Assembly: GCA_001179505.1 (NCBI GenBank)
Contig: CDMY01000421.1
Coordinates: forward strand, 16,397 to 80,207
Direction: 5' to 3'
DNA from: Vitrella brassicaformis CCMP3155
Taxonomy: Eukaryota > Protista > Chromerida
Length of the DNA: 63,811 nt
This document shows positions 1 to 63,811 of the stretch, piece by piece (within the stretch, counting starts at the first letter, position 1; each line of letters opens with the position of its first letter). Made by a program: the position numbers and the translations under genes. The notes under the pieces were generated by a model. That model ran no database searches. It was not told the origin of the DNA and worked only from the letters and a program-made list of their open reading frames with translations.

Positions 1-83
1 CCCCCCCCCCCCCCACACACACACACAGAGAGAGAGAGAGGGAGAGAGAGATGCACAGACCATGGTGCTGTCTGTGTGTGCAG

Positions 84-3048
84 GTGCGCGCATCGGCTTG
101 TGGGAGGCGTTGAAGACCAAGTTCAGGGTGGCCTGGGTTGACCCCGGCAGCCCTTCGCTGGGCTTCAAGTACCTTTACCTCACCAAACACGACTATGACG
201 TAAGTCAAGCGTGTGTGCTCGTGCCAGCGAGCCACACAGACACGCGCACACACGCACACACTCTCTCTCTCTCTCTCTGTGTGTCTGTGCCTGTGTCGTC
301 AGTCGGTCCCCCCCGGCACTGTCAATGTGCATCCCGAGTTGGGCGAGGACGGCGAGACCAGATACGTCATCGACGACATAATCGGCGAGGGCCAGTCCAT
401 CGGCGTCGAAAACCTAAGGTGCCGACAGACAGACGGCCGTACGGACATCAGCCCTATCCATCGCACCACTCTCTTTCTTTCTCTCTCTCTCTCTGTCCGT
501 GTGTGTCTGTCTGTGTGGCTGTTGACACACAGGGGTTCCGGCCTGATCGCCGGTGAGACCAGCCGCGCCTACGACGAGACCTTCACGCTCTCCTACGTCA
601 CGGGGCGGTCAGTGGGCATCGGGGCCTACCTCGTGCGGCTCGGCCAGCGCACCATCCAGATGATCAACGGGCCTCTGCTGCTCACAGGATACCAGGTAGG
701 GTGCGTCTGTCGGTCTGCGCAGACCTCTGTGTCTGAAACTGGTCTCTCTCCCTCTCTCTCTCTCCCTGTGTGTGTGTGTGTGTGTGTGTAGGCGTTGAAC
801 AAGCTGCTGGGTAGGGAGGTGTACGCCTCACAGGACCAGCTGGGCGGCCCCCAGATCATGTACCAGAACGGCGTCTCGCACAACGTGGTCGAGAACGACC
901 AGCAGGGCGTCAGGTGTGTACCCACCATCTGACACACACGTGCCACACACGCACCTGTGTGTGTGTGTAGGGAGATCCTCAAGTGGCTTTCTTATGTGCC
1001 CAAGACGGCCAAGGACCTGCCGCCGCCACTCACGAGCGTCGACCCACCGTCGAGAAACGTGGAGTACGTGCCTCCCAGGTACCCACCCCCCCACACCCCC
1101 CCAGCACCCACACACCTGTCTGTGTGTGTGCGGATGGATGGACACAGCACACCGTACGACCCCCGTCACATGCTCGAGGGCACCACCCTCCCCAACGGCA
1201 CCTTCCTCAGCGGCTTCTTCGACAGAGGATCCTTCACCGTAACCCTCTCCTCTCCCCCCCACAACACAGCCCCCCAACAGCACACCCATTCCCATTTGTG
1301 TGCCTGGCCTGTGTGTGTGTGTCTCTGTACAGGAGTACCTTGGTGGGTGGGGTAAGGGAGTGGTGGTGGGCCGCGCGCGGCTGGGTGGGATTCCGATGGG
1401 CTGCATCGCTGTGGAGACGAGGACGGTTGAGGCGCGCATCCCTGCGGACCCCGCCAATCCTGAGTCGAGGGAGGCCGTCATGCCACAGGCCGGACAGGTA
1501 CGTGTCTGTGGCTGGCTGGCTGGCTGGCTGTCTCACTGTCTGTCTGTTGATCACATGGATGGATGGATGGATGTGTGTGTGTGTGTGGCGGGGGACAGGT
1601 GTGGTTCCCCGATAGCGCTTTCAAGACCGCTCAGGTGCGTGTGGGCAGGCAGGGATGGATCAGCTGAGAGAGTGAGATGAGATGAGATGAGATGTGTGTC
1701 GATGTGTGTGCAGGCGATCGAGGACTTCAACCGGGCGGAGAACCTGCCCCTGATCATCTTCGCCAACTGGCGAGGGTTCAGCGGCGGCACCAGAGACATG
1801 TTCGGCGAGATCCTCAAGTTCGGCAGCATGATCGTCGATGCGCTCAGAACCTACCGGTCAGTCCCTCTCTCCCACACACACCCAGAGAAGGCCTACCGCA
1901 ATCGACTGCCATGGTTGCAGCCACCCGGTGTTCATATACATCCCGCCCAACGGGGAGCTCCGCGGCGGTGCCTGGGTGGTGGTGGACCCCACCATCAACG
2001 AGGACAAGATGGAGATGTACGCTGACGTCGACTCGCGCGGAGGCATCCTCGAGCCGCCCGGTACGCGCGAAAAGACCCTCTCACCGCGTGTGTGTGAGCA
2101 CCTTGATGTGTCGGTTGGGGTGGGTGTAGGCATCTGTGAGGTGAAGTTCCGGTCGGCCGATCAGATCGACCTGATGCACCGGCTTGACCCTGAGCTGAGG
2201 GAGCTGGACAAACAGCTGGAAGACTGCATGGTACGCATCACGCAGGGAGGGAGAGAGAGGGAGAGAGGGAGAGAGGTGTGTGCGTGTGTGTGCGTGGTTG
2301 ATTGTATGTGTGTGTATGGTTAGGTGGACAGCGACGCGCTTGATCTGAAGGCAAAGATCAAGAAGAGGGAGGACGCACTCATCCCCCTCTACCTCCAGCT
2401 GGCACACTCATACGCCGTATGCCGAACCACAACACAGCGCACCCACACGCTCGACGTGTGCCCCTCCGTGTGTGTGTGTGTGTGTGTGCGATCGACGACC
2501 GACAGGATCTGCACGACCGCGCCGGTCGCATGAAGGCCAAGGGTGTGATCCGCGATGCCCTCTCCTGGCCCCGCAGCCGCGACTTCTTCTACTGGCGCAC
2601 ACGAAGGAGGATGGCCGAAGACGCCATCCAGTGAGCGACCCGACCGATCTGACCGTCTGTCTCCACACATGGCTGGATGGATGGATGCGTGTGTGTATCA
2701 ATCAACAGAGACAGGGTGAGGAGGGTGCATGAGGCGCCGCTCGACAAGCCGGTTGACGAGGCCTTCGCCGACCTGCTGACGAGCAACGGTGTCGACCCCA
2801 ACGACGACAAGGCCGTCGCGGCATTCATCGAAAGTGCGCACATTCCCCCCCTCCCATCGCACACAGATGGGCAGGCCTCTACACACCTTCTCTCTCTTTC
2901 TCTCTGCGTGCGTGTGTGTCTCACAGGTGACAGCCCGCCTTTGCAGCAATGGCTGGATGAGTCAATAAAGAAGGCCGTCCTGCTGAAGACGGTAGACCTG
3001 CTGGAGCAACACGGGCAGCAGGACCTCATCGCACGGCTCAAGCCATGA
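84..3048 (+). CDS. ACC: Acetyl-CoA carboxylase, C-terminal carboxyltransferase region (5'-partial, about 15 exons in window)
   Basis: Spliced exons give [68 protein letters not shown] and [16 protein letters not shown], all typical of eukaryotic multidomain ACC. The exon phases join. Stop TGA at 3046-3048. Confidence 0.97.
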
Positions 3049-4240
3049 CTGACTGACTGACTGATCGGCCGACTGCATGACGTGGGCACACGCGACACGC
3101 CGCACGAGTGCGTGTGTGTGTGGCGTGTGTGTGTATTTGTTAACTATTGCGATCTGTGTGCATGTCTGTCTGTCTGTGTGGAAACTCTCTGTGTGCCTGC
3201 GTGTGTGTGTGTGTGTGGGTGTGCGTGGGTGTGTGAGAGAGAGGGGGGTGGGGACATTTGAATCGGTCAATCGCAGAGAGAGGGATGGAGGGATGGAGGG
3301 AGGGAGATGTAGAGAGGTTTTTTCACCCACCCACCCACACACACACATGCACGCATCCACTCACACACATGAATGTGATCGCATCGCAGCGCGTCAGTGT
3401 GTGAGTGGGGAGGTGAGTGGCTGGGTGAGTGCGTCACTCGCTGGCTGCCTGAAATCAATAAGGGGCAGATTTTGTCCAGCCGAGCGACGCATTCACCCAC
3501 ACGCCCACTGCACACGCACGCCCGCACACATCTGGCTAGACAGACACACACGGCATTTTTTCTGCCTCCTTCCCCCTGCGTGTCTCTCTTGAGCTTTCAT
3601 TTTGTCACTCACAGGTGCAGAGAAGGGCCTGGCCTGCATGACGGCCCCCTCGACATACATACCTGGTATGTATCACTTTCTAGCAATGCCCCCACCTGAT
3701 GGCGCGCGTGAGCGTGCGAATGCATGTTCAGTCCGTCGTGTGAAATGCATGTCTCTGTCTGTCTCCAGCAGCCCTTCATGTGATTGATGTGCCCATTGTA
3801 TGTTTGTATCTCTCGTGAGTGCCCTCTCATACCGTAGGACGGACATACTAGAGAGGACGGCCGGCCCCGCACTGCAGCCGCACACGCAGCTGGCCACATG
3901 CAGCACCAGCACAGCCACAGGATTGAGGATAGAGACTTAGGCCGTACTTCTCACTCACTCCACCTATGCTATGCGTGTGTGGTCGGTATGTATGCCTCGA
4001 CAGACAGACAGACAGACAGACGCGCTCGAGAGACCAGTCAAGTGACGACGATGAATTCTTTGTCGCTCGCGACTAGGGACTGTGAGAGACATCCGTCCGT
4101 CGTGTCAAATAATGTCTGTGAAGTCTCTCTCGGCATGTCTGATCTCCATTAAAGCTCGCACCACACACATATGACCACACACACACACCCTCGCACACGC
4201 ACGCAACACACGGATGCGTGGATGTCTCTCACATATTGAT

Positions 4241-5075
4241 TCACGCGCCCATGTCTTGGAGAACTGCCAGAGTCGACTGCGCATGGCCCCCCTTGACACG
4301 CACATAGACCTCCTTGAGCTTCGCCAGCGCCATCTTGGTCAGCACGCGAGCCGTGTGCTCCTCACGAGTGCTGCTGCTCTGTGTGGTGGATGGGGTGACG
4401 CTCTGTGTGGCGGGGCTGTTGGCCGCCGATGACGACCCATGGCCGTCTTTCCTTTTGCTACTGGTGGGGGGCTTGTCCGTGGCTGGTGATGCTGCCGATG
4501 AAGCGATGGGGAAGACTTTGCTGCCGTGCAGCTGCTCGTTGGCCTGTGGGTCCACCCACACACACACACGCATGGCACACACATCGGTGTGTGTGTGGGT
4601 ATGTGAGGCGGTGACTTACGAGGAGTATGCCCCAGAGTGCCCGTGTGTTGCGGTCGTCCATCTCGAGGGCGAAGCAGTAGTACTTGCGGGACAGCTCGTA
4701 CTCACCTGTGGCGTACAACAGCTGCACACGTCCACCCAATGCACACACGCCACCACACACACACACAGAGGGAAATGAGCGTCCAGAATGTGTGTGTGTG
4801 TGCATTGGCAGGCGCGTACCTCTGCGTAAGTGATGACGTAGTAGGGGTTGCGGTGGTCGTACATCACCAGCTCCTCAAAACAAAACGTCGCCTTGCTCAA
4901 ACTGACACACCAATGATTGGTGCGTTCACACAGCACACTAGTGAGTAACCATGAGTGCAGCTGAGTGTGGCGGTCTCACTGACCAGTTGTCGCTGATGTA
5001 GATCTCGCCCAGCTCGTGCCACGCCTCAGTGTCTGTCACAAACTCCTCAAGATACCTGCAACCGATCACAGATAT

Positions 5076-5116
<41 letters not shown>

Positions 5117-5893
5117 GATGGCTGTCACGTGTGTACTATGAGTCACACGGGCTCACTTGTTGAGGTAGTCGACGCACTCGGCCATCCTCCGCTGCCCCTT
5201 GTACAGCGCTATGAACCGCTTCCGCGTCAGCTACACACACACATACACAGGCGGCATGAAGGAACGATCGCCCGTGAGTGTCTCATTCATCTCTCCCCCA
5301 CCATGTCTTCCGGCTTCTCCTCGAGTATCTTCTGGTAGATTTGTTTGGCGCCCTGGTAGTCTCCCTGGGCCTCCTTGACCATGCCCTCCAGCCGACGCAG
5401 CCGAATGCTGCCCGCAAACTTGGACCGCAGGGCTGACATGCAGTACTGACCAACGGAAACAACACACAGACAGACAGACAGACAGACGTGTGTGCCGGCC
5501 GGCACTCACAAAAATGCGCAGACGTACGTCGATCCATTGTCTGTGCCCCATGTCGCAGGCAGCCAGCAGCACGTGCTCCAGAATCGTGTACACTGTGACA
5601 TACACAAACACACACCACATCCCGCGGTGCATCGATATGATATGTGTGGGCAAGATCTCCCCCTCTCTGTGTGCGCCCACGTTCGTCGTGCAGCCTGTTG
5701 GAGTATCGCCGCAGCAGCTGAGATCCATACCGCAAGATCTCATCCGGACGCCTGCACGCCACGCAGACACCGCCAACAAACAAGGATGAGGCGCCTGTGC
5801 AGAGTGACGCCACTCCCACTCACACCCTCACCGTGTGCTCATGCGCTCCTTGAGTTTCCGCAGCAGCGTCATCTGCGTGCCCGCCTCATCCAT
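4241..5893 (-). CDS. EMC2: ER membrane protein complex subunit 2 (TPR protein)
   Basis: MDEAGTQ start at 5893. Exons encode ILEHVLLAACDMG, SKFAGSIRLRRLEGMVKEAQGDYQGAKQIYQKILEEKPED, EAWHELGEIY, KATFCFEELL and SRKYYCFALEMDDRNTRALWGILL, matching the EMC2/TTC35 TPR pattern. Confidence 0.9.
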
Positions 5894-6421
5894 CTCGCCG
5901 ACACCCAACAGCCAGCAGGCCTGTGCTGATGCCCTGTCCTTCAGTAGAATGGCAATTGAACGTGACCGTAGCAAAGGTGCATAGATCCTCTTTCTACTCT
6001 GCCTCTCCCCTGCAGCTTCCCTGCCGGAGAGCGATTTCACGGAATGCCCTAAGCAACCTGACAGCCAAGTCCCATGTCTTTCACGCACAATCAAACGACG
6101 ACACGCAACAGGAATCACCCACGCACGCTCCACATGCACAGAGGAACCTAAGGAACACACTCACGAGGCCTCCAGGCCGAAACCCACGGCCGTTCGCTGA
6201 ATACGAGTCGTTTACTGGACTAAGTCGTAGATCTGGCCGAGTCGCTCCTGAGATGCGCCACCCCGAGCCTCCCCCACGCCGCAGCTTCCCTGACATGCGA
6301 GCTCAAAATGCAGGTTGCGAATCTGTCGACTGCTTTGTCGTGGCTCGCTGCTATGTGGTGTGTCTGACCGCCACCTGCACTGCTGCAGTAGCCTGGATCT
6401 GCCGGGGCTTGACTCAAATCA

Positions 6422-7862
6422 ATGTGGTGCGTGCGATGGAGGCCAAGGCGGCAGCTGCTGCTGCGGTGGATGCTGATCAGCCTCGTCATGCCGCTCATCA
6501 ACGCTCTCTTGCGGATGCCATCTCTGCTGCAAAGAGAGCACTCAGGTAAGAGGCACTCATTGATGTACCTCCAAGTTCCTCACTCTCTCTGTGTTGCGCA
6601 TGCAGTGCGCAAGGTGTCCAAAAGGCGGCAGACCGTCACGCATTCAACGCATCATTGGAGTGGAGGCAGCTCCATGGACAGGCGGAGGCACCACATGCAT
6701 GCAGCCGTATCAGCAGCAGCGGGTGGCCTCTTCTCTGCCGTCCTCCCATCCCGTGCTGCTGCCGCTGCTACCACTCTGCGTGACCGACTGGACTCCGCTT
6801 CCCTCTTGGTGCCTTCCCTCTTCACGCTGGGTCCGGGGCAGCGTATGTTGTATGTGCCGGAGTGGCTGTTTGGGACATTCACGACCACCATGCGCTTCAT
6901 GGCAAGGTGAGGATGAGATGAGATGGCACATACGTGGGCAAATGTGTGATTCCTGTGTGTTGGATGGATGGGTGGGTGTGTGGATGGGTACAGGGACTAT
7001 CCACTGGGCGATGAGTATGTGCCCGACTACCTAAGAAGGGCGGCCGTCGAGCAAAAAGGCGACATACACACATACATGCAAAGGTGAGTGAGGTCCATCC
7101 ATCCACACACACAGAGAGGCCACATCCATATATGTGACCCACAGGTTCTACGGCACCATCCCCGACACGTTCGACAACAAACTGAAGACCACCCTCGGCC
7201 AGCTGCCCAAGAGCGCCATCGTTCCCGATCTCGCATTCAACGTCAAGGCGGCGCAGGACTCTTTCTCCGGCTACAGTGCGGTCGATAATGTCGACTGGGA
7301 CATCCGGAACAACCCAGGCAGATACACCATCAACTTCGCAAGGGTGCGTGATGGACGAATGGCAGACAGACACACACTCCCCCCCGCTCTGTGTGTGTGT
7401 GTGTGTAGATTGGCCCCGATATGCGGCCTTTACCGCCTCGCAGGAAGGAAGTGTTCATCAACGGTATCCGCACATCAGACATATCATCGGCACAAGACAG
7501 CAGCAATGACGTCTTCGTCACATCGGAGTTCACTCGCGTCGTCTCCCTCGGTGAGTGCGCCACACACCACATGGGCGCCTTGTGTGCATAATCGTGTGAG
7601 TGCAGGTGTGCGTCTCGTCACAGCAACCGACGTCGAGACCCTCACAGAGTACGTTCACGAGAGGGATGGGCGTGTGGTTGGGCGTCAGCGGCTGGCGGTG
7701 TACCTGACGCCAAACCCCAACAACAGAGAGGGCAGTCTGTTCTTCCAGACAGGCGGCAAGGCCGTGGCTTTGTACGACTATGCCTTTGAGATGGAGAGGA
7801 CGGCTGACAGGTGTGTGGTGACGCCCAAGCAGGTGGTGCAGTGCATTGCAGAAGATATATAG
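6422..7862 (+). CDS. DUF6816-like protein with putative signal + transit + twin-Arg leader (plastid/thylakoid)
   Basis: Exon 1 (RWMLISLVMPLINA hydrophobic stretch) joins in phase 1 (donor after 6545, acceptor 6605) to a Ser/Arg-rich segment and DRRR...SRAAAA. The mature part has VPDLAFNVKAA, NNPGRYTINF, VTSEFTR and QRLAVYLTPNP...VALYDYAFEMER, resembling the cyanobacterial/algal DUF6816 family (recognised from memory). Confidence 0.6.
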
Positions 7863-8882
7863 CCACACACACAGACAGGCAGATATATGGCGCGTGTAAA
7901 GAGGTGGATACTGGGCTGATGTGGCTGGATGGGTGTCCGTGTGTGTTGGTGCGCTGACTGTAGAGTAGCGAGTGGCCCCGTGACACATTGAGTGGGCGTC
8001 ATCACTCTTTGTGTCAGGTGGCCATCGAGCAGCCGACAGGCGGCACACAACACACGCCATGCAGCACATAAAGGAAAGAAGAGGCAGCTGCTTGTTTCTT
8101 TATTTCATGGCACTTTCAGACCTCTCTATCGCTCAGACCTCTCTGCCGCTGCGTGTGTGCCGACTCGTGTGCGCATCGATGGATGTGTAAATAATCATTT
8201 GCGCCTCTTGGCGGTGGTCTTCTTGCCTCTTTCTCGACAGACACAACTGGAGAGTTCGCATCTGTTGCAGGTTAATTTTTTATGACGGCATCGGGGGATG
8301 AGCCCGTGCTTCGCCGATCAGCTGCTTTCCGTTTACATCGTGACTCAACCTCGCCAAGCAAACTCGCCTTTTCGTCGCAAAACACCGTCAGAATGGTTCA
8401 TCTCAGGACAATGTCATGACAAACAAAATGTCTGTATTTCTCCGTTCATTCACAGAGAGGTTCTTCGTCATCTTGCGGTCATTTTGAGCCATGAATGGTC
8501 GGTTTGGATGGCTGATTTGAGTCTCTTTGGGAGGTGACCCGGTTATCCGGTCCGTTTTTGATTGTGTACAGAGTGATTCAGCCCAGCTGACCCACATACG
8601 CAACTGACCCGCTTATAAGGTCCGGACTGTAGCTTTGGAAGGGTGAAGGCGTTTGTGTAGGCGTATAGAGACGTCCCTTGACGGATGGCTGCGCAGGCAA
8701 CGAGCAGAAACACTGCTCTCCAAGCAGAGCAGAGCAAGCCAAGTCCCCCTTACCCCCACCCACAATCTCCCCCAAACCAGTCCACTTCATCCCCATCATC
8801 AACCCCTAATACTCTACACCTCACCCCACCGACCACACACACACGGCATACACACCAGCGGTGTGCTATGGGCTATGGTGTA

Positions 8883-9706
8883 TTATGTGGGCCCGTTCAT
8901 GAGGCCCTCCTCCATCGCTGCCGCCGATGCGTCCAAGGCAGGCGGACCTCCACCGGCACTAGCGCCCATGGCCACGGCACTGCCGCCGCTGCCGCCGCCG
9001 CCCAAGACGCCTACACGACCACACACACACACAGAGAGACAGAGAGAGACACAGACAGAGATGGAAGCACCCCCGACACAACCCTCCCCAGCCTCCCTCC
9101 TCACCAGGCTCTCTCATACTGCTGTCGCTGTCAGACGGGCCGGCTGCTGCTGCTGCTGCTGCTGCTGCCGCAGATGCAGAGGACGCTTGGTTGTTGTTGT
9201 TGTTGTTGTCACCGTCCTCCAAATTCTCCTGAAAGCGTCACACGTGAATGACACAATCGCCGGGTGGGTGTCTTGTTCGTCCGAGGGGAGGAGTCTCACT
9301 GGCTCACCCAGCTGCCTTCGACGCATTTGGCGACCCGCCGGTTGTACTCCCTCCGGTTCTCTGAGAACAGCTGAGCTGCCTCCTGCACACACATGGACAC
9401 ACACACATGGTGACGCCCACCCCACCCACAGCCACAAACCAGGCCTGTCTCTGTCGGTCGGTGTGGTTGGGGCTGTCAAGACGGTTTACCACATTGGCGG
9501 GCGAGTTGGGGTTGGGGTCTGACAGGAGCGACTGCAACACACACACACACACACACACACGCAGACGCACTCATGCAGGGAGGGATGCACTCGTGTGTGT
9601 GTGTGAGGATGCACTGACCTGGATGGATGTGAGGATGGCCGACACGTCGTAGATGGGGCTCCACTGGTTCTGCAGTATGTCCAGGCAGATCTGCCCGTCC
9701 GCATAC

Positions 9707-9738
<32 letters not shown>

Positions 9739-9966
9739 GTCAGTGACACACAACACAGCTGCTGGGCGCCGTGCGTTCGCACGCACCGTTAGGATGGAAC
9801 ATTTTGGTGGAGAACATGACTGTCGGCGGTTTGTTTGGGTAGTCCTCGGTGAACTTGAAGTCGAGCTGGAACGTACCCCCCTCCCAAGGCGTGTCCTCGG
9901 GCCTTCAACACACAATGCCCCCCACACACGGCCGTGTGTGCATCTTTATCTCCCTCCCCCGCCCGA

Positions 9967-10004
<38 letters not shown>

Positions 10005-10233
10005 TGCCTGGCGTACCCGAAGATGACGGCGTGCCAGTGCATGATGTCCCCGTCGAGGGGCGCACCCGACACGCCGTGTGGGGGGTCATTGCTGATCTTC
10101 TTGAAGTCGCGAATCAAACGCCGCCGCTGAGATATATGTGAGAGAGAGCAACACACACACAACAGAGAGTGGTGGCGAAGGACTGATGTGTCGGGGGGAG
10201 GGAGGGTGGGGTCTTTACAGCGTATGTCGCCAT
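8883..10233 (-). CDS. UBC2: Ubiquitin-conjugating enzyme E2 (RAD6/UBC2) with low-complexity C-terminal tail
   Basis: MATYA|[18 protein letters not shown]|[15 protein letters not shown]|[30 protein letters not shown]|[30 protein letters not shown]. Two further exons add a poly-N/A/G tail. Stop TAA at 8883-8885. Confidence 0.96.
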
Positions 10234-10532
10234 CCTCGATACGCAGATGCTTCTTGTGCGTACGCTTGACGCCCTCTTGACAATTTGTGCGGTCGTACAC
10301 ACCCACACAGTCGAGTCGTGTAGACAGACGCCTCTACCAACGCAACGCAACCAACTCTGTGCTATCAACAGAGGCAACAGACTGACGTGCTCTTAACTGC
10401 TGCCAACACACCAAAACCCGACGATCTATTTGCGAGCTCGGAGAGGAGGAAGGCGAGAAGCAGCGTGGCACCACAAAAGCAGCTTCACACCCATCCGTCC
10501 GCCCATCCATTCATCGGTCAAGATCAGTCCTG

Positions 10533-10628
10533 ATGAGTTTTCGCGGCCGAGGTGGAAGAGGAGCTCGGTCAGTCAGCAAATCAATCAACGTGACGATACA
10601 TGGACGGCATCCACACACTGCCCTCGCC

Positions 10629-10660
<32 letters not shown>

Positions 10661-11662
10661 GACTCATTGCATCTTTCTCAGGGGAGGCAGAGGTGGCTCT
10701 GACAGAGGCGGCGGTTTCCGCGGCCGAGGAAGGGGCCGGGGCGGAGGGGGCTACCAGCCCTCAGGACCTCCCAGCGAGATACAGGCAAGTACCAAAACAG
10801 ACAGCACAGCCATCCACACACAGAGGTCGGTTGGGTGTGCGTCTGTCTGCAGGAGTTGGGTGTGTTTCTGCATCCGTGTGAGGGCGAGTTGGTGTGCCAG
10901 AGCAGCCTGGCGCAGCGGGTGGCCTACTTCAACGGCCGGGTCTTCCTCGAGAATAAGGAGGAGATCGGCAAGGTCGACGAGATACTCGGACCTATCAACC
11001 AGGTCGGTGTCGGTCGACCCCTGAGGTGTTGATCGATGCACATAACACGACAGACACTGGTGCGTGGCTGATGGACGGACATGTGTGTCTGTGTGTCAGT
11101 CTTTCTTCTCGGTCAAGTTGGCAGAGGGCATGGTGGCCACCTCCTTCGCGCCAAACACCAAGGTCTGTCTGCCTGCCGGCCTGCCTGTCTGTCTGTGCCT
11201 GCCCCCTCGTCCACCCATTCGGCTGTCCTTATGCGCAGGTGTTCATCGACCCCCAGCAGACTCTGCCGCTAGAGCGGTTCCTTTCCAAACCCCCAATACA
11301 GAAGGGGCAGAAGAAGCCAAAGTCACAAGGTACCCCCCCTCCCCGCCGTACACCCACACTCCAACCTGCCTCTCCGCTGCCTGTGGACAGATGGATCTTC
11401 GCGTGGAGGCAGGGGCGGCCGCGGCGGGTCTTTTCGGGGCCGAGGGGGCGACAGAGGCTCGTTCAGGGGCAGAGGGGGCAGGTACGCCCACGACCCACCT
11501 CACTCATCCACTCACAAGCATCCACTGCATGGTCTGTCTGTCTGTCTGTCCAGCGGCTCACGAGGGAGGGGCGGTCGGGGCGGCTTTGACAGAGGTGGTG
11601 GGTCATTCCGCGGGCGGGGTGGTGGGGGAGGGTCGTTCAGGGGCAGGGGCAGGGGCGGGTAG
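10533..11662 (+). CDS. GAR1: H/ACA snoRNP subunit GAR1
   Basis: RGG-rich ends flank the core [11 protein letters not shown]...[28 protein letters not shown]...FFSVKL...[15 protein letters not shown]. Stop TAG at 11660-11662. Confidence 0.95.
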
Positions 11663-12219
11663 ATTGGCATTCATTCATTCAGACAGACGCAGAAAGAGAT
11701 GCACCGATGGCTGGATGCTATTAGTGACAGACCGAGAGAGGGAGAGAGGGAGCCTTGTGAATGGGTGAGTGTGGCTGCCTGCACGGCGAGTAGTGGCGGG
11801 GGCTGAGGTTGTCCTGTTGCGCTGTCAGCAGCAGCTGCATCATAGAGAAGTGAAGAGAGCAAGGCAGACCTACAAGCACCTTTCTCTATGCGTGACGAGA
11901 CGCTCATAAATGTGTGCCAGCCGGGGGATATCTCGCCCTCTAAAGTAGCTCGGAAGGCCTACACTGCCCGCACATAATATCAATATGACAACAGCAAACT
12001 CAGCAAACTGGACGTTGGAGCGAGAGTCGCGAAGATCCCGTGAGCTCGCGATCGAACGCCCAATTCCCGACTGAAATCCTGTTTCTGAGCCCACTTACGG
12101 CTCTCAGACCGTCCCCTGTCTGCGCGTGCTGTCCCTGTCCCCCTGTGCAACAACTTGACCGCTTCAGGCGAGACGGCATACCTTGGGGCTCAGCCGTCTC
12201 CTTCGTGTTTCATTGCAGG

Positions 12220-13037
12220 ATGGTGGCTAAAGCGGCGTCGACTGCTGCAGCCCTTGTGCTGCTGCTGGTACTGGCGGCATCTGTCAGCGTGTGCGCCTCT
12301 GCGACGCACTTCAAGGGCGCCAACCCGCTCAAGGGTGTGACTGACCCACAGGATGTCTCCAGCCTTGATTTCATTGGGCTGTGTGTATGTTTCTCCGATA
12401 CCTGCCAGGTGGGACTCTCAGCATGGCGGCCGTCGGTGTGAACGGCACACAGCCTCGCGACCCCTGCAACACAATGGTAAACGACCAGAAGTGCCGTTAC
12501 GTCGACACCTCGGGAGAAACGACGTGCGGCAAGCACCCCGACCTCGGGTACAAGTGCAAGTGCACCGACGGCAGCTGCAAGACCCCGGTGCGCACACACA
12601 CTCGCATATCACACACAATGAGCATCATGTCTCTGGCTGGGTACATACCCGTCGTCTCTACTTCGCCAGGCTGCCTACAAACACCTCCTCACCGATACGT
12701 CCGCTGCCGAGCCCCCGGCCACCCGCACGGCTGCCACCCGCACTGCCAGTCGCCCTGCCACCTCCCAGCAGCCCGCCCAGCAGCGCCAGCGAAGGACTGG
12801 CGCCACAGCTCTCACGGTCAACGAGCAGCTGGAGAAAGAAGAGGCGTGTAAGTCTTACACGCAGAAGTGCCGCCGGGCGAGTCCAGGCCAAAGTGCGGCA
12901 CTTACCACGGATACACGTGCACATGCAACGAGGGCGGATACTGCGTGGTATGTAGGAGGGCGAATCACCACCACTATAAACGGTCTCACTGTCTCTCATG
13001 CAATGTGTCGCGGGTGTGTGTGTGTATGGTGCAGTGA
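12220..13037 (+). CDS. Small secreted protein with two 6-Cys (EGF-like) repeats; apparent 1-nt frameshift in repeat 2
   Basis: Signal peptide MVAKAASTAAALVLLLVLAASVSVCASA. Repeat 1 is PCNTMVNDQKCRYVDTSGETTCGKHPDLGYKCKCTDGSC. Repeat 2 is ACKSYTQKC/PGESRPKCGTYHGYTCTCNEGGYCV and needs one extra base at 12870-12872. Confidence 0.65.
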
Positions 13038-13388
13038 TACAGCCGAAACAGGCGGCCGGCCACCAGGAGAAGTCATGCAGCGCGGCCCTTTTCTTTTGTT
13101 GTCAAGAGTGAGCGGCGTTTTCAGCCGCCGCGATTTTCCTCTTTCAGCCGGACTGAGAGAGAGGGCATGACCCAGTAAGGTAGCAGAATTGACAAATCAA
13201 CGAGCGAGTCGCAGAAATGCAACGCACAAAGGTCAAGACGCATCTCACACACCTACAAGCCAAGTCTTCACGCCAGATAAACCACACAGACACACAGATA
13301 TATACTTAGACACCTACTTACACAGACACAGACAGACCACATAAGAAAGAGCTCCTCCGTGCCATTGTCCCCATCTTCGCGAGACGGC

Positions 13389-16300
13389 TCATTTCCCTTC
13401 AGTTCTTCCACCAGAACCACCGCCAAACATCCCCATCAGGTTGGCGAAAATCCCCGTATCCTCCTCCTCACTACTCGACTCGTCGCTTGTGTCCACGATG
13501 GTCACTGGCGGCTGCACCTGGGAGGGAGGAGACGGTATTTTGGCGGGCTGAGGGGGAGAAGCCATCTTGCCCATCTTTGCCGCCTTTGCCGCGGCTAGCT
13601 GCGGGCCTAGGTACTTGCCCCGAGGTGGAGGCAGTCGCATCTTGGGTGCCGCAGGCTTGGCTGGTGATGGCTCTGGAGATAGCTGCGATGCCTGTGGTAG
13701 CGTGGCTGGGCGCGTTTGTGGACTCTTGTGATTCTCGAGGAGACCACAGGGTTCCTCTGGTTCAGCAAGTTGTGTCTCCTCCTCTGTCTCTATTTGATGG
13801 ACGACGGCCTCGTATCTTCGTGTCGATGGCTGCAACGGCTGTGTCTCCATTTGTTCCATGGGCAGTTGTCGGTCGCCTTGCTCTCTTTCCTCCTCAGGCG
13901 CAACGACAGTGGGTAGGTGAGACACGACAGCCGTCTTGAGATCGGGCAGCCTCTCCACCTGCATTAGTCCAGGCAAGCCCCCGATTAGCTCTTCCGCCAC
14001 CTCACCCGCAGAGACGGTCGCATGCTGCTTCGCCGACGGCCGCACCATCACACATGCACGCTGATCCGTCCGTGCAGCAGGCTGGGCGAATGTCAGAGGG
14101 GTGGAGTAGGGAATGGGGAACCGGAAGGGCGGCTGATGTCGGGTCGTCGGTGGCAGATATGTGGATGGCATGGGAGCGGGGTAGTACGTGGGGGACTGAA
14201 GGGTCGTCCTCACCGTTATGCCGTCTTCGAAGTGCTCGTGCTCTGAGGGAGAAGGCGATGACAGCAGTGGCGGGGGTGGTGTCTCCGCAGCAGTCGTCTG
14301 CTGCTGGTGGTGTCTCTGTCTCGGCTGCAGGGGCGGCTTATGGGTGCCACGGTACGGTGGTGCAGGTAAGGTGATGTTGTAGGACACGATCTGAGGCGCC
14401 TGTGCCGCAAGAGCAGAAGCCATCTCCTTCGCCACGTCATGCGGGGCTGTTGGAGCTGCTGATGAGGGAAGAATGACTTGAGTCACTTGAGGGGCTGTTG
14501 GCCGCAGCTTCTCCTCTCCCGCACTGTCTTCATGCCTCCTGCGCGGCGGTGACTTTCTCCTGTCGTCTTTGGGTGCAGTGGGGGGATTTCCAAAGGCAGG
14601 ATATGGGAAGGGCACGTGTATAGGGTATGGGGGTGGCGGAGGGGGCGAGGGTGCTGGAGGGGTCTGTGGCAGAATCACTTGTGTGATCGGTGGGGGCGAG
14701 GGAGGGGGAGGAGCAGCAACAGGTGTCTCTTGCCCTCGGATCGGCCGCTCGTCTGCTGCCCCCCGTGTCCTCAGCAAATCACGGATCTCCCGCATTTTGT
14801 CGTGCAGCCGCTCGGCTCTCCATCGGGCTTCGTCATCCTGTCGCCGTCTCCTTTCCTCTTCCTCTCTCTTTTCCTGCCGCCTCTGCTGCTCCATTAGTTC
14901 TCGATGCTGGCCTTGGATGGTATCCCGAAGCTGTGAGAGCTCCAGCTGCATTTGATGGTACTTCTCGTCTTCTGAGCGGGACAGCTGTTGCAGCCTGTAG
15001 CTTGGGTCCGTGTGCTTCTGTTTTTCCTCAAGCTGGGCAGCTTCGAGCCTGTCCAGCCTGCTGAGTATATGTCTCTCCATCTCATGAAGCTCGGCGCTGG
15101 TTTGCGTCGACAGCAGCGTCTGCTTCAAGTTGGTCATCTCCGAGGCCAGCTGCTGGGTCAAGATAGTAGGCAGAATGTCTGGTCTTTCCCTTTGGGCTTC
15201 TTTCCTCTCTCTCTCGTCTTCTGGTCTTAATTTTGGCCGCCGCGAAGTCACGCGTATGTGTCCGGTGGTGGTGGGTGTCTCATCTCCAGCATTGACGTTT
15301 GGCAGGAGCTCGAAGGACGGCAAGGCGGAAATACTGGTCTTGCTGTGAGGGATGATAGGCCGCGGTCGAGCCGGTCGAGGTGGAGGTGGGGGTGGCGGTC
15401 TGTGTCTTGTTCGAGTGCATCGCTGGATCTTGACTGCAGCCTCGACTTGCTCTGCCAAAGCATCCAAGTCTTGGTAATCGGGACACAGAGCGGCTCTGAA
15501 ACCAGACGGAAGAGACATGTCATAGATGGCCGAGTGCAATCGTTGCGCTCTCACCTTGGGAGCTTTTTTGGCTGTCCAGGCATCACGCTTCTCCTCACCA
15601 GTCTTCGCAACACGTCATACTCTGCCAGCAGCTCCTCTTTACCCGCATCAGCCCCACTCCATCTCACCAGATACTTGTCGATCCCTCTTCTCTGGTCCCT
15701 CACCACCTCCACTACCCTCCCATAAACCCATCTCCGGCCGCGCGTCCGTCTCAGTAAAGCACCGAGAAGCGGGTTATACCTCTCTTCTGCCGTGCCCGGA
15801 GCATCATCTGGTGCAAATACGGCCCCTCGGCTGTCATTAAAAGTGGACGGGCGGGCGAAAGGGGCAATGGTGGGGCGAGACACTGTTGTTGCGGACGGAC
15901 GTGATGAAGGGACAGGGGATGGGACGTTTCGAAAGACCACGCGTTGAGCGTCCCTTCCTCTCGTGTCAAGGTTGGCGGGCGGCAGAGGGGGGTACGCCGG
16001 CCCCGTTTGCATTTTCTCGTCTCGCTCAGCAGCAGAGTGACCGGGCGAGAGCTCGGCCAGCGTCAAGCCTTGCAGGGGAGGCAGCTCCTCACCGAAGCCA
16101 GCCTCCAACGGACGCAATGGCGGTGGAGTGGGCACGTCGGTCAGCACAGGCTGGGGGGAGGGCGTAGATACCGAGAGGGCCGGGGGTGGTGAGGCTGGTT
16201 GGGACTTGACCGCTCTGACGTGCCGTTGAATCGTGGTGGCCGCTTCGATTCGTTCTGCAAGAGCGTTGAGGGCCGCATAGGAGGGATGAAAGTGACCCCT

Positions 16301-19300
16301 GGGAGACACACATTCACAGAAATGCATCGGAGAAGGCCTGCATGCCCCTAACACTAACCTCCGCACGGCCTCACATCTTGCCACAACGGTCTGCAAGACC
16401 TCAAAGTCATCCCACCATCCGTCCATCCCGCCGGACGTCACCACACAATATTCTTCCGCCTCTCCATCACCTGCTCGTCGCACATCCAACACCCTACCGT
16501 ACTCTCCTCGGCCATCGCTGTGGGAAATCCTAATAAATGGCATTGAACAAGGGGTGGACGCCTTGCAGATGTGTGTGGTCAGGAGAGGCTCGTGTCTCAG
16601 TGGGAGCGCCATGAGGTTTTGCCGTCCTCATTCTTGCTGTCGTTTCAATCTCTAGTTGCCGGGGTTTCTTCCATGCAGCCTTCTTGACCCGCTCTTTATA
16701 TGATGGCTTCCCTCTTGGGCTGCCCACGCGAATCCTTCTAGGCATGACCCAAGACATCCTCCTCAGTGGCTGGCGAGTGACAGGGACTTCCCATAAGACT
16801 GCCGCCTCTTCCTCAGGCTCTTCGGCGGGCAAATGCTCCGTTATAATATCCCTTCTCATATCCTCCGTCACCAAAGCGTTTCTTGGTCTCCTCAATATCT
16901 CTTCTGTTCCCTTTCCTCGAGCCTCAGTCTGCGCCACTCGATCTTGCGTTTCCCGTGATGTCTCATCTCGCATAGCCCGCGTTGCCTCTGCATCAGTCAG
17001 TCGCGTCCGCAGCAGTTCATCTCTGGCCCTCCGCATTTCTCGCTCCCTCTCCCTCTCTTGTCTTTCCCCTTCTGTCAAGCTCAGCCTCTCCTTGGGCACC
17101 ATCAGCCTCTCGCTCATCAGCCGATCGCGTCTCGCACTGACCTTCGCGCGCTCTTCCATCGTCAGCAAGTCTAGATAAGGCGGAGTCCACGTGAGACCCC
17201 ACGTCTGCACCGGGATGCTCCATCGTTTCGGCATAGTTGGCGTCTTCCAGCCTGTCTGGACGGAGCGGTCGAATATCTTTTTTGATGGCATTGGGCGTTC
17301 GAAGAGGGCCTTTGCCTGCTCAGATAGAAATGGCACTTGCAAATTGTCGATGAGGGAAGACCTGCGGCGAGACTTGCGCTTTCTCTCGGCAGCTGGCTTC
17401 GTCTTCACAGAGAGAGGAACAAGAGCCGTTGCCCGTCTCCCTTTCGGAGTCACCAAGTATGTCGACCGAATGCGCTGGCGCCTGTCGAGAAGTGCCTTCT
17501 CGCTTAATGCTCGCTTCCTTGCAGGTGGAGGTGGCGGGCCTGCTGGCCATTTTTTCGGGGGTGGGGGAGGAATGCCTCTTCGTGCACCTGCCTTTGGGGG
17601 CGGTAGTCGTGGCCACTTTGCGTCAGAAAAACTTGAGACGTCTGCTTCTCCTCCTTCTTTCTTCGTTTCTGCCATTGCTTCAGTAAAAGGGTTCTCTTCC
17701 TCACTTTCACTCGAAAACACGGGTGGCGGGGCGGCTGGAGGTGGCAATGGGACTGCTGATGTCTTCGCTTCAGCTTTGGGCTCATTGAGAGGAGACGCCG
17801 TTGCCTTTGCGGCAGTTGCTCTGCCCTCAGTGCTCCATTCGCTCGATGTCACCGAGAAAGATCCCTTGCGATTCCACCGTGAGACCGCTGGAGAGGCCGA
17901 TGGTAGTGGAGGAGTTGCAGCCGTTTTTTCTTTCGTTGGGCTTTCTGGCGCAGCTTTTTTCTTCTCCTATTCTTTTGGTGTTTCGAAAAGCGGCTTCATC
18001 AAGGCATTCATTGCTCCAAGCATGCCTGCATCCTTTTCACTCGAAGATGACGATTCAATAGAGATGGCTGTCGCCTTAGGAGCTTTGAGGGGAGGGGAGG
18101 GAGGCAGAGGCGCCCTTTTCTTCGGTAGCAGTGTCGGTGGTTCCTTCAGTGGCTCCGTTGGGGCAGCAGGAGCAAATAGATTCATCATGTTGGCCACTGC
18201 CGGTAGGCCGCCTAGTCTATCTTCCTCGTCAGTCTCTTCTTCACTCGATGAGGCAAGGGGCGGAGCCGCGGGAGGTAGTTGTTTCGGCTGCGGCGGCGCA
18301 ATCTTCGCTTGTCGTGCCTCGGCGATTGATTCCTCGTCTGAAGCAAAAATGCCCCTTTCAGCAGGAGGCTGCTTTGCCTTCGTAGCTGGTGCCACTGCCG
18401 CTTTCGCAGGCGTCTTCACGGGAGCTTCCAGCATAGCTTGTTCCTGCTGAGTTTGCAGTCCCAATGGCGCCATCATCATATTCATCTCCTGAATCACGCC
18501 ACCAAGAATGCCCCCATCCTCATCTTCTCGGGACGACGCCGCTGAAGCGATAGCCGATGGCTTGCGTGCCGGTGGTGATGGCTTCCGGGGTGGGGGCGGG
18601 GGCGGCGGTGATTTCCTTGCCTTTATCGGCGCTTTCATCTCGGCTGCCTTAGGTGCGTCGGGCGATTTTGGCGGCAAGCCTCCTGACAGACACACAGGCA
18701 CAAGCCGCTATACACTGCGCAGAGAGAATTCGGATCTCATGGTCGTACTTGTAAGACCAGGCGGTCCACCTTCCTCTTCGGTTGAGGTCTCGCTCTCGCT
18801 TGTGCCGAAAGTAGGGACACTCCTCATTGGAGGCGGGGGAGGACGTGGTGGTGGCATGTTGTGTGTGGGGGATTCCATAATTGTTGGCTCATAGTGTGGT
18901 TGGCTCTGTGTGTCTGGTCGGTGGGGCATGTCCATGGTCGCCGGCCGAGTGGGGGAAACACCAGCAGAGACACGCAGCACAGTGCGAGTCTTGCTGTCCA
19001 CATACGTCCTCAGAATCACCATTGCCCTCAATCGCATCATGTCTTCATCTCCCTTCTCGTCGCAGCATTTGCCTTCAGCTTCACAAGCCCTGCGAAAATC
19101 CGCATCGTCCAACAGTTCCCCCAGCCGATCTTCCACTGAGATAGATCGCCCTGTTCTCCATTCGGGAAAGAGCACCGAGAAGTCGCGTAGAGCGACCTGG
19201 TCATCAGCTTCAAGAAGGTATGGCAGCTTCCCATAAAGGTGATGCAATGTCGATACGAGAGCCTTGTATAGAGGTGCGTGGATCCTGTAAGGTGTTTCTC

Positions 19301-19661
19301 GCCCGCTCGATGAGGAAGAATAAACAAGGGAGTCCTGGGAGTTCTCTCCTCCATCTTCCTTTTCCGTCGCTGGCGAGACCGGGATGTCGCTCGACGATGA
19401 TGAAACCGTCAATGGCATGCCATCGTCGAGACAGTCACCTATCTCCTCACTGCCAAAGCCATAAATCGCCACAGTGTCTCTCCTCCCTCGTATCGCCCGC
19501 GCTTTCACTTCGATAAAGCCCTCGATTTTTCTCTCTTCTGCAGTATCACCCGCAACCATTTGCACTGGCCTGAAGGTTGGCGAGGGATCGGCAATATCAG
19601 GCGGCTCCTGTGCTGCTGATTGAGGAAGCAGCGCCCTCAGTGATGCCGCGAGAGACGCCAT
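13389..19661 (-). pseudogene. Very large Pro-rich protein with two beta-barrel-like + IQ modules and a coiled coil; carries an in-frame TAG and a frameshift
   Basis: Five consecutive long minus-strand ORFs. Junctions near 18700 and 15550 are bridged by in-phase GT-AG introns. 17967-17969 is an in-frame TAG and about 16535 is a +1 shift. IQ-like motifs are AATTIQRHVR and AAVKIQRCTR. It could instead be an intact gene with assembly errors. Confidence 0.55.
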
Positions 19662-20480
19662 CGACGGCCGATGAGAAGGCTTCTCACGCCAGCAAGTGAG
19701 AGCAACACGACATGGAGGTGATAAACAGACGAGGAAACGCCATCATGCAGACCCTGCAGACCTTCTGGTGATGCACCAGACTGTCTTGGGGCATCCAGGG
19801 GGCGGCGGCAGTCGCCACCCTTCCGTGACTTTCTCTCTCACTTCTTCATCCGAGGAGTACTCAGAGAAAGGGAGGCGGCCTTCCGCCCATATCTCCCACG
19901 CAGTCACACTGCACACACAGCCATACAGCCTGGTAAGACGCAACACAGACGCAGCGCTTCTATCTATCTGTCCTTCTACCCAAATGCCCACACGACGGCT
20001 GCCTCTGTGTCCTGTTCCCCTCGCAGACACTCAGGTGAGCTCCACCTCACGGGACGGGGCTTTGACTCATCCTCTAATCCACACACCTGAACCAGAAACA
20101 GGCATCCACGTTTCTGTGTTGCGTTCTGCCAGCCCCCATTTCTCACCCCGCATAGTACCTTGACGGCGACGTTGTTCTCTTCTGCATCATCAGAGCTGTT
20201 GAATCGCCACACCTCCACCACCGCGGCCCTCAGCCCCCTTAGGATCCTCACGGCCTCGCACGTGCTCTCCATCAGCTCTTCCAGATGCCCTGCCAGCCTG
20301 CATGTCAACCTCAGCTTGACCTCTGCACTGACACAGCCACGATGCAGTTCCAGAAGATGACGAAGGGCTCCCATCGCTGTCCTTCGGGAGCAGAGAAGAG
20401 CAGAGAAGCCGAAAGACGTTAGAATGTGAAAGTGGATATCGCCCGTTCTTGTGTATGTAGCCAGGGGAAGTGTTCGTCAC
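19650..20480 (-). pseudogene. Degenerate tyrosine-kinase-like (TKL) pseudokinase domain, apparently N-terminal to the Pro-rich ORF
   Basis: Subdomain-like motifs are LSHSNVFRLL, GALRHLL, ENNVAVKVL, RPVRWSSPECL, VVWAFG, TAWEIWAEGRLPF, WRLPPPPGCP and CWREKPSHRPSMASL. There is no HRD or DFG. The last motif is in frame with the 18708-19661 ORF. Confidence 0.7.
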
Positions 20481-20735
20481 CTGTGCCCTCTGTTGTCATC
20501 TGTGTGTCGGCCGGTGCCAGTGCCTTTCCTTTTGTGGTGGACCATAGGGATGGGTGGGTAGACAGGCCTGCATCACACAGACTCGTTCTTGCGTACCCCT
20601 TCGGCGGGCCGGGGGGCAAGGTCCCCGTGAGGTTAAAGAACGAACGAACGGACACGGATCGCGTTTGCGAGCTATGAAGTGATCCTCACACTTCCTTTTC
20701 GCGCCGCGCATCGTTTTCTGTTGCTTTCAACAGCC

Positions 20736-21179
20736 ATGAAGGTCTTCAAGGACGTCTTTACTGGTACGCACTCCACCTGCTGCAGATCTGCCTGATTTCC
20801 CTCTCTCTGATCTGCTACTGCTGCAATGTGACGTGTCTGTCAGGTGACGAGCTGATGTCCGACTCGTACAAGCACCAGGCACCGTTCGGCGACGAATCCC
20901 TCGCAGACGTTGCCTTTGAGGTGGAGGCCAAGGTGAGGCGATTGAGAAGAGGGAACCACACGTGTCCGTGTGCCCTCCCTGTGCAAGTGTGTGCTCGTGT
21001 CTGTTTGTGTTTGTGTTTGTGTGTCGGTTTATCTTATTGCAGCGAGTGAGCAAGGGCGGTGAGGATTTCGGCGTGGCGGCCAACGTGGATGAGGACGCGG
21101 GGGAGGGGGCGACGGCAGACGGCGGCGAGGCCGCAGAGATGGTCATCGATATCGTCGATGGATTCAAAGTCAGGGCGGC

Positions 21180-21214
<35 letters not shown>

Positions 21215-21707
21215 GAGGGAGGGAGGGAGGGAGGGAGGGGGGCGGCGGAGCAGAGAACACGCAATGCATGTTGGTTGCTATGGGTTGGTGTGGTGTGACT
21301 GATGTCATGTAGTTGTGCGAGACTGGGTTCTCCAAGAAGGATTTCGGGGTGTACATCAAGGCGTACATGCAGCGCGTCAAGAAGTACCTCGAGGAGAACA
21401 ACCCCGACAGAGTCGAGAAGTTCATGGCCGGCGCACAGGCACTCGTCAAGAAATTCCTCGGCATGTTCGATGACCTCCAGTTGTAGGCACACACACACAC
21501 ACACACACACACGCCTCCCCACCCCCCTGTGTGTGGACCTGTGTGTGGATCTGTGTGTCGATTTGTGTGTCCGTGTGTGGATGTTGCAGCTTTATGGGCG
21601 AGAGCATGGACAGCGAGGCGGGCATGGTGTACGCCTATTACGGAGACGGCAAGGAGGCGCCCACCTGCGTCTACTTCATCGACGGCCTCAAGGAAGAGAA
21701 ATACTAA
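20736..21707 (+). CDS. TCTP: Translationally controlled tumour protein
   Basis: MKVFKDVFT|GDELMSDSY...FEVEAK, VIDIVDGFK|LCETGFSKKDF..YIKAYM, QF|FMGESMD..., YFIDGLKEEKY* over 5 exons. Confidence 0.96.
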
Positions 21708-22519
21708 CCCACGCATGCCCGCCCACCCCCCCATCTCCGCCTGTCTGCCTGTCGATGCATCCCATTGCCCCATGCGTGTGCCTTCCATCTTTGTGAACGT
21801 GTCCGTGCGTGTGCGTGCATGTGTTTCTGGTCGGTGAGCCAGAAGCGTGAATCCGTGGCGATTTTGGTGCATTGAGCCGATCGGTGGATGGTTGGATGGA
21901 TGGATGGCATGAGTGGGGGTGTGGGTGCATGCGGCATAAATTGCACGCACCCCCTCCACCTTTGCGTGAGTGAGTCAGGGTGGGAAACACAGTAGGGCGT
22001 CCGTGTGTTGTGTTCTTTTCGGGACTTTCAAGCCATGTGCATGCATGTTATCAATTCGTCGTGAGTGACCTGACTGACTGATGTGCCTGGGTGTGTTTGC
22101 TGTGAGGCGGTCTGCGTTCGCTCGTTCCCAATCGGCACGACAAGGCAGCCGACGCATGTCGACCATGTGTTGGCCATCTTGTTGTGGAATGAGGGAACGT
22201 TCGTATGCACGGCCCTTCACAGCAGACACACAGCTCTAGACTGACCGATGAGTGAGATAATGATGGACCCATGCGTGTTGACGGTGGACGGACAGATGTC
22301 TTGACGAGAATGGGTACACGACTGACGTCCGATTTCGTCTCAGCGAGCTGTCAAATCTGGACACCCGCTAAGCTGCTAACTGTACACACACGCCACCCAG
22401 CGCCACGCCACACCCACAACGACGTACCACCTCACGAACAAATCCTCTAGCTCCTCTCTCTTCGTTGACAGACCAGCCACAACACCACCACGACAAACCA
22501 CTCACGGCTGCCAGTATGG

Positions 22520-25500
22520 CTACAGGGGGTTGTTGTATAGCATCTGGCCCTTGTCCGTCTTGATGCGGGTGACCTTCCAGTGCTTCCGGGTGGCCTCCTT
22601 GCTGCGCTTCCAGAAGGACGCCAGCTGCTTGCCCGTCACACCCTCACGCAACTGCATGGACACAGCCATCAACCACACCACATCCATCCATCCATCCATT
22701 CGTCTGTCTGGTCTGTATCTTCTTCGCTCACCTGTTTGCCGTTGTAGTAGTCGTACTTGAGTCCTTTTGAGTCGATGACAGGCGCCTCCCCAATCTCCAA
22801 GAGCAGCTCCCCATACCCACTGTAGTCCATACCACCATAGACCATGCTGCTTGCACCACCCGCAGCAGCAGCAGCAGTAGACGGTGCCTCGGTCTCAGCT
22901 CTTGTTTTTCTCTTCCCACGCAGCTTTGGGGCTGCAGTGGGCTCAGCAGCTGCTGCTGTTGCTGTTGCCGCTGCTGCTGCTGCTGTGGGCTGTTCCTCCC
23001 TCTTTCTCCGACCTCTCTTGGGCTTGGGAGTCTCCTCCACAGCATCAGCTTCAGCAGCATCAGCAGGGTCAGTGGAGGAAACTAGCAAGGCCCGCCCGAC
23101 TTTTCTCGGCTTGACTGGCTGTGGTTCTGGTGCTGCTGGGGGTGGTGGGGTGGGCTCGGCGGCTGCTTCCTCAGCTGCTGCTGGTGGTTGTGCTTGTGCT
23201 TGTGTGGGCTCTGTGGGCGGCATGGGTGCAGGTGGCTGTGTGAGGCAGTCTGCCCGCCACTGCTGCCATGTCTGCTGTGGGATGGTGAGGGTGCCCTTGG
23301 TGCGGTCGTCCACGGTAGGGCTGAGGGGGTGGGGGAAGTCGAGCTGCAGCACCGACTCGGCTGTGGGCAGGTACTTGCTGCCGGCATCGATGCGCAGATC
23401 AGGGAGCTTCCCAACCTTCACACACATCCATCCATCCATCCATACACACACAGAGAGGGCTGAATGAGAGCGTTTGTGTGGGTGTGTGCTGTGTGTTGCT
23501 GGTGTGTGGGTGTGATACCTGGTCCTCTGGCACCCTCAGCAAGAACTGCAGCACCGATCTCAATGTTGCGCGAGCCCAGTGCTTTGACGGTAAGCTCGAC
23601 AGCTGCCCCCCCCCACACACACATCCACACGCACACCAGACACGCACTTTGCCATGCTCCCTCTCTCCTTCTCTGTGTGGGTGGCGTGTTCTTGTCAAGT
23701 CACCTCGACCAGCCCATTGCTGATAGGCGAGACCGCCTTCGCGCGCACCAGCCCGGCGTAGATGGTGTCGAGACACGGGAGCAACCGGGCCTCCTTTGCC
23801 GCCAGCATCCCATACCCCAGCAGCAGCATCTCCGCGTCCTTAGGCGACACTGCACGGCAAGCACTCAAAAACCCTTCGTCCATCCATCCATCCATCCGCC
23901 ACACACGTTTGCACCTCACCGTTGCCGTCTGTGGTCATGATGCCGAAGGCGTCATCGGCGATGGCCTCCATGGTCCGCATGTGGTACTCCTGCAGGTCGA
24001 GCATCTCCTGCTCTACCGCCGACCCAACCGTCCAAGCCACATAGCTCAGCTCACGGAGGGAGAAGAAGTCAACCCACCGAGGCTGTGCCGTGCCGGCCAC
24101 AGGGGCGACGGGTGTTTGGCGGCCCGCGAACTGTCCGTCTTTGTCGAGGGGCTGGAGCAGGGCGCCGGCAGCGAGGTCGAGGAGGTCTTTGGAGAAGGCG
24201 CCCACACGCGTGAGGGCGTGGAGGATGTTGGCGAAGTCGTCCTGGATGGGGAAAGGGGTCATGGGTGTGTGTGTGTGTGTGTGTGAGAGGGGGGGATGGG
24301 TGCTTACGGGGTGGATGAGTTGAGCGTTCTTGAGTCGCTTGACCACCTGTTCTGTGAGGGCCTCGAGCAGCTCCACAGACAGGACACTCTCTGATCCCTC
24401 CGTGCCCTCCGGCTGCAATCACCAACACGCACACACACACAGACAGATGGGGCGACCCATTCAGGCACCTATGTGTGTATGGTGCGGGCTGACCACGAGC
24501 AGATCAAGGGTCGCATACGCCTGCAGCAAGTGCGCGATGCCCTGACCGCACCACCACACACACGCCGCATCCAAATTGTCTGATGTACCACCTCCCTCAT
24601 CCCCCACCCGGTCGCTGATTTCATCCGGGAAGCTCTTGACCCTGGTCGAGATGGCGTCGAGCAGCGGCCGCGACGCCACGCCCGCCCGGCCAAAGGCGTA
24701 GGCGATCTTCGCAAGCTCCTCGTGAGACGCCGCGCGAAACTTTGATTTCGACTGCAGCAACTCGTCAGCAATCCCTGCACCGCACCCACACACACGTACT
24801 TGTGGGTGCGTGTGTGGTGTGTGGGTGTCTCGGCTGACCGGTGAAGAGCTCCTGGATGATCGGGGCCGGTGTCGTTGCGTCAGCCTCATCCTTGTCCGCG
24901 AGATATGGCTGCAGCATGGCCATGCTCCACGCGAACCTCGCGAGCTCAGTGGGCGGGAAGTCGCCCAGCGTGCGCATCGCCGTCTGGGCGAGCATCATGA
25001 CGAAAGGCTTGTCGACAGACAACTTGCCGGCGCGCCCGTAGCCCTCTGCGATTTGCGTGAGGTCCCGCGGGGTGAGCTTGCCCCTTTCCGCAAAGGATGT
25101 GACGAACGGCTTGGCCTCTTCGTACAGCGCTGGGTGATTCTCTGGCTCGGGAATCTGCACACACAGGCGGAGAGAGAGAGGGGGGNNNNNNNNNNNNNNN
25201 NNNNNNNNNNNNNNNNNNNNNNNNNNNNNNNNNNNNNNNNNNNNNNNNNNNNNNNNNNNNNNNNNNNNNNNNNNNNNNNNNNNNNNNNNNNNNNNNNNNN
25301 NNNNNNNNNNNNNNNNNNNNNNNNNNNNNNNNNNNNNNNNNNNNNNNNNNNNNNNNNNNNNNNNNNNNNNNNNNNNNNNNNNNNNNNNNNNNNNNNNNNN
25401 NNNNNNNNNNNNNNNNNNNNNNNNNNNNNNNNNNNNNNNNNNNNNNNNNNNNNNNNNNNNNNNNNNNNNNNNNNNNNNNNNNNNNGGAACAGCCGCGTGT

Positions 25501-26530
25501 CTACGTGTTTGGGGGGGATTCTTACGCGTGCGAAGAAGAAGAGCAGGTGGCACAGGGCGCCCGCGTCAAAACGGTCTAACTGGGGGATGGCAAACAACTG
25601 CATCAAGTCAAACAGACTTCTCATCCTCTTTAGCGGCACCACACCGGTCCCCACAACGGCCAACGAGCGAGCCAGGTTCGACAATGTCAGCGGCGTAAAC
25701 GGCCCCCCTTCTCCGCCCTCTGGGTTTTCCTCGACCAGCAGAAAGGCCAACCGATCAGCGACGGGGCTCAAGAAGGAGGCGTCCCGAATGCGAAGAGCCG
25801 CGCATGCTGCCAGCACGTTCGTCACGTCTAGCACGGATGCAACGCCAAGATTGTCGATGAAGTTGCGCTGAACCGCTTTGATAAGTTCCGGTGGGCAGCC
25901 GCGCAGCCTGGCCATGGCCTGCAGCAGGTTGGAGCCTTCTCTCGGCGTGAAGTCGCTTATCGTGTCGAGGGCCTCCCGCACAATGAGGCTGGTGATCTGC
26001 GGGTCGTCGATGCGCAACTTGCTCAGTGACCAGGCGAAGTTGCTCAGCTGAAACGGGCTGAGAGTGCCCTTCTCCTCCAGGTACTCGACAGCCAATTCGA
26101 GCAGCTTCTCGAACCGCCAATCCTCCAGCAATTGCGCGCCCGTCATGCCTGTGTTCTTGGCGATCCTGAACAAGGCCGTGATGACGTTCACCTCGTTGAA
26201 GTTCTCGAACGACTGGTCGACGATGTCGAGGATTCGCCCGAGAGTGCTCGCCTCATGAATCATCTGGTTGATCTCTCCTGCCGCCACGACCGGCTTGATG
26301 CCCTGGGCAGGTGACGAGGACGACAGCCGTGTGTTTGTGGCCGGTGTTGGTGTGATGGCGATGGATGTGTGCCGTCTTGCTGAGACGATGGGAGGCGACA
26401 GGAAGGCGGAGAGGGAGTGCCGCTCGATGATTTGCTGACGTCGAAAGGCATGGTTGAGAGGGAAGACTAACGCCACCAGAACGGTGAGGACGGTGATCAT
26501 CATGGCAGCAGGGTGCTGCGTGATGAACAT
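22520..26530 (-). CDS. Plastid-targeted helical-repeat (HPR/OPR/FAST-like) putative RNA-binding protein; interrupted by an assembly gap
   Basis: Signal peptide ending VFPLNHA-F, then a Ser/Thr/Arg-rich transit region. Degenerate repeats of about 37 aa: FNEVNVITALFRIAK, LSPFQLSNFAWSLSKL, FTPREGSNLLQAMARL, FTPLTLSNLARSLAVV, FPPTELARFAWSMAML and ASHEELAKIAYAFGRAG. Last exon ends LYNNPL* at 22520. Confidence 0.7.
25186..25485. other. Assembly gap (300 N)
   Basis: Run of n, preceded by a G-run. Confidence 1.
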
Positions 26531-26782
26531 GGGCTGTTGTGGATGAGTTATAAGATGGCCGATGGATCCGGTCAGCCAGGCGTCATGATCAGCACAAGAT
26601 CTTGCATTTCAGTCCCTCTTCCTCTTAAGCTCGCAAATGTGCGATCGCTTGAGGAAGGTTGGCACCTTCTGTCCATCGGCGAGAGCCCATTTCACACGCT
26701 GGTGGAGTCCGAGGACACATCCTTGTCCAATCACGTGAGATAATCGATATCGCTCTCCGTTTGGTCGTGCAAGTCTGCGCAG

Positions 26783-27742
26783 ATGCGCCGCGTCAGGGCC
26801 AATATCAAGGCCAAGCGCGGTGCCGCCCGTCCCCCTCATGGCGCCAGCAGCACGGCCGCCATTACATCGCCGCAGCTGAGCATGGAAGCGGTCGTGGAGG
26901 TCATGAAATATCTGCCCAGTGGGGCTGATGTGGGACGGGCGGAGCGGGTGTGTCGGGAGTGGCGGGAGGCATCGCGGGTGGGCAAGCACCACGTGTGGGA
27001 GGCTCGGGTGGATGAGCACAAAGCCAAGATCGGCAATGCACGGTACGCTCAGCAGAAGCCATGAGTCGGAGATGGCTCACTCGGCGTCCATGGGGGTGTG
27101 AACGCCTGTGTGTGAGGGTCGTGCAGGCTGACGTATGGCATGAGGGCTGGAGGCCGGTTCGACCACGGGAGCAGCAAGGAGCAGTACGTGGCCGCTGCGT
27201 GCACCGAGTGCGGTTCGCTGGCCACATATGAGCTGAGTAAGTCTGTCGCAATCAATAGCACACTCGTGTGTGTGTGCGTATGGTCACCTGCCTCTTTGTG
27301 TGTGCTGCCGTGTGTGTGCAGGTAAGTACGGCATTCGGCTGTGCGAGCAGTGTGCGCAGGTAAGCCGAGCTAAACACACACACACACATTGATGGATGGA
27401 TGGATGGATGGGCGTGTGAATGGTCCTCCCATACACACGTGTTTGTGTGCAGGCCGAAATGAGTGACGAGACGACGTTCCCCAAGTGCCGGAAGGACCTG
27501 CACCTTTTCGCAAAACTCAACGTAGGCAATGCAGCCCACACCCATTGCTGGTGTCTGTGTGGCTACATGGCGTGTATGTGTGCCGTTTGTGTGTCCAGAA
27601 GGCGTTGTGTCCGCTGGGCGGCGTCCGTTGTGTGGGCAGCATGATGGCCATCACCCCCACTCCCCCCGCCAGGCAACGAGCCAACCGACGGCCCCGCCGC
27701 CGCGCCCAGATGACCGGCGGCATGATCGAGCTCTCGCCCTGA
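26783..27742 (+). CDS. F-box-like protein with a CxxC...CxxC zinc finger
   Basis: LSMEAVVEVMKYLPSGADVGRAERVCREWR is F-box-like. Spliced CTECGSLATYEL|SKYGIRLCEQCAQ forms the finger. Five exons join in phase. Confidence 0.65.
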
Positions 27743-28813
27743 CCCACTCAAGTGTGCACAATGGATGGGTGGTTGTTCGGTGGTGGGCGGCCATGTGATG
27801 TGTTGCGACCGATGGACTCACTTTCCTCGATATGGGTAACCATATGCCGGCACTGATGTACAGCGGGTGGGTCCTTGGCGGGGCTGCATGTCAGTGTGTG
27901 GACGTGTGGATGTGGCTGCCTCAGTGGTGGGATGAGTGAGACTCGCGTGTGATGGTGTGCAGATCCGTGTGCATGGATCCATCTGCATGGGCCGTCTTCT
28001 CTCGTCTGTCAATGATTGACACATCGCCATCGTGTGTGCAGCCATGGTTTCTGTACCGACACACCCACTCAGACAGACAGACAGGTCTTCATGACTGAAA
28101 ACAAACAACGGCATCATCGCGTGAACCAGCCACACTCACGGCAACAACGTTTCCACCCTTGTGCACACCTGAGTCAGCACACGGCAACCCGAAAGCGACA
28201 ACACGTCATCTGTGCTGGCCCTCTCATGTTGCCACACACCGGCCGAAGTGCACGCGAGAGAGAGATGGAGACTACAGGGAGGAAAGACCAAACAGGAAGA
28301 TGAGTGTGGGTGCGCAGACAGCGGAACACACAGAATGCCATGCCATGCCATGCCATGCCATGCCATGCAGGCCAGGCCCGTGTGTACATGTAATATGTGT
28401 CGGGTGATATGTACAAATACGTATACACATACACATACACATACACATGGACATGAAACGATCGCACACAGGTTTGCCGCAATTCGCCGACGCAGACAAC
28501 CGACAGAGGGAGGGACACTTGAACGAAAAATCGTCCGCTCCCAAGACCTCTCTCTGTTTGCTTCTGTCTGTCTGTCTGTTCACTGCCAGTCTGTGCATCT
28601 CGCCCCACCGCCGACGCTCGCGTATGAGTCATGCCGTCGACACACACACGGACGTTGGCTGTGAGCATGACACAAGCAGGCAAAGAATCTGACCAAGCAG
28701 ACCAACGGACAGTCGTATGTGCGGATGGATGGATGTGACCCTCTCTCTCCCTCTCTCTTACAGTTATGCCTCTTCGGTGTGTGTGTGTGTGTGTGTGGTT
28801 CGCCTGTCTGTCT

Positions 28814-28873
28814 GTGTGCCGGCCGTGTGTGACGGCTGCATCAACGAGAGATGGCAACACTCTTGTGAGCACA
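28814..28873 (+). repeat. Dispersed ~60-bp repeat, copy A
   Basis: ggccgtgtgtgacggctgcatcaacgagagatggcaacactcttgtgagcaca is near-identical to the copies at 29627 (+) and 36866 (-). Confidence 0.85.
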
Positions 28874-29626
28874 CGTCCCACAATCCCAACTGACAGACAC
28901 GGCGAGCGAACGACACCACAGCAAAACACAGCACAGCACAGCACACAGATGCATCAGCAGCCAGCCACTCGATCCTCATTTCTGTCTGTCAGCCGTCACT
29001 GTCATTCGCTCTCCACCTCCAACTCACCGGCCGACACACCGTAGTCGTCAGTGGGCAGCTGACGAGTTCGAGGCCGAGTTCGTATGACAGTGCAGCTGCA
29101 GCCAGACAGCGAGGCAGCGACCGGTACAAAACCAGCACCATGCACACATACGAATACACAAGCAGACAGACACAAGTGAGAGAGACAGAGAGAGAGGACA
29201 CTTGCAGGTTCTCCCCCATTTCCACGCCCTCCCTCCCTCTGTCTTGCCTGTCTATTTGTCTATCTGTCTGTCTGTCTGTCTCACTCTCATCACCGACACA
29301 CATATGAACGTCAGCAGACAGGGATACTGACGAAATCCCATATATATCTCTTCCAGTGTGTGTTTGTGTGTGTGTACTGTCCATCCGCCCACACAAAACA
29401 CATGAATGATACACACATCAATGCGCGTATTCATGTCTCGGTGTCTCGTCCGCCTTCACTACAAAACACGCGGCATCCATCAACACGGTGCCACCGCACA
29501 CGAACGACAAAAAAGCACAGTCACGGTCTTTCCCATCCCGCTCCCCAACACGGCCATCAACAGGTGCGCAGCCAGCCAGTCAGCCAAACCATATGTGTGA
29601 GTGTGCTGCTCTGCCGTCTGTCTGAC

Positions 29627-29683
29627 GGCCGTGTGTGACGGGTGCGGCAACGAGAGATGGCAACACTCTCGATAGCACACGTC
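29627..29683 (+). repeat. Dispersed ~60-bp repeat, copy B
   Basis: ggccgtgtgtgacgggtgcggcaacgagagatggcaacactctcgatagcacacgtc. Confidence 0.85.
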
Positions 29684-29991
29684 ACACCCAGCTCTCCAAG
29701 ACCGAAAACGAACCACAGCTCAGCAACAGCACAGCGCAACGGCATGCCCATAACGACTTGCTGATGATAGCCGGAGAGTTTTGCTGGTGATGGGCAGAGG
29801 GCAGCCGAGCACAGCAGGGAGGCGGGGGAGGGAGATCTGCATCTCGAAGGCCGGGAGGGGTCTGGTAATCCAACCTGCACGCCAGGAACACAGAGGAAGA
29901 TGCATACCTGGATAGATAGATAGATAGATAGGGTGTTCAGTGCATGTGCCTGGTACCCTGCTGTTGTGCACTCCTGCTTCTCCTCGACACG

Positions 29992-30120
29992 TGCAGGATG
30001 GTGGGCTGGCCGTGGACGCTCAGGTAGTTGTTGCCACGCCTGTCCAACAGGCACAGGCGTGCCTGTCGGACAGGCGTGGCAACGAGTATCTGGGCATCCA
30101 CGCCCGCCCACCATCCTGCA
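29992..30120. repeat. Long imperfect inverted repeat (hairpin, arms about 62 bp, 4-nt loop)
   Basis: Left arm 29992-30054, loop aggc 30055-30058, right arm 30059-30120. The inner 43 bp have 37 Watson-Crick and 3 G:U pairs. Confidence 0.9.
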
Positions 30121-30281
30121 TGGCCCCTCCGCCCACTTGAGAAGCTCGCAGTTTTAGAGAAGGCTCCGTGAAACCGCTCTCTCGAGAAGGTGAAGTTGCG
30201 ACGAGGACTCATTCCGAGAGGCCAGCCAGCCGATTGACTGGTGACAGTCGAGATCTCAGCTTGTGATCAATTGCCGCACTC

Positions 30282-31504
30282 ATGGCGAGGTGAGCAACAC
30301 GCACCACAACAGACGCCACAGGCAGGCAGATCTATCAGCGGGGCGGCCTCTGCATCGCATCTCATCTGTGAATGCCGTGCTCTGTCTGCCAGTCACGGCC
30401 TCTCTGTGCGCATTCTTGAATCATGTACTGTGTGTATTTGTGGCGATGTGTGTGTGTGCCTGTGTCTGTGTGGCTCATCAGCAGTCGGTTCAGGGTGTTG
30501 GTGTCCGACCCCATCGACAGTGCAGGGGTGGACATCCTCTCCACCGTCGCTGAAGTCGACATCAAAACCAAACTCACAGGCACGCACTCAAGTCACTCAC
30601 ACAATCATGGCACAATCACTCTCCCTCTGTGTGTTGCGTGTGCCATCCATCCATCGATCCGTCAGAGGATCAGCTATGCGAGATTATCGGCCAGTACGAC
30701 GCCCTGATGGTCCGCAGCGGCACGCAGGTCACTGATCGCATATTGGCCAGGGCCGCCAGGCTCAAGATCGTCGGCCGGGCGGGCGTGGGGGTCGACAATG
30801 TGCACGTCAAGGCAGCCACCGACAAGGGCATATTTGTCGTCAACTCGCCTCTCGGAAACATGTAGACAGACAGACAGGCAGAGACGATGCAAAGAATGTG
30901 TGTGTGTGTGTTTCTGTTAGAGTGGCTGCTGCTGAGCACACCTTGGCGATGATGTTTGCCCTTGCCCGCAACGTGCCGGCTGCCGACGCGAGTGTGCGTG
31001 CGGGCAAGTGGGAGCGGAACAAGTTCATGGGGTCACAGCTGCAGCACAAGATACTTGGCATCGTCGGGCTAGGGCAGGTGTGCATGTGCGCCAGTCTGTC
31101 TGGTGCGGCCAGACAGAAAGAGAGCCGACAATGTGTGTGTGTGTGTGTGTAGGTGGGCAGCCATGTGGCCAAGGTGGGGAGGGAGATGGGCATGAAACTC
31201 GTGACTTATGACCCTTACGTCAACACACAAAAGGTAACCATGCACACACACACACACACGCGCAGTTTCTCAGGATGCGCCCATCCATCCGTGTGTCCGT
31301 GTGTGTGTGTGTGTGTGTGCCCATATATAGGCTGAGGCGCTGGACTGTTCGGTCGTGAGCATGGAGGAGCTCTTTCGGCTGAGTGACTTCATCACGCTGC
31401 ACGTGCCGCTCATCCCCGAGACCAAGGCCATGATCAACGCGGAGACACTCAAGCACATGAAGCCCACCGCACGAATCATCAACTGCTCCAGAGGTCACTA
31501 CACA

Positions 31505-31542
<38 letters not shown>

Positions 31543-33368
31543 CGTGTGTGTGTTTTGCTCCAGGTGGTGTGATAGACGAGAAGGCACTGAGCGAGGCTCT
31601 GCAGCAAGGCAGACTCGCAGGCGCGGCATTAGGTGGGACTCACACACACACATCCACACCTGCCTGTCTGTCTGTCTGTCTGTTTAATGATACAGATGTG
31701 TTTGAGGACGAGAAGGCCTTCCCCGCCGACCACCCCCTCCTCAACTGCCCCAACGTGGTCTTGACGCCACACCTTGGTAGACACACACACGGAGAAAGAG
31801 ATTGATTTACTGGTTGTGATGTCGATCTGTGCAGGTGCGTCGACACACGAGGCGCAGGTCAACGTGGCCGTCGACGTGGCGCAGCAGATCAAGGAGACCC
31901 TTTTAGGAAACCTGCCTCAATCAGCCGTCAATATACCGGTCTGTCTGTCTGTCTGCCTGGCTGCCTTTGTGTATGTCCACCGAACCTACTGCACGTTGCG
32001 CTGTGTGTATGTTGTATGTGTCCACCCAGGGCCTGCGAGCGGCCGAGTTGCAGCAGCTGCTGCCTCTGCTGACGTGCTGCGACACGCTGGGCAGACTGGC
32101 GGTGCAGCTGCTCTATGGGCCAATGGAACGAGTGAGTAGGCGGCCCGCCACACATCTGATCTGCCCCCCTTCCCATCCACACGTGTGTATGTGTGTGTGC
32201 ATCTAGATCACTGTTGTGTTGGAGGGCGACTACGCAGCCGAGAGGGGGGAGCCCCCGCTGCTGGCAGTGGCCAAGGTCAGTGCAGTGGGGGCGAGGCGTA
32301 CTCACCGCACATTCGTTGGGTGTGTGCCAGCCCAGCACGTGTGTATGTTGGGATGGATGGATGGATGTGTGTGTGTGTGTGTGTGTGTAGGGTGCGTTGG
32401 GGTTCCATACGGACCGTCCTGTCAACTTCGTCAACGTGCGGCAGGTGGCTGAGCTCTTCAAAGTCGCCCTCACCGTGGCAAAAGGTACACACACACACGC
32501 ACATCCATCCACCCCTCTGTGTGTGGGTGTGTGGATGCGCTCACACAGAGGAGCACCACGCCAAGGCGGGAGTGCGTGTCGAGTTGAAGAGCAAAGAGGA
32601 CCAAACTTCGCTCAGAGGCACACACACACACTCACACTCACACTCACACAGAGAGAGAGGGGCATACACACATGGATATGTGTGTGTGTGTGTGTGTGTC
32701 GACAGGCACGATAACAGACGAGGGCAATGTGCTGCTGACGTCCTTCAAGGGCGTCAGCATGTACATGCTGCTGCCCGTCATCGGACTCCGCAAACAGTTT
32801 TTTGTCTACACACAACACGAGTGAGGCGAGGCGGCCAACTGTGGCCTCACCACACCTGACTGACCTGCACACACCACCACATCCATCCATCCATCCATCC
32901 GTTGGATACGCCTGTGTGTCTGTTCTGTGGGTGCATTGCATTGAATTGATTGATCAGCGACACGCCGGGTGCGTTGTCTCTCATCTGTGGCATGCTTGGC
33001 GAACACGGCCTCAATATAGGCGACATGCACCTGGGTGACTACACACACACACAGACAGACAGACATGGGATGGGTGCATCCCTACCTCTGTGTCTGTCTG
33101 TCTGTCTGTCTGTCTTGGTGTGTGTGTGTGTCTGTGTGTGTGTGTATCAGGTCGCACCGAGAGCTGTGGTGTGTGCATATCGTCGATCGACTCTCCGCCC
33201 TCAGACACATTCGCAGACGCACTCAAGAGGAGACAACCACCAATACGAGTGAGTATGGGTGGTTGGATGGATGGATGGATGGATGGATGGATGGAACGAT
33301 GTGCGCGTCAATCAATCAGCGTCTGTCTGTCTGTCTGTTTGCAGGAGTACCGGATCTTCAGCCTCTGA
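30282..33368 (+). CDS. PHGDH: D-3-phosphoglycerate dehydrogenase (SerA type with ASB and ACT domains)
   Basis: [105 protein letters not shown] and ACT-like [28 protein letters not shown]. Stop TGA at 33366-33368. Confidence 0.95.
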
Positions 33369-33660
33369 CCCCCCCTCCCTCCTCTCCGTCCTTCGTACGC
33401 TCCACACATACAGATGCCTGCCTAGGCCTGTGTGCTTACGTCTTCGTGTGAACGGACTGCACCGCACCGTACCAGTGCAGTGCAGTGCAGTGCGTCTGTC
33501 TGCCATGGGTGTGGTGCATCTAGCTATGTATATTTTTGACGTGACGATCGTACGTAAGTCGTGATTGGGTGGCTGGTTGGGTGGCTGGGGAGTGTGCGGG
33601 CCGTGGTTTTAGAACTTCAGGGATGCAGAAGCGGCGAGGCGAGACGAGGCGAAGGCCCCC

Positions 33661-33960
33661 NNNNNNNNNNNNNNNNNNNNNNNNNNNNNNNNNNNNNNNN
33701 NNNNNNNNNNNNNNNNNNNNNNNNNNNNNNNNNNNNNNNNNNNNNNNNNNNNNNNNNNNNNNNNNNNNNNNNNNNNNNNNNNNNNNNNNNNNNNNNNNNN
33801 NNNNNNNNNNNNNNNNNNNNNNNNNNNNNNNNNNNNNNNNNNNNNNNNNNNNNNNNNNNNNNNNNNNNNNNNNNNNNNNNNNNNNNNNNNNNNNNNNNNN
33901 NNNNNNNNNNNNNNNNNNNNNNNNNNNNNNNNNNNNNNNNNNNNNNNNNNNNNNNNNNNN
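33661..33960. other. Assembly gap (300 N)
   Basis: Run of n flanked by C-runs. Confidence 1.
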
Positions 33961-34431
33961 CCCCCCCCCCCCCCCCTCTTGCAGCTGTATGTGGGACACC
34001 CTAGCATGTGCGTAGGAAGGAGTATTGGTTGGTCGGCCGATCGGTAGTGTGTTGTGTGTGACTTGGGCGATATGATGTGATGCGATGCGATGCGATGCTG
34101 GTGTGTGTGTTGATGAGTCGGTTGTCAGTCGATGTGACTTGGGGTGATGTAGCTTGCAAGGCAACCCCGGTGTTTGCCATGTGAATGCCGGATGGATGAA
34201 TGTGATTTTCCCCAGGGAGGATCCCGTGCGTACCGAGACCTGTCACCATTCACACCGAACGAAACACGCCGGGCGATGTGTTCGACCGTTCCTCTTTTCA
34301 GAGAGAGCGGTTTCACGGGATGTCCTAAGCGGCCTCACGGCCAAGTCCTCTTTTCCACCTGCGAGCTTGGCTTGCAGAACCGCCGTGCAGATCTTCCGTG
34401 TTCACGGCTCGTCCTCTCTCTGTCTGTCGAA

Positions 34432-36443
34432 ATGCTGGCGCACCGCATCAGCAAGAGACTCGCAGGAGTCATCACTGCGACAGCATCTCGCGCGCCCTCC
34501 CTCCCACGCATAGCCCTTCCCCCACACCGGCTGCAGAGGGCCGCCCTGCAGACACAATCACACACACAGACACAGACACAGACGGCCTCTCATCTGCCCT
34601 TTCCCGTCGTCGACGAGCACGCTGCCAGTGGTGGTGGTGTGGGTGTCAGTATCCACCTTGCGAGCGGCGAGTGCCTGGCTCTGCACCCCCAGTGGCTGCG
34701 GGAGCGGTGCCGGTGCGACAAGTGCACCGACCAGCCCAGCAGGCAGCCCGTGGTGGATGTCTTTATGCACAGTGGTGATGGCACAGATGGGACGACTGGT
34801 GTTGCCAACCATCGCCATCCTGTGGACATCCAGGCTGTGGATATTGTGGGCGACGACGGGCGGGCGTTCGATGTGCACTTCACCGATGGCTGCAGGCAGG
34901 TATCGACTTACTGTAAGCAAGATGTGTGTGTGCGTGCGTGCGTCTTCATTGATTCATTCGACGCGTTGCGTTGAATGGATGATGGAGATGGAGTTTCGTG
35001 TGTGTCTATGTGTATGTATGTAGGTGTATGAGGTGGACACCATTCTGGAGGAGGTGGCGGACCCCAAGAACTTCGGCGTGCAGCTGGGCGCGTCAGTCAA
35101 ACCGCTCCCCGAGCCAAAGCCATGGCCGCCACACAACGCATCACTCCAACAATACTCTTGCAAAGTAAGCCAACATTTGCGCCGCCCCAATTCCCCCTGT
35201 GCCACCCATGTCTGTCTGTCTATCTGTCTGTCTGTGTGTGCTGTCCATCCGTCAGGCGATCAGCACAGATGAGTCCGCAATGGCCTCCGCATTGCACGAT
35301 CTGCTGGAATCGGGTGTGGTGCTGATCAAGGACGTGCCGACGGTGGAGAACTACTCGCTGAAGCTGTTGAAGCTCATCGGGACGGTGCGGCACACCAACT
35401 GGGGACCGACCTTCCAGGTGCACACGGGGGTGCCGGGGATTGGCGAGGTGGACGATGCCGGGCAGGCTGACACGGCTTACACTGAGATGGTGAGGATGTG
35501 TGTGGGTGGGTGTTCGTGTCATGTGTGAGGGTGTGGTGTGTGTGATGCAGGCGATCCCGCCGCATGTGGACAACCCCTATCGCAACCCGATGCCGCAGTA
35601 CCAGATACTGCACTGCCTCGTCAACCACTCCGAAGGCGGCGGGAACATACTGGTCCGATTAATCGACCGCTCCCTCCTTCTCACGCCCAACACACCACAA
35701 GAACACGGTTGTGGGTGCCTGTCTGTCTGTCAGGTGGATGCGATAGCGGTGGCAGAGGAGATCCGCCGCCAGAGCCCCCGTGCATTCGACCTGCTGGCGT
35801 CGACCATCGTGCGGTGGGAATATGGGGGCGGCCTCACGCCATACATCCACTTCTCGCCACACATCACTCTCGACTACCGAGGGAGGGTAAGTGGATGAGT
35901 GGACGAGTGGAGAGAAAACGCCTCTCTCGTTATGTGTGTGGGTGTAGGTGAGCGGGATTGTGTACTCGAACAAGTCGGGAGGTTATGCGCCGCTGATGGC
36001 GAGTGTGGAGACGCAGGAGGCCTTCTACGAGGCCAAGGCGATGCTGGGGCGGCTGCTGATGGACGACAGATTCCACCTCAAACACAGACTGGAGCCGGGC
36101 GACATGATCATCTTCTCTAACCTACGTACGCGTCGATGGAAGGGTGGATGGGTGGATGAGTGTGTGTGGGGATGGGTGGGGTCAGGTGTGCTGCACGCGC
36201 GAGAGACCATTACAAAGTCGGGAGAAAGATATGTGCAGGTCAGCAAGCGTCGCGGTGCCCTCTCACATGTGTGCATGTGTCAAGTGTGTGCATTGGTCTC
36301 TCTCTGTCTGTCTGTCTGTCTGTCTGTGTGTGTGTGTGTGTGTGTGTGGTATCGTATAGGGTTCTTACATTGACAACGACAGCGTGACGTCGACCTACCT
36401 GGGGCTGGTCCAAGGCACCAAGAAGCTCGATGCCTTACAATGA
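34432..36443 (+). CDS. Gamma-butyrobetaine dioxygenase / TauD-family 2-oxoglutarate-Fe dioxygenase with mitochondrial-type presequence
   Basis: N-terminal Zn motif WLRERCRCDKC...HFTDG. Catalytic domain has GVVLIKDVP, DTAYT, PPHVDNPY (HxD), QILHCL, VDAIAVAE and LEPGDMIIFSNLR|VLHAR. Arg/Ser-rich leader. Confidence 0.88.
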
Positions 36444-36865
36444 TAGACACAGTGGCGGGTGGGTGGTGGGAGGCGTTTAGATCGGTCGGGGGTTGGGGGT
36501 TGGGTCTTTTTGCTTACCTGCGTGCGTGCCTGCCTGCCCGCAAGATTGGCATCAGTCAGCATTTGTTGATGGATCCTTCCGTCAGGGTGTGTTGTGTGTC
36601 TGCCTCATCTCATCTCATCTCTCTCTCTATATTTGTGGTTGTGGTGTGGTGTGGTGTGGTGTGTGCCGGTGTGTGGGCTTGGTGTGGTCGGGTTCTGTGC
36701 CATACGGAAACAGTGACTGGATTTGACCACACTACACCACACAATGCAGCCGAGCCGAGCAATAGAGATGTGAGGAAGGAAGCCAGAAACACACAACTGA
36801 CTTGGCTGCCATTCCGTGCTGCAGTGCTGTGTCGTGGTCCGCCTGTGGATCTGGTGTGGAACGGT

Positions 36866-36923
36866 TGCTCACGAGAGTGTGGCCATCTCTCGCCGATGCA
36901 GCCGTCACACACCGCCGGCACAC
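36866..36923 (-). repeat. Dispersed ~60-bp repeat, copy C (inverted)
   Basis: Reverse complement gtgtgccggcggtgtgtgacggctgcatcggcgagagatggccacactctcgtgagca matches copies A and B. Confidence 0.85.
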
Positions 36924-38742
36924 GACGGAACACGACACACACACACGGCTACATATGTTTGGATGGACACCACGTGGCGTCTTTTTCCGTGATGTCTGTT
37001 TAGTTCAGTATGAGTGGCATTGACCGATCCATTCGTGTCGTTTTGCCCGAGTGTGGGAGGGGAGAGAGAGGAGAGGGATGGGGACGGTGTTCATCGGTCG
37101 TGGCCTGCGTACGATAAACGATGTCATGGCGTTTTGTACGTGGGATGGCGAACGTGTGTGAATGTCTCGTCTCGTCTTAAATCGGTCGGGTGCTTTCGCC
37201 TCACCCTTCGTGTTTGCCACAATGCAAGTGTCGTGGCCAGGTGACCGACCGGTCACAGATGGCATGGACGTGTCGCAGCAGACACACGAGGGAGGTTCTG
37301 CCAATTCGTTGCTAACTTCGCTGTTGCCTTTCCTTTTGCCGCACGTCTGCATGTGGATGTGACGTGATGGCCATCTCATCCCCCTCCCTCCCTCCCTCCC
37401 TCGCAGACACACCTGTGGTGCATGTTGCTGTTGAATGGACATGCATATTGATATTGATGTTGATGTATTGGCGAACTGGGCTGGGCTCGATCAGTTTGTT
37501 GTCATGCGTATGTGTCACATGAGTGACATTCCACACGGTCACGCGGACATCAAGATGACACGCGACGCGTAAACAACAGAGTCCAGGTGACCTGTCACCT
37601 GGCAAGAAAGCTTTGGTGCATCCCTGCAGGCCCCCCCTTGTTGTCTGCATGGCGTGCTCAGAGTTCAAAATCCGATGCACACACGAACATGCAGAGATAC
37701 ACTCACACTCACACTCACACATGCACACGATGACCAAGAAGGGCACGTCGCATGAACGGCACACATTCAGTGCACTAATGGATGGCATGGCAGAGGTCAC
37801 GGGGTGGCGCCCAGTGGCACCAGGTAGAGTGGCTGTTGTGTTGTGTTGGTCGGCTGTTGGCCGATCGGATGGCTGGGTCGGTCGCGAGACTCACCAGGGA
37901 GCGGCTCAGCGACACACAGACATCCCCTTCTCTCTCTCTCCCTTGCCCATCAGTGGTCGCGGGCGTACGGACGGATCCCAGCTGAGCTGAGCTGAGCTGC
38001 TTAATGCTGCGGGCGGCTGTCGACTTACGGGCAGTCTGCATGACCATTTGACACACACATGGCACACACACAACCACATACATGTATGTCTCTCTCGGCA
38101 CGTTTGGTCTCCTCGTGCATCGGGCATGTGTCGCCAGCGGCTGTGCATACCTACCGTGTTGGTGCGGTGTAGCTGACCGAGAGAGGGAGGAAGGGCTGGC
38201 AGCGGGGAGGCCACCACGTGTCGGGTGGCGGTGCAGTCCTGCGTTTCGTTTATAGTGAGGAGGTCGCTGGCGAACGGACCACTTCACCAGCTCCCGCACT
38301 CTCCTTCCGCCCGATTACTCGCACTCGCGTACTTTCATCGGCAGGCCACTCCCGTGCAGGAATGGTCTGTGACCGGGTGGTTTCTGATCACCGCAGTCGT
38401 CTCGTGCTTCTGCCTCAAGGGAAGAGTTCGGTAGAGGGGGGACAGTGGGGAGAAGGGGCAGGCGAAGAGGGTCAGAATCAGACACGAGTTATCCTCCATC
38501 GTTCATATGAATATTCTCCATATGAACGACACTTCCCCCTCGCCCCATCCTGGAGATGAGGGGGTGAAGGTGTGGTTTCACGGAATTCCTAGCTCATGAT
38601 GGATCGACGCCAAACTCATTGCAAGAGGAGCTGTGTTGCTGTGGAGCGTTTTACACAACACAACCACGAGCGCGATGCAATATACTGAACAACTCATGAA
38701 ATGCGGTTCTGCAGCGGCAGACTGAAGAGCTGTGACCACCCC

Positions 38743-41364
38743 ATGGGCCGCTTTGCCGCACTCGCCTTGATCCTGTGCCTCATCACCGCTCCCAACGGTC
38801 TCTTCCCCTTGGCAGCGTCTGCCTCATCCCTCAGGCCACCCCGCCATCACAGCCATGGCCGGCACTACTCAGCAGCCCACCAACAGCATCTATCGTACCG
38901 GCCTGCAACCAACGAATGGGCGCTTGCACCGAGCAGCAGCGAGGGCCGCGACGGTGACCGTCCTCTCTACGATGTGGATGTGCCCTTTGATCTGTCTTCT
39001 TCTGAGGATGGCATCGACGCTGCCAAGGGCGTGACGGTCATGATGGACACGGAAAACCATCGGCTGACGGTGGAGGAGGGGGTGCCTGACCACCACCATC
39101 ACCACCACCACCACCACCACCACCACCAAATGACCGACGCAGTTGCGTGGGGCCGATATGAAGACGTTCTCGACGACACCGGGTGGACGTTTCTCTACGT
39201 TACGGCCACAGACAGCCCTATGGTCTCTTATGACGTCAGGGCCTACGCCGCCGGCTTCGTCGAAGGCCTCACAACCGCACACCGCATCACTGATTTCCAC
39301 CACAACACGCAGCACATGATCCAGAAAGACCCGCACACCAAGACGGCCCTCGAGAAGGTCAGAAACGCCTTCAAAGACCGGCTGGAATACACCGAAGCGA
39401 AGACGCATTTCGGGAAGGCCGACATGATGCCGGCGGACCCCTATTGGCAGAACATCCGCTTTGGGCTGTATCAGCTGTGGGGCGTGCTGGACGGCTACAA
39501 CACGGTGGCTGGGGCGAGGGAGAAGCCGCGGCTGACGATGATGGACATGCTTCTCATCAACTCGGACGGCAACATGCCGGAACTGCTGCGAATCTACTCC
39601 AGCTATACCGGGCGTATGCATCAGGACCACCCCACCCCCACGCCCACAGCACCTGAGGGCCATCAGCAGCAGCAGCAGCAGCAGCCGCGGCCCCATGAAG
39701 AGCATGACGCGACCATCTCCTACTCGCCCTCGGCCAGCGGTCTTGTCAATCTAGCGGCGCTGCAGACCGACACACAGCACCAACACGCTTCCTTCAGCCC
39801 AGAGAGGGCCCACCTGCGGCTCATGGCCAGCCAGAAGGGCAGCAACGCCACAGCGAGACACACAGAAACCGACAGAGGCGGCCTCCTGGATCTGTCGCAC
39901 CCCTCTGTGGAGCGGGCGTGGCTGCGTCTGCAGCAGAGGTTTGGGCGGTGCAGTGCACTGGTGCGGCTGCTGCCTGGTAATGCTGACCTTCTGGTGGGGC
40001 ACACCACATGGGCCGACTATTCCGAGATGGTGCGAGTATACAAGTAAGGGAGGAGAGCGAAACGGAATCACACACCACACACGGGATCGCAGTGTGTCTC
40101 CTCTCTCTCCTTGGTCGCTCGCAGGTATTACAACATCCCCTTAGGTCAGAAGGTCACCAGGATGGCTTTCTCCTCCTACCCTGGCTGCATCTCCAGCACA
40201 GACGAGTACTACCAGCTGCAAGACACGGGCCTCGCCGTCATGGAAACCACCATCACCAACCTAAACCAAGACGCACACAACCTCCTGCCGGCCACGAAAA
40301 CGGGCAGCAAGGCCTTCGACTTCCTGCATGTGATGGCGGTTAATCGGATGGCCGTCGACTCGGCGCACTGGGCGTCACTCTACATAGAGGACGCCCTGCA
40401 GACCGGCACTTATTCGTCTCAGTGGGTGGTGGTCGACATGAGGGCCTTCAAGCGTGGGAAGCGGCTGAAGGCCGGCACGCTCTGGGTGGCGGAGTGTGTG
40501 CCGGGGGCGTGCCAGATGGAAGACAAGTCTCATGCACTCAACACGGTGAGAGTGAGACACACGCGTGCACAGGGCGTCCATGTAAAGAGGTGTGTGTTTG
40601 TGTGTGCAGACGGGCTTCTTTGCGTCTGTCAACGTGCCCATGTCTGCCACTGTGCGGAGGGCGGCTGGGTACGACGCTGCGGAGGCCGAGTACGGTGTGG
40701 TGTACTCAGTCGACAACAACCCCCGGCAATTCATCCTAGCAGCAAAAGCCCCACATGCCGCAGACATGGCCGTACGCAGATAGAGAGAGACACCCCCACA
40801 CCCCATCCATCCATCCATCCAGCCATCCATGTATGTCTCTCTGTGTGTGGCGTACAGTCATTCCGCCAGCTGATGCGTCGGAACGAGGCGCCCCACGAGC
40901 ACCCGAAGAACAACGGCTACGTCAGCCACCCAGGCCACGCCATATCGGCGAGATTCGATCTCGACCCCACCCTGCCGGTGCCCACGGGCGGCATAGACAG
41001 CAAGGTGGCCAACAAGTGCCTCTTCGACCACATGCAGTCACAAGTAGGCACGCGCGAAGGCACCCTGCAAGGAACCCCCCTCCCCCCACCCACCGCCGTA
41101 CACACGGATGGATCGTCTCTCTTTGTGTGTGTATGTGTGTTCCAGATAATAAGTGGCCCGACCACGGAGGGGAAGGACCTCTCTGCAACACCTCAGTGGC
41201 TGTGGCTGTTCTCATGGAAGAAAGCAGACGGCACGCCCCGCTTCCCCGGCTGGCCGCACGAGGGGCTGCCAAGTGAGTGGCATTTTTCGTGGGCGCAGAC
41301 ATCGCCCGATGGGTACTCATATGGCAGGTTTAGCCTCAAGGACGAATTGGAGACGTGTGCATAG
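38743..41364 (+). CDS. Phospholipase B-like (PLBD, Ntn-hydrolase) secreted/lysosomal protein
   Basis: Signal peptide, then GWTFLYV...AYAAGFVEG, GRCSALVRL...DLLVGHTTW..YSEMVRVYK, FSSYPGCISSTDEYY, GLAVMETT, GTYSSQWVVVD, ISARFDL and GGIDSKV, SGPT. Contains poly-His and poly-Gln tracts. Confidence 0.92.
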
Positions 41365-41557
41365 GTGTTACATAGATTGCAATGGCAGACAGACCGTTGA
41401 TTGAGAGAGATCGCATCGTTCATGTACATGACGCCGTCAATCAATGAGCTGTACAGTTCACTCACTCACTGCACACATCTGTCTCAACAACCAAAACATC
41501 GAAAGCTCCCCCCCACCCCTCTTATCTTTCTGCTCCATCCATCCATCCATCCGCCTG

Positions 41558-43569
41558 TCATGTCCCATTCTCACTCGCCCCGCCAGCACAAACCTCATCA
41601 CCATCAACACCAGCATCCACATCAAGACGCCGCCGCTTTACCGGGTGGCCCTCCACGCCATTCTCTTTCTGCTGCTGCTCTTCCCCTTCAGCAACACAAC
41701 CACCACCACCACCACCAGCAGGAGCAGCAAATGTGAAAGCGTTGTCTTCAACGATCTCTCTCGCTCGGTAGTACTGGAGGGTGCACGCCGCCTGTGGGAG
41801 GGAGGGGGATATGGCGGAGTACCACTCGGCCAGGTCGAAGACGTCGCATATGTCCCGCGGGGATCGTGTCGCCTGCATGGCCTCGTTCCACTGGAGGTTG
41901 CCGTCTTGTGAGATCATCTGCAGCACCGTGTACTTGATGTTCTGGAAGACATGGCCAAGGGTAATGGCCTGACCACACACACACACACACACACACACAC
42001 GAGCCCCATCCATCCATCCATCGATCTCTTTCTCTCTCACCCGTCTAATGTACTTCTGGATGACCTCCAGCCTCGTTGGTGCGTCCGCCTCTTCAGGCAG
42101 AAATATGGCCGGATTCCACAGGGCCCCCCTGGCGATCATGAGGGAGTCGGCCCACCCGACCTCCTTCCTGAACTTGTCGGCGCTCCTGCGCGTCATAAAG
42201 TCACCGTTGGCTATCAAAGGGATGGATAGACTCTCCTTCAGGGGCTGCACTCATTGAATCAATGAGACAGACAGACAACAGACAACGGCACACGAGTGAC
42301 TATCTATCTCTTCTGCGTCAGTCAATGGTGGGTGGGGTGGGGAAGGCGCCTACTCGGAAGGAGTCCCATCTGGCGGCGTGGGCGGGGCGTTCGTGCTTCT
42401 CCTGCAAGACCAACAAGAGAGACAACACAACCAACACAATGCCTGCATATGACTCTCATTCTTGATTCCTCCTGGCACCCAGCCACCCACCCACCCTTGC
42501 GTGGACAGCTATCGCCGCGATGCCGCAGTCCTCGCACGAAAGGGCAAAGTCAATCGTCTGCACCACACAAACGCATCGCATGCATCGCATGACAAACAAC
42601 AAACACAGGGAAGCACAAGTGAAGAATGGCGAATAGCGCAGCGCACCTTCTGCATGGTGTCGAGCAGTCGGATTTTGCAGGTGACGGGGCAGGGGAGGTT
42701 CCTGCGCAGCGTCTTGAGGATGTCAGTGGCCACCAGAGGAGTGCTCAGCAACGCGGCACCCATGCCGCCCTTCACCCTGATGATTGAATAAGTGGATGGA
42801 CGAACTTTGTGGGCTGGCTCGTGTCGTGTTTGTGGTGTCTTTTGCCTACGAGAAGCTCTTGGGGCATCCCATGTTGACATCCACCGCACAGACGTCCTGC
42901 ACGACCTTCTGTGCCCCGAGCAGCGCCTGAGTGGCGTCAGCAGTGCCTGCAGCATTCTCCCGCACCCTCCCTCTCAAGAGGACGTCGTTCGCCTGCCTCT
43001 GCCCGCGCCATCCCCCTTACCCAGCTGGAAGACGACTTTGCCCCTCTCCTCTCGGTTGGTGCTGAAGACGAAAGTGCCGTCTTTGCGGGATCTGTACTCG
43101 ACGGTGTTGTAGGCGTCGTTGTAGGTCCGCACCGTTGACGATATCCTCCTGTCGATGATCTCCTCGCCGTATACCAAATCTGACGCGGCGGCAAAATATG
43201 TACACACACAGAAATACATGCATGGTGCATGGCGGATGGCTGTGTGGGCGGCTGGCTGGCTGCCAGTGGCTGGCTGGGGAAGCACATCCATTCCATTTTG
43301 CACCTGCGCCGTAAGAGAGGCACTCGAGCCGCATTGCCAGGTTTCCCGCATGCACCTACAGGCAGCATCAAAACATGCATAGCTGGCGTGTGTGTTATTT
43401 CGGTGCGTGTGGTGTGGTGTCAGCAGGTGTGGTGTGGTGTGATGTGGACTACAGGTGACGTCAGCAGCTGTACCATTGGCGCGAGGATGAGCTTTCCCCT
43501 GTAGTCCACATCAGGGTACGTGGCGTGATCTCTGTTGGTCTCGCGAGAGATCACCTCATCATTCTCCAT
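41558..43569 (-). CDS. DUS2: tRNA-dihydrouridine(20) synthase
   Basis: YRGKLILAPM|VHAGNLAMRLECLSYGA|DLVYGEEIID, VVFQLG|TAD, VDVNMGCPKSFS, GGMGAALL, PVTCKIRLL, IPLIANGD and SLMIARGALWNPAIF. Confidence 0.92.
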
Positions 43570-43839
43570 CCTTCCGCTTCACAAACCACGAGAAGGCCCC
43601 CATTTTCCCTTTTGCCTCTTTTTCCCTCTTCCCACTGCGAGCTCAAGTTTCCTCCGAGCTGAGCTCGCGTTGACGTGGAGCGGGAAGGAAAAGAAGAAGG
43701 AGAGAGCCTTCCCCCAAGGGCAGGTTGCTGCTGCGTCAGGGGCACCCACTGATAAGGGTGTCGTCAAGAGTGCTTGTCAGTCATAGGCAGCCCACCCACG
43801 GCTGCGGACAGAGGACATCAGAGAGCGTCAACAGCCACC

Positions 43840-45114
43840 ATGTTTTTAATTAACGTGAGCAGACTGCCCTGAGGGCAGCCGACACACTCACAGACAGAGA
43901 CGAGCGCAGAGAGAGGGGCAGATCAATCAAATGAGATGCTTTTGTGTTGGTCTGGTCTGTGTTGGTCTCTCTTGTGGCTGATGATGATGATGATGTGTTG
44001 ACCTGACCAGTGGTTCTGGGACGTGTTATCGTATCTTGGTCTGTCGCACAAGAGCGCCAAGATATTGTTTTTGGGTCTGGACAATGCGGGCAAGACGACC
44101 CTCCTGCACATGCTCAAGGACGACCGAATAGCCACTCACGTCCCCACCCTCCACCCACGTACTGACTGCTCTTCCACACACACACGTGCACAACAGGCAG
44201 ACAAGAAAGCGGCCCAGCCCAGAGGCGCCTCGGTGATCGATGCTGCTCTTTGCGTGTGTGTGTGTGTGTCGTGTGTGCAGACTCTGAGGAGCTGCTGATC
44301 GGCAAGATTCGGTTCAAGACTTTCGACCTCGGCGGACACGAGACAGGTGGGCAGGGCAGGCGGGCGGCACACACATGGCGGGCGGCATCTCCTCTTGTGT
44401 GATGCACATGTGTGGTGTGGCATGGTGTGGTATGTCAGCTCGTCGCATCTGGAAGGATTACTTTGCGACGGTGGATGCGATAGTGTTCCTGGTGGACGCC
44501 ACGGACCGCACACGATTCAACGAAGCAAGGGAGGAACTCAACGTACGCACCCCCTCGCACGCAGCCACACTCCACAGACACACGGATGATGCCCTGCCTG
44601 ATGGGTGGATTGGATGAGTGTGTGTCATGACATGGTTGTGTGGCATCCATCGGTTGGTCAGCAATTGCTGGAGTCTCAGGAGCTGTCAACAGTGCCGTTT
44701 GTGGTGCTGGGCAACAAGATCGACGTCCCCAGCGCCGCGAGCGAAGACGAGCTGCGACAGGCGCTCGGGCTCTACTCACACATGACTTATGGCAGAGACG
44801 TACGGGAGGGAGGGAGGGAAGAGGAGAAAGGAGAAAAGGGCGAAGGGAAAAGACAAACATCACATCGGCATGATGCGTCTTGTCTTTTGTGTTGTGTTGT
44901 GTTGTGTTGTGTGCGCTAACAGAGGAAGGGTGACTCGGGAGTTCGGCCGGTGGAGCTCTTCATGTGCTCCGTCGTCAAGCGCATGGGATATGCTGACGGT
45001 ATGTATGCAGGCAGACTGCTCGCTGACCCGCTGACCAGTGCAGTTCGTGTGTGTTTGCTCCGCGCATTTCGTGTGTGTGCAGCTTTCAGATGGCTGTCGC
45101 AATTTCTGAGCTGA
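43840..45114 (+). CDS. SAR1: COPII small GTPase SAR1
   Basis: MFLIN|[60 protein letters not shown] and [25 protein letters not shown]. Confidence 0.98.
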
Positions 45115-45316
45115 ATGTATGGAGCCCATCCACCCACCGTCCCGCCATCCCACCCACCCACTCACTGTCTCAGACTGACCGACTCACCGAGCAATGAAGT
45201 CTCTGCCTGCCTGCCTGCCTGCCTGCCTGCATGGATGGATGGATGGATGGACGCTGCGACCGGCTTGCCTGCGTGTTTGCTACACACCATACCACACACC
45301 ACACAAACTGGAGGGA

Positions 45317-45616
45317 NNNNNNNNNNNNNNNNNNNNNNNNNNNNNNNNNNNNNNNNNNNNNNNNNNNNNNNNNNNNNNNNNNNNNNNNNNNNNNNNNNNN
45401 NNNNNNNNNNNNNNNNNNNNNNNNNNNNNNNNNNNNNNNNNNNNNNNNNNNNNNNNNNNNNNNNNNNNNNNNNNNNNNNNNNNNNNNNNNNNNNNNNNNN
45501 NNNNNNNNNNNNNNNNNNNNNNNNNNNNNNNNNNNNNNNNNNNNNNNNNNNNNNNNNNNNNNNNNNNNNNNNNNNNNNNNNNNNNNNNNNNNNNNNNNNN
45601 NNNNNNNNNNNNNNNN
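45317..45616. other. Assembly gap (300 N)
   Basis: Run of n followed by a G-run. Confidence 1.
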
Positions 45617-47420
45617 GGGGGGGGAGGGGAGGGGGGCTGTTTCTCATATGGCGGATGGATGGATGGGTGGATGGATGGGATGGACCAAGAGGCAGGCAGA
45701 CAGACAGGCAGGTGGCCAGACGGGCAGCTCTCTCCCTCTCTCCATCTGGTGTATTGCATCGTGTGTGGGGTCGTTGCGTTTTACCCCCTCTCCCTCTCTC
45801 TTTCAATGACGGTCTGTGTCGCCTTGCTGTGTTTTGTTTGCTGACCGTCCATTGTATGTTCGAGTTCCGAGCTACTGGCTAGCCCAGCTTGTGCAGTGCC
45901 TGGATGCCTCCGGGGGGAGGGAGGGAGGGGCAGCAACAGACACACAGGAGAGTGGGTGGATGAGCAACGGCGCTATCTATCTGTGTGAGTTGTTGATGAG
46001 CATGGTGTTCCTCTGTTCCCTCTATAACATGTGGCCCGGGAACGTACGACGGCCGGCTCGTGAAAGGGTTTGGCTGTCGATCGTTCGTGGTGGCTGTGCG
46101 CATGGAGGGACAGAGGCCGGTGCGACCGACCGACCAAAAGAGAGGAAGGAAAGAAATACAAGACGCCTGCGTGTCTGTCTGCCTCCAATATGGTTGTCGT
46201 TGTCTGATGGCGTGATTACGGAGCTGTCCTGGTCGTCAACTCCGCTGCCCAGATCGACGGGCAGCGGGGTCGACGTGCGGTGGGGCGTCACACTCACGCC
46301 AGCACAGGCACACAATCGCGGAACTGACAAGTCAGTCAGAGCACTTCACGGATTCACTGCGTGTCGTCCTCGTCTGGTGGCCTACCCTCTCCCCGACTGT
46401 GATGGATGGATGGATGTGCCCCCTCTTTCACCTGCCTCCCCTGTCTGTTGGTCTGTCTCATCCCATTCTCTTTGTCTTCCCCTCTGCTGTCTGTCTGTCT
46501 GTCTGGTGGGCTGGTCCTCGGGCGTTGGTTGCTCACTCGTGGTGGTGTGGTTGGTCCGTCCCTCTGTGCAGAAAATGGGACGGGATAAATTAGATAGATC
46601 TGACGAACGGCTGGGAGGGACGGGGGGAGGATAGGATGGGTCACGAGGGGGTGGCGGTACTGACGTGTTGACCTATCTATCTCTATTCTCCTGATGGATG
46701 GATGGATGGACGGATGGGCAGTTTCTGGCTGTCCTGCCTGTCATTGTGCCGTCCTGTCTCCTTCCCTGATTGCCCCCGAGCCTGCCTCGTTCACTCACTC
46801 TCTCTGCAATTTTGTGTCTCTGTTGCACGCGTGTGTGTGTGGGTGGGTGAGAGAATGATTGCCCGATTGGTCGACTCGAAGATTGTTCATGATGCTCTGT
46901 GTGTGTGGTGTGTGTGACAGTATTATCCCCCTACGTGAGTATCCATGTGAAATGCCCGTGTGCTATCTTTCTCATACCAGCGGCCAGCCAAATCGCACAC
47001 GGAACATTCTTCAAGTCCCTGTCGAATGCAATGCAGTCCCTCAGATGATGCATCGTTGAAAAACGCCACGATCAGCTAGCTGTCCATCCAGATCACGAAG
47101 GTGCGATTCAACTCAGCATGTAGCAAGGGGAGGAGGGAGGGACGGAGTGAAAGGGTAAGAGCCACGCCACGCCGCTCCCGCCCCGCCCCCCCCACTCAGC
47201 AAGCCATAGGTAGAACCTACCTAGCATGCATAAAACACGGCTGCCTGCCAGCCATCGATCGGTGCGCGCACCCACCCACCCACACGTGCACGTGCACGTG
47301 TCCGTCGCGTCACATCCATCCCCAATCAATGCACAGCAAGACAGACAGACACAGATGGGGGAGCCGAGAGAGGGAAAGGGGAGAGCGGGGGAGGGAGGGA
47401 GGGAGGGAGGGAGAGGTCGT

Positions 47421-48832
47421 TCAGGACTCTTTCTTGCCGTTGGGTTTGGTCTTGCTGCTGTGGTTGCCTCCGCCGCCTGACTTGGGAGCCGCCTTTGCGG
47501 ATGATGACTTGCTTGACGCCTGGCACTTGGCCTCCTCCTACAGTGGACACACAACCACAGCCATCACCGCAGCGATCAATAAATGGCTGTGTGGCGTGGA
47601 TTGGGTTTATGTGGTGGCTGGGTGCGCACCCACTGCTGGGTGGCTTACCTCAGCCTTGATGAGCGCTGCGGCTTTCTTCTCGGCGAGCCGCTGCTCCTTC
47701 TCAAGCTTCTGTTGCTTGATCTTCTCCTCATGCTTACAACACAACACACACACAAACGTCCGTCCACCCATCGCATCTCATCGGGTCAGTCATGTGTGGC
47801 CCTCGGTGTGCTGGACGTACCTCTTTTTGTTTCTTGAGTTTCTCAGCCTCCTTTTCCTTTTGTTTCTGGCGCTTCTCCACCTCCTTCTGCTGCGCCTCGC
47901 GCAGCAGATTGGCGCGCCACAACTGATACGCCTGCGGAAAGATTCGCTGACCTGCAGGGACACAGGCCACACACAGAGGAACAGACAAAGGTATCCGGGT
48001 GGCTCGCTCTCTCTCCGTGTGTGTGTGTGTGTGTGTGTGACGTACCCCATCCGTCTTCGAGGCACTCGGCCTCCTTCTGGATGAAATTGATCTCGTCCAC
48101 CAAATCTTTGTAGGCCTGAACAGCACACACACAGGAGAAGCGATGCATTCATGGCAATCCGTCCATCCCATCCCATCGATGCATCCATATCTTGGCACTA
48201 ATAAATAAATTGCATGGCGCGTAGCGTAGCGTACCGCCCGAATGAGTTGCCAGTGGTGTTCCGAGATGAGTCGTCTTCTGTAGAGCGCCTCCTTGCCTGG
48301 GTAGTCCTTCTGTATCTCCTGGTACCTCGGCAGGTTGGCTATCGCGCGCTTCATCAGACCCGTGCGCATCAGACGCTTCTCCTCGGGAGATAACTGCCTG
48401 CACACCACACCAACGACAGACAGACACATAAACCCAAGCCAGCCGTCACAATCCTTTTCGACGTGTCTGTGTGTCTTGTCTGTCTGTCTGTCTGTCTGTG
48501 CGGCTGACTCACCTGAGCCAGCTGGTTGTGAACTCGTCGGGTTCGTCTGTGTCTGAGAGCGTTTCGTCCTCCTCGCCGAACTCATTGATGGGCACCTCAG
48601 TGTACTCAGGGTTTTCCCTCTGAAACTTGCGCATGGCGTCTGTACGGATCTTGTCATAGTAGCGGATCTCGTTGCGCGGCACGGGGTAGCCCAGCCGCAG
48701 CTCAGCCTCCTGGAAGAAGCCCGTGGAGCTCTTCTGGCTCTTCCACTCCGACCACAGCATGTAACCCGCCGCACCGCCCAGTATCACCAGACACACCACC
48801 ACTATCAGCACGTCGATCACGAGGTCGAACAT
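47421..48832 (-). CDS. SEC66: Preprotein translocase subunit Sec66-like
   Basis: Single N-terminal TM (LIVVVCLVILGGAAGYMLW), then LMKRAIANL...RRRLISEHHWQLIRA|AYKDLVDEINFIQKEAECLEDGWG|QRIFPQAYQL and a K/E-rich coiled-coil tail, matching the Sec66 pattern. Confidence 0.8.
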
Positions 48833-49159
48833 GACAGGCAGGCCACCTCAGCTCAGCTCAGCTCAGCTCGGCAGGGGCACGGCAAAGCGGCTTGAGCATC
48901 AGCATCTCAGCATCAGCAGAAACAGAACGAGTTCTCCCATGCGGTTTGGGGACTGGAAATCGACAGGCAGCCGGGCCACAGAGAGGATTCCACTGCCTTT
49001 CGTGTACTCTCTGAGGATTGCAAGCTAAAGCTCGCGACAGAAGCGCTCACAGGCCAAATAGCCGTGAATGTGACGTTCTCTTCAGCAGCAGAAGGGCGAA
49101 AAAGGTAGCAGTGGCCGTTTGGCCCTCTGATCTTCTCTGATCTTCCGCGTGCGATTACA

Positions 49160-50959
49160 ATGCTTGCTCTATCAAGGCGCGTCACTGCTCTGCGCAGTGT
49201 GCTCAATGCGGCGCCTACCACGGCCGCATCACTGCAGCCCCACCTGCAGCAGCATCCGCATCAGCAGCGGCCGGCCGACCATCAAGTGCGGCACTTTGCT
49301 GCGAGCGAGAAGGTCGTCAAGCAACGAATGAGATCTGTCAAGTCCATCCAGAAGGTATGCAAAGCGAAACAAAGCAAAACAAAGCGAAGCAGCGCGTGTT
49401 CCCACCTCTCTCTCTGACCTCTGCGTGGGTGCGGGCACCTCTCAGATAACCAAGGCAATGAAGATGGTTGCTGCGTCGAAGCTCAAGAACGACCAGAGGA
49501 GACTCGAGAACGGCATGCCCTTCGCACAGCCTGTCATGGTCAGTGCGGAGTGCGACACACAGCCATACACAGCTCACGTGTACCTTCTCTTTCTGTGCAG
49601 ACTTTGCTAAAGAAGTTGCCGCAGGACAGCGCGGCGCTGAAGCCGACGGGCAAGGAGGACACTCTAATGGTCGCACTCTCATCAGGTCGACCAGCGTGAT
49701 CCACGCACACGTCATCACAAGGACACCAAAACTCATGTGGGGTGGGATGGGTCGGTGAATGAATGTGCTGCAGACAAGGGTCTGTGCGGCGGTGTCAACT
49801 CATCCGTGGCCAAGCTCGCCAGAAACACAGTGAGTGAACCATACTTACACACACACACACACACACACTCTCTCTCTCTCTCTCTGCGTGCATATGCGTG
49901 TCTGTCTATCTGTCTGTCTGTCTTTGCTGTGTGTGTCAGACCCTCGAGAAGGAGGGAGAGGGCGGTGTGGTTCGCATATTCGGCGTGGGCGACAAGATAC
50001 GAGCCGCACTCGAGCGGCTCTTCGCTGACCGGTAAGTCATTCGGTCAATCAATCGGTCATCAACGCATGACAGCAGCATTGCATACCCGTGCGCGTGTGT
50101 GTGTAGGTTTGCACGTATGGTGAGTGAGGTGACGCGAAACCCCTGGAACTTCACTATGGCCTGCATCATCGCCACTAGAGTGCTCAAGGTATGTTGCAAA
50201 ACAGGCAGGCAGGCCAGCAGGTGTGTCTGACGCCGTGTGTGTGTGTGTGTGGTGTGCAGATGAACCCGACCAAGTGTCTGCTGCTGTTCAACCATTTCAA
50301 GTCGGTCATCAGCTACGAGACAACCGCCATGCCCCTGCTCACACCAGCCGACGCTGAGAAGGTCAGCCACACACCCTCACACGGAGACGCACACACGCAC
50401 CCACGCGCAATGATCTCCAATGTGTGTCCTTTATCAGCTGGACAAGCGTGAGCTCGACACATACGAGTTTGAGCCGGAGACAAGGGAAATATGGCAGGTG
50501 AGTGACTGACACTGGTGGTAATGACTTGTCACTGACGTCATAATCACTTGTTTACGTGTGCCATAACGCTCTTCCTCTCCTCTCTGTCAGGACATCCATG
50601 AGTTTTACTTTGCGTGCACCCTCTACGGCTGCATGCTCGACAACATCGCATCCGAACAGGTAAGTAAACAGGGCAAGGGAAGGACGACTGCTGATCCATC
50701 CATCCATCCATGGGTTCCTGTGGCGCGTGTGTGTGTATCTGTAGTCTGCGCGCATGAGTGCGATGGACAACGCGTCCAAGAACGCCGGCGAGATGCTCGA
50801 CAAACTCACACTCGCGTACAACAGAGCGAGACAGGTATCCCATACTCATACACGCCCACCCACCACACCCACACGGGTCTTCCTTTCCTGTGGCTCTCAT
50901 CTCAGGCCAAGATCACGACCGAGCTGATTGAGATTATCTCTGGCGCAAGCGCACTGTGA
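49160..50959 (+). CDS. ATP3: Mitochondrial F1-ATP synthase gamma subunit
   Basis: Presequence, then [12 protein letters not shown]|[15 protein letters not shown]|[13 protein letters not shown]|[17 protein letters not shown] and YNRARQ|[17 protein letters not shown]. Confidence 0.98.
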
Positions 50960-51544
50960 ATGAGTCAGCGAGTGCGGCCGTGGTGTTGCGTGCCAGCTGC
51001 CATTTTTGGCCCCTTGTTCGTTCTGCTGGCCGCACGGTGTCTTTTCCCTTATTGGTGTCGTTGAGCGTACGTGTGTGTGTGTGTGTTGTCTGTCGTGTGT
51101 GGGTGTTGTCGCCTCTCTCTTCGCAAGAGTGGCTTGACGACACACACCCACACACCCACCCCACCGACCCAACGTCGATATGCATACCTACCTACATGCG
51201 GACATCGCTATTGAGTGAATGCTGCTTTGAGGGCGTGAATGGTCTGCTCCCGTCCCGCGGTCTGTCTGTCTGTCTGTCATCGACACACGCGCATGGGCGA
51301 CACCCACAGCCACACAGTCGTTCGTTTCCTTCTGTATTGATTGCTGTCTTTGTACGAACACGCTGACACTGTGGATGAACGGTCTACTGACTCAGGCATG
51401 CACACGCACCCACACACCCCAGACACTAATCGTCCATCCAGTCCATGCATCCATCCATCCATTCAAAAACAGCAGCCATCCAGCCACTCACTCAGCCACC
51501 GCGTAACTGCGCTCTCCTGCATGCCATCCGTTCAGTTTGTTCAC

Positions 51545-52502
51545 TCACGCGCTGGCAATCTGGTCGACCCCCGTTGCGGCCACGGGGACGAATCCGTCCT
51601 CATCCACCCCCTCATCCTCCTGTTCCTGCTGCTGTGGCCCGTCCTTCATCTCAACCACTGTCATTTCCTCACCCAGCTGCTGGGGCGAGCAGCACGTGAC
51701 GCAGAAGACGTTCTTGGGCGGCCGATTGGCTCGGGTTGTGTTGCCACCAGTGGGGGTGGTGAAGGTGAGTGCGCGTGTGAGCATGGTCCAGAGGATGGAT
51801 GTGGAGCGGGTGGTGTCGCGCGAGGCCGTCGCCGGCTGACGCACCACCACGCCTTTGTTCTTCTCCAAAGCCTCGTCAACGTCCTCTACCTGAAACCACA
51901 TCGAGACGCAGAAATACACACAGGGAAGGACGCAAGGCGGTGTCTCGTGTCACATGCCCACGTACCTGCTCGAATGTGGCCTGAATCACCTCCTTCATGC
52001 CCGCGTCCTCAGCCGTCAACTCCCCCCTGATCGCATACACGGACCAGCAATGGACAGATCAGCAACCGACAAATCGAGAATGTCACCTGTCGATGCGCTC
52101 AGCGATGCTGGCCATCTTGGGCCCCTCCTTCCTCTCCCGCAGCTCCGTCTCCACCTCGTGTTTCTTCTGCCGGTAGATGTCCGAGTAGTCCTTTTGCACC
52201 AAAGCCTCGCTTGCCGTCAACACACCCTTGGCCATGGACCATCGGCCAAAGACGGGCGTCTCGTCGCCGGCCTTCTTCTTATCCTCGTCATCGACCTCGG
52301 GGCGCATGTGCAGCGGCAGCTCCATACGCAGGGGGTAGAACGACAGCCTGAAGGAAAGGATGCATCACCAGGCACCATGCCGTGCGGCTGGTCATTGCAG
52401 AATGGACTCTCAGCAAGAGGTCTGGTCTTACGGGTAGCTGACGCGCTCCCCATTCCTGGAGGGCTTCTGTATGAAACTCTCGGTCTCCTGCACGCCTGCC
52501 AT
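51545..52502 (-). CDS. Hypothetical protein (about 240 aa, 4 exons)
   Basis: In-phase exons MAGVQETES...SYP|LSFYPLRMELPL...ERIDR|GELTAEDAG...FEQ|VEDVDEALEK...ASA*. No family recognised. Confidence 0.6.
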
Positions 52503-52932
52503 CCTCCTCTGAACCAAAAACACCAACTGTCGCCAGGCCCCCAGGATCGCGAGACTGCGAGCTAAGCCTCAGTCTGCCTGCTCTTTTATCAGCACAAACG
52601 TCACCATCGAGGCCGTATCTTCGTGTTATTGTTGTCCGCTTATGGCAACGAATCGGCGCCGGCAATCCCGCAACAGAGCGGCCAGTGGCACTCAACGGAA
52701 GCAGTTTCAAGACACTCAATTGGAAGCCCACTGACGCATCCGGCATCATAACGAGTGTCCCTGAAGCCCTTAAAGTTTGAGTTCTCTTGGTGGTTCAATG
52801 TCGCAAGGCGACGCCGAGTCACTGCGAGAGCACGGGTAAGGACAGGGCAGACACGGGGGCCGCCATGGCCGGCTGCTGGGTTGCATGATGCGCACACTAG
52901 AGAGGCCGACATGCGGAGAAGGGCGGCACTGC

Positions 52933-55900
52933 ATGGTGGAGTGGAGGGGGCTCAACTGCCCGTATCAGATGGCGAGGGAGGAAGAAGCTGGTGTCCTCCC
53001 TGTGTGTGCATTGTGTTGCAGTTACGTGGAGGTGAAGCTGATTGGGCGCGGCAACTACGGAACTGCGCATCTGGTCAAGACTATGGAATCTCTACCGGAC
53101 GGATCGCCGGGCACCAGGAAGCCCAAACTCTACATAGCCAAGAAGGTACTTATGCACTCATGAGCGAGGCCCTGTGTATGTGTTGAAAGAGCCTCCGGCC
53201 GTATGCGCGTGTGTGTGTGTCCGTCATGCAGGTTCCTCTATCGTATCTGAGTGAGAAGGAACAGGAGTCGGCTATGAAGGAGGTGACTGAGGAGAGAGGA
53301 CACTAGCGGATGGACGGGTCGGGTGGTTGCTGATGCGTCCGGCCATGCGTATGCGGTGTGTGTGTGTGCAGGTGGAGGTTCTGCGGCGTCTTGAGCATCC
53401 GAATGTGGTGGCGTACAAGGACTCCTTCATGCTCGAGGGACACGTGCTTGTCATTGTCATGCAGGTGAGTGACTCACAGCAACAGCATAGCGCATTTCTC
53501 ACAGGTGGATGGCTGGATGTGTTCAGTACTGTGAGGGTGGCGACTTGGCGTGGCACATCAAGCAGCACCAGCGGGACAAGAAGCCCTTTCAGGAGATCGA
53601 AATCATGAACTGGTCAGTCAGACAGACAGACAGACAGACACACAGACAGACAGACCATTGTCTGTGTCTCTGTGACCTGACTGTGTGCAGGTTTGTGCAG
53701 ATCTGCATGGCGCTGCAGCACATCCACCGGCAGAAGATACTGCACAGAGACCTCAAGAGCTCAGTACGCCCTCACCTCAGCAATCAATCCATTTGCTGCA
53801 TGCCCATCTCCCTGTGTGTGCTGTGCTGTGCTGTGCTCTCTACCTTTTCAGAACATCTTCCTGACTCGCAACGCCCGCATCGTCAAGCTCGGTAGGCACA
53901 GCACACATACACACACCCACACACGTGCAAAGGAAGGATGCATTCGTTGTGTGTACAGGTGATTTCGGCATATCTCGCGTGTTGGACGGCACGCTGGAGC
54001 AGGCACTCACTGTGGTCGGCACACCGTACTACATGAGCCCTGAGGTGAGTCAGCCAGCGAGTGAGCGAAGGGATTGGACATCTCTCTCCCTCTCTCTCTG
54101 TGTGAGTAGGTGTGCGAGAACAAGCCCTACACCTTCAAATCTGACGTCTGGGCGCTGGGGTGCGTCCTCTACGAGCTCTGCGTGCTCAAGTGAGGCCAAT
54201 AGCAGGGAGACACACGTACAGTACAATCCTTCACTGCTTCATTATTCCTTTTTTTTTCTCTCATGGATAAAGGCACGCCTTCTCTGCCAGCAACCTTCTT
54301 GGGCTGGTATACAAAATCGTGGCGGAGACGTACGACCCCATCCCAGACACGTACTCACCGGTCAGTGCGGCGTCATTGGCCCCCTCCCAGCATGCACAGG
54401 TCTTATTCGTTTCTTTCTGCAGGAGCTGAGCCGCCTCGTGAGAAGTCTGCTGACCAAGAAGGCGGAGGAGCGGCCGTCAGTCGAGGAGCTGCTCGCAGAC
54501 CCATATGTGCAGGTCGGGTCGGCAACCATCAAGCCGACACACACACACACAACACGCACCCATGTCTCCCTCTTTTCTCTCAGTCGTTCATGCAAGAGTT
54601 CGCCGACACCAACGGCGCGTCTCTGACCGCACAGATACAGCCACAGTCCAAGATCTTCGCACGGATGCGGGGCCTCCCACACGCGCACAGCCGGGACAGC
54701 CCGCAGGCGAGAACCGTGCCGGCCGCGCACACCGACAGCAGCCAGCCGCCTGTAGCTGCAGCAGAGCCACCAGCAGCACCCCGCCCCTCCACTGCTCGCG
54801 ACGATGGGCAACAGCAGCCGAGCAAGCCAATGGTCCGGGAGACACCCAGGTGCGCGCGCAAGATGGGACAAAGAGAATGAGGCACTTGTGTACCCACTCA
54901 AATGTTGTCTTCCGTCGTTACAGGGAAGCTGCGTTGCGCAGACGTCGCGAGCAGGCTGACAAGCACGCCGAGGCGCTCAAAGAGGCAGCACGAGTACAGG
55001 CCGCTGAGAAGCAAAAGTAGGCATGAGCACACCTACCTCATTAGCGAGACCACCGTCTTTTCTTTCTCATATGTATGTGTCCATCATTGTAGAGCGAAGG
55101 AGAGGGAGGCCGAGCAGTTTTATTCGAGCAGAGGGGCTGGGTGGTACCATTCTGTGCGGGACGGTGCAGGGGTGAGGGCGATGAATGTCCAGATTGACAT
55201 GATGAGGCCGCCATCGCAGCCGGCGTCTGGGCAGGGGCAGGCCATGCAGATGCATGGATATCGTTTCTCGGAGATCCCCCAGCCGCCTGAAGCCCCTAAC
55301 AGACGCAGGTAAAGCCTCATTCCGTCCCCTCTCACCTCGGCAGAGACACGAGCCCTCTCTTTGTGCTGCAGCCCGTCCCAGCCTCGTCGAAGCGAGCAGA
55401 GTGTCGTCAGCACTACTGCCGATCGCATCACGTCCTCTGCTCCGCCAGGAGACCTCCAGTACTTCCCCAGCCCCCCGCTGCCCAGCGCATCCCACCACCC
55501 CCATCAGCAGCCCAGCAATCAGCCTACCACGCCCCACGGACAGAGAAAGTGGGGCCAGAGGAATGACAAGTTTGACTCGTATGCGCCACCGACGGTCGAC
55601 ACACTGCGCGAGGGCGAGATGGAGCTGCCGCCTCCACAGCTGCAGCACTACGATACCGAAGATTGGTGTGATGAGAGTGCCGATTGGGATGGCGACACCA
55701 ACAGAGAGCATAGTGGTGTGGGTGTGGGTGTGGGTGTGGGCGCTGGGATGGGCAGTGGGAGTGAGCAGGAGGAGTACGATGACGACTTTGAGTGCGAAGA
55801 GGAGGAGGACGCCGTTTGTGAGGAGGAATACATCAACAATGAAACTGCAGAGGAGAACGCCGACAGAGACGAGCAGGTGAGCGGACAGACCACAGCCAAC

Positions 55901-56637
55901 AAATCCCAACCCCCGTAACACACACGTGCACTCTGTCTCTTCTCTCTGTTCTCTGTCTTTTCAGGAGCTGTCGCTGGTGGTCGACAACTACAAGCGAAGC
56001 CTAGTGGACAGCGGCTCCTTCCCCGCCATGCACGCCACCCGCCCCACCTCCACCTCCCGCCCCAGCTCCGCACACCGCAAGCTCCGCCCGCCATCGTCGT
56101 CAGGCGCACGCACCACCAACACCGGCACTGGCTCGGCCAGGACCACACCCACATCACCTGACAGCGCCTCGCCGCCCTTCGCCCCTGTCAGCCCGTCAAG
56201 TGGGCATTCGTCGAGTCAGCAGGAGCTGCCGATCGCTATGACGATGGCGCGTGGTGAGCTGCTGAACAAGGCTAAAGAGGAGTTGCGGGGCAGGATGGGC
56301 GGGGAGACGTTTGATAAGGGGTTCGCGCTGCTGATCGAGGTGAATAATCCTGAGCCCAGGAGAGGCTATGTGTCCTTGCTGGTGTCATTTCTGTAATGGT
56401 GTGCTTTTTGTTGGCGTGTAGATGCGCCGTGATGCCAAGATAAGTGATCACGACTTGCAGAAGCGGCTGCTGGACACCATAGGAAGGGACCACTTCAAGA
56501 GGTCGGTCAGATGCGGGGACAGTCTCGCACCGGCCCCCTCATACACTGTCCCTTTCTGTCTGTCTGTCTGTCTGCCTGTCTGTCGCAGATACGGGATGGA
56601 GTTAGACCAGCTGGTGTTCAAGACGTTGCTAGGGTGA
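52933..56637 (+). CDS. NIMA-related (NEK) Ser/Thr kinase with long low-complexity C-terminal region
   Basis: IGRGNYG, YIAKK, LEHPNVVAYKDSF, YCEGGDL, ILHRDLKSS|NIFL, KLG|DFGISRVL, TVVGTPYYMSPE|VCENKPYTFKSDVWALGCVLYELCVLK|HAF. Confidence 0.95.
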
Positions 56638-57263
56638 CGAAATGATAGACGCGGAAAGGAAAGAATGATGATAGATGGGAGAAGAGGGAGGGAGGGAGGA
56701 AGACACATGTTGCTGTGCAGTGCATTTGGAAGGAGGCTCGCTGAGTGGCGAACAGTGGATGGTATGTGTGGGCTTGTGCTGCGCTGGTCGCTCTTCTTTG
56801 CTTGCGTGCATCGCAGTTTTGACACCCGCAAAGAGACACAGACAGGGGGGATGGAGGGCAGCTGCTTGGACAGAGATAGATGGAGGGCCAGCCACTGGGC
56901 CATCGCATGGGGGCGGCGGCGTTTTTGTTTTGGAAGGAGGTCACAAAGTGTGGGCGGGAGGATCGATCACTTACCCCGTGTTTGAGCAGACCCATTTCAT
57001 CAATTCGATCGTCGCCCGAGAGTTGCTGCTTGACCATTTGCCGAGTGGAGTCGCCTATTATTTCCATGATCGGTGGATGAATGGACAATCCTAAAAGGAG
57101 TGAGTGAATGCAGTAAGTATGTGAGTGGTACGTTGGATGGGAAGCCTGCATTCGCGTCACGGACTCAGGGAATGGTGACCGATGGGGTGGATGCAATGCA
57201 TTGGAATGAACAGCGTCACCGAGCGATTGAGACACGCGCACATATGTACGCATCAATGATGTC

Positions 57264-57881
57264 TCACCGGTTTGCCGGCGCTGGTGCTGTCAGTCTATCC
57301 AGCACAGCACGCACCAGCTTCTGCAGCAGCTCCAATATGCCTTCGCTGGCAGCAGGAGGCGAATCTGGGGCGTCCAATACCGACACTGGCCGTGTCTTTG
57401 GTGCCTCAGCAGCTGTGGCGCTTGCCGCTTCTCTCAACCGCTCCTGCTTATTCTCGTCTCCTTTCAGGCCACACGAGTCATCCTTTGCTTTGTTCTTGCT
57501 CGTCTCTTTCTTGGGCTTCCCCTCTTTCTTCCTCTCCGGCTGTGCCGCCGCCTTCTGCTCATTGTTAGGTGTTGGCGGCCGCGATTGTGTGGGTATGGGT
57601 GTGCCGTCAGTGAGTGAGTAGGCCGGCCCACCGATCTGCTGCTCCGTCGTGGAGTCCCACCGCAGATTAGACGCCCGGTTATCGTCCACATTGCCATTCA
57701 GATGGACGAAGTTGAGAGACAGCATGTGGTGGGACTCGTACCTCCACAAGTGCTCCAGCTCCCTCTCGCGATGCACCAGGGCAACCAAGTTGGCGACGGG
57801 GACGCCTGTCTTGGCCTTCCGAAGGCACCAGGTCGTCTTTTTCATGCCCCACGTCGTATTTGTGTTCCCCAATGTTGTCTT
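57264..57881 (-). CDS. HNH-endonuclease-motif (HNH_3-like) exon
   Basis: PVANLVALVH...FVHLNGNVDDNRASNLRW matches the V-H-R-L-V-A...H-x-N-G...D-N-R-x-x-N-L-x-W pattern. It is preceded by a clear acceptor (tacacacag|aag at 57882). A possible donor (CG|GTGAGA) at the 3' end means it may continue further. Confidence 0.75.
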   Translation of the reverse strand, partial: KTTLGNTNTTWGMKKTTWCLRKAKTGVPVANLVALVHRERELEHLWRYESHHMLSLNFVHLNGNVDDNRASNLRWDSTTEQQIGGPAYSLTDGTPIPTQSRPPTPNNEQKAAAQPERKKEGKPKKETSKNKAKDDSCGLKGDENKQERLREAASATAAEAPKTRPVSVLDAPDSPPAASEGILELLQKLVRAVLDRLTAPAPANR

Positions 57882-58080
57882 CTGTGTGTATATTAAGGAG
57901 GCAATGGATGGACGAAGACTGGGTGTTTGTTGATTCGTCTGTCATTCGTTCATGCACTGACACAACGAATGCATGAACGCACGGACTCATGTACATTTGT
58001 CTGCGTGCTCAACAAGAGCCACCAATTGCATTGTCTGTCGTCTGCGATTCTGTCCTGTGCCACTTGACACACAAGCTCAT

Positions 58081-59974
58081 TCATGCCTCGAAATGGTAAT
58101 CCGCCTCCTGACAGAACAAAAGACGACCAGACACACGCACCAAAACAGACACATGCACCACACGTAACACATGGATGTGCATATCATCCCTCACCTTGCT
58201 GGCTCTGAACGCTTCGGCAGCCACTCTGGCCTCCTCGACGTTGCCATTGTAGTTCTTCGGGTTGAAGTAGGCGTACCGCTGCTGCGCGCCCTCGTACCAC
58301 GTGACCACCCACCTCTTCCTCGCCTTCCCCCAGCTGACACCCGTCACCTCGCTGCGCGGCACGCCCTCCTTCGCCTTGCCCTTGCCGTTCCTGCGCGGCC
58401 CGTAGCCGGCCCACATCTCACGCGCTGCTTCTTCTGCCAGTGCCTGATAACCAAAAACGTCATTTGTCCCTCCTCCAATGCCTACCCATTACGTGTCTCT
58501 CGTCTTTCCACCTGTGCCTGTTCAGGTGGGAGGTGTCGTGTGATCTTGAACAGACGCCCTGGGATTTTGCCCCTCTGGTTGTTTGGTGGTTGTGCAAGCC
58601 AGGCGTTGTCGCGTTTGACGAACGACACTCCCGGTACGTCGGACTTGTACACACCTGATGAGATCACGGCCTTCCCCTTGGGCTTGCCGGTGCCCAGGGG
58701 GTGGGGCGTGGGGTTGGTGATGTACACGCGATGCTGTCCGCAGTGACGCATGGCCATGTCACGATCCGATCGCGGCGGCATGACTGAACACACAACACAC
58801 ACACACACGCCAACCGCCGTGGGGCTCTGATGATTGTCACCCGCGCCCCATTACCTATCTTGTCATCCTTGTGTTGCTCTTTCTTCAGCTCTTTCTCCAA
58901 CATCTCGGGAACGTCGGCAAGTCGAACACGGTCCCTCTGTGGATTGACGCATCCAGGGATGTGCCATGTTGCGGGCCTTTGTTTTTCTGGAGTCATATTA
59001 CCCTCAATCTCTGTGCGATGGTCCCTCCCTCCCTATCCGCCGCGCCGACCTGGCCCTCAGAGCTCACGCAATCACGACCCTCCTGCACACACAGACCCAC
59101 ACACACCACCCACACACCAACACAGATCACACCACCACCACCCCCTTCCCCCCCCCCCCACACACACAAAGGCTGTTGACGTGTGTGTTAGTGTGCTGTG
59201 GTGGTGTGTGGTCGCCTGATGGATCATTGTCTCACTGGTGCGTCAGCGTCTGTGTGTGGCTGCCGTGCAGTCGTCTGTGGTACCTGCTTTGGGCTGTCGA
59301 CGCCCGTGTGTGTGTTGGACAGGTAGTAGCGGTTGTTGCCCTTCTTGACGATGAAGCATGCCGCCACCAACTCATCCAAACAATCTGACCACGGAAACAT
59401 ACACACGGAGGGAGAGAGGGATGTGTGTGAGTGTGTGTGAGTGTGTGTGAAGGTGTGTAGTGTGGGTGTGTGCCGTTGCGAACCGTCCATCTGTTGCTGT
59501 GTGTGGTTAGGGAATGCCTCCAACAGCTTCTTCTTGACTGCACTCACACACACGTCAAGTGAATGGCAATTGGTGGCTGGCTGTTTCCTGCCAGGCACCA
59601 TCGGGGCTATGTGGTCGCTTCTTGCGGTTGCGGGGCTTCTGCGGCTGGTCGTCTGCGATCTCCTCCCCCGCCCCATTCATGTGGATGTCATCAGCGTCAT
59701 GATCATCATCGCGGCTCGGGGCAGACGACGATGCCACGGCCAGTGTGGGGTGCTCTGCGAGGCGTGGGCTGCGGCGGGGCGGGGGAGGGGCGGATGCAGC
59801 TGTGTGCAATGTGGGCGGGTGGTTGAGCTCCACCGTCTGCGCATCCACCTCCATCGGGGCCGCACCAGCAGCATCATCATTCATGGTGGGTTGCTGTTGG
59901 GCTTCTCGCCACGCCGCAATGATGGCATCGAGATCTGGCGGAAACCTGTACCAGCGGCCTACCTCCTCAGTCAT
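58081..59974 (-). CDS. ApiAP2-type protein with two AP2 domains
   Basis: AP2-1 is SDVPGVSFVKRDNAWLAQ...RLFKI...EQAQ|ALAEEAAREMW. AP2-2 is SEVTGVSWGKARKRWVVTWYEGAQQRYAYFNPKNYNGNVEEARVAAEAFR. Upstream exons start at MTEEVGRW (59974), but some internal exons are uncertain. The end is either EADYHFEA* at 58081 or a splice into the HNH exon. Confidence 0.8.
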
Positions 59975-60042
59975 CTGAAAGTGCGATTACTCAGTCGAAA
60001 CAAAGTCAAAACCGCCTCTCTGTAAATTGTCGTTCGCATCTC

Positions 60043-60050
60043 AGCTCGCA
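60043..60050. promoter_or_regulatory. Candidate promoter motif YGCGAGCT/AGCTCGCR (representative site)
   Basis: The same 8-mer occurs in 11 of 13 upstream or divergent intergenic intervals in the window (see findings). Confidence 0.55.
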
Positions 60051-60052
60051 GA

Positions 60053-62771
60053 ATGTCAGACCCAGAGCTGCCAGACCCTGAGGAAGGAGACCGCGGCATC
60101 TATGAAAGTGCCAACCTCCTCGTCCCGGATGCGCCGAGTCCGTTAGGAGATCTTCCTCACTCAGATGCGATTGAATCTCTTTTCGACGCCTCGCTGCGGC
60201 TGCCGGGGATGCTTATCCGCCTGCTCCAGCTATGCCCTCAGCCCCTTCGCACTGCGCTTGAGTCCCACATTCGCAAGCTGGCTGACGGGAAGCGTCTAGA
60301 GGCCTACCTGGGCGGCATGATCGCTCTCCTGCAGTGAGCATTGAACATGGAATCATCACCGACACACCAGCACTGTCATGAGCGTTGTCCATCTGTGCGT
60401 TTCCCGTTGTCTCAAGCGGTGGGGTCCGCCCACTCCTGCCAGTGGAGTGGCCGTTTGAGTTCAACACGACGCGTTGCATGTTCGAAGACACGCGGGTCAA
60501 GAACGAACCGGTCCACCCAACACTCGATGAGCAGGGGATTCTACCCGCCGGCATGTGGCCCACCCATAGGCTGGTACAGAGGCTGAGGCGACCCGCATAC
60601 ACATTGTCCATCAACCATGTCGCTTGCAGGACGCGATGACTCCGCGTGTGATCGAGTACGCCAACACGCTTGAGGCCACGGCAGGTGTCGCCGTGCAGTC
60701 GCAGTGGCAGCAGATCCTGGCTTATTACAAGGTCGAGGGCATTACCGATTGGGAAGCCCTCCTGCGAGACGCCTGCGCGTCTGAGGATGAGCTCCTGAGG
60801 CCGCGTAAGCCTGAAGGTCAGCATTGAGAGGGAAGGAATGCACAATCACGAATACACACAAACACACACGGCTGTGCATCACATGTGTGTGTGTGTGTCT
60901 CAGAGCGTATCTCCGCGCTCAACCGTCTGTGGACGCTGGGCGGCATTGCGGCGCTTATTGTGGCCATTGGTGACTTCCCTGTCGGCCTCGACCCCAAGAA
61001 GCTATCACCGTGGGTTCGACACCTGCTCTCGGGTCTCACATCATTGCCTGTGTCCAAGGACGACGTAGAAATGACGAGCGAGGTTAGTCACAGTCCGGGC
61101 GACACTGCCGCCCACATACCGCCGCGACGCCGTGTTGATTTGTGTATCTGATTGTAGGATGTCAAGGCTGCGATGATCGAGGGAACTTCCGCAAGCCTCA
61201 CACCGAGGATCAAAAAGGCAGTCGCAAGTGGGGTCGTCCGTCGACATGGCGCATGGAATGCAAACAAAGTCCAGAAGGCTTTGGGTGTGTGTGTGTTGCT
61301 CACTTTAGGTGTGTGTGTGTTGAACCAGCTGGCGGAAGTAGGCACGCCAGCCCATCGTGAGGTGAGGTACAGACTGGAGAACACTGTGGCCCATTGGAAT
61401 CTCGTTAGCGGCATGGCCGTCATCAAGCGCGGTCAGTAGTATAATTAAATCCCACCGTGTGTGGGTAACACTAGATCTTGTGTTGATCTTGTCCTCACAC
61501 AGGTATGCAACTGCACGCCGGGGCTACGCTTTATCAGCTAGGCATCATCACTGAGGCGGCTGCCACCATCTGGACGACTCATCTGTCCTTCCGGCCAGAG
61601 GACAGGCTCAAGATGGACACGCCGGACGACCTGTGGGGAATGCCTGTCACGGACGCGTTAGCGACAGGTCGGTCACTGCGACTGGCAGCAAGAGTCTGCA
61701 CACACAGAGAAGGGAAGGACACAGACAGAAGTCCATCCATCCATTGCCTCTGACTGTGTGCACGATATTGCTTCCCGATGGGCCGCCTGCAGGTCGTGTG
61801 TCACTCCTCGCAGACGAGAATTCAAGATGGCCGCGCCGTGGCGCACTCGCCATTGCCACCGTTGAGCAGGAGGGCGTTGCAAGGAGGGTTCACAAGTGGG
61901 ACATCTTCGACGTAGTGTTTGCCAGTAAGCACCACACCGAGACAGAGGGCCAGCGGGGCATCAGCACATGCGCTCGGTCCGTTCCCTCTTCTGTCAGCTA
62001 AGGGCTTTCCCCCCGATGCCCTCAGGAATCTGCTCATACGTATGGCCCACACGCTCACACCGCGACTGGTGGTAAGACGGCAAGAACAGAGGCGACACGC
62101 GCAATGACACACGGGCAGATGTCGGGTCGTCTCTGCAGGTTTTCCACCTCGGCGATGGCGACGTCCATGGTCTCGATATCGGCCTGGGTCTCGCTGCGCG
62201 ACTGAAGCCCCACAAGATCGAGGTCAACTGGCTCGCCGTGTCAGCTGAGCAGGTCAAACAGTGGAAAAAGAAGGTATGCCCAGGAAACAGTATCGCGCTT
62301 GCACAGCTGTGCTGGGTTCACGTCTGTGCTGTATGTGCACCCTGCCTCAGTTTGACTTGCAGGCGAAGAAATGCAGCGAGGCTGACATGGAGAAGACCGA
62401 GGCTCTGCTGCGTGGCCCCGTCATTGCGCACGAGGGGCGAGACGCCTATCAGACGTGGCTGCGGAAGAAGGAAACAAAGGTGACTGCACAAGACGTGCCG
62501 CATGCCTGAAGCAGCACCAATCTTCTATGCTGACTGTGCACACTCAGATGTGGCGTGACCTCCAGCACCAGATAAAGACCATCCGGGAGACGGGGCAACA
62601 GATGAAGCTCGATGTAAGAATGTCAGAGACTAACGGACGTCAACCGACATACAGACAGTGTGGTGATGTCATCAGATGGTGATCGATCGAGTGGATACAG
62701 CGGTGCTAAAAAAGGTGTTTGGAGACCTGGTGGAGAAGAGGCTAGGTGCAGACGTGGACATGACTTCATGA
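60053..62771 (+). CDS. Divergent Spo11/topoisomerase VI subunit A-like protein (about 599 aa, 13 exons)
   Basis: All junctions join in phase (modelled CDS 1800 nt). Motifs in Spo11 order are HREVRY (Tyr at 61368-70), LYQLGIITEAA, IATVEQEG (TOPRIM Glu), FA|TKGFP, VFHLGDGDVHGLDI (DxD), VNWLAV, SEADMEKTEALL and QIKTIRETGQQMKLD. Confidence 0.8.
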
Positions 62772-63538
62772 CACAGGAGGGGAGATGTGTTGAACCCTCC
62801 CGCACTCGACTGCCCTTCTGGTCTTGAGAATGCCGTCAAGTCCCTCATGCGAGATGTCCACATAGCGAAAGCCGGATGGGTATTTCTTGGTGCCGAGAGA
62901 GGCTCGCTGACAGATACATGCACACAGACACACATACACAGACACACACACGGAGATAGAGACCGAGCGAAGATAGAGACCGAGCGAAGACAATACGAAA
63001 GTGAGAATACCTGCCCGCCCTGGCCGTTCAGCCATACAATGCGCCCATGTGAAGAGACCAGCAGCTTCGACTGGAGGTTGGGATATATCGAATTGAAGAG
63101 GCGGGAGGTTCTCGGGTCTTTCAGGATCTCCCCCTCCGCCAACTCCACCCCCGAGTAGGCAGTTTGGTGGTTCATAACGGACACGAAATCCCCACCTGAA
63201 CCGCGTAGGCTGTCTCTGATGGTGGCGGCCGACAGACCCGTTCTTCTTGCCGCCTCCTCTTGGCTGGATACCTTCAGGTCTGGCTGGCCTTGTCGGCGGA
63301 TCACCATCGGGAACCCTGCCGTCGTGCGTGGGGCCTTCTGCACTGATGGCTCTGCAGCTGACGAGAAGCTTCTGCAGTGGCTGTTTGTGTGGCCATGGTG
63401 CCCATGGCGAGGAGGGGAAGAAAGAAAGGAGGGAGCCTCAGGGGAGAGGAGGGCCTCGCAGCCCTCGCTGAAACTTGAAGCTCTTGTCAGCCGTCGGCCT
63501 GCCGCGGTAGCGTGCTTTGCTGTTCTCCAGAAAGCCAT
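62766..63538 (-). CDS. NUMOD1 + NUMOD4-like DNA-binding protein with mitochondrial-type presequence (about 222 aa, 2 exons)
   Basis: Leader MAFWRTAKHATAAGRRLTRASSFS...RSFSS. NUMOD1-like HTH is VSSQEEAARRTGLSAATIRDSL. NUMOD4-like is SIYPNLQSKLLVSSHGRI, followed by |RASLGTKKYPSGFRYVDI. Intron 63010-62907 is in phase 0. Confidence 0.6.
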
Positions 63539-63811
63539 CTTTCTGCACTTGAAGAGGAAAATTGTTGAAGTTGCTGCGTGCCGAACACACACCGTGGTCA
63601 GAAGGATCAATCTCTGCCGTACAAGCCTTTACGCAAGGCACGCAACGCACGAGTCCATCATGGGCATGGCCAGCCCGCCAAGCAAGACACGCACGAGAGC
63701 TGCCAACGCTCACCGAAGATGCACGAAATAGAAAGACATGTCTGCAAGCTAAGCACAAACCCTGCTATCAAAACCCAACACCCCTTCTCACCTCACGGCG
63801 AAGCTGAGAGG

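What the first reader, a model, noticed from the sequence alone, without database searches (positions are those of the whole stretch)
57264..63538. Candidate undescribed three-gene DNA-cleavage module: AP2/HNH <- -> Spo11-like -> <- NUMOD1/NUMOD4
After about 57 kb of housekeeping genes, three tightly packed genes all carry nuclease or homing-endonuclease-associated modules. AP2 and HNH lie on the left, 78 bp from the Spo11-like ATG, the shortest spacer in the window. NUMOD1 and NUMOD4 lie on the right with zero spacer. NUMOD4-HNH-NUMOD1/AP2 is the classic layout of one homing endonuclease (established), and here those parts are spread across the two flanking genes. This suggests a domesticated mobile-element-derived island or a co-regulated system in which sequence-specific binders target a Spo11-type cutter. 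Functional linkage is inference only, and chance adjacency is possible.
Basis: inference. Interest (0 to 1): 0.85.

Follow-up and report, generated by a model that had tools for sequence, protein, structure and literature searches.

The report
Recurring AP2 and Spo11-like gene pair
In the alga Vitrella brassicaformis, a gene for a DNA-binding protein with two AP2 domains sits head to head with a gene for a very divergent Spo11/topoisomerase VI-A-type DNA-cutting enzyme. The same pair recurs at three places in the genome, but the proposed third partner (NUMOD) is not supported and the HNH part is a separate neighbouring gene.

Summary
The window is the end of Vitrella brassicaformis contig CDMY01000421.1.

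**Confirmed**
- The two AP2 domains are real (Pfam 1e-8).
- The Spo11-like gene is real: 13 RNA-confirmed exons, 597 aa, with Tyr312, Glu412 and Asp462/464. Its paralogue's model matches Topo VI-A/Spo11 at Z 10-11. A 59%-identical paralogue passes Pfam TOP6A-Spo11_Toprim.

**Corrected**
- The HNH_3 module is real but is a separate 193-aa gene. The AP2 gene ends in a short exon, as its paralogues do.

**Not supported**
- The 'NUMOD1/NUMOD4' gene matched nothing in any search. It is unannotated, not coding-like, and overlaps the Spo11-like 3'UTR.

So there is no three-gene module.

**New here**
- The head-to-head AP2<->Spo11-like pair recurs at three loci of this genome: the window, CDMY01000396.1, and a truncated copy on CDMY01000477.1.
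- The loci have unrelated flanks. The window and CDMY01000396.1 copies share intron positions and a conserved promoter block.
- This is a two-gene unit duplicated at least twice.

That the two products work together is inference (about 0.35). The 78-bp spacer is ordinary for Vitrella (median 92 bp). The scan had already noted this divergent Spo11-like family on other DNA of this genome. The recurrent pairing with AP2 is what is new.

The parts
57264..57845 (-). Separate single-exon gene for a 193-aa protein (P0004): an N-terminal HNH_3-type module (core about 57639-57707, pattern H-x-N-G-N..D-N-R..N-L-R-W) followed by a Lys/Glu-rich tail.
   Evidence: - Annotated as its own gene.
- Pfam HNH_3 E 0.0036, below cut-off; PHROG HNH endonuclease families at 8.8e-5 and 1.5e-4, plus five more.
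- ESM atlas 0.94-0.95, with 80 of 100 nearest clusters HNH_3.
- Codon usage is coding-like.
- No RNA contig covers it in three runs.
- No counterpart at loci B or C.
58081..59974 (-). Gene for a 413-aa protein with two AP2 domains. Eight exons: 59974-59599, 59537-59484, 59384-59284, 59082-59002, 58936-58855, 58783-58512, 58443-58195, 58107-58081. AP2 #1 is split by the 58511-58444 intron (about 58640-58512 plus the start of the next exon). AP2 #2 is at about 58198-58347.
   Evidence: - Pfam AP2 1e-8, plus a partial hit at 0.0084.
- One intron is confirmed by RNA (58442/58511 joint).
- My splice model gives 413 aa, the same length as the public annotation.
- The C-terminus matches paralogue C's mRNA.
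- Paralogue C's protein has two AP2 stretches, E 4.2e-14.
59975..60052 (.). 78-bp divergent intergenic region, a presumed bidirectional promoter. It contains a block at 60022-60052 (GTAAAT, 13 nt, CAT.T.AGCTCGCAGA) that is shared without gaps with locus B.
   Evidence: - Alignment.
- The 10-mer occurs once in the 63.8-kb window.
- RNA contigs of the + gene begin at 60049 and 60057.
60053..62771 (+). Gene for a 597-aa divergent Spo11/Top6A-like protein. Thirteen exons: 60053-60333, 60417-60573, 60630-60816, 60904-61082, 61158-61227, 61309-61431, 61503-61667, 61793-61924, 61998-62071, 62139-62273, 62351-62479, 62548-62613, 62676-62771. Key codons: Arg308 61356-58, Tyr312 61368-70, Glu412 61864-66, Asp462 62154-56, Asp464 62160-62. 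The first 290 or so residues are an unassigned helical extension.
   Evidence: - All 12 joints are seen in RNA contigs; assembly and translation.
- 39-42% identical over its full length to paralogue P0002.
- Family assignment rests.
62772..63020 (+). 3' untranslated region of the Spo11-like mRNA.
   Evidence: RNA contigs joined to exon 12 by the 62613/62676 joint run on unspliced to 63005-63020, at depth 20-400.
62766..63538 (-). Most likely not a protein-coding gene.
   Evidence: - No family or homologue.
- Codon log-odds of -0.06, like a spurious antisense ORF at -0.11 and unlike real exons at +0.14 to +0.22.
- Not annotated and not conserved at loci B or C.
- The core motif VSxxG[RK][IV] occurs twice in the six-frame translation of the window.
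- Only a low-depth RNA contig (5.5) covers 63089-63607.

Best explanation
The stretch is not a three-gene cleavage module. It is a two-gene unit plus an unrelated neighbour and a spurious ORF.

The unit is a two-AP2-domain gene and a divergent Spo11/Top6A-family gene. They are transcribed divergently from a 78-bp shared promoter. The unit has been copied as a whole at least twice within the Vitrella brassicaformis genome:
- locus A is this window;
- locus B is an old copy on CDMY01000396.1;
- locus C is a younger copy on CDMY01000477.1 that carries an internal deletion.

Shown:
- Both genes are spliced nuclear genes.
- The Spo11-like protein keeps the Arg/Tyr motif and the Glu...Asp-x-Asp metal triad.
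- The pair recurs with unrelated flanks.

Inferred:
- The 597-aa protein acts like Top6A/Spo11. That would be a dimer that breaks DNA through a 5'-phosphotyrosyl link from Tyr312, with Mg2+ held by Glu412, Asp462 and Asp464.
- The pair stays together because the genes share a promoter and are probably co-regulated.
- The AP2 protein physically guides or regulates the cutter. I rate this only about 0.35.

The HNH_3 gene is a separate gene found at this locus only, and may be of selfish-element origin. The 'NUMOD' ORF is the 3'UTR and downstream region of the Spo11-like gene.
For: Gene models:
- RNA joints for all 12 introns of the middle gene.
- A 413-aa AP2 model identical in length to the annotation.

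Family of the middle gene:
- ESM atlas 0.92 with all ten best hits TP6A_N+Toprim, and TM 0.58-0.61 (by the hit) to SPO11 clusters.
- Foldseek on PDB: the top matches are Topo VI-A and Spo11, probability 0.97-1.0.
- VIA Z 11.1 (1d3y), 10.2 (8uru), 8.0 (JetD, MksG), with unrelated rows at 6 or below.
- Most of the best 30 Swiss-Prot matches are Top6A or SPO11 across nearly their whole length.
- Paralogue C (P0005, 59-62% identical to the window protein) scores 29.6 bits on PF21180, above the cut-off of 24.1.
- Catalytic residues are present in A and B.

Recurrence of the pair:
- Locus B: AP2 gene 8344-9783 (-) and P0002 10001-12693 (+).
- Locus C: AP2 gene 8124-9947 (-) and P0005 10001-11283 (+).
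- No other gene is shared between the window and locus B, and the annotated flanking genes differ at all three loci.
- 11 of 12 intron positions and phases are shared between A and B.
- A conserved promoter block is shared by A and B.
- dN/dS of 0.33-0.54 shows purifying selection on both genes.
Against: - The fold evidence comes from paralogue B's low-confidence model (mean pLDDT 53; only the Toprim part is good). It does not come from the window's own protein, which has no reference id.
- The 5Y-CAP domain is not confidently modelled, and Pfam TP6A_N finds nothing.
- A recurring pair can arise passively, because segmental duplications copy neighbours in a compact genome.
- Contig depths suggest the AP2 to Spo11-like RNA ratio varies from about 1:1 to 1:50 or lower among runs (this is a poor measure).
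- In locus C the shared promoter is deleted, yet both remnants are still transcribed.
- Two more paralogues noted by the scan could not be fetched.
Confidence: 0.6

Rival explanations
1. Passive hitch-hiking. The AP2 and Spo11-like genes have no functional relation. They recur together only because each segmental duplication copied a few kilobases of a very compact genome, and both copies happened to be kept.
For: - Median intergenic distance in Vitrella is 92 bp, and AP2 genes are very numerous, including one cluster of 50 homologous genes (PMC4501334).
- RNA depth ratios differ among runs.
- No terminal repeats or sharp duplication borders were found.
Against: - Two separate duplication events both kept both genes, while no flanking gene was kept.
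- A promoter block between the genes is conserved although synonymous sites are saturated (dS 1.2).
Confidence: 0.3
2. This is a three-gene system, co-regulated or derived from a mobile element, in which AP2/HNH and NUMOD1/NUMOD4 binders flank and target a Spo11-type cutter.
For: - HNH_3, AP2 and NUMOD modules do co-occur in phage and giant-virus homing endonucleases, as the cluster architectures listed show.
- An HNH_3 gene does lie 235 bp from the AP2 gene, on the same strand.
Against: - NUMOD has no support from any search and is probably not a gene.
- HNH and NUMOD are absent within 10 kb of the pair at loci B and C.
- HNH is not part of the AP2 gene.
Confidence: 0.05
3. An alternative isoform makes an AP2-AP2-HNH nuclease. 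The donor at 58195 can splice in frame to an AG at 57885/57884, skipping the short last exon, so that HNH is an alternative 3' exon of the AP2 gene.
For: - The frame is open for 32 codons upstream of the HNH ATG, and the junction would be in phase 0.
- The HNH ORF has coding-like codon usage.
Against: - No RNA contig covers 57540-57939 in three runs.
- The intron would be 311 nt, against 56-125 nt for the 12 RNA-confirmed introns of the middle gene.
- Paralogues B and C end just after AP2 #2.
- The public annotation separates the two genes.
Confidence: 0.08
4. The pair is a selfish two-component cassette. The AP2 protein chooses a site, the Spo11-like protein cuts it, and repair copies the cassette to new loci.
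For: - Three copies lie at unrelated loci.
- A-C homology is confined to the two genes and fades just past both stop codons.
Against: - No terminal inverted repeats were found.
- Spliceosomal introns are shared between A and B, and the A-B divergence is old.
- G+C content is the same as the surrounding sequence.
- Vitrella has little transposon DNA (PMC4501334).
Confidence: 0.07

Closest known systems
Spo11 / topoisomerase VI subunit A (type IIB topoisomerase catalytic subunit)
   Same: - Toprim domain of the Top6A type (Z 10-11, measured on paralogue B's model).
- Motifs V-E-x, T-K-G-[FY]-P and G-D-G-D-x-H-G.
- An R-x-V-x-Y motif where Spo11 has its catalytic tyrosine.
- The C-terminal helices after the Toprim core are also matched.
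   Different: - Too divergent for Pfam or PDB sequence searches on the full-length paralogue B.
- It carries an unassigned N-terminal extension of about 290 residues.
- It is present in several copies, in addition to the canonical meiotic set reported for Vitrella (PMC7522995).
- Each fetched copy is paired with an AP2 gene.
- No B-subunit partner is known.
HNH-AP2 homing endonucleases of phages, cyanobacteria and giant viruses (HNH_3 with AP2, NUMOD1 or NUMOD4)
   Same: An HNH_3 module and AP2 domains lie within 1 kb on the same strand. The HNH part resembles the phage type most closely.
   Different: - Here they are two separate spliced or single-exon nuclear genes.
- The order is AP2-AP2 then HNH, the reverse of the viral proteins.
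- The HNH gene is absent at the paralogous loci.
- No NUMOD module could be shown.
ApiAP2 transcription factors of apicomplexans and chromerids
   Same: AP2 domains above the Pfam cut-off. The gene belongs to a family that expanded by duplication in Vitrella.
   Different: It is held head to head with a DNA-cleaving-enzyme gene through two duplications. DNA-binding specificity and role are unknown.
JetD / MksG nucleases of bacterial Wadjet systems
   Same: The same Toprim subtype (Z 8.0). Paralogue C has a weak DUF2399 hit (E 0.0037).
   Different: They score lower than Top6A/Spo11. I recall that JetD lacks a catalytic tyrosine and works with an SMC complex, whereas here the tyrosine motif is kept and no SMC partner lies nearby.

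Membership tests
Top6A/Spo11 | Toprim fold of the Top6A/Spo11 subtype | tested here: met
   In the AF2 model of paralogue B, residues 389-607 match 1d3y_A at Z 11.1, 9o0g_A at 10.8 and 8uru_A (Spo11) at 10.2, with unrelated chains at 6.2 or below. This was tested on the paralogue (39-42% identical), not on the window protein itself.
Top6A/Spo11 | Metal-binding Glu and Asp-x-Asp of the Toprim domain | tested here: met
   Glu412, Asp462 and Asp464 in the window protein; Glu414, Asp478 and Asp480 in B. The motifs are also kept in C. Equivalence to Top6A residues is inferred from motif context and aligned ranges.
Top6A/Spo11 | Pfam TOP6A-Spo11_Toprim (PF21180) at or above the gathering score | tested here: inconclusive
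   - Paralogue C (P0005): 29.6 bits against 24.1, E 8.5e-7.
- Paralogue B, full length: no hit at E up to 10.
- The window protein could only be scanned exon by exon, with no hit.
Top6A/Spo11 | 5Y-CAP (winged-helix) domain carrying the catalytic tyrosine | tested here: inconclusive
   - R-x-V-x-Y-R-L-E-N is conserved in A (Tyr312) and B (Tyr312).
- Foldseek and Swiss-Prot alignments span about 205-609 against nearly whole Top6A/SPO11 proteins.
- ESM-atlas TM is 0.58-0.61.
- Against this, AF2 pLDDT is under 50 in the region and Pfam TP6A_N finds nothing.
Top6A/Spo11 | Covalent 5'-phosphotyrosyl DNA cleavage as a dimer, usually with a B-type subunit | not testable with these tools
   Needs biochemistry.
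AP2 / ApiAP2 | Pfam AP2 (PF00847) at or above the gathering score | tested here: met
   35.8 bits against 33.3 for AP2 #2. AP2 #1 is split by an intron and hits only partly (E 0.0084). The spliced paralogue C protein gives two stretches, E 4.2e-14.
HNH_3 endonuclease | Pfam HNH_3 (PF13392) at or above the gathering score | tested here: not met
   17.4 bits against 24.8. Supporting but weaker evidence: seven PHROG HNH families, best 8.8e-5; atlas 0.94-0.95 with 80 of 100 clusters HNH_3. The AF2 model was too poor to use.
HNH_3 endonuclease | His...Asn...Asn catalytic pattern of the beta-beta-alpha-metal motif | tested here: met
   Read directly from the sequence: V-H-L-N-G-N-V-D-D-N-R-A-S-N-L-R-W at about 57639-57707. 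Activity is untested.
NUMOD1 / NUMOD4 | Match to the Pfam NUMOD1 (PF07453) or NUMOD4 (PF07463) models, or to any homing endonuclease | tested here: not met
   - No hit at E up to 1 in Pfam, PHROGs or NCBIfam.
- Atlas best score 0.68, to unrelated clusters.
- No tblastn hit in 50,697 phage genomes.
- Caveat: the putative NUMOD4 stretch is split by the hypothetical intron, and the joined peptide could not be submitted.
HNH-AP2 homing endonuclease (single protein) | HNH and AP2 in one polypeptide | tested here: not met
   Separate annotated genes of 413 and 193 aa. The paralogue mRNA ends after AP2 #2. No RNA covers the HNH gene. A rare fusion isoform is not excluded.
JetD / MksG | JetD_C/DUF2399-type Toprim as the best match | tested here: not met
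   Z 8.0 for 7til_B and 8b7f_A, against 10-11 for Top6A/Spo11. DUF2399 scores 17.5 bits against 23.4. The tyrosine motif is retained here. That JetD/MksG lack a catalytic tyrosine and work with an SMC complex is from memory, not tested.

The most novel reading that the evidence does not exclude
The two-AP2 protein and the divergent Spo11-like protein form a two-component, sequence-targeted DNA-breaking system. It would be a nuclear, intron-bearing analogue of an AP2-guided homing endonuclease. It is inherited and duplicated as one unit, and possibly makes programmed site-specific breaks in chromerid algae.
Probability: 0.15. Interest if true: 0.85.

Novelty: new variant of a known kind. Interest (0 to 1): 0.5.

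Why it matters
Spo11-type enzymes make the programmed double-strand breaks of meiosis. How they are aimed at particular DNA is an open question. AP2 domains are thought to have entered eukaryotes from homing endonucleases.

A lineage close to apicomplexan parasites keeps extra, catalytically intact-looking Spo11-like genes. Each one fetched is locked head to head with an AP2 DNA-binder gene. That makes a testable candidate for a sequence-guided Spo11-type cutter.

If the pairing proves to be only passive, the result still corrects three gene assignments. It also shows that the family is invisible to standard domain searches.

Tried and rejected
- **Pfam on single exons:** single exon pieces of the middle gene found nothing.
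- **Sequence searches with paralogue B:** phmmer against PDB sequences, and a three-sequence family profile against PDB, found no Top6A.
- **Word-indexed protein search:** with P0002 it returned only itself. With the NUMOD ORF it returned nothing.
- **Exon 10 against 1.84 billion representatives:** only the two Vitrella paralogues, so the family's spread outside Vitrella is unknown.
- **Metagenome scan for relatives:** one call was rejected for lack of conserved columns and the next found none.
- **Mixed alignment of all exon pieces:** the N-terminal exons were misplaced, so it was dropped.
- **AF2 of the HNH protein alone:** unusable, pLDDT 52.
- **Terminal inverted repeats and sharp borders of the duplicated unit:** none found.
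- **L002 as an assembly chimera:** rejected, because it maps exactly onto locus C.
- **Not possible:** the spliced 597-aa and 413-aa window proteins and the joined NUMOD peptide have no reference id, so they could not be sent to any search or folding tool. Paralogues served as proxies.


Full report
**Where the window comes from**

- A protein look-up shows the window is the last 63,811 bases of contig CDMY01000421.1 of Vitrella brassicaformis CCMP3155, assembly GCA_001179505.1.
- Locus L003 is the exact reverse complement of the window's end.
- The public annotation places three genes in the finding's range:
  - a 597-aa product at 60053-62771 (+);
  - a 413-aa AP2 product at 58081-59974 (-);
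  - a 193-aa product at 57264-57845 (-).
- Nothing is annotated between 62771 and the contig end.

**The middle gene**

- Contigs of three RNA runs give GT..AG joints for all 12 introns.
- The 13 exons translate to 597 aa with the stop at 62769-62771.
- No single exon hits a Pfam family.
- By eye the protein carries three groups of motifs:
  - R-E-V-R-Y-R-L-E-N (Arg308, Tyr312);
  - A-T-V-E-Q-E (Glu412) and T-K-G-F-P-P-D;
  - G-D-G-D-V-H-G (Asp462, Asp464).
- The spliced protein has no reference id, so I fished for relatives with exon 10. This gave P0002 (616 aa) and P0001 (150 aa).
- P0002 is 39-42% identical to the window protein over its whole length.

**Evidence that the family is Spo11/Top6A-like**

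- P0002 itself has no Pfam, NCBIfam or PDB sequence match.
- The ESM atlas places P0002 among TP6A_N+Toprim clusters. The score is 0.92, all ten best hits agree, and structural TM is 0.58-0.61 by the hit.
- An AF2 model of P0002 has mean pLDDT 53, with the Toprim part at 70-89.
  - Foldseek on PDB returns Topo VI-A and Spo11 as its only high-probability matches.
  - VIA gives Z 11.1 for 1d3y, 10.2 for 8uru, 8.0 for JetD and MksG, and 6.2 or less for unrelated chains.
  - Most of the best 30 Swiss-Prot matches are Top6A or SPO11, aligned over almost their full length.
- Cluster look-up of P0001 gave P0005, the annotated 243-aa Vitrella product, which is 59-62% identical to the window protein.
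  - P0005 passes Pfam TOP6A-Spo11_Toprim at 29.6 bits against a cut-off of 24.1.
- The Toprim half is therefore well supported.
- The tyrosine-bearing half rests on the conserved motif, the atlas model and the Foldseek alignments. The AF2 model is poor there.
- A survey reports that Vitrella keeps the full canonical meiotic gene set (PMC7522995). These genes are therefore extra paralogues.

**The left gene**

- My splice model has eight exons. One joint is confirmed by RNA at 58442/58511.
- It gives 413 aa ending E-A-D-Y-H-F-E-A-stop in a 27-nt last exon. This equals the annotated length.
- It has two AP2 domains. The first is split by an intron.
- The mRNA of paralogue C ends the same way, E-T-A-H-Y-H-F-A-A-R-stop.
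- Paralogue B also ends just after AP2 #2.
- The HNH exon is therefore not part of this gene.
- The HNH module is the separate 193-aa gene P0004, 235 bp downstream on the same strand.
  - Pfam HNH_3 is below its cut-off, at E 0.0036.
  - Seven PHROG HNH families hit it, the best at 8.8e-5.
  - 80 of the 100 nearest atlas clusters are HNH_3 of phages and giant viruses.
  - Its codon usage is coding-like.
  - No RNA contig covers it.
- An in-frame AP2-HNH isoform is possible on paper but has no support.

**The right 'gene'**

- The ORF at 63538-63011, with or without the hypothetical second exon, matched nothing. I searched Pfam, PHROGs, NCBIfam, the atlas, 5.8 billion proteins and all phage genomes.
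- Its codon log-odds score is -0.06. A spurious antisense ORF scores -0.11, and real exons score +0.14 to +0.22.
- The Spo11-like mRNA runs unspliced to about 63020, through the supposed exon 2 and intron.
- The eye-catching V-S-x-x-G-R-I motif type occurs twice in the window's six-frame translation.
- A low-depth RNA contig covers 63089-63607. Weak transcription therefore exists, but nothing shows a NUMOD protein.

**Linkage**

Both that I could fetch do have an AP2 neighbour.
- Locus B (L001, CDMY01000396.1):
  - A 349-aa AP2 gene lies at 8344-9783 (-), head to head with P0002 at 10001-12693 (+). The spacer is 217 bp.
  - Its AP2 exons are homologous to the window's, at E 1e-9 and 8e-4. The similarity includes the V-M-P-P-R lead-in.
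- Locus C (L004, CDMY01000477.1):
  - A 293-aa AP2 gene lies at 8124-9947 (-), head to head with P0005 at 10001-11283 (+). The spacer is 53 bp.
  - Compared with locus A, a deletion has removed the 5' part of AP2 exon 1, the promoter and Spo11-like exons 1-7.
  - The MMETSP transcript contig L002 maps exactly onto locus C.
- The annotated flanking genes differ at all three loci, and only the two genes are shared between the window and locus B.
- No HNH or NUMOD homologue lies within 10 kb of B or C.
- A and B share 11 of 12 intron positions and phases, so the duplication was at the DNA level. It is old, with dS 1.2.
- A and C are younger copies. Nucleotide homology runs from 58085 to 62771 and fades just past both stop codons. 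There are no inverted repeats.
- dN/dS is 0.33-0.54.
- Upstream of the Spo11-like ATG, A and B share a gap-free block: GTAAAT, 13 nt, CAT.T.AGCTCGCAGA.

**Weighing the linkage**

- Tight spacing is not evidence, because the median intergenic distance in Vitrella is 92 bp. AP2 genes are also very numerous (PMC4501334).
- Recurrence after duplication is not independent evidence of function either.
- Two separate duplications kept both genes and no flank, and a promoter block is conserved. This tilts towards a maintained unit.
- My ratings:

| Reading | Rating |
|---|---|
| Duplicated two-gene unit | about 0.9 |
| The whole best explanation | 0.6 |
| A physical or targeting partnership | about 0.35 |
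| Pure hitch-hiking | 0.3 |
| The three-gene module | 0.05 |

**Comparison with what is known**

- The enzyme works like, and is a distant member of, the Top6A/Spo11 superfamily.
- The AP2 gene is an ordinary member of the chromerid AP2 expansion.
- The HNH gene is a phage-type HNH_3 relative.
- I found no paper describing a Spo11-like gene paired with an AP2 gene.
- Earlier notes of this scan had already flagged the divergent Spo11-like family elsewhere in this genome. The recurrent pairing is the new element.

Noticed in passing
L004:9900-10450 (locus C) and L002: In the truncated copy, the first 35 residues of the annotated Toprim-only protein P0005 are read from DNA that is antisense to the remnant of AP2 exon 1. 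One transcript contig spans both genes, spliced in both directions. The two mRNAs therefore appear to overlap at their 5' ends.
   Followed up: partly
L001:11951-12201 (locus B): The annotated P0002 model has a 251-nt exon with a 16-residue insert exactly where locus A has its intron after codon 456. This is probably an unspliced in-frame intron in the public model.
   Followed up: partly
window:59284-59537: The AP2 protein has a short motif upstream of its AP2 domains (..K-K-L-L-E-A-F-P.., ..D-C-L-D-E-L-V-A-A-C-F-I-V-K-K-G-N-N-R-Y-Y-L-S-N). It is conserved with paralogue C but not detectably with B. By eye it looks like a winged-helix wing, and no family was assigned.
   Followed up: no
window:60022-60052 and L001:9941-9975: A conserved, gap-free promoter block lies just upstream of the Spo11-like start codon in two loci whose synonymous sites are saturated. 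It is a candidate core promoter or regulator site.
   Followed up: partly
L001:4418-6598: Two tandem genes with the RNase P/MRP p29 domain (255 and 191 aa) lie upstream of locus B, with near-identical sequence blocks.
   Followed up: no
window:63089-63811: A low-depth RNA contig (depth 5.5 in run X8) covers 63089 to at least 63607, right at the contig end and beyond the Spo11-like 3'UTR. It could be read-through or an unannotated transcript cut by the assembly end.
   Followed up: no
window:58790-58810, 59397-59456, 60885-60902, 61279-61322, 62914-62962: GT-rich microsatellites inside introns attract foreign contigs and false joints in the DNA run X3. They should not be read as rearrangements.
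   Followed up: no

What the first reader, a model, noticed from the sequence alone, without database searches (positions are those of the whole stretch)
60053..62771. Intact, highly divergent Spo11/TopoVI-A-like gene with a long novel N-terminal region
It is invisible in the ORF track because it is split over 13 exons. It keeps the Spo11/Top6A catalytic set in order: winged-helix Tyr (HREVRY vs consensus RD/ExYY), TOPRIM Glu (VEQEG vs VEKDA), TKGFP (vs xKGYP) and DxD (GDGDVHG vs DADPHG). Several canonical positions are altered, and about 300 aa with no recognisable family precede the Tyr. It is therefore unlikely to be an ordinary Spo11-1/2/3 orthologue and may be an extra clade with a different role, such as organellar topoisomerase, programmed breaks or a mobile-element nuclease (inference).
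Basis: partly seen in the sequence, partly recalled or inferred. Interest (0 to 1): 0.85.

Follow-up and report, generated by a model that had tools for sequence, protein, structure and literature searches.

The report
Cryptic divergent Spo11/Top6A-like gene
A real, expressed 13-exon gene of the alga Vitrella brassicaformis encodes a 597-residue protein whose C-terminal half is a very divergent relative of the DNA-cutting domain of Spo11/topoisomerase VI-A. The rest of the protein, including the supposed catalytic-tyrosine domain, matches nothing known.

Summary
The gene is real. It runs from ATG 60053 to stop 62771 on the + strand, with 13 exons and 597 aa. Spliced RNA contigs show 11 of its 12 GT..AG introns and correct two junctions of my first model.

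Residues about 405-528 are a Top6A/Spo11-type TOPRIM domain:
- A local HMM of 59 archaeal Top6A proteins scores 15.6 bits (E 3e-7 for one target).
- The best of 3000 shuffles scores 7.7. None of 3000 shuffles that keep nine motif residues in place reaches the real score.
- hhalign gives 89.6% probability.
- E412, D462 and D464 sit on the invariant metal-binding columns.
- A JetD profile fits worse (6.2 bits, hhalign 36.6%).

No tool recovered the winged-helix/tyrosine domain. The only support is the motif R308-E-V-R-Y312, which lies 100 residues before E412 (85-102 in archaea) and arises in 23 of 20,000 shuffles. The first 300 aa match nothing.

I could not send the spliced protein to Pfam or AlphaFold because it has no reference, and I could not fetch eukaryotic Spo11 sequences. 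Fold and clade therefore remain open.

A decayed partial duplicate lies on another contig. The scan flagged four similar hidden Spo11-like loci elsewhere in this genome and flagged this stretch once before. Verdict: an interesting new variant of a known kind, with its mechanism inferred.

The parts
60053..62771 (+). Whole gene: 13 exons, 597 codons plus stop. Exons: 60053-60333, 60417-60573, 60630-60816, 60904-61082, 61158-61227, 61309-61431, 61503-61667, 61793-61924, 61998-62071, 62139-62273, 62351-62479, 62548-62613, 62676-62771.
   Evidence: Joints in spliced RNA contigs for introns 1-11. Model built. Intron 12 (62614-62675) is inferred from GT..AG, the reading frame, and conservation of both splice sites in the duplicate.
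60053..61227 (+). Exons 1-5: N-terminal region of about 290 aa with no recognisable family. The start is acidic. One hydrophobic stretch lies at aa 217-237.
   Evidence: No credible Pfam match for any single exon; only two chance-level matches, E about 0.1 and far below cutoff. Charge and hydropathy.
61309..61667 (+). Exons 6-7 (aa 292-387): the region where a 5Y-CAP winged helix would lie. It holds R308-E-V-R-Y312.
   Evidence: Motif R[DE][ILVM]xY lies 100 aa before E412; the archaeal range is 85-102 and 23 of 20,000 shuffles show it. No domain-level match: Pfam and PDB on the duplicate's contiguous copy, hhalign 0.2%, atlas noise, AlphaFold2 pLDDT 43.7.
61368..61370 (+). Codon of Y312, the candidate catalytic tyrosine.
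   Evidence: The assignment is inferred, not shown.
61843..62431 (+). Top6A/Spo11-type TOPRIM domain, aa 405-528, spread over exons 8-11 with introns 8-10 inside.
61864..61866 (+). Codon of E412, the TOPRIM glutamate.
   Evidence: Aligned to the invariant E column of Top6A.
62154..62162 (+). Codons D462-G463-D464, the DxD metal-binding pair.
   Evidence: Aligned to the invariant DxD columns of Top6A.
61924..62026 (+). T432-K-G-F-P436 ... R441, matching the Top6A/Spo11 'G-x-P ... R' block. The T432 codon is split by intron 8.
   Evidence: G434, P436 and R441 fall on invariant Top6A columns.

Best explanation
This is an intact, transcribed, lineage-specific and extremely divergent member of the Top6A/Spo11 superfamily in Vitrella brassicaformis.

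Shown: residues about 405-528 form a Top6A-type TOPRIM domain with the acidic triad E412/D462/D464 in place.

Inferred: the protein dimerises like Top6A/Spo11. It binds Mg2+ at the TOPRIM site and cuts DNA by attack of Y312, helped by R308 four residues upstream, as in the family's R-D/E-x-F/Y-Y motif. This leaves a 5'-phosphotyrosyl link.

The unmatched N-terminal 300 residues would recruit it to a partner or a target. It is an extra gene beside the standard meiotic Spo11, so its breaks would serve something other than, or additional to, canonical meiotic initiation.
For: - Gene model and expression: spliced contigs in three runs.
- TOPRIM homology.
- Better fit to Top6A than to JetD: 15.6 against 6.2 bits, and hhalign 89.6% over 116 columns against 36.6% over 47 columns.
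- R308-E-V-R-Y312 at the canonical spacing, p about 0.001. Archaeal Top6A proteins carry REVFY or RDVYY at 85-102 residues.
- A canonical Spo11 is reported in Vitrella (PMC7522995).
- The partial duplicate has decayed while this copy keeps every exon open.
Against: - No winged-helix homology by Pfam, PDB phmmer, local HMM, hhalign, protein-language-model features or AlphaFold2.
- Several residues that are invariant in the 59 pattern-selected archaeal sequences are changed. K after the Glu is Q, F is A, T before the Arg is L, P after DxD is V, and the Y..GS block is missing.
- The Top6A score is below Pfam's 24.1-bit cutoff for that family.
- The C-terminal K-x-E motif is not significant.
- The tree does not resolve the gene's position.
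- The motif test is post hoc.
Confidence: 0.45

Rival explanations
1. A TOPRIM-only hydrolytic nuclease or DNA-binding module that works like JetD/MksG. The Top6A-type TOPRIM cuts or holds DNA without a covalent tyrosine. The upstream 400 residues are a new, unrelated targeting or partner-binding region.
For: No tool detected a WHD. The protein sits mid-branch between Top6A and JetD. JetD shows that this TOPRIM clan can act without a tyrosine (general knowledge; PMC10123090 is listed but was not read).
Against: The JetD profile fits much worse than Top6A, and no DUF3322-like N-terminus was found. R-E-V-x-Y sits at the canonical distance from the Glu. No SMC partners lie nearby.
Confidence: 0.25
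2. A catalytically inactive Spo11-derived scaffold or regulator. For example, it might pair with the standard Spo11/Top6A or with a B-like subunit.
For: Many otherwise invariant TOPRIM residues are replaced and the Y..GS block is lost. The WHD is unrecognisable.
Against: The three metal-binding acids, G-x-P...R and the R...Y motif are exactly the residues that are kept. This pattern is expected for an active site under selection.
Confidence: 0.1
3. It is simply the fast-evolving orthologue of one standard paralogue (Spo11-1, Spo11-2 or Spo11-3/Top6A), not an extra clade.
For: I could not build the tree with eukaryotic Spo11 sequences, because one search returned only Asgard Top6A. As I recall, the K-G-F-P form of the motif is the eukaryotic one.
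Against: Vitrella is reported to keep the full core meiotic set, including Spo11 (PMC7522995). Earlier notes list four more hidden Spo11-like loci in this genome (unchecked). A 300-aa N-terminal extension and failure to reach any Pfam hit are not typical of orthologues.
Confidence: 0.1
4. Chance resemblance: the protein is not related to TOPRIM enzymes at all.
For: No public profile library hit any exon. PDB phmmer on exons 8 and 10 found nothing.
Against: HMM E 3e-7. 0 of 3000 plain and 0 of 3000 motif-preserving shuffles reach the real score. hhalign 89.6%. An independent protein-language-model lead on exon 10 points the same way.
Confidence: 0.05

Closest known systems
Spo11 / DNA topoisomerase VI subunit A (Pfam TP6A_N PF04406 + TOP6A-Spo11_Toprim PF21180)
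   Same: TOPRIM domain alignable over about 120 residues. The Glu, the G-x-P...R block, D-x-D...G..I, W-L-x-V and the S/T-x-x-D block are in register. The R-E-V-x-Y motif lies 100 residues before the Glu, within the archaeal range of 85-102.
   Different: About 25% identity at best. The score is below the Pfam cutoff. Several invariant residues are replaced and the Y..GS block is absent. The winged-helix domain is unrecognisable. An extra 300-aa N-terminal region has no family. The protein is 597 aa, against about 350-470.
JetD / MksG nuclease of Wadjet (DUF3322 + JetD_C PF09983)
   Same: Same TOPRIM clan. The core G-x-G ... G-D-x-D-x-H-G-x-x-I stretch aligns (aa 428-479). Both have a long non-TOPRIM N-terminal part.
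   Different: Only 6.2 bits and 47 aligned columns. There is no DUF3322 match and no E-N-x-x-x-F block. It is a eukaryotic, intron-rich gene with no SMC/kleisin neighbours.
Plasmid-borne type IIB variants (Topo VIII, Mini-A) and phage Top6A-like TOPRIM proteins
   Same: They are divergent, stand-alone or rearranged Top6A-like proteins outside the canonical enzyme. A viral cluster carrying PF21180 appeared among the neighbours of exon 10.
   Different: Not compared here because no sequences were fetched. They are prokaryotic or mobile-element proteins.

Membership tests
Spo11/Top6A | Top6A-type TOPRIM domain with the Glu and DxD metal ligands | tested here: met
   Local HMM of 59 archaeal Top6A proteins (three sampled ORFs confirmed by Pfam): 15.6 bits, E 3.2e-7. 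Shuffle controls. hhalign 89.6%. E412, D462 and D464 fall on invariant columns.
Spo11/Top6A | Reaches Pfam's curated cutoff for PF21180 | tested here: inconclusive
   Only single exons (24-93 aa) could be scanned, and none hit. The spliced protein has no reference and was not submitted. My own Top6A HMM score (15.6 bits) is lower than Pfam's 24.1-bit cutoff, but it comes from a different model.
Spo11/Top6A | 5Y-CAP winged-helix domain (TP6A_N) carrying the catalytic Tyr | tested here: inconclusive
   No domain-level match in Pfam or PDB for the duplicate's contiguous exon 6-7 product. hhalign gives 0.2%. Atlas returns noise. AlphaFold2 gives pLDDT 43.7. However, R308-E-V-R-Y312 sits at the canonical spacing, with 23 of 20,000 shuffles matching.
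Spo11/Top6A | Works with a GHKL-type B subunit (Top6B / TOPOVIBL) | not tested
   An earlier unchecked note lists a diverged Topo VIB-like gene elsewhere in the genome (s1-218707).
Spo11/Top6A | Covalent 5'-phosphotyrosyl DNA cleavage | not testable with these tools
   Needs biochemistry.
Spo11/Top6A | Placement inside the Spo11-1, Spo11-2 or Spo11-3 clade | not tested
   No eukaryotic Spo11 sequences could be obtained by reference. One search listed only Asgard Top6A.
JetD/MksG | JetD_C TOPRIM domain | tested here: not met
   HMM of 68 JetD proteins (eight sampled ORFs confirmed by Pfam): 6.2 bits over aa 428-479 only. hhalign 36.6%.
JetD/MksG | DUF3322 N-terminal domain | tested here: not met
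   The full-length JetD HMM reports no N-terminal match even at E 100.
JetD/MksG | Encoded beside SMC-like JetABC genes | tested here: not met
   The upstream neighbour is an AP2/HNH-like gene. The downstream minus-strand ORF has no credible Pfam match.

The most novel reading that the evidence does not exclude
Vitrella, and perhaps chromerids more widely, carries an undescribed, expressed, multi-copy family of Spo11-derived DNA-breaking enzymes. They share a new N-terminal domain of about 300 aa, act apart from the standard meiotic Spo11, and make programmed or defensive double-strand breaks.
Probability: 0.2. Interest if true: 0.8.

Novelty: new variant of a known kind. Interest (0 to 1): 0.58.

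Why it matters
Spo11/Top6A is the only enzyme family known to start meiotic recombination. Outside plants' three paralogues, it is usually present in one to three recognisable copies. An extra, expressed, catalytically equipped but barely recognisable relative, apparently one of several in this genome, would be a new branch of the family in a close free-living relative of apicomplexan parasites. It would give a concrete candidate for non-meiotic programmed DNA breakage. It also shows that genome annotation misses such genes. I found no protein for this locus in the searched databases, and its decayed duplicate is fused into an SF3B3-like gene model.

Tried and rejected
- **Pfam and PADLOC on single exons:** no credible hit.
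- **PDB phmmer on exons 8 and 10:** nothing relevant.
- **The one allowed all-against-all phmmer (exon 5-6 read-through):** it found only P0001, a chimeric Vitrella model that holds the decayed duplicate, plus one repeat protein.
- **The search for homologous proteins with P0001 region 470-700 and with exon 10 inside a stop-free frame:** neither found a protein for this locus.
- **The third homologous-protein search, with a Heimdall Top6A query:** it listed only Asgard proteins, so I got no eukaryotic Spo11.
- **AlphaFold2 on the duplicate's contiguous exon 6-7 product with this gene's exons as alignment rows:** pLDDT 43.7, unusable, and not sent to fold search.
- **Atlas features:** the WHD region gave Matrixin at 0.81 and exon 8 gave low scores. 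Both are noise.
- **C-terminal 'W..EL...K-x-E' resemblance seen in a MAFFT alignment:** not significant, 1.6 bits with shuffles reaching 12.5. Dropped.
- **MAFFT's alternative placement of the Tyr motif at D-T-P-D-D-L-W-G (aa 371-378):** rejected because it lies only 34 residues before E412.
- **Transposon reading:** no terminal or direct repeats in 56000-63811.
- **Organellar reading:** the N-terminus is acidic.
- **Left out:** Pfam/HHpred, AlphaFold and Foldseek on the spliced full-length protein.

Full report
**Gene model.** The + strand between 60053 and 62771 has no long ORF but does hold a chain of short open segments. A GT..AG search that keeps the frame gave a first 13-exon model. Public runs that hold the stretch were found. 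Contigs of three of them (X1, X2, X6) skip exactly the predicted introns, while a fourth (X3) reads straight through like DNA.

Eleven of the twelve introns appear as GT..AG joints. Two junctions differ from my first model. Intron 5 is 61228-61308 and intron 10 ends at 62350. The corrected product has 597 residues. Intron 12 has no RNA contig. It is inferred from its splice sites, which the duplicate also keeps. An in-frame stop lies just before the ATG, and a divergent gene starts 78 bp upstream. The start codon is therefore secure.

**Organism and annotation.** The only significant match of a 93-residue read-through of exons 5-6 among 1.84 billion representative proteins was P0001. P0001 is a 717-aa 'unnamed protein product' of Vitrella brassicaformis CCMP3155. 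Its locus (L001, contig CDMY01000415.1) matches the window from 60715 to 62787 at 80-89% identity.

An exon-by-exon comparison shows that this copy is a decayed partial duplicate:
- Exons 1, 2 and half of exon 3 are missing.
- Exon 4 has lost 62 bp.
- Exon 8 has a 20-bp insertion.
- Exon 9 is deleted.
- Exon 10 has TGG changed to TAG.

Annotators fused its pieces, partly out of frame, to an SF3B3/CPSF_A-like gene. I found no protein for the window's own gene in the length ranges I could search. dN/dS between the two copies is 0.66. That value fits one constrained and one free lineage but proves little.

**TOPRIM domain.** Single exons hit nothing credible in Pfam, PADLOC or the PDB. The spliced protein cannot be given by reference, so I built family profiles locally.

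- *Top6A profile.* A degenerate DNA pattern for E-K-x3-F ... G-x-P-x3-T-R ... D-x-D-P-x-G was scanned over prokaryotic genomes. It returned 87 stretches, almost all archaeal. Three sampled ORFs with ordinary Top6A architecture carry TP6A_N and TOP6A-Spo11_Toprim at E 1e-58 or better, and a fourth does so with an inserted intein, at E 2.5e-48.
- *HMM result.* An HMM of 59 complete sequences scores the 597-aa protein at 15.6 bits, E 3.2e-7 for a single target. It aligns residues 409-528 to the TOPRIM domain. The Glu, G-x-P...R, D-x-D..G..I, W-L-x-V and S-x-x-D blocks are in register.
- *Controls.* The best of 3000 shuffles scores 7.7, and the best of 1076 other open segments of the window scores 4.5. 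So I repeated the control with nine motif residues held in place. None of 3000 such shuffles reaches the real 19.3 bits, and the best scores 16.5.
- *Other evidence.* hhalign gives 89.6% probability over 116 columns. Of the columns at least 90% conserved in the TOPRIM part, nine are identical, including E412, D462 and D464. Several others are replaced and the Y..GS block is missing. Protein-language-model features of exon 10 alone are nearest, among named clusters, to TOP6A-Spo11_Toprim (0.86), ahead of JetD_C/DUF2399 (0.72-0.75). This is a lead only.

**JetD rival.** A second pattern scan over metagenomes returned JetD genes. Pfam confirmed eight sampled ORFs as JetD_C, three of them with the DUF3322 N-terminal domain. 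A 68-sequence JetD HMM gives only 6.2 bits over residues 428-479, with no N-terminal match. hhalign gives 36.6% over 47 columns.

I built a tree of TOPRIM domains from 50 Top6A proteins, 35 JetD proteins and this protein. It separates the two families cleanly. This protein sits on the branch between them, with an end branch of 2.46 changes per site. The tree therefore says only that it belongs to neither crown group. The profiles favour Top6A.

**Tyrosine domain.** The duplicate's model happens to join exons 6 and 7 correctly. That gave me a referable 103-121-residue stretch, 75-80% identical to this gene. The stretch hits nothing in Pfam or the PDB. Its atlas neighbours are noise, and AlphaFold2 gives pLDDT 43.7. 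hhalign of residues 1-404 against the Top6A profile gives 0.2%. So no winged-helix homology is shown.

What remains is the motif. In the archaeal set the catalytic block reads RDIFY, RDVYY or REVFY and lies 85-102 residues before the Glu. Here R308-E-V-R-Y312 lies 100 residues before E412. The pattern R[DE][ILVM]xY in that spacing window occurs in 23 of 20,000 shuffles. This is modest, post hoc support. The C-terminal K-x-E resemblance is not significant.

**Context.**
- *Upstream.* On the minus strand lies a gene with one AP2 domain above Pfam's cutoff (35.8 bits). It also has a weak second AP2 and a sub-threshold HNH_3 match.
- *Downstream.* The minus-strand ORF gives no NUMOD match at E 0.1.
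- *Repeats.* No repeats flank the gene.
- *N-terminus.* It is acidic, so an organellar presequence is unlikely.
- *Literature.* A paper states that Vitrella keeps the full core meiotic set, including Spo11 (PMC7522995). I found no paper that describes a divergent Spo11-like family in chromerids.
- *Earlier scan notes.* They list this stretch again, plus four other hidden Spo11-like loci and a Topo VIB-like locus in the same genome. I could not reach those sequences, so they remain leads.

**Verdict.** A Spo11-like covalent mechanism is the best single reading (0.45). A tyrosine-independent TOPRIM nuclease is the main rival (0.25). They are the decisive next steps.

Noticed in passing
L001:12043-13925 (Vitrella contig CDMY01000415.1): A decayed partial duplicate of this gene. 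It has deletions, a frameshifting insertion and a premature stop. Annotators merged it, partly out of frame, into the SF3B3/CPSF_A-like protein P0001. A separate 101-aa gene call covers its last three exons.
   Followed up: yes
window 57264-59974, minus strand: A head-to-head neighbour whose ATG lies 78 bp from this gene's ATG. It has one AP2 domain above the Pfam cutoff, a weak second AP2 and a sub-threshold HNH_3 match (17.4 bits).
   Followed up: partly
window 62672-63610, minus strand: A long open frame that overlaps the last exon in antisense.
   Followed up: partly
window 61668-61752 (intron 7): Contigs of both RNA and DNA runs break here with loose ends. One DNA contig replaces 80 bp with 22 other letters. 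This looks like a dispersed repeat or an allelic indel inside the intron.
   Followed up: no
window 61201-61338: One contig of run X1 reads straight through intron 5. This is either intron retention or DNA carry-over.
   Followed up: no
L006:2075-4771 (also L066, L082): Nitrososphaerales/Thaumarchaeota Top6A genes of about 900 aa. In L006, the only one scanned, an intein with a LAGLIDADG domain is inserted in the TOPRIM domain.
   Followed up: partly
P0075, P0088: Top6A proteins of about 463 aa, listed among Asgard hits, whose precomputed Pfam list also holds ubiquitin-like domains (PF00240, PF11976).
   Followed up: no
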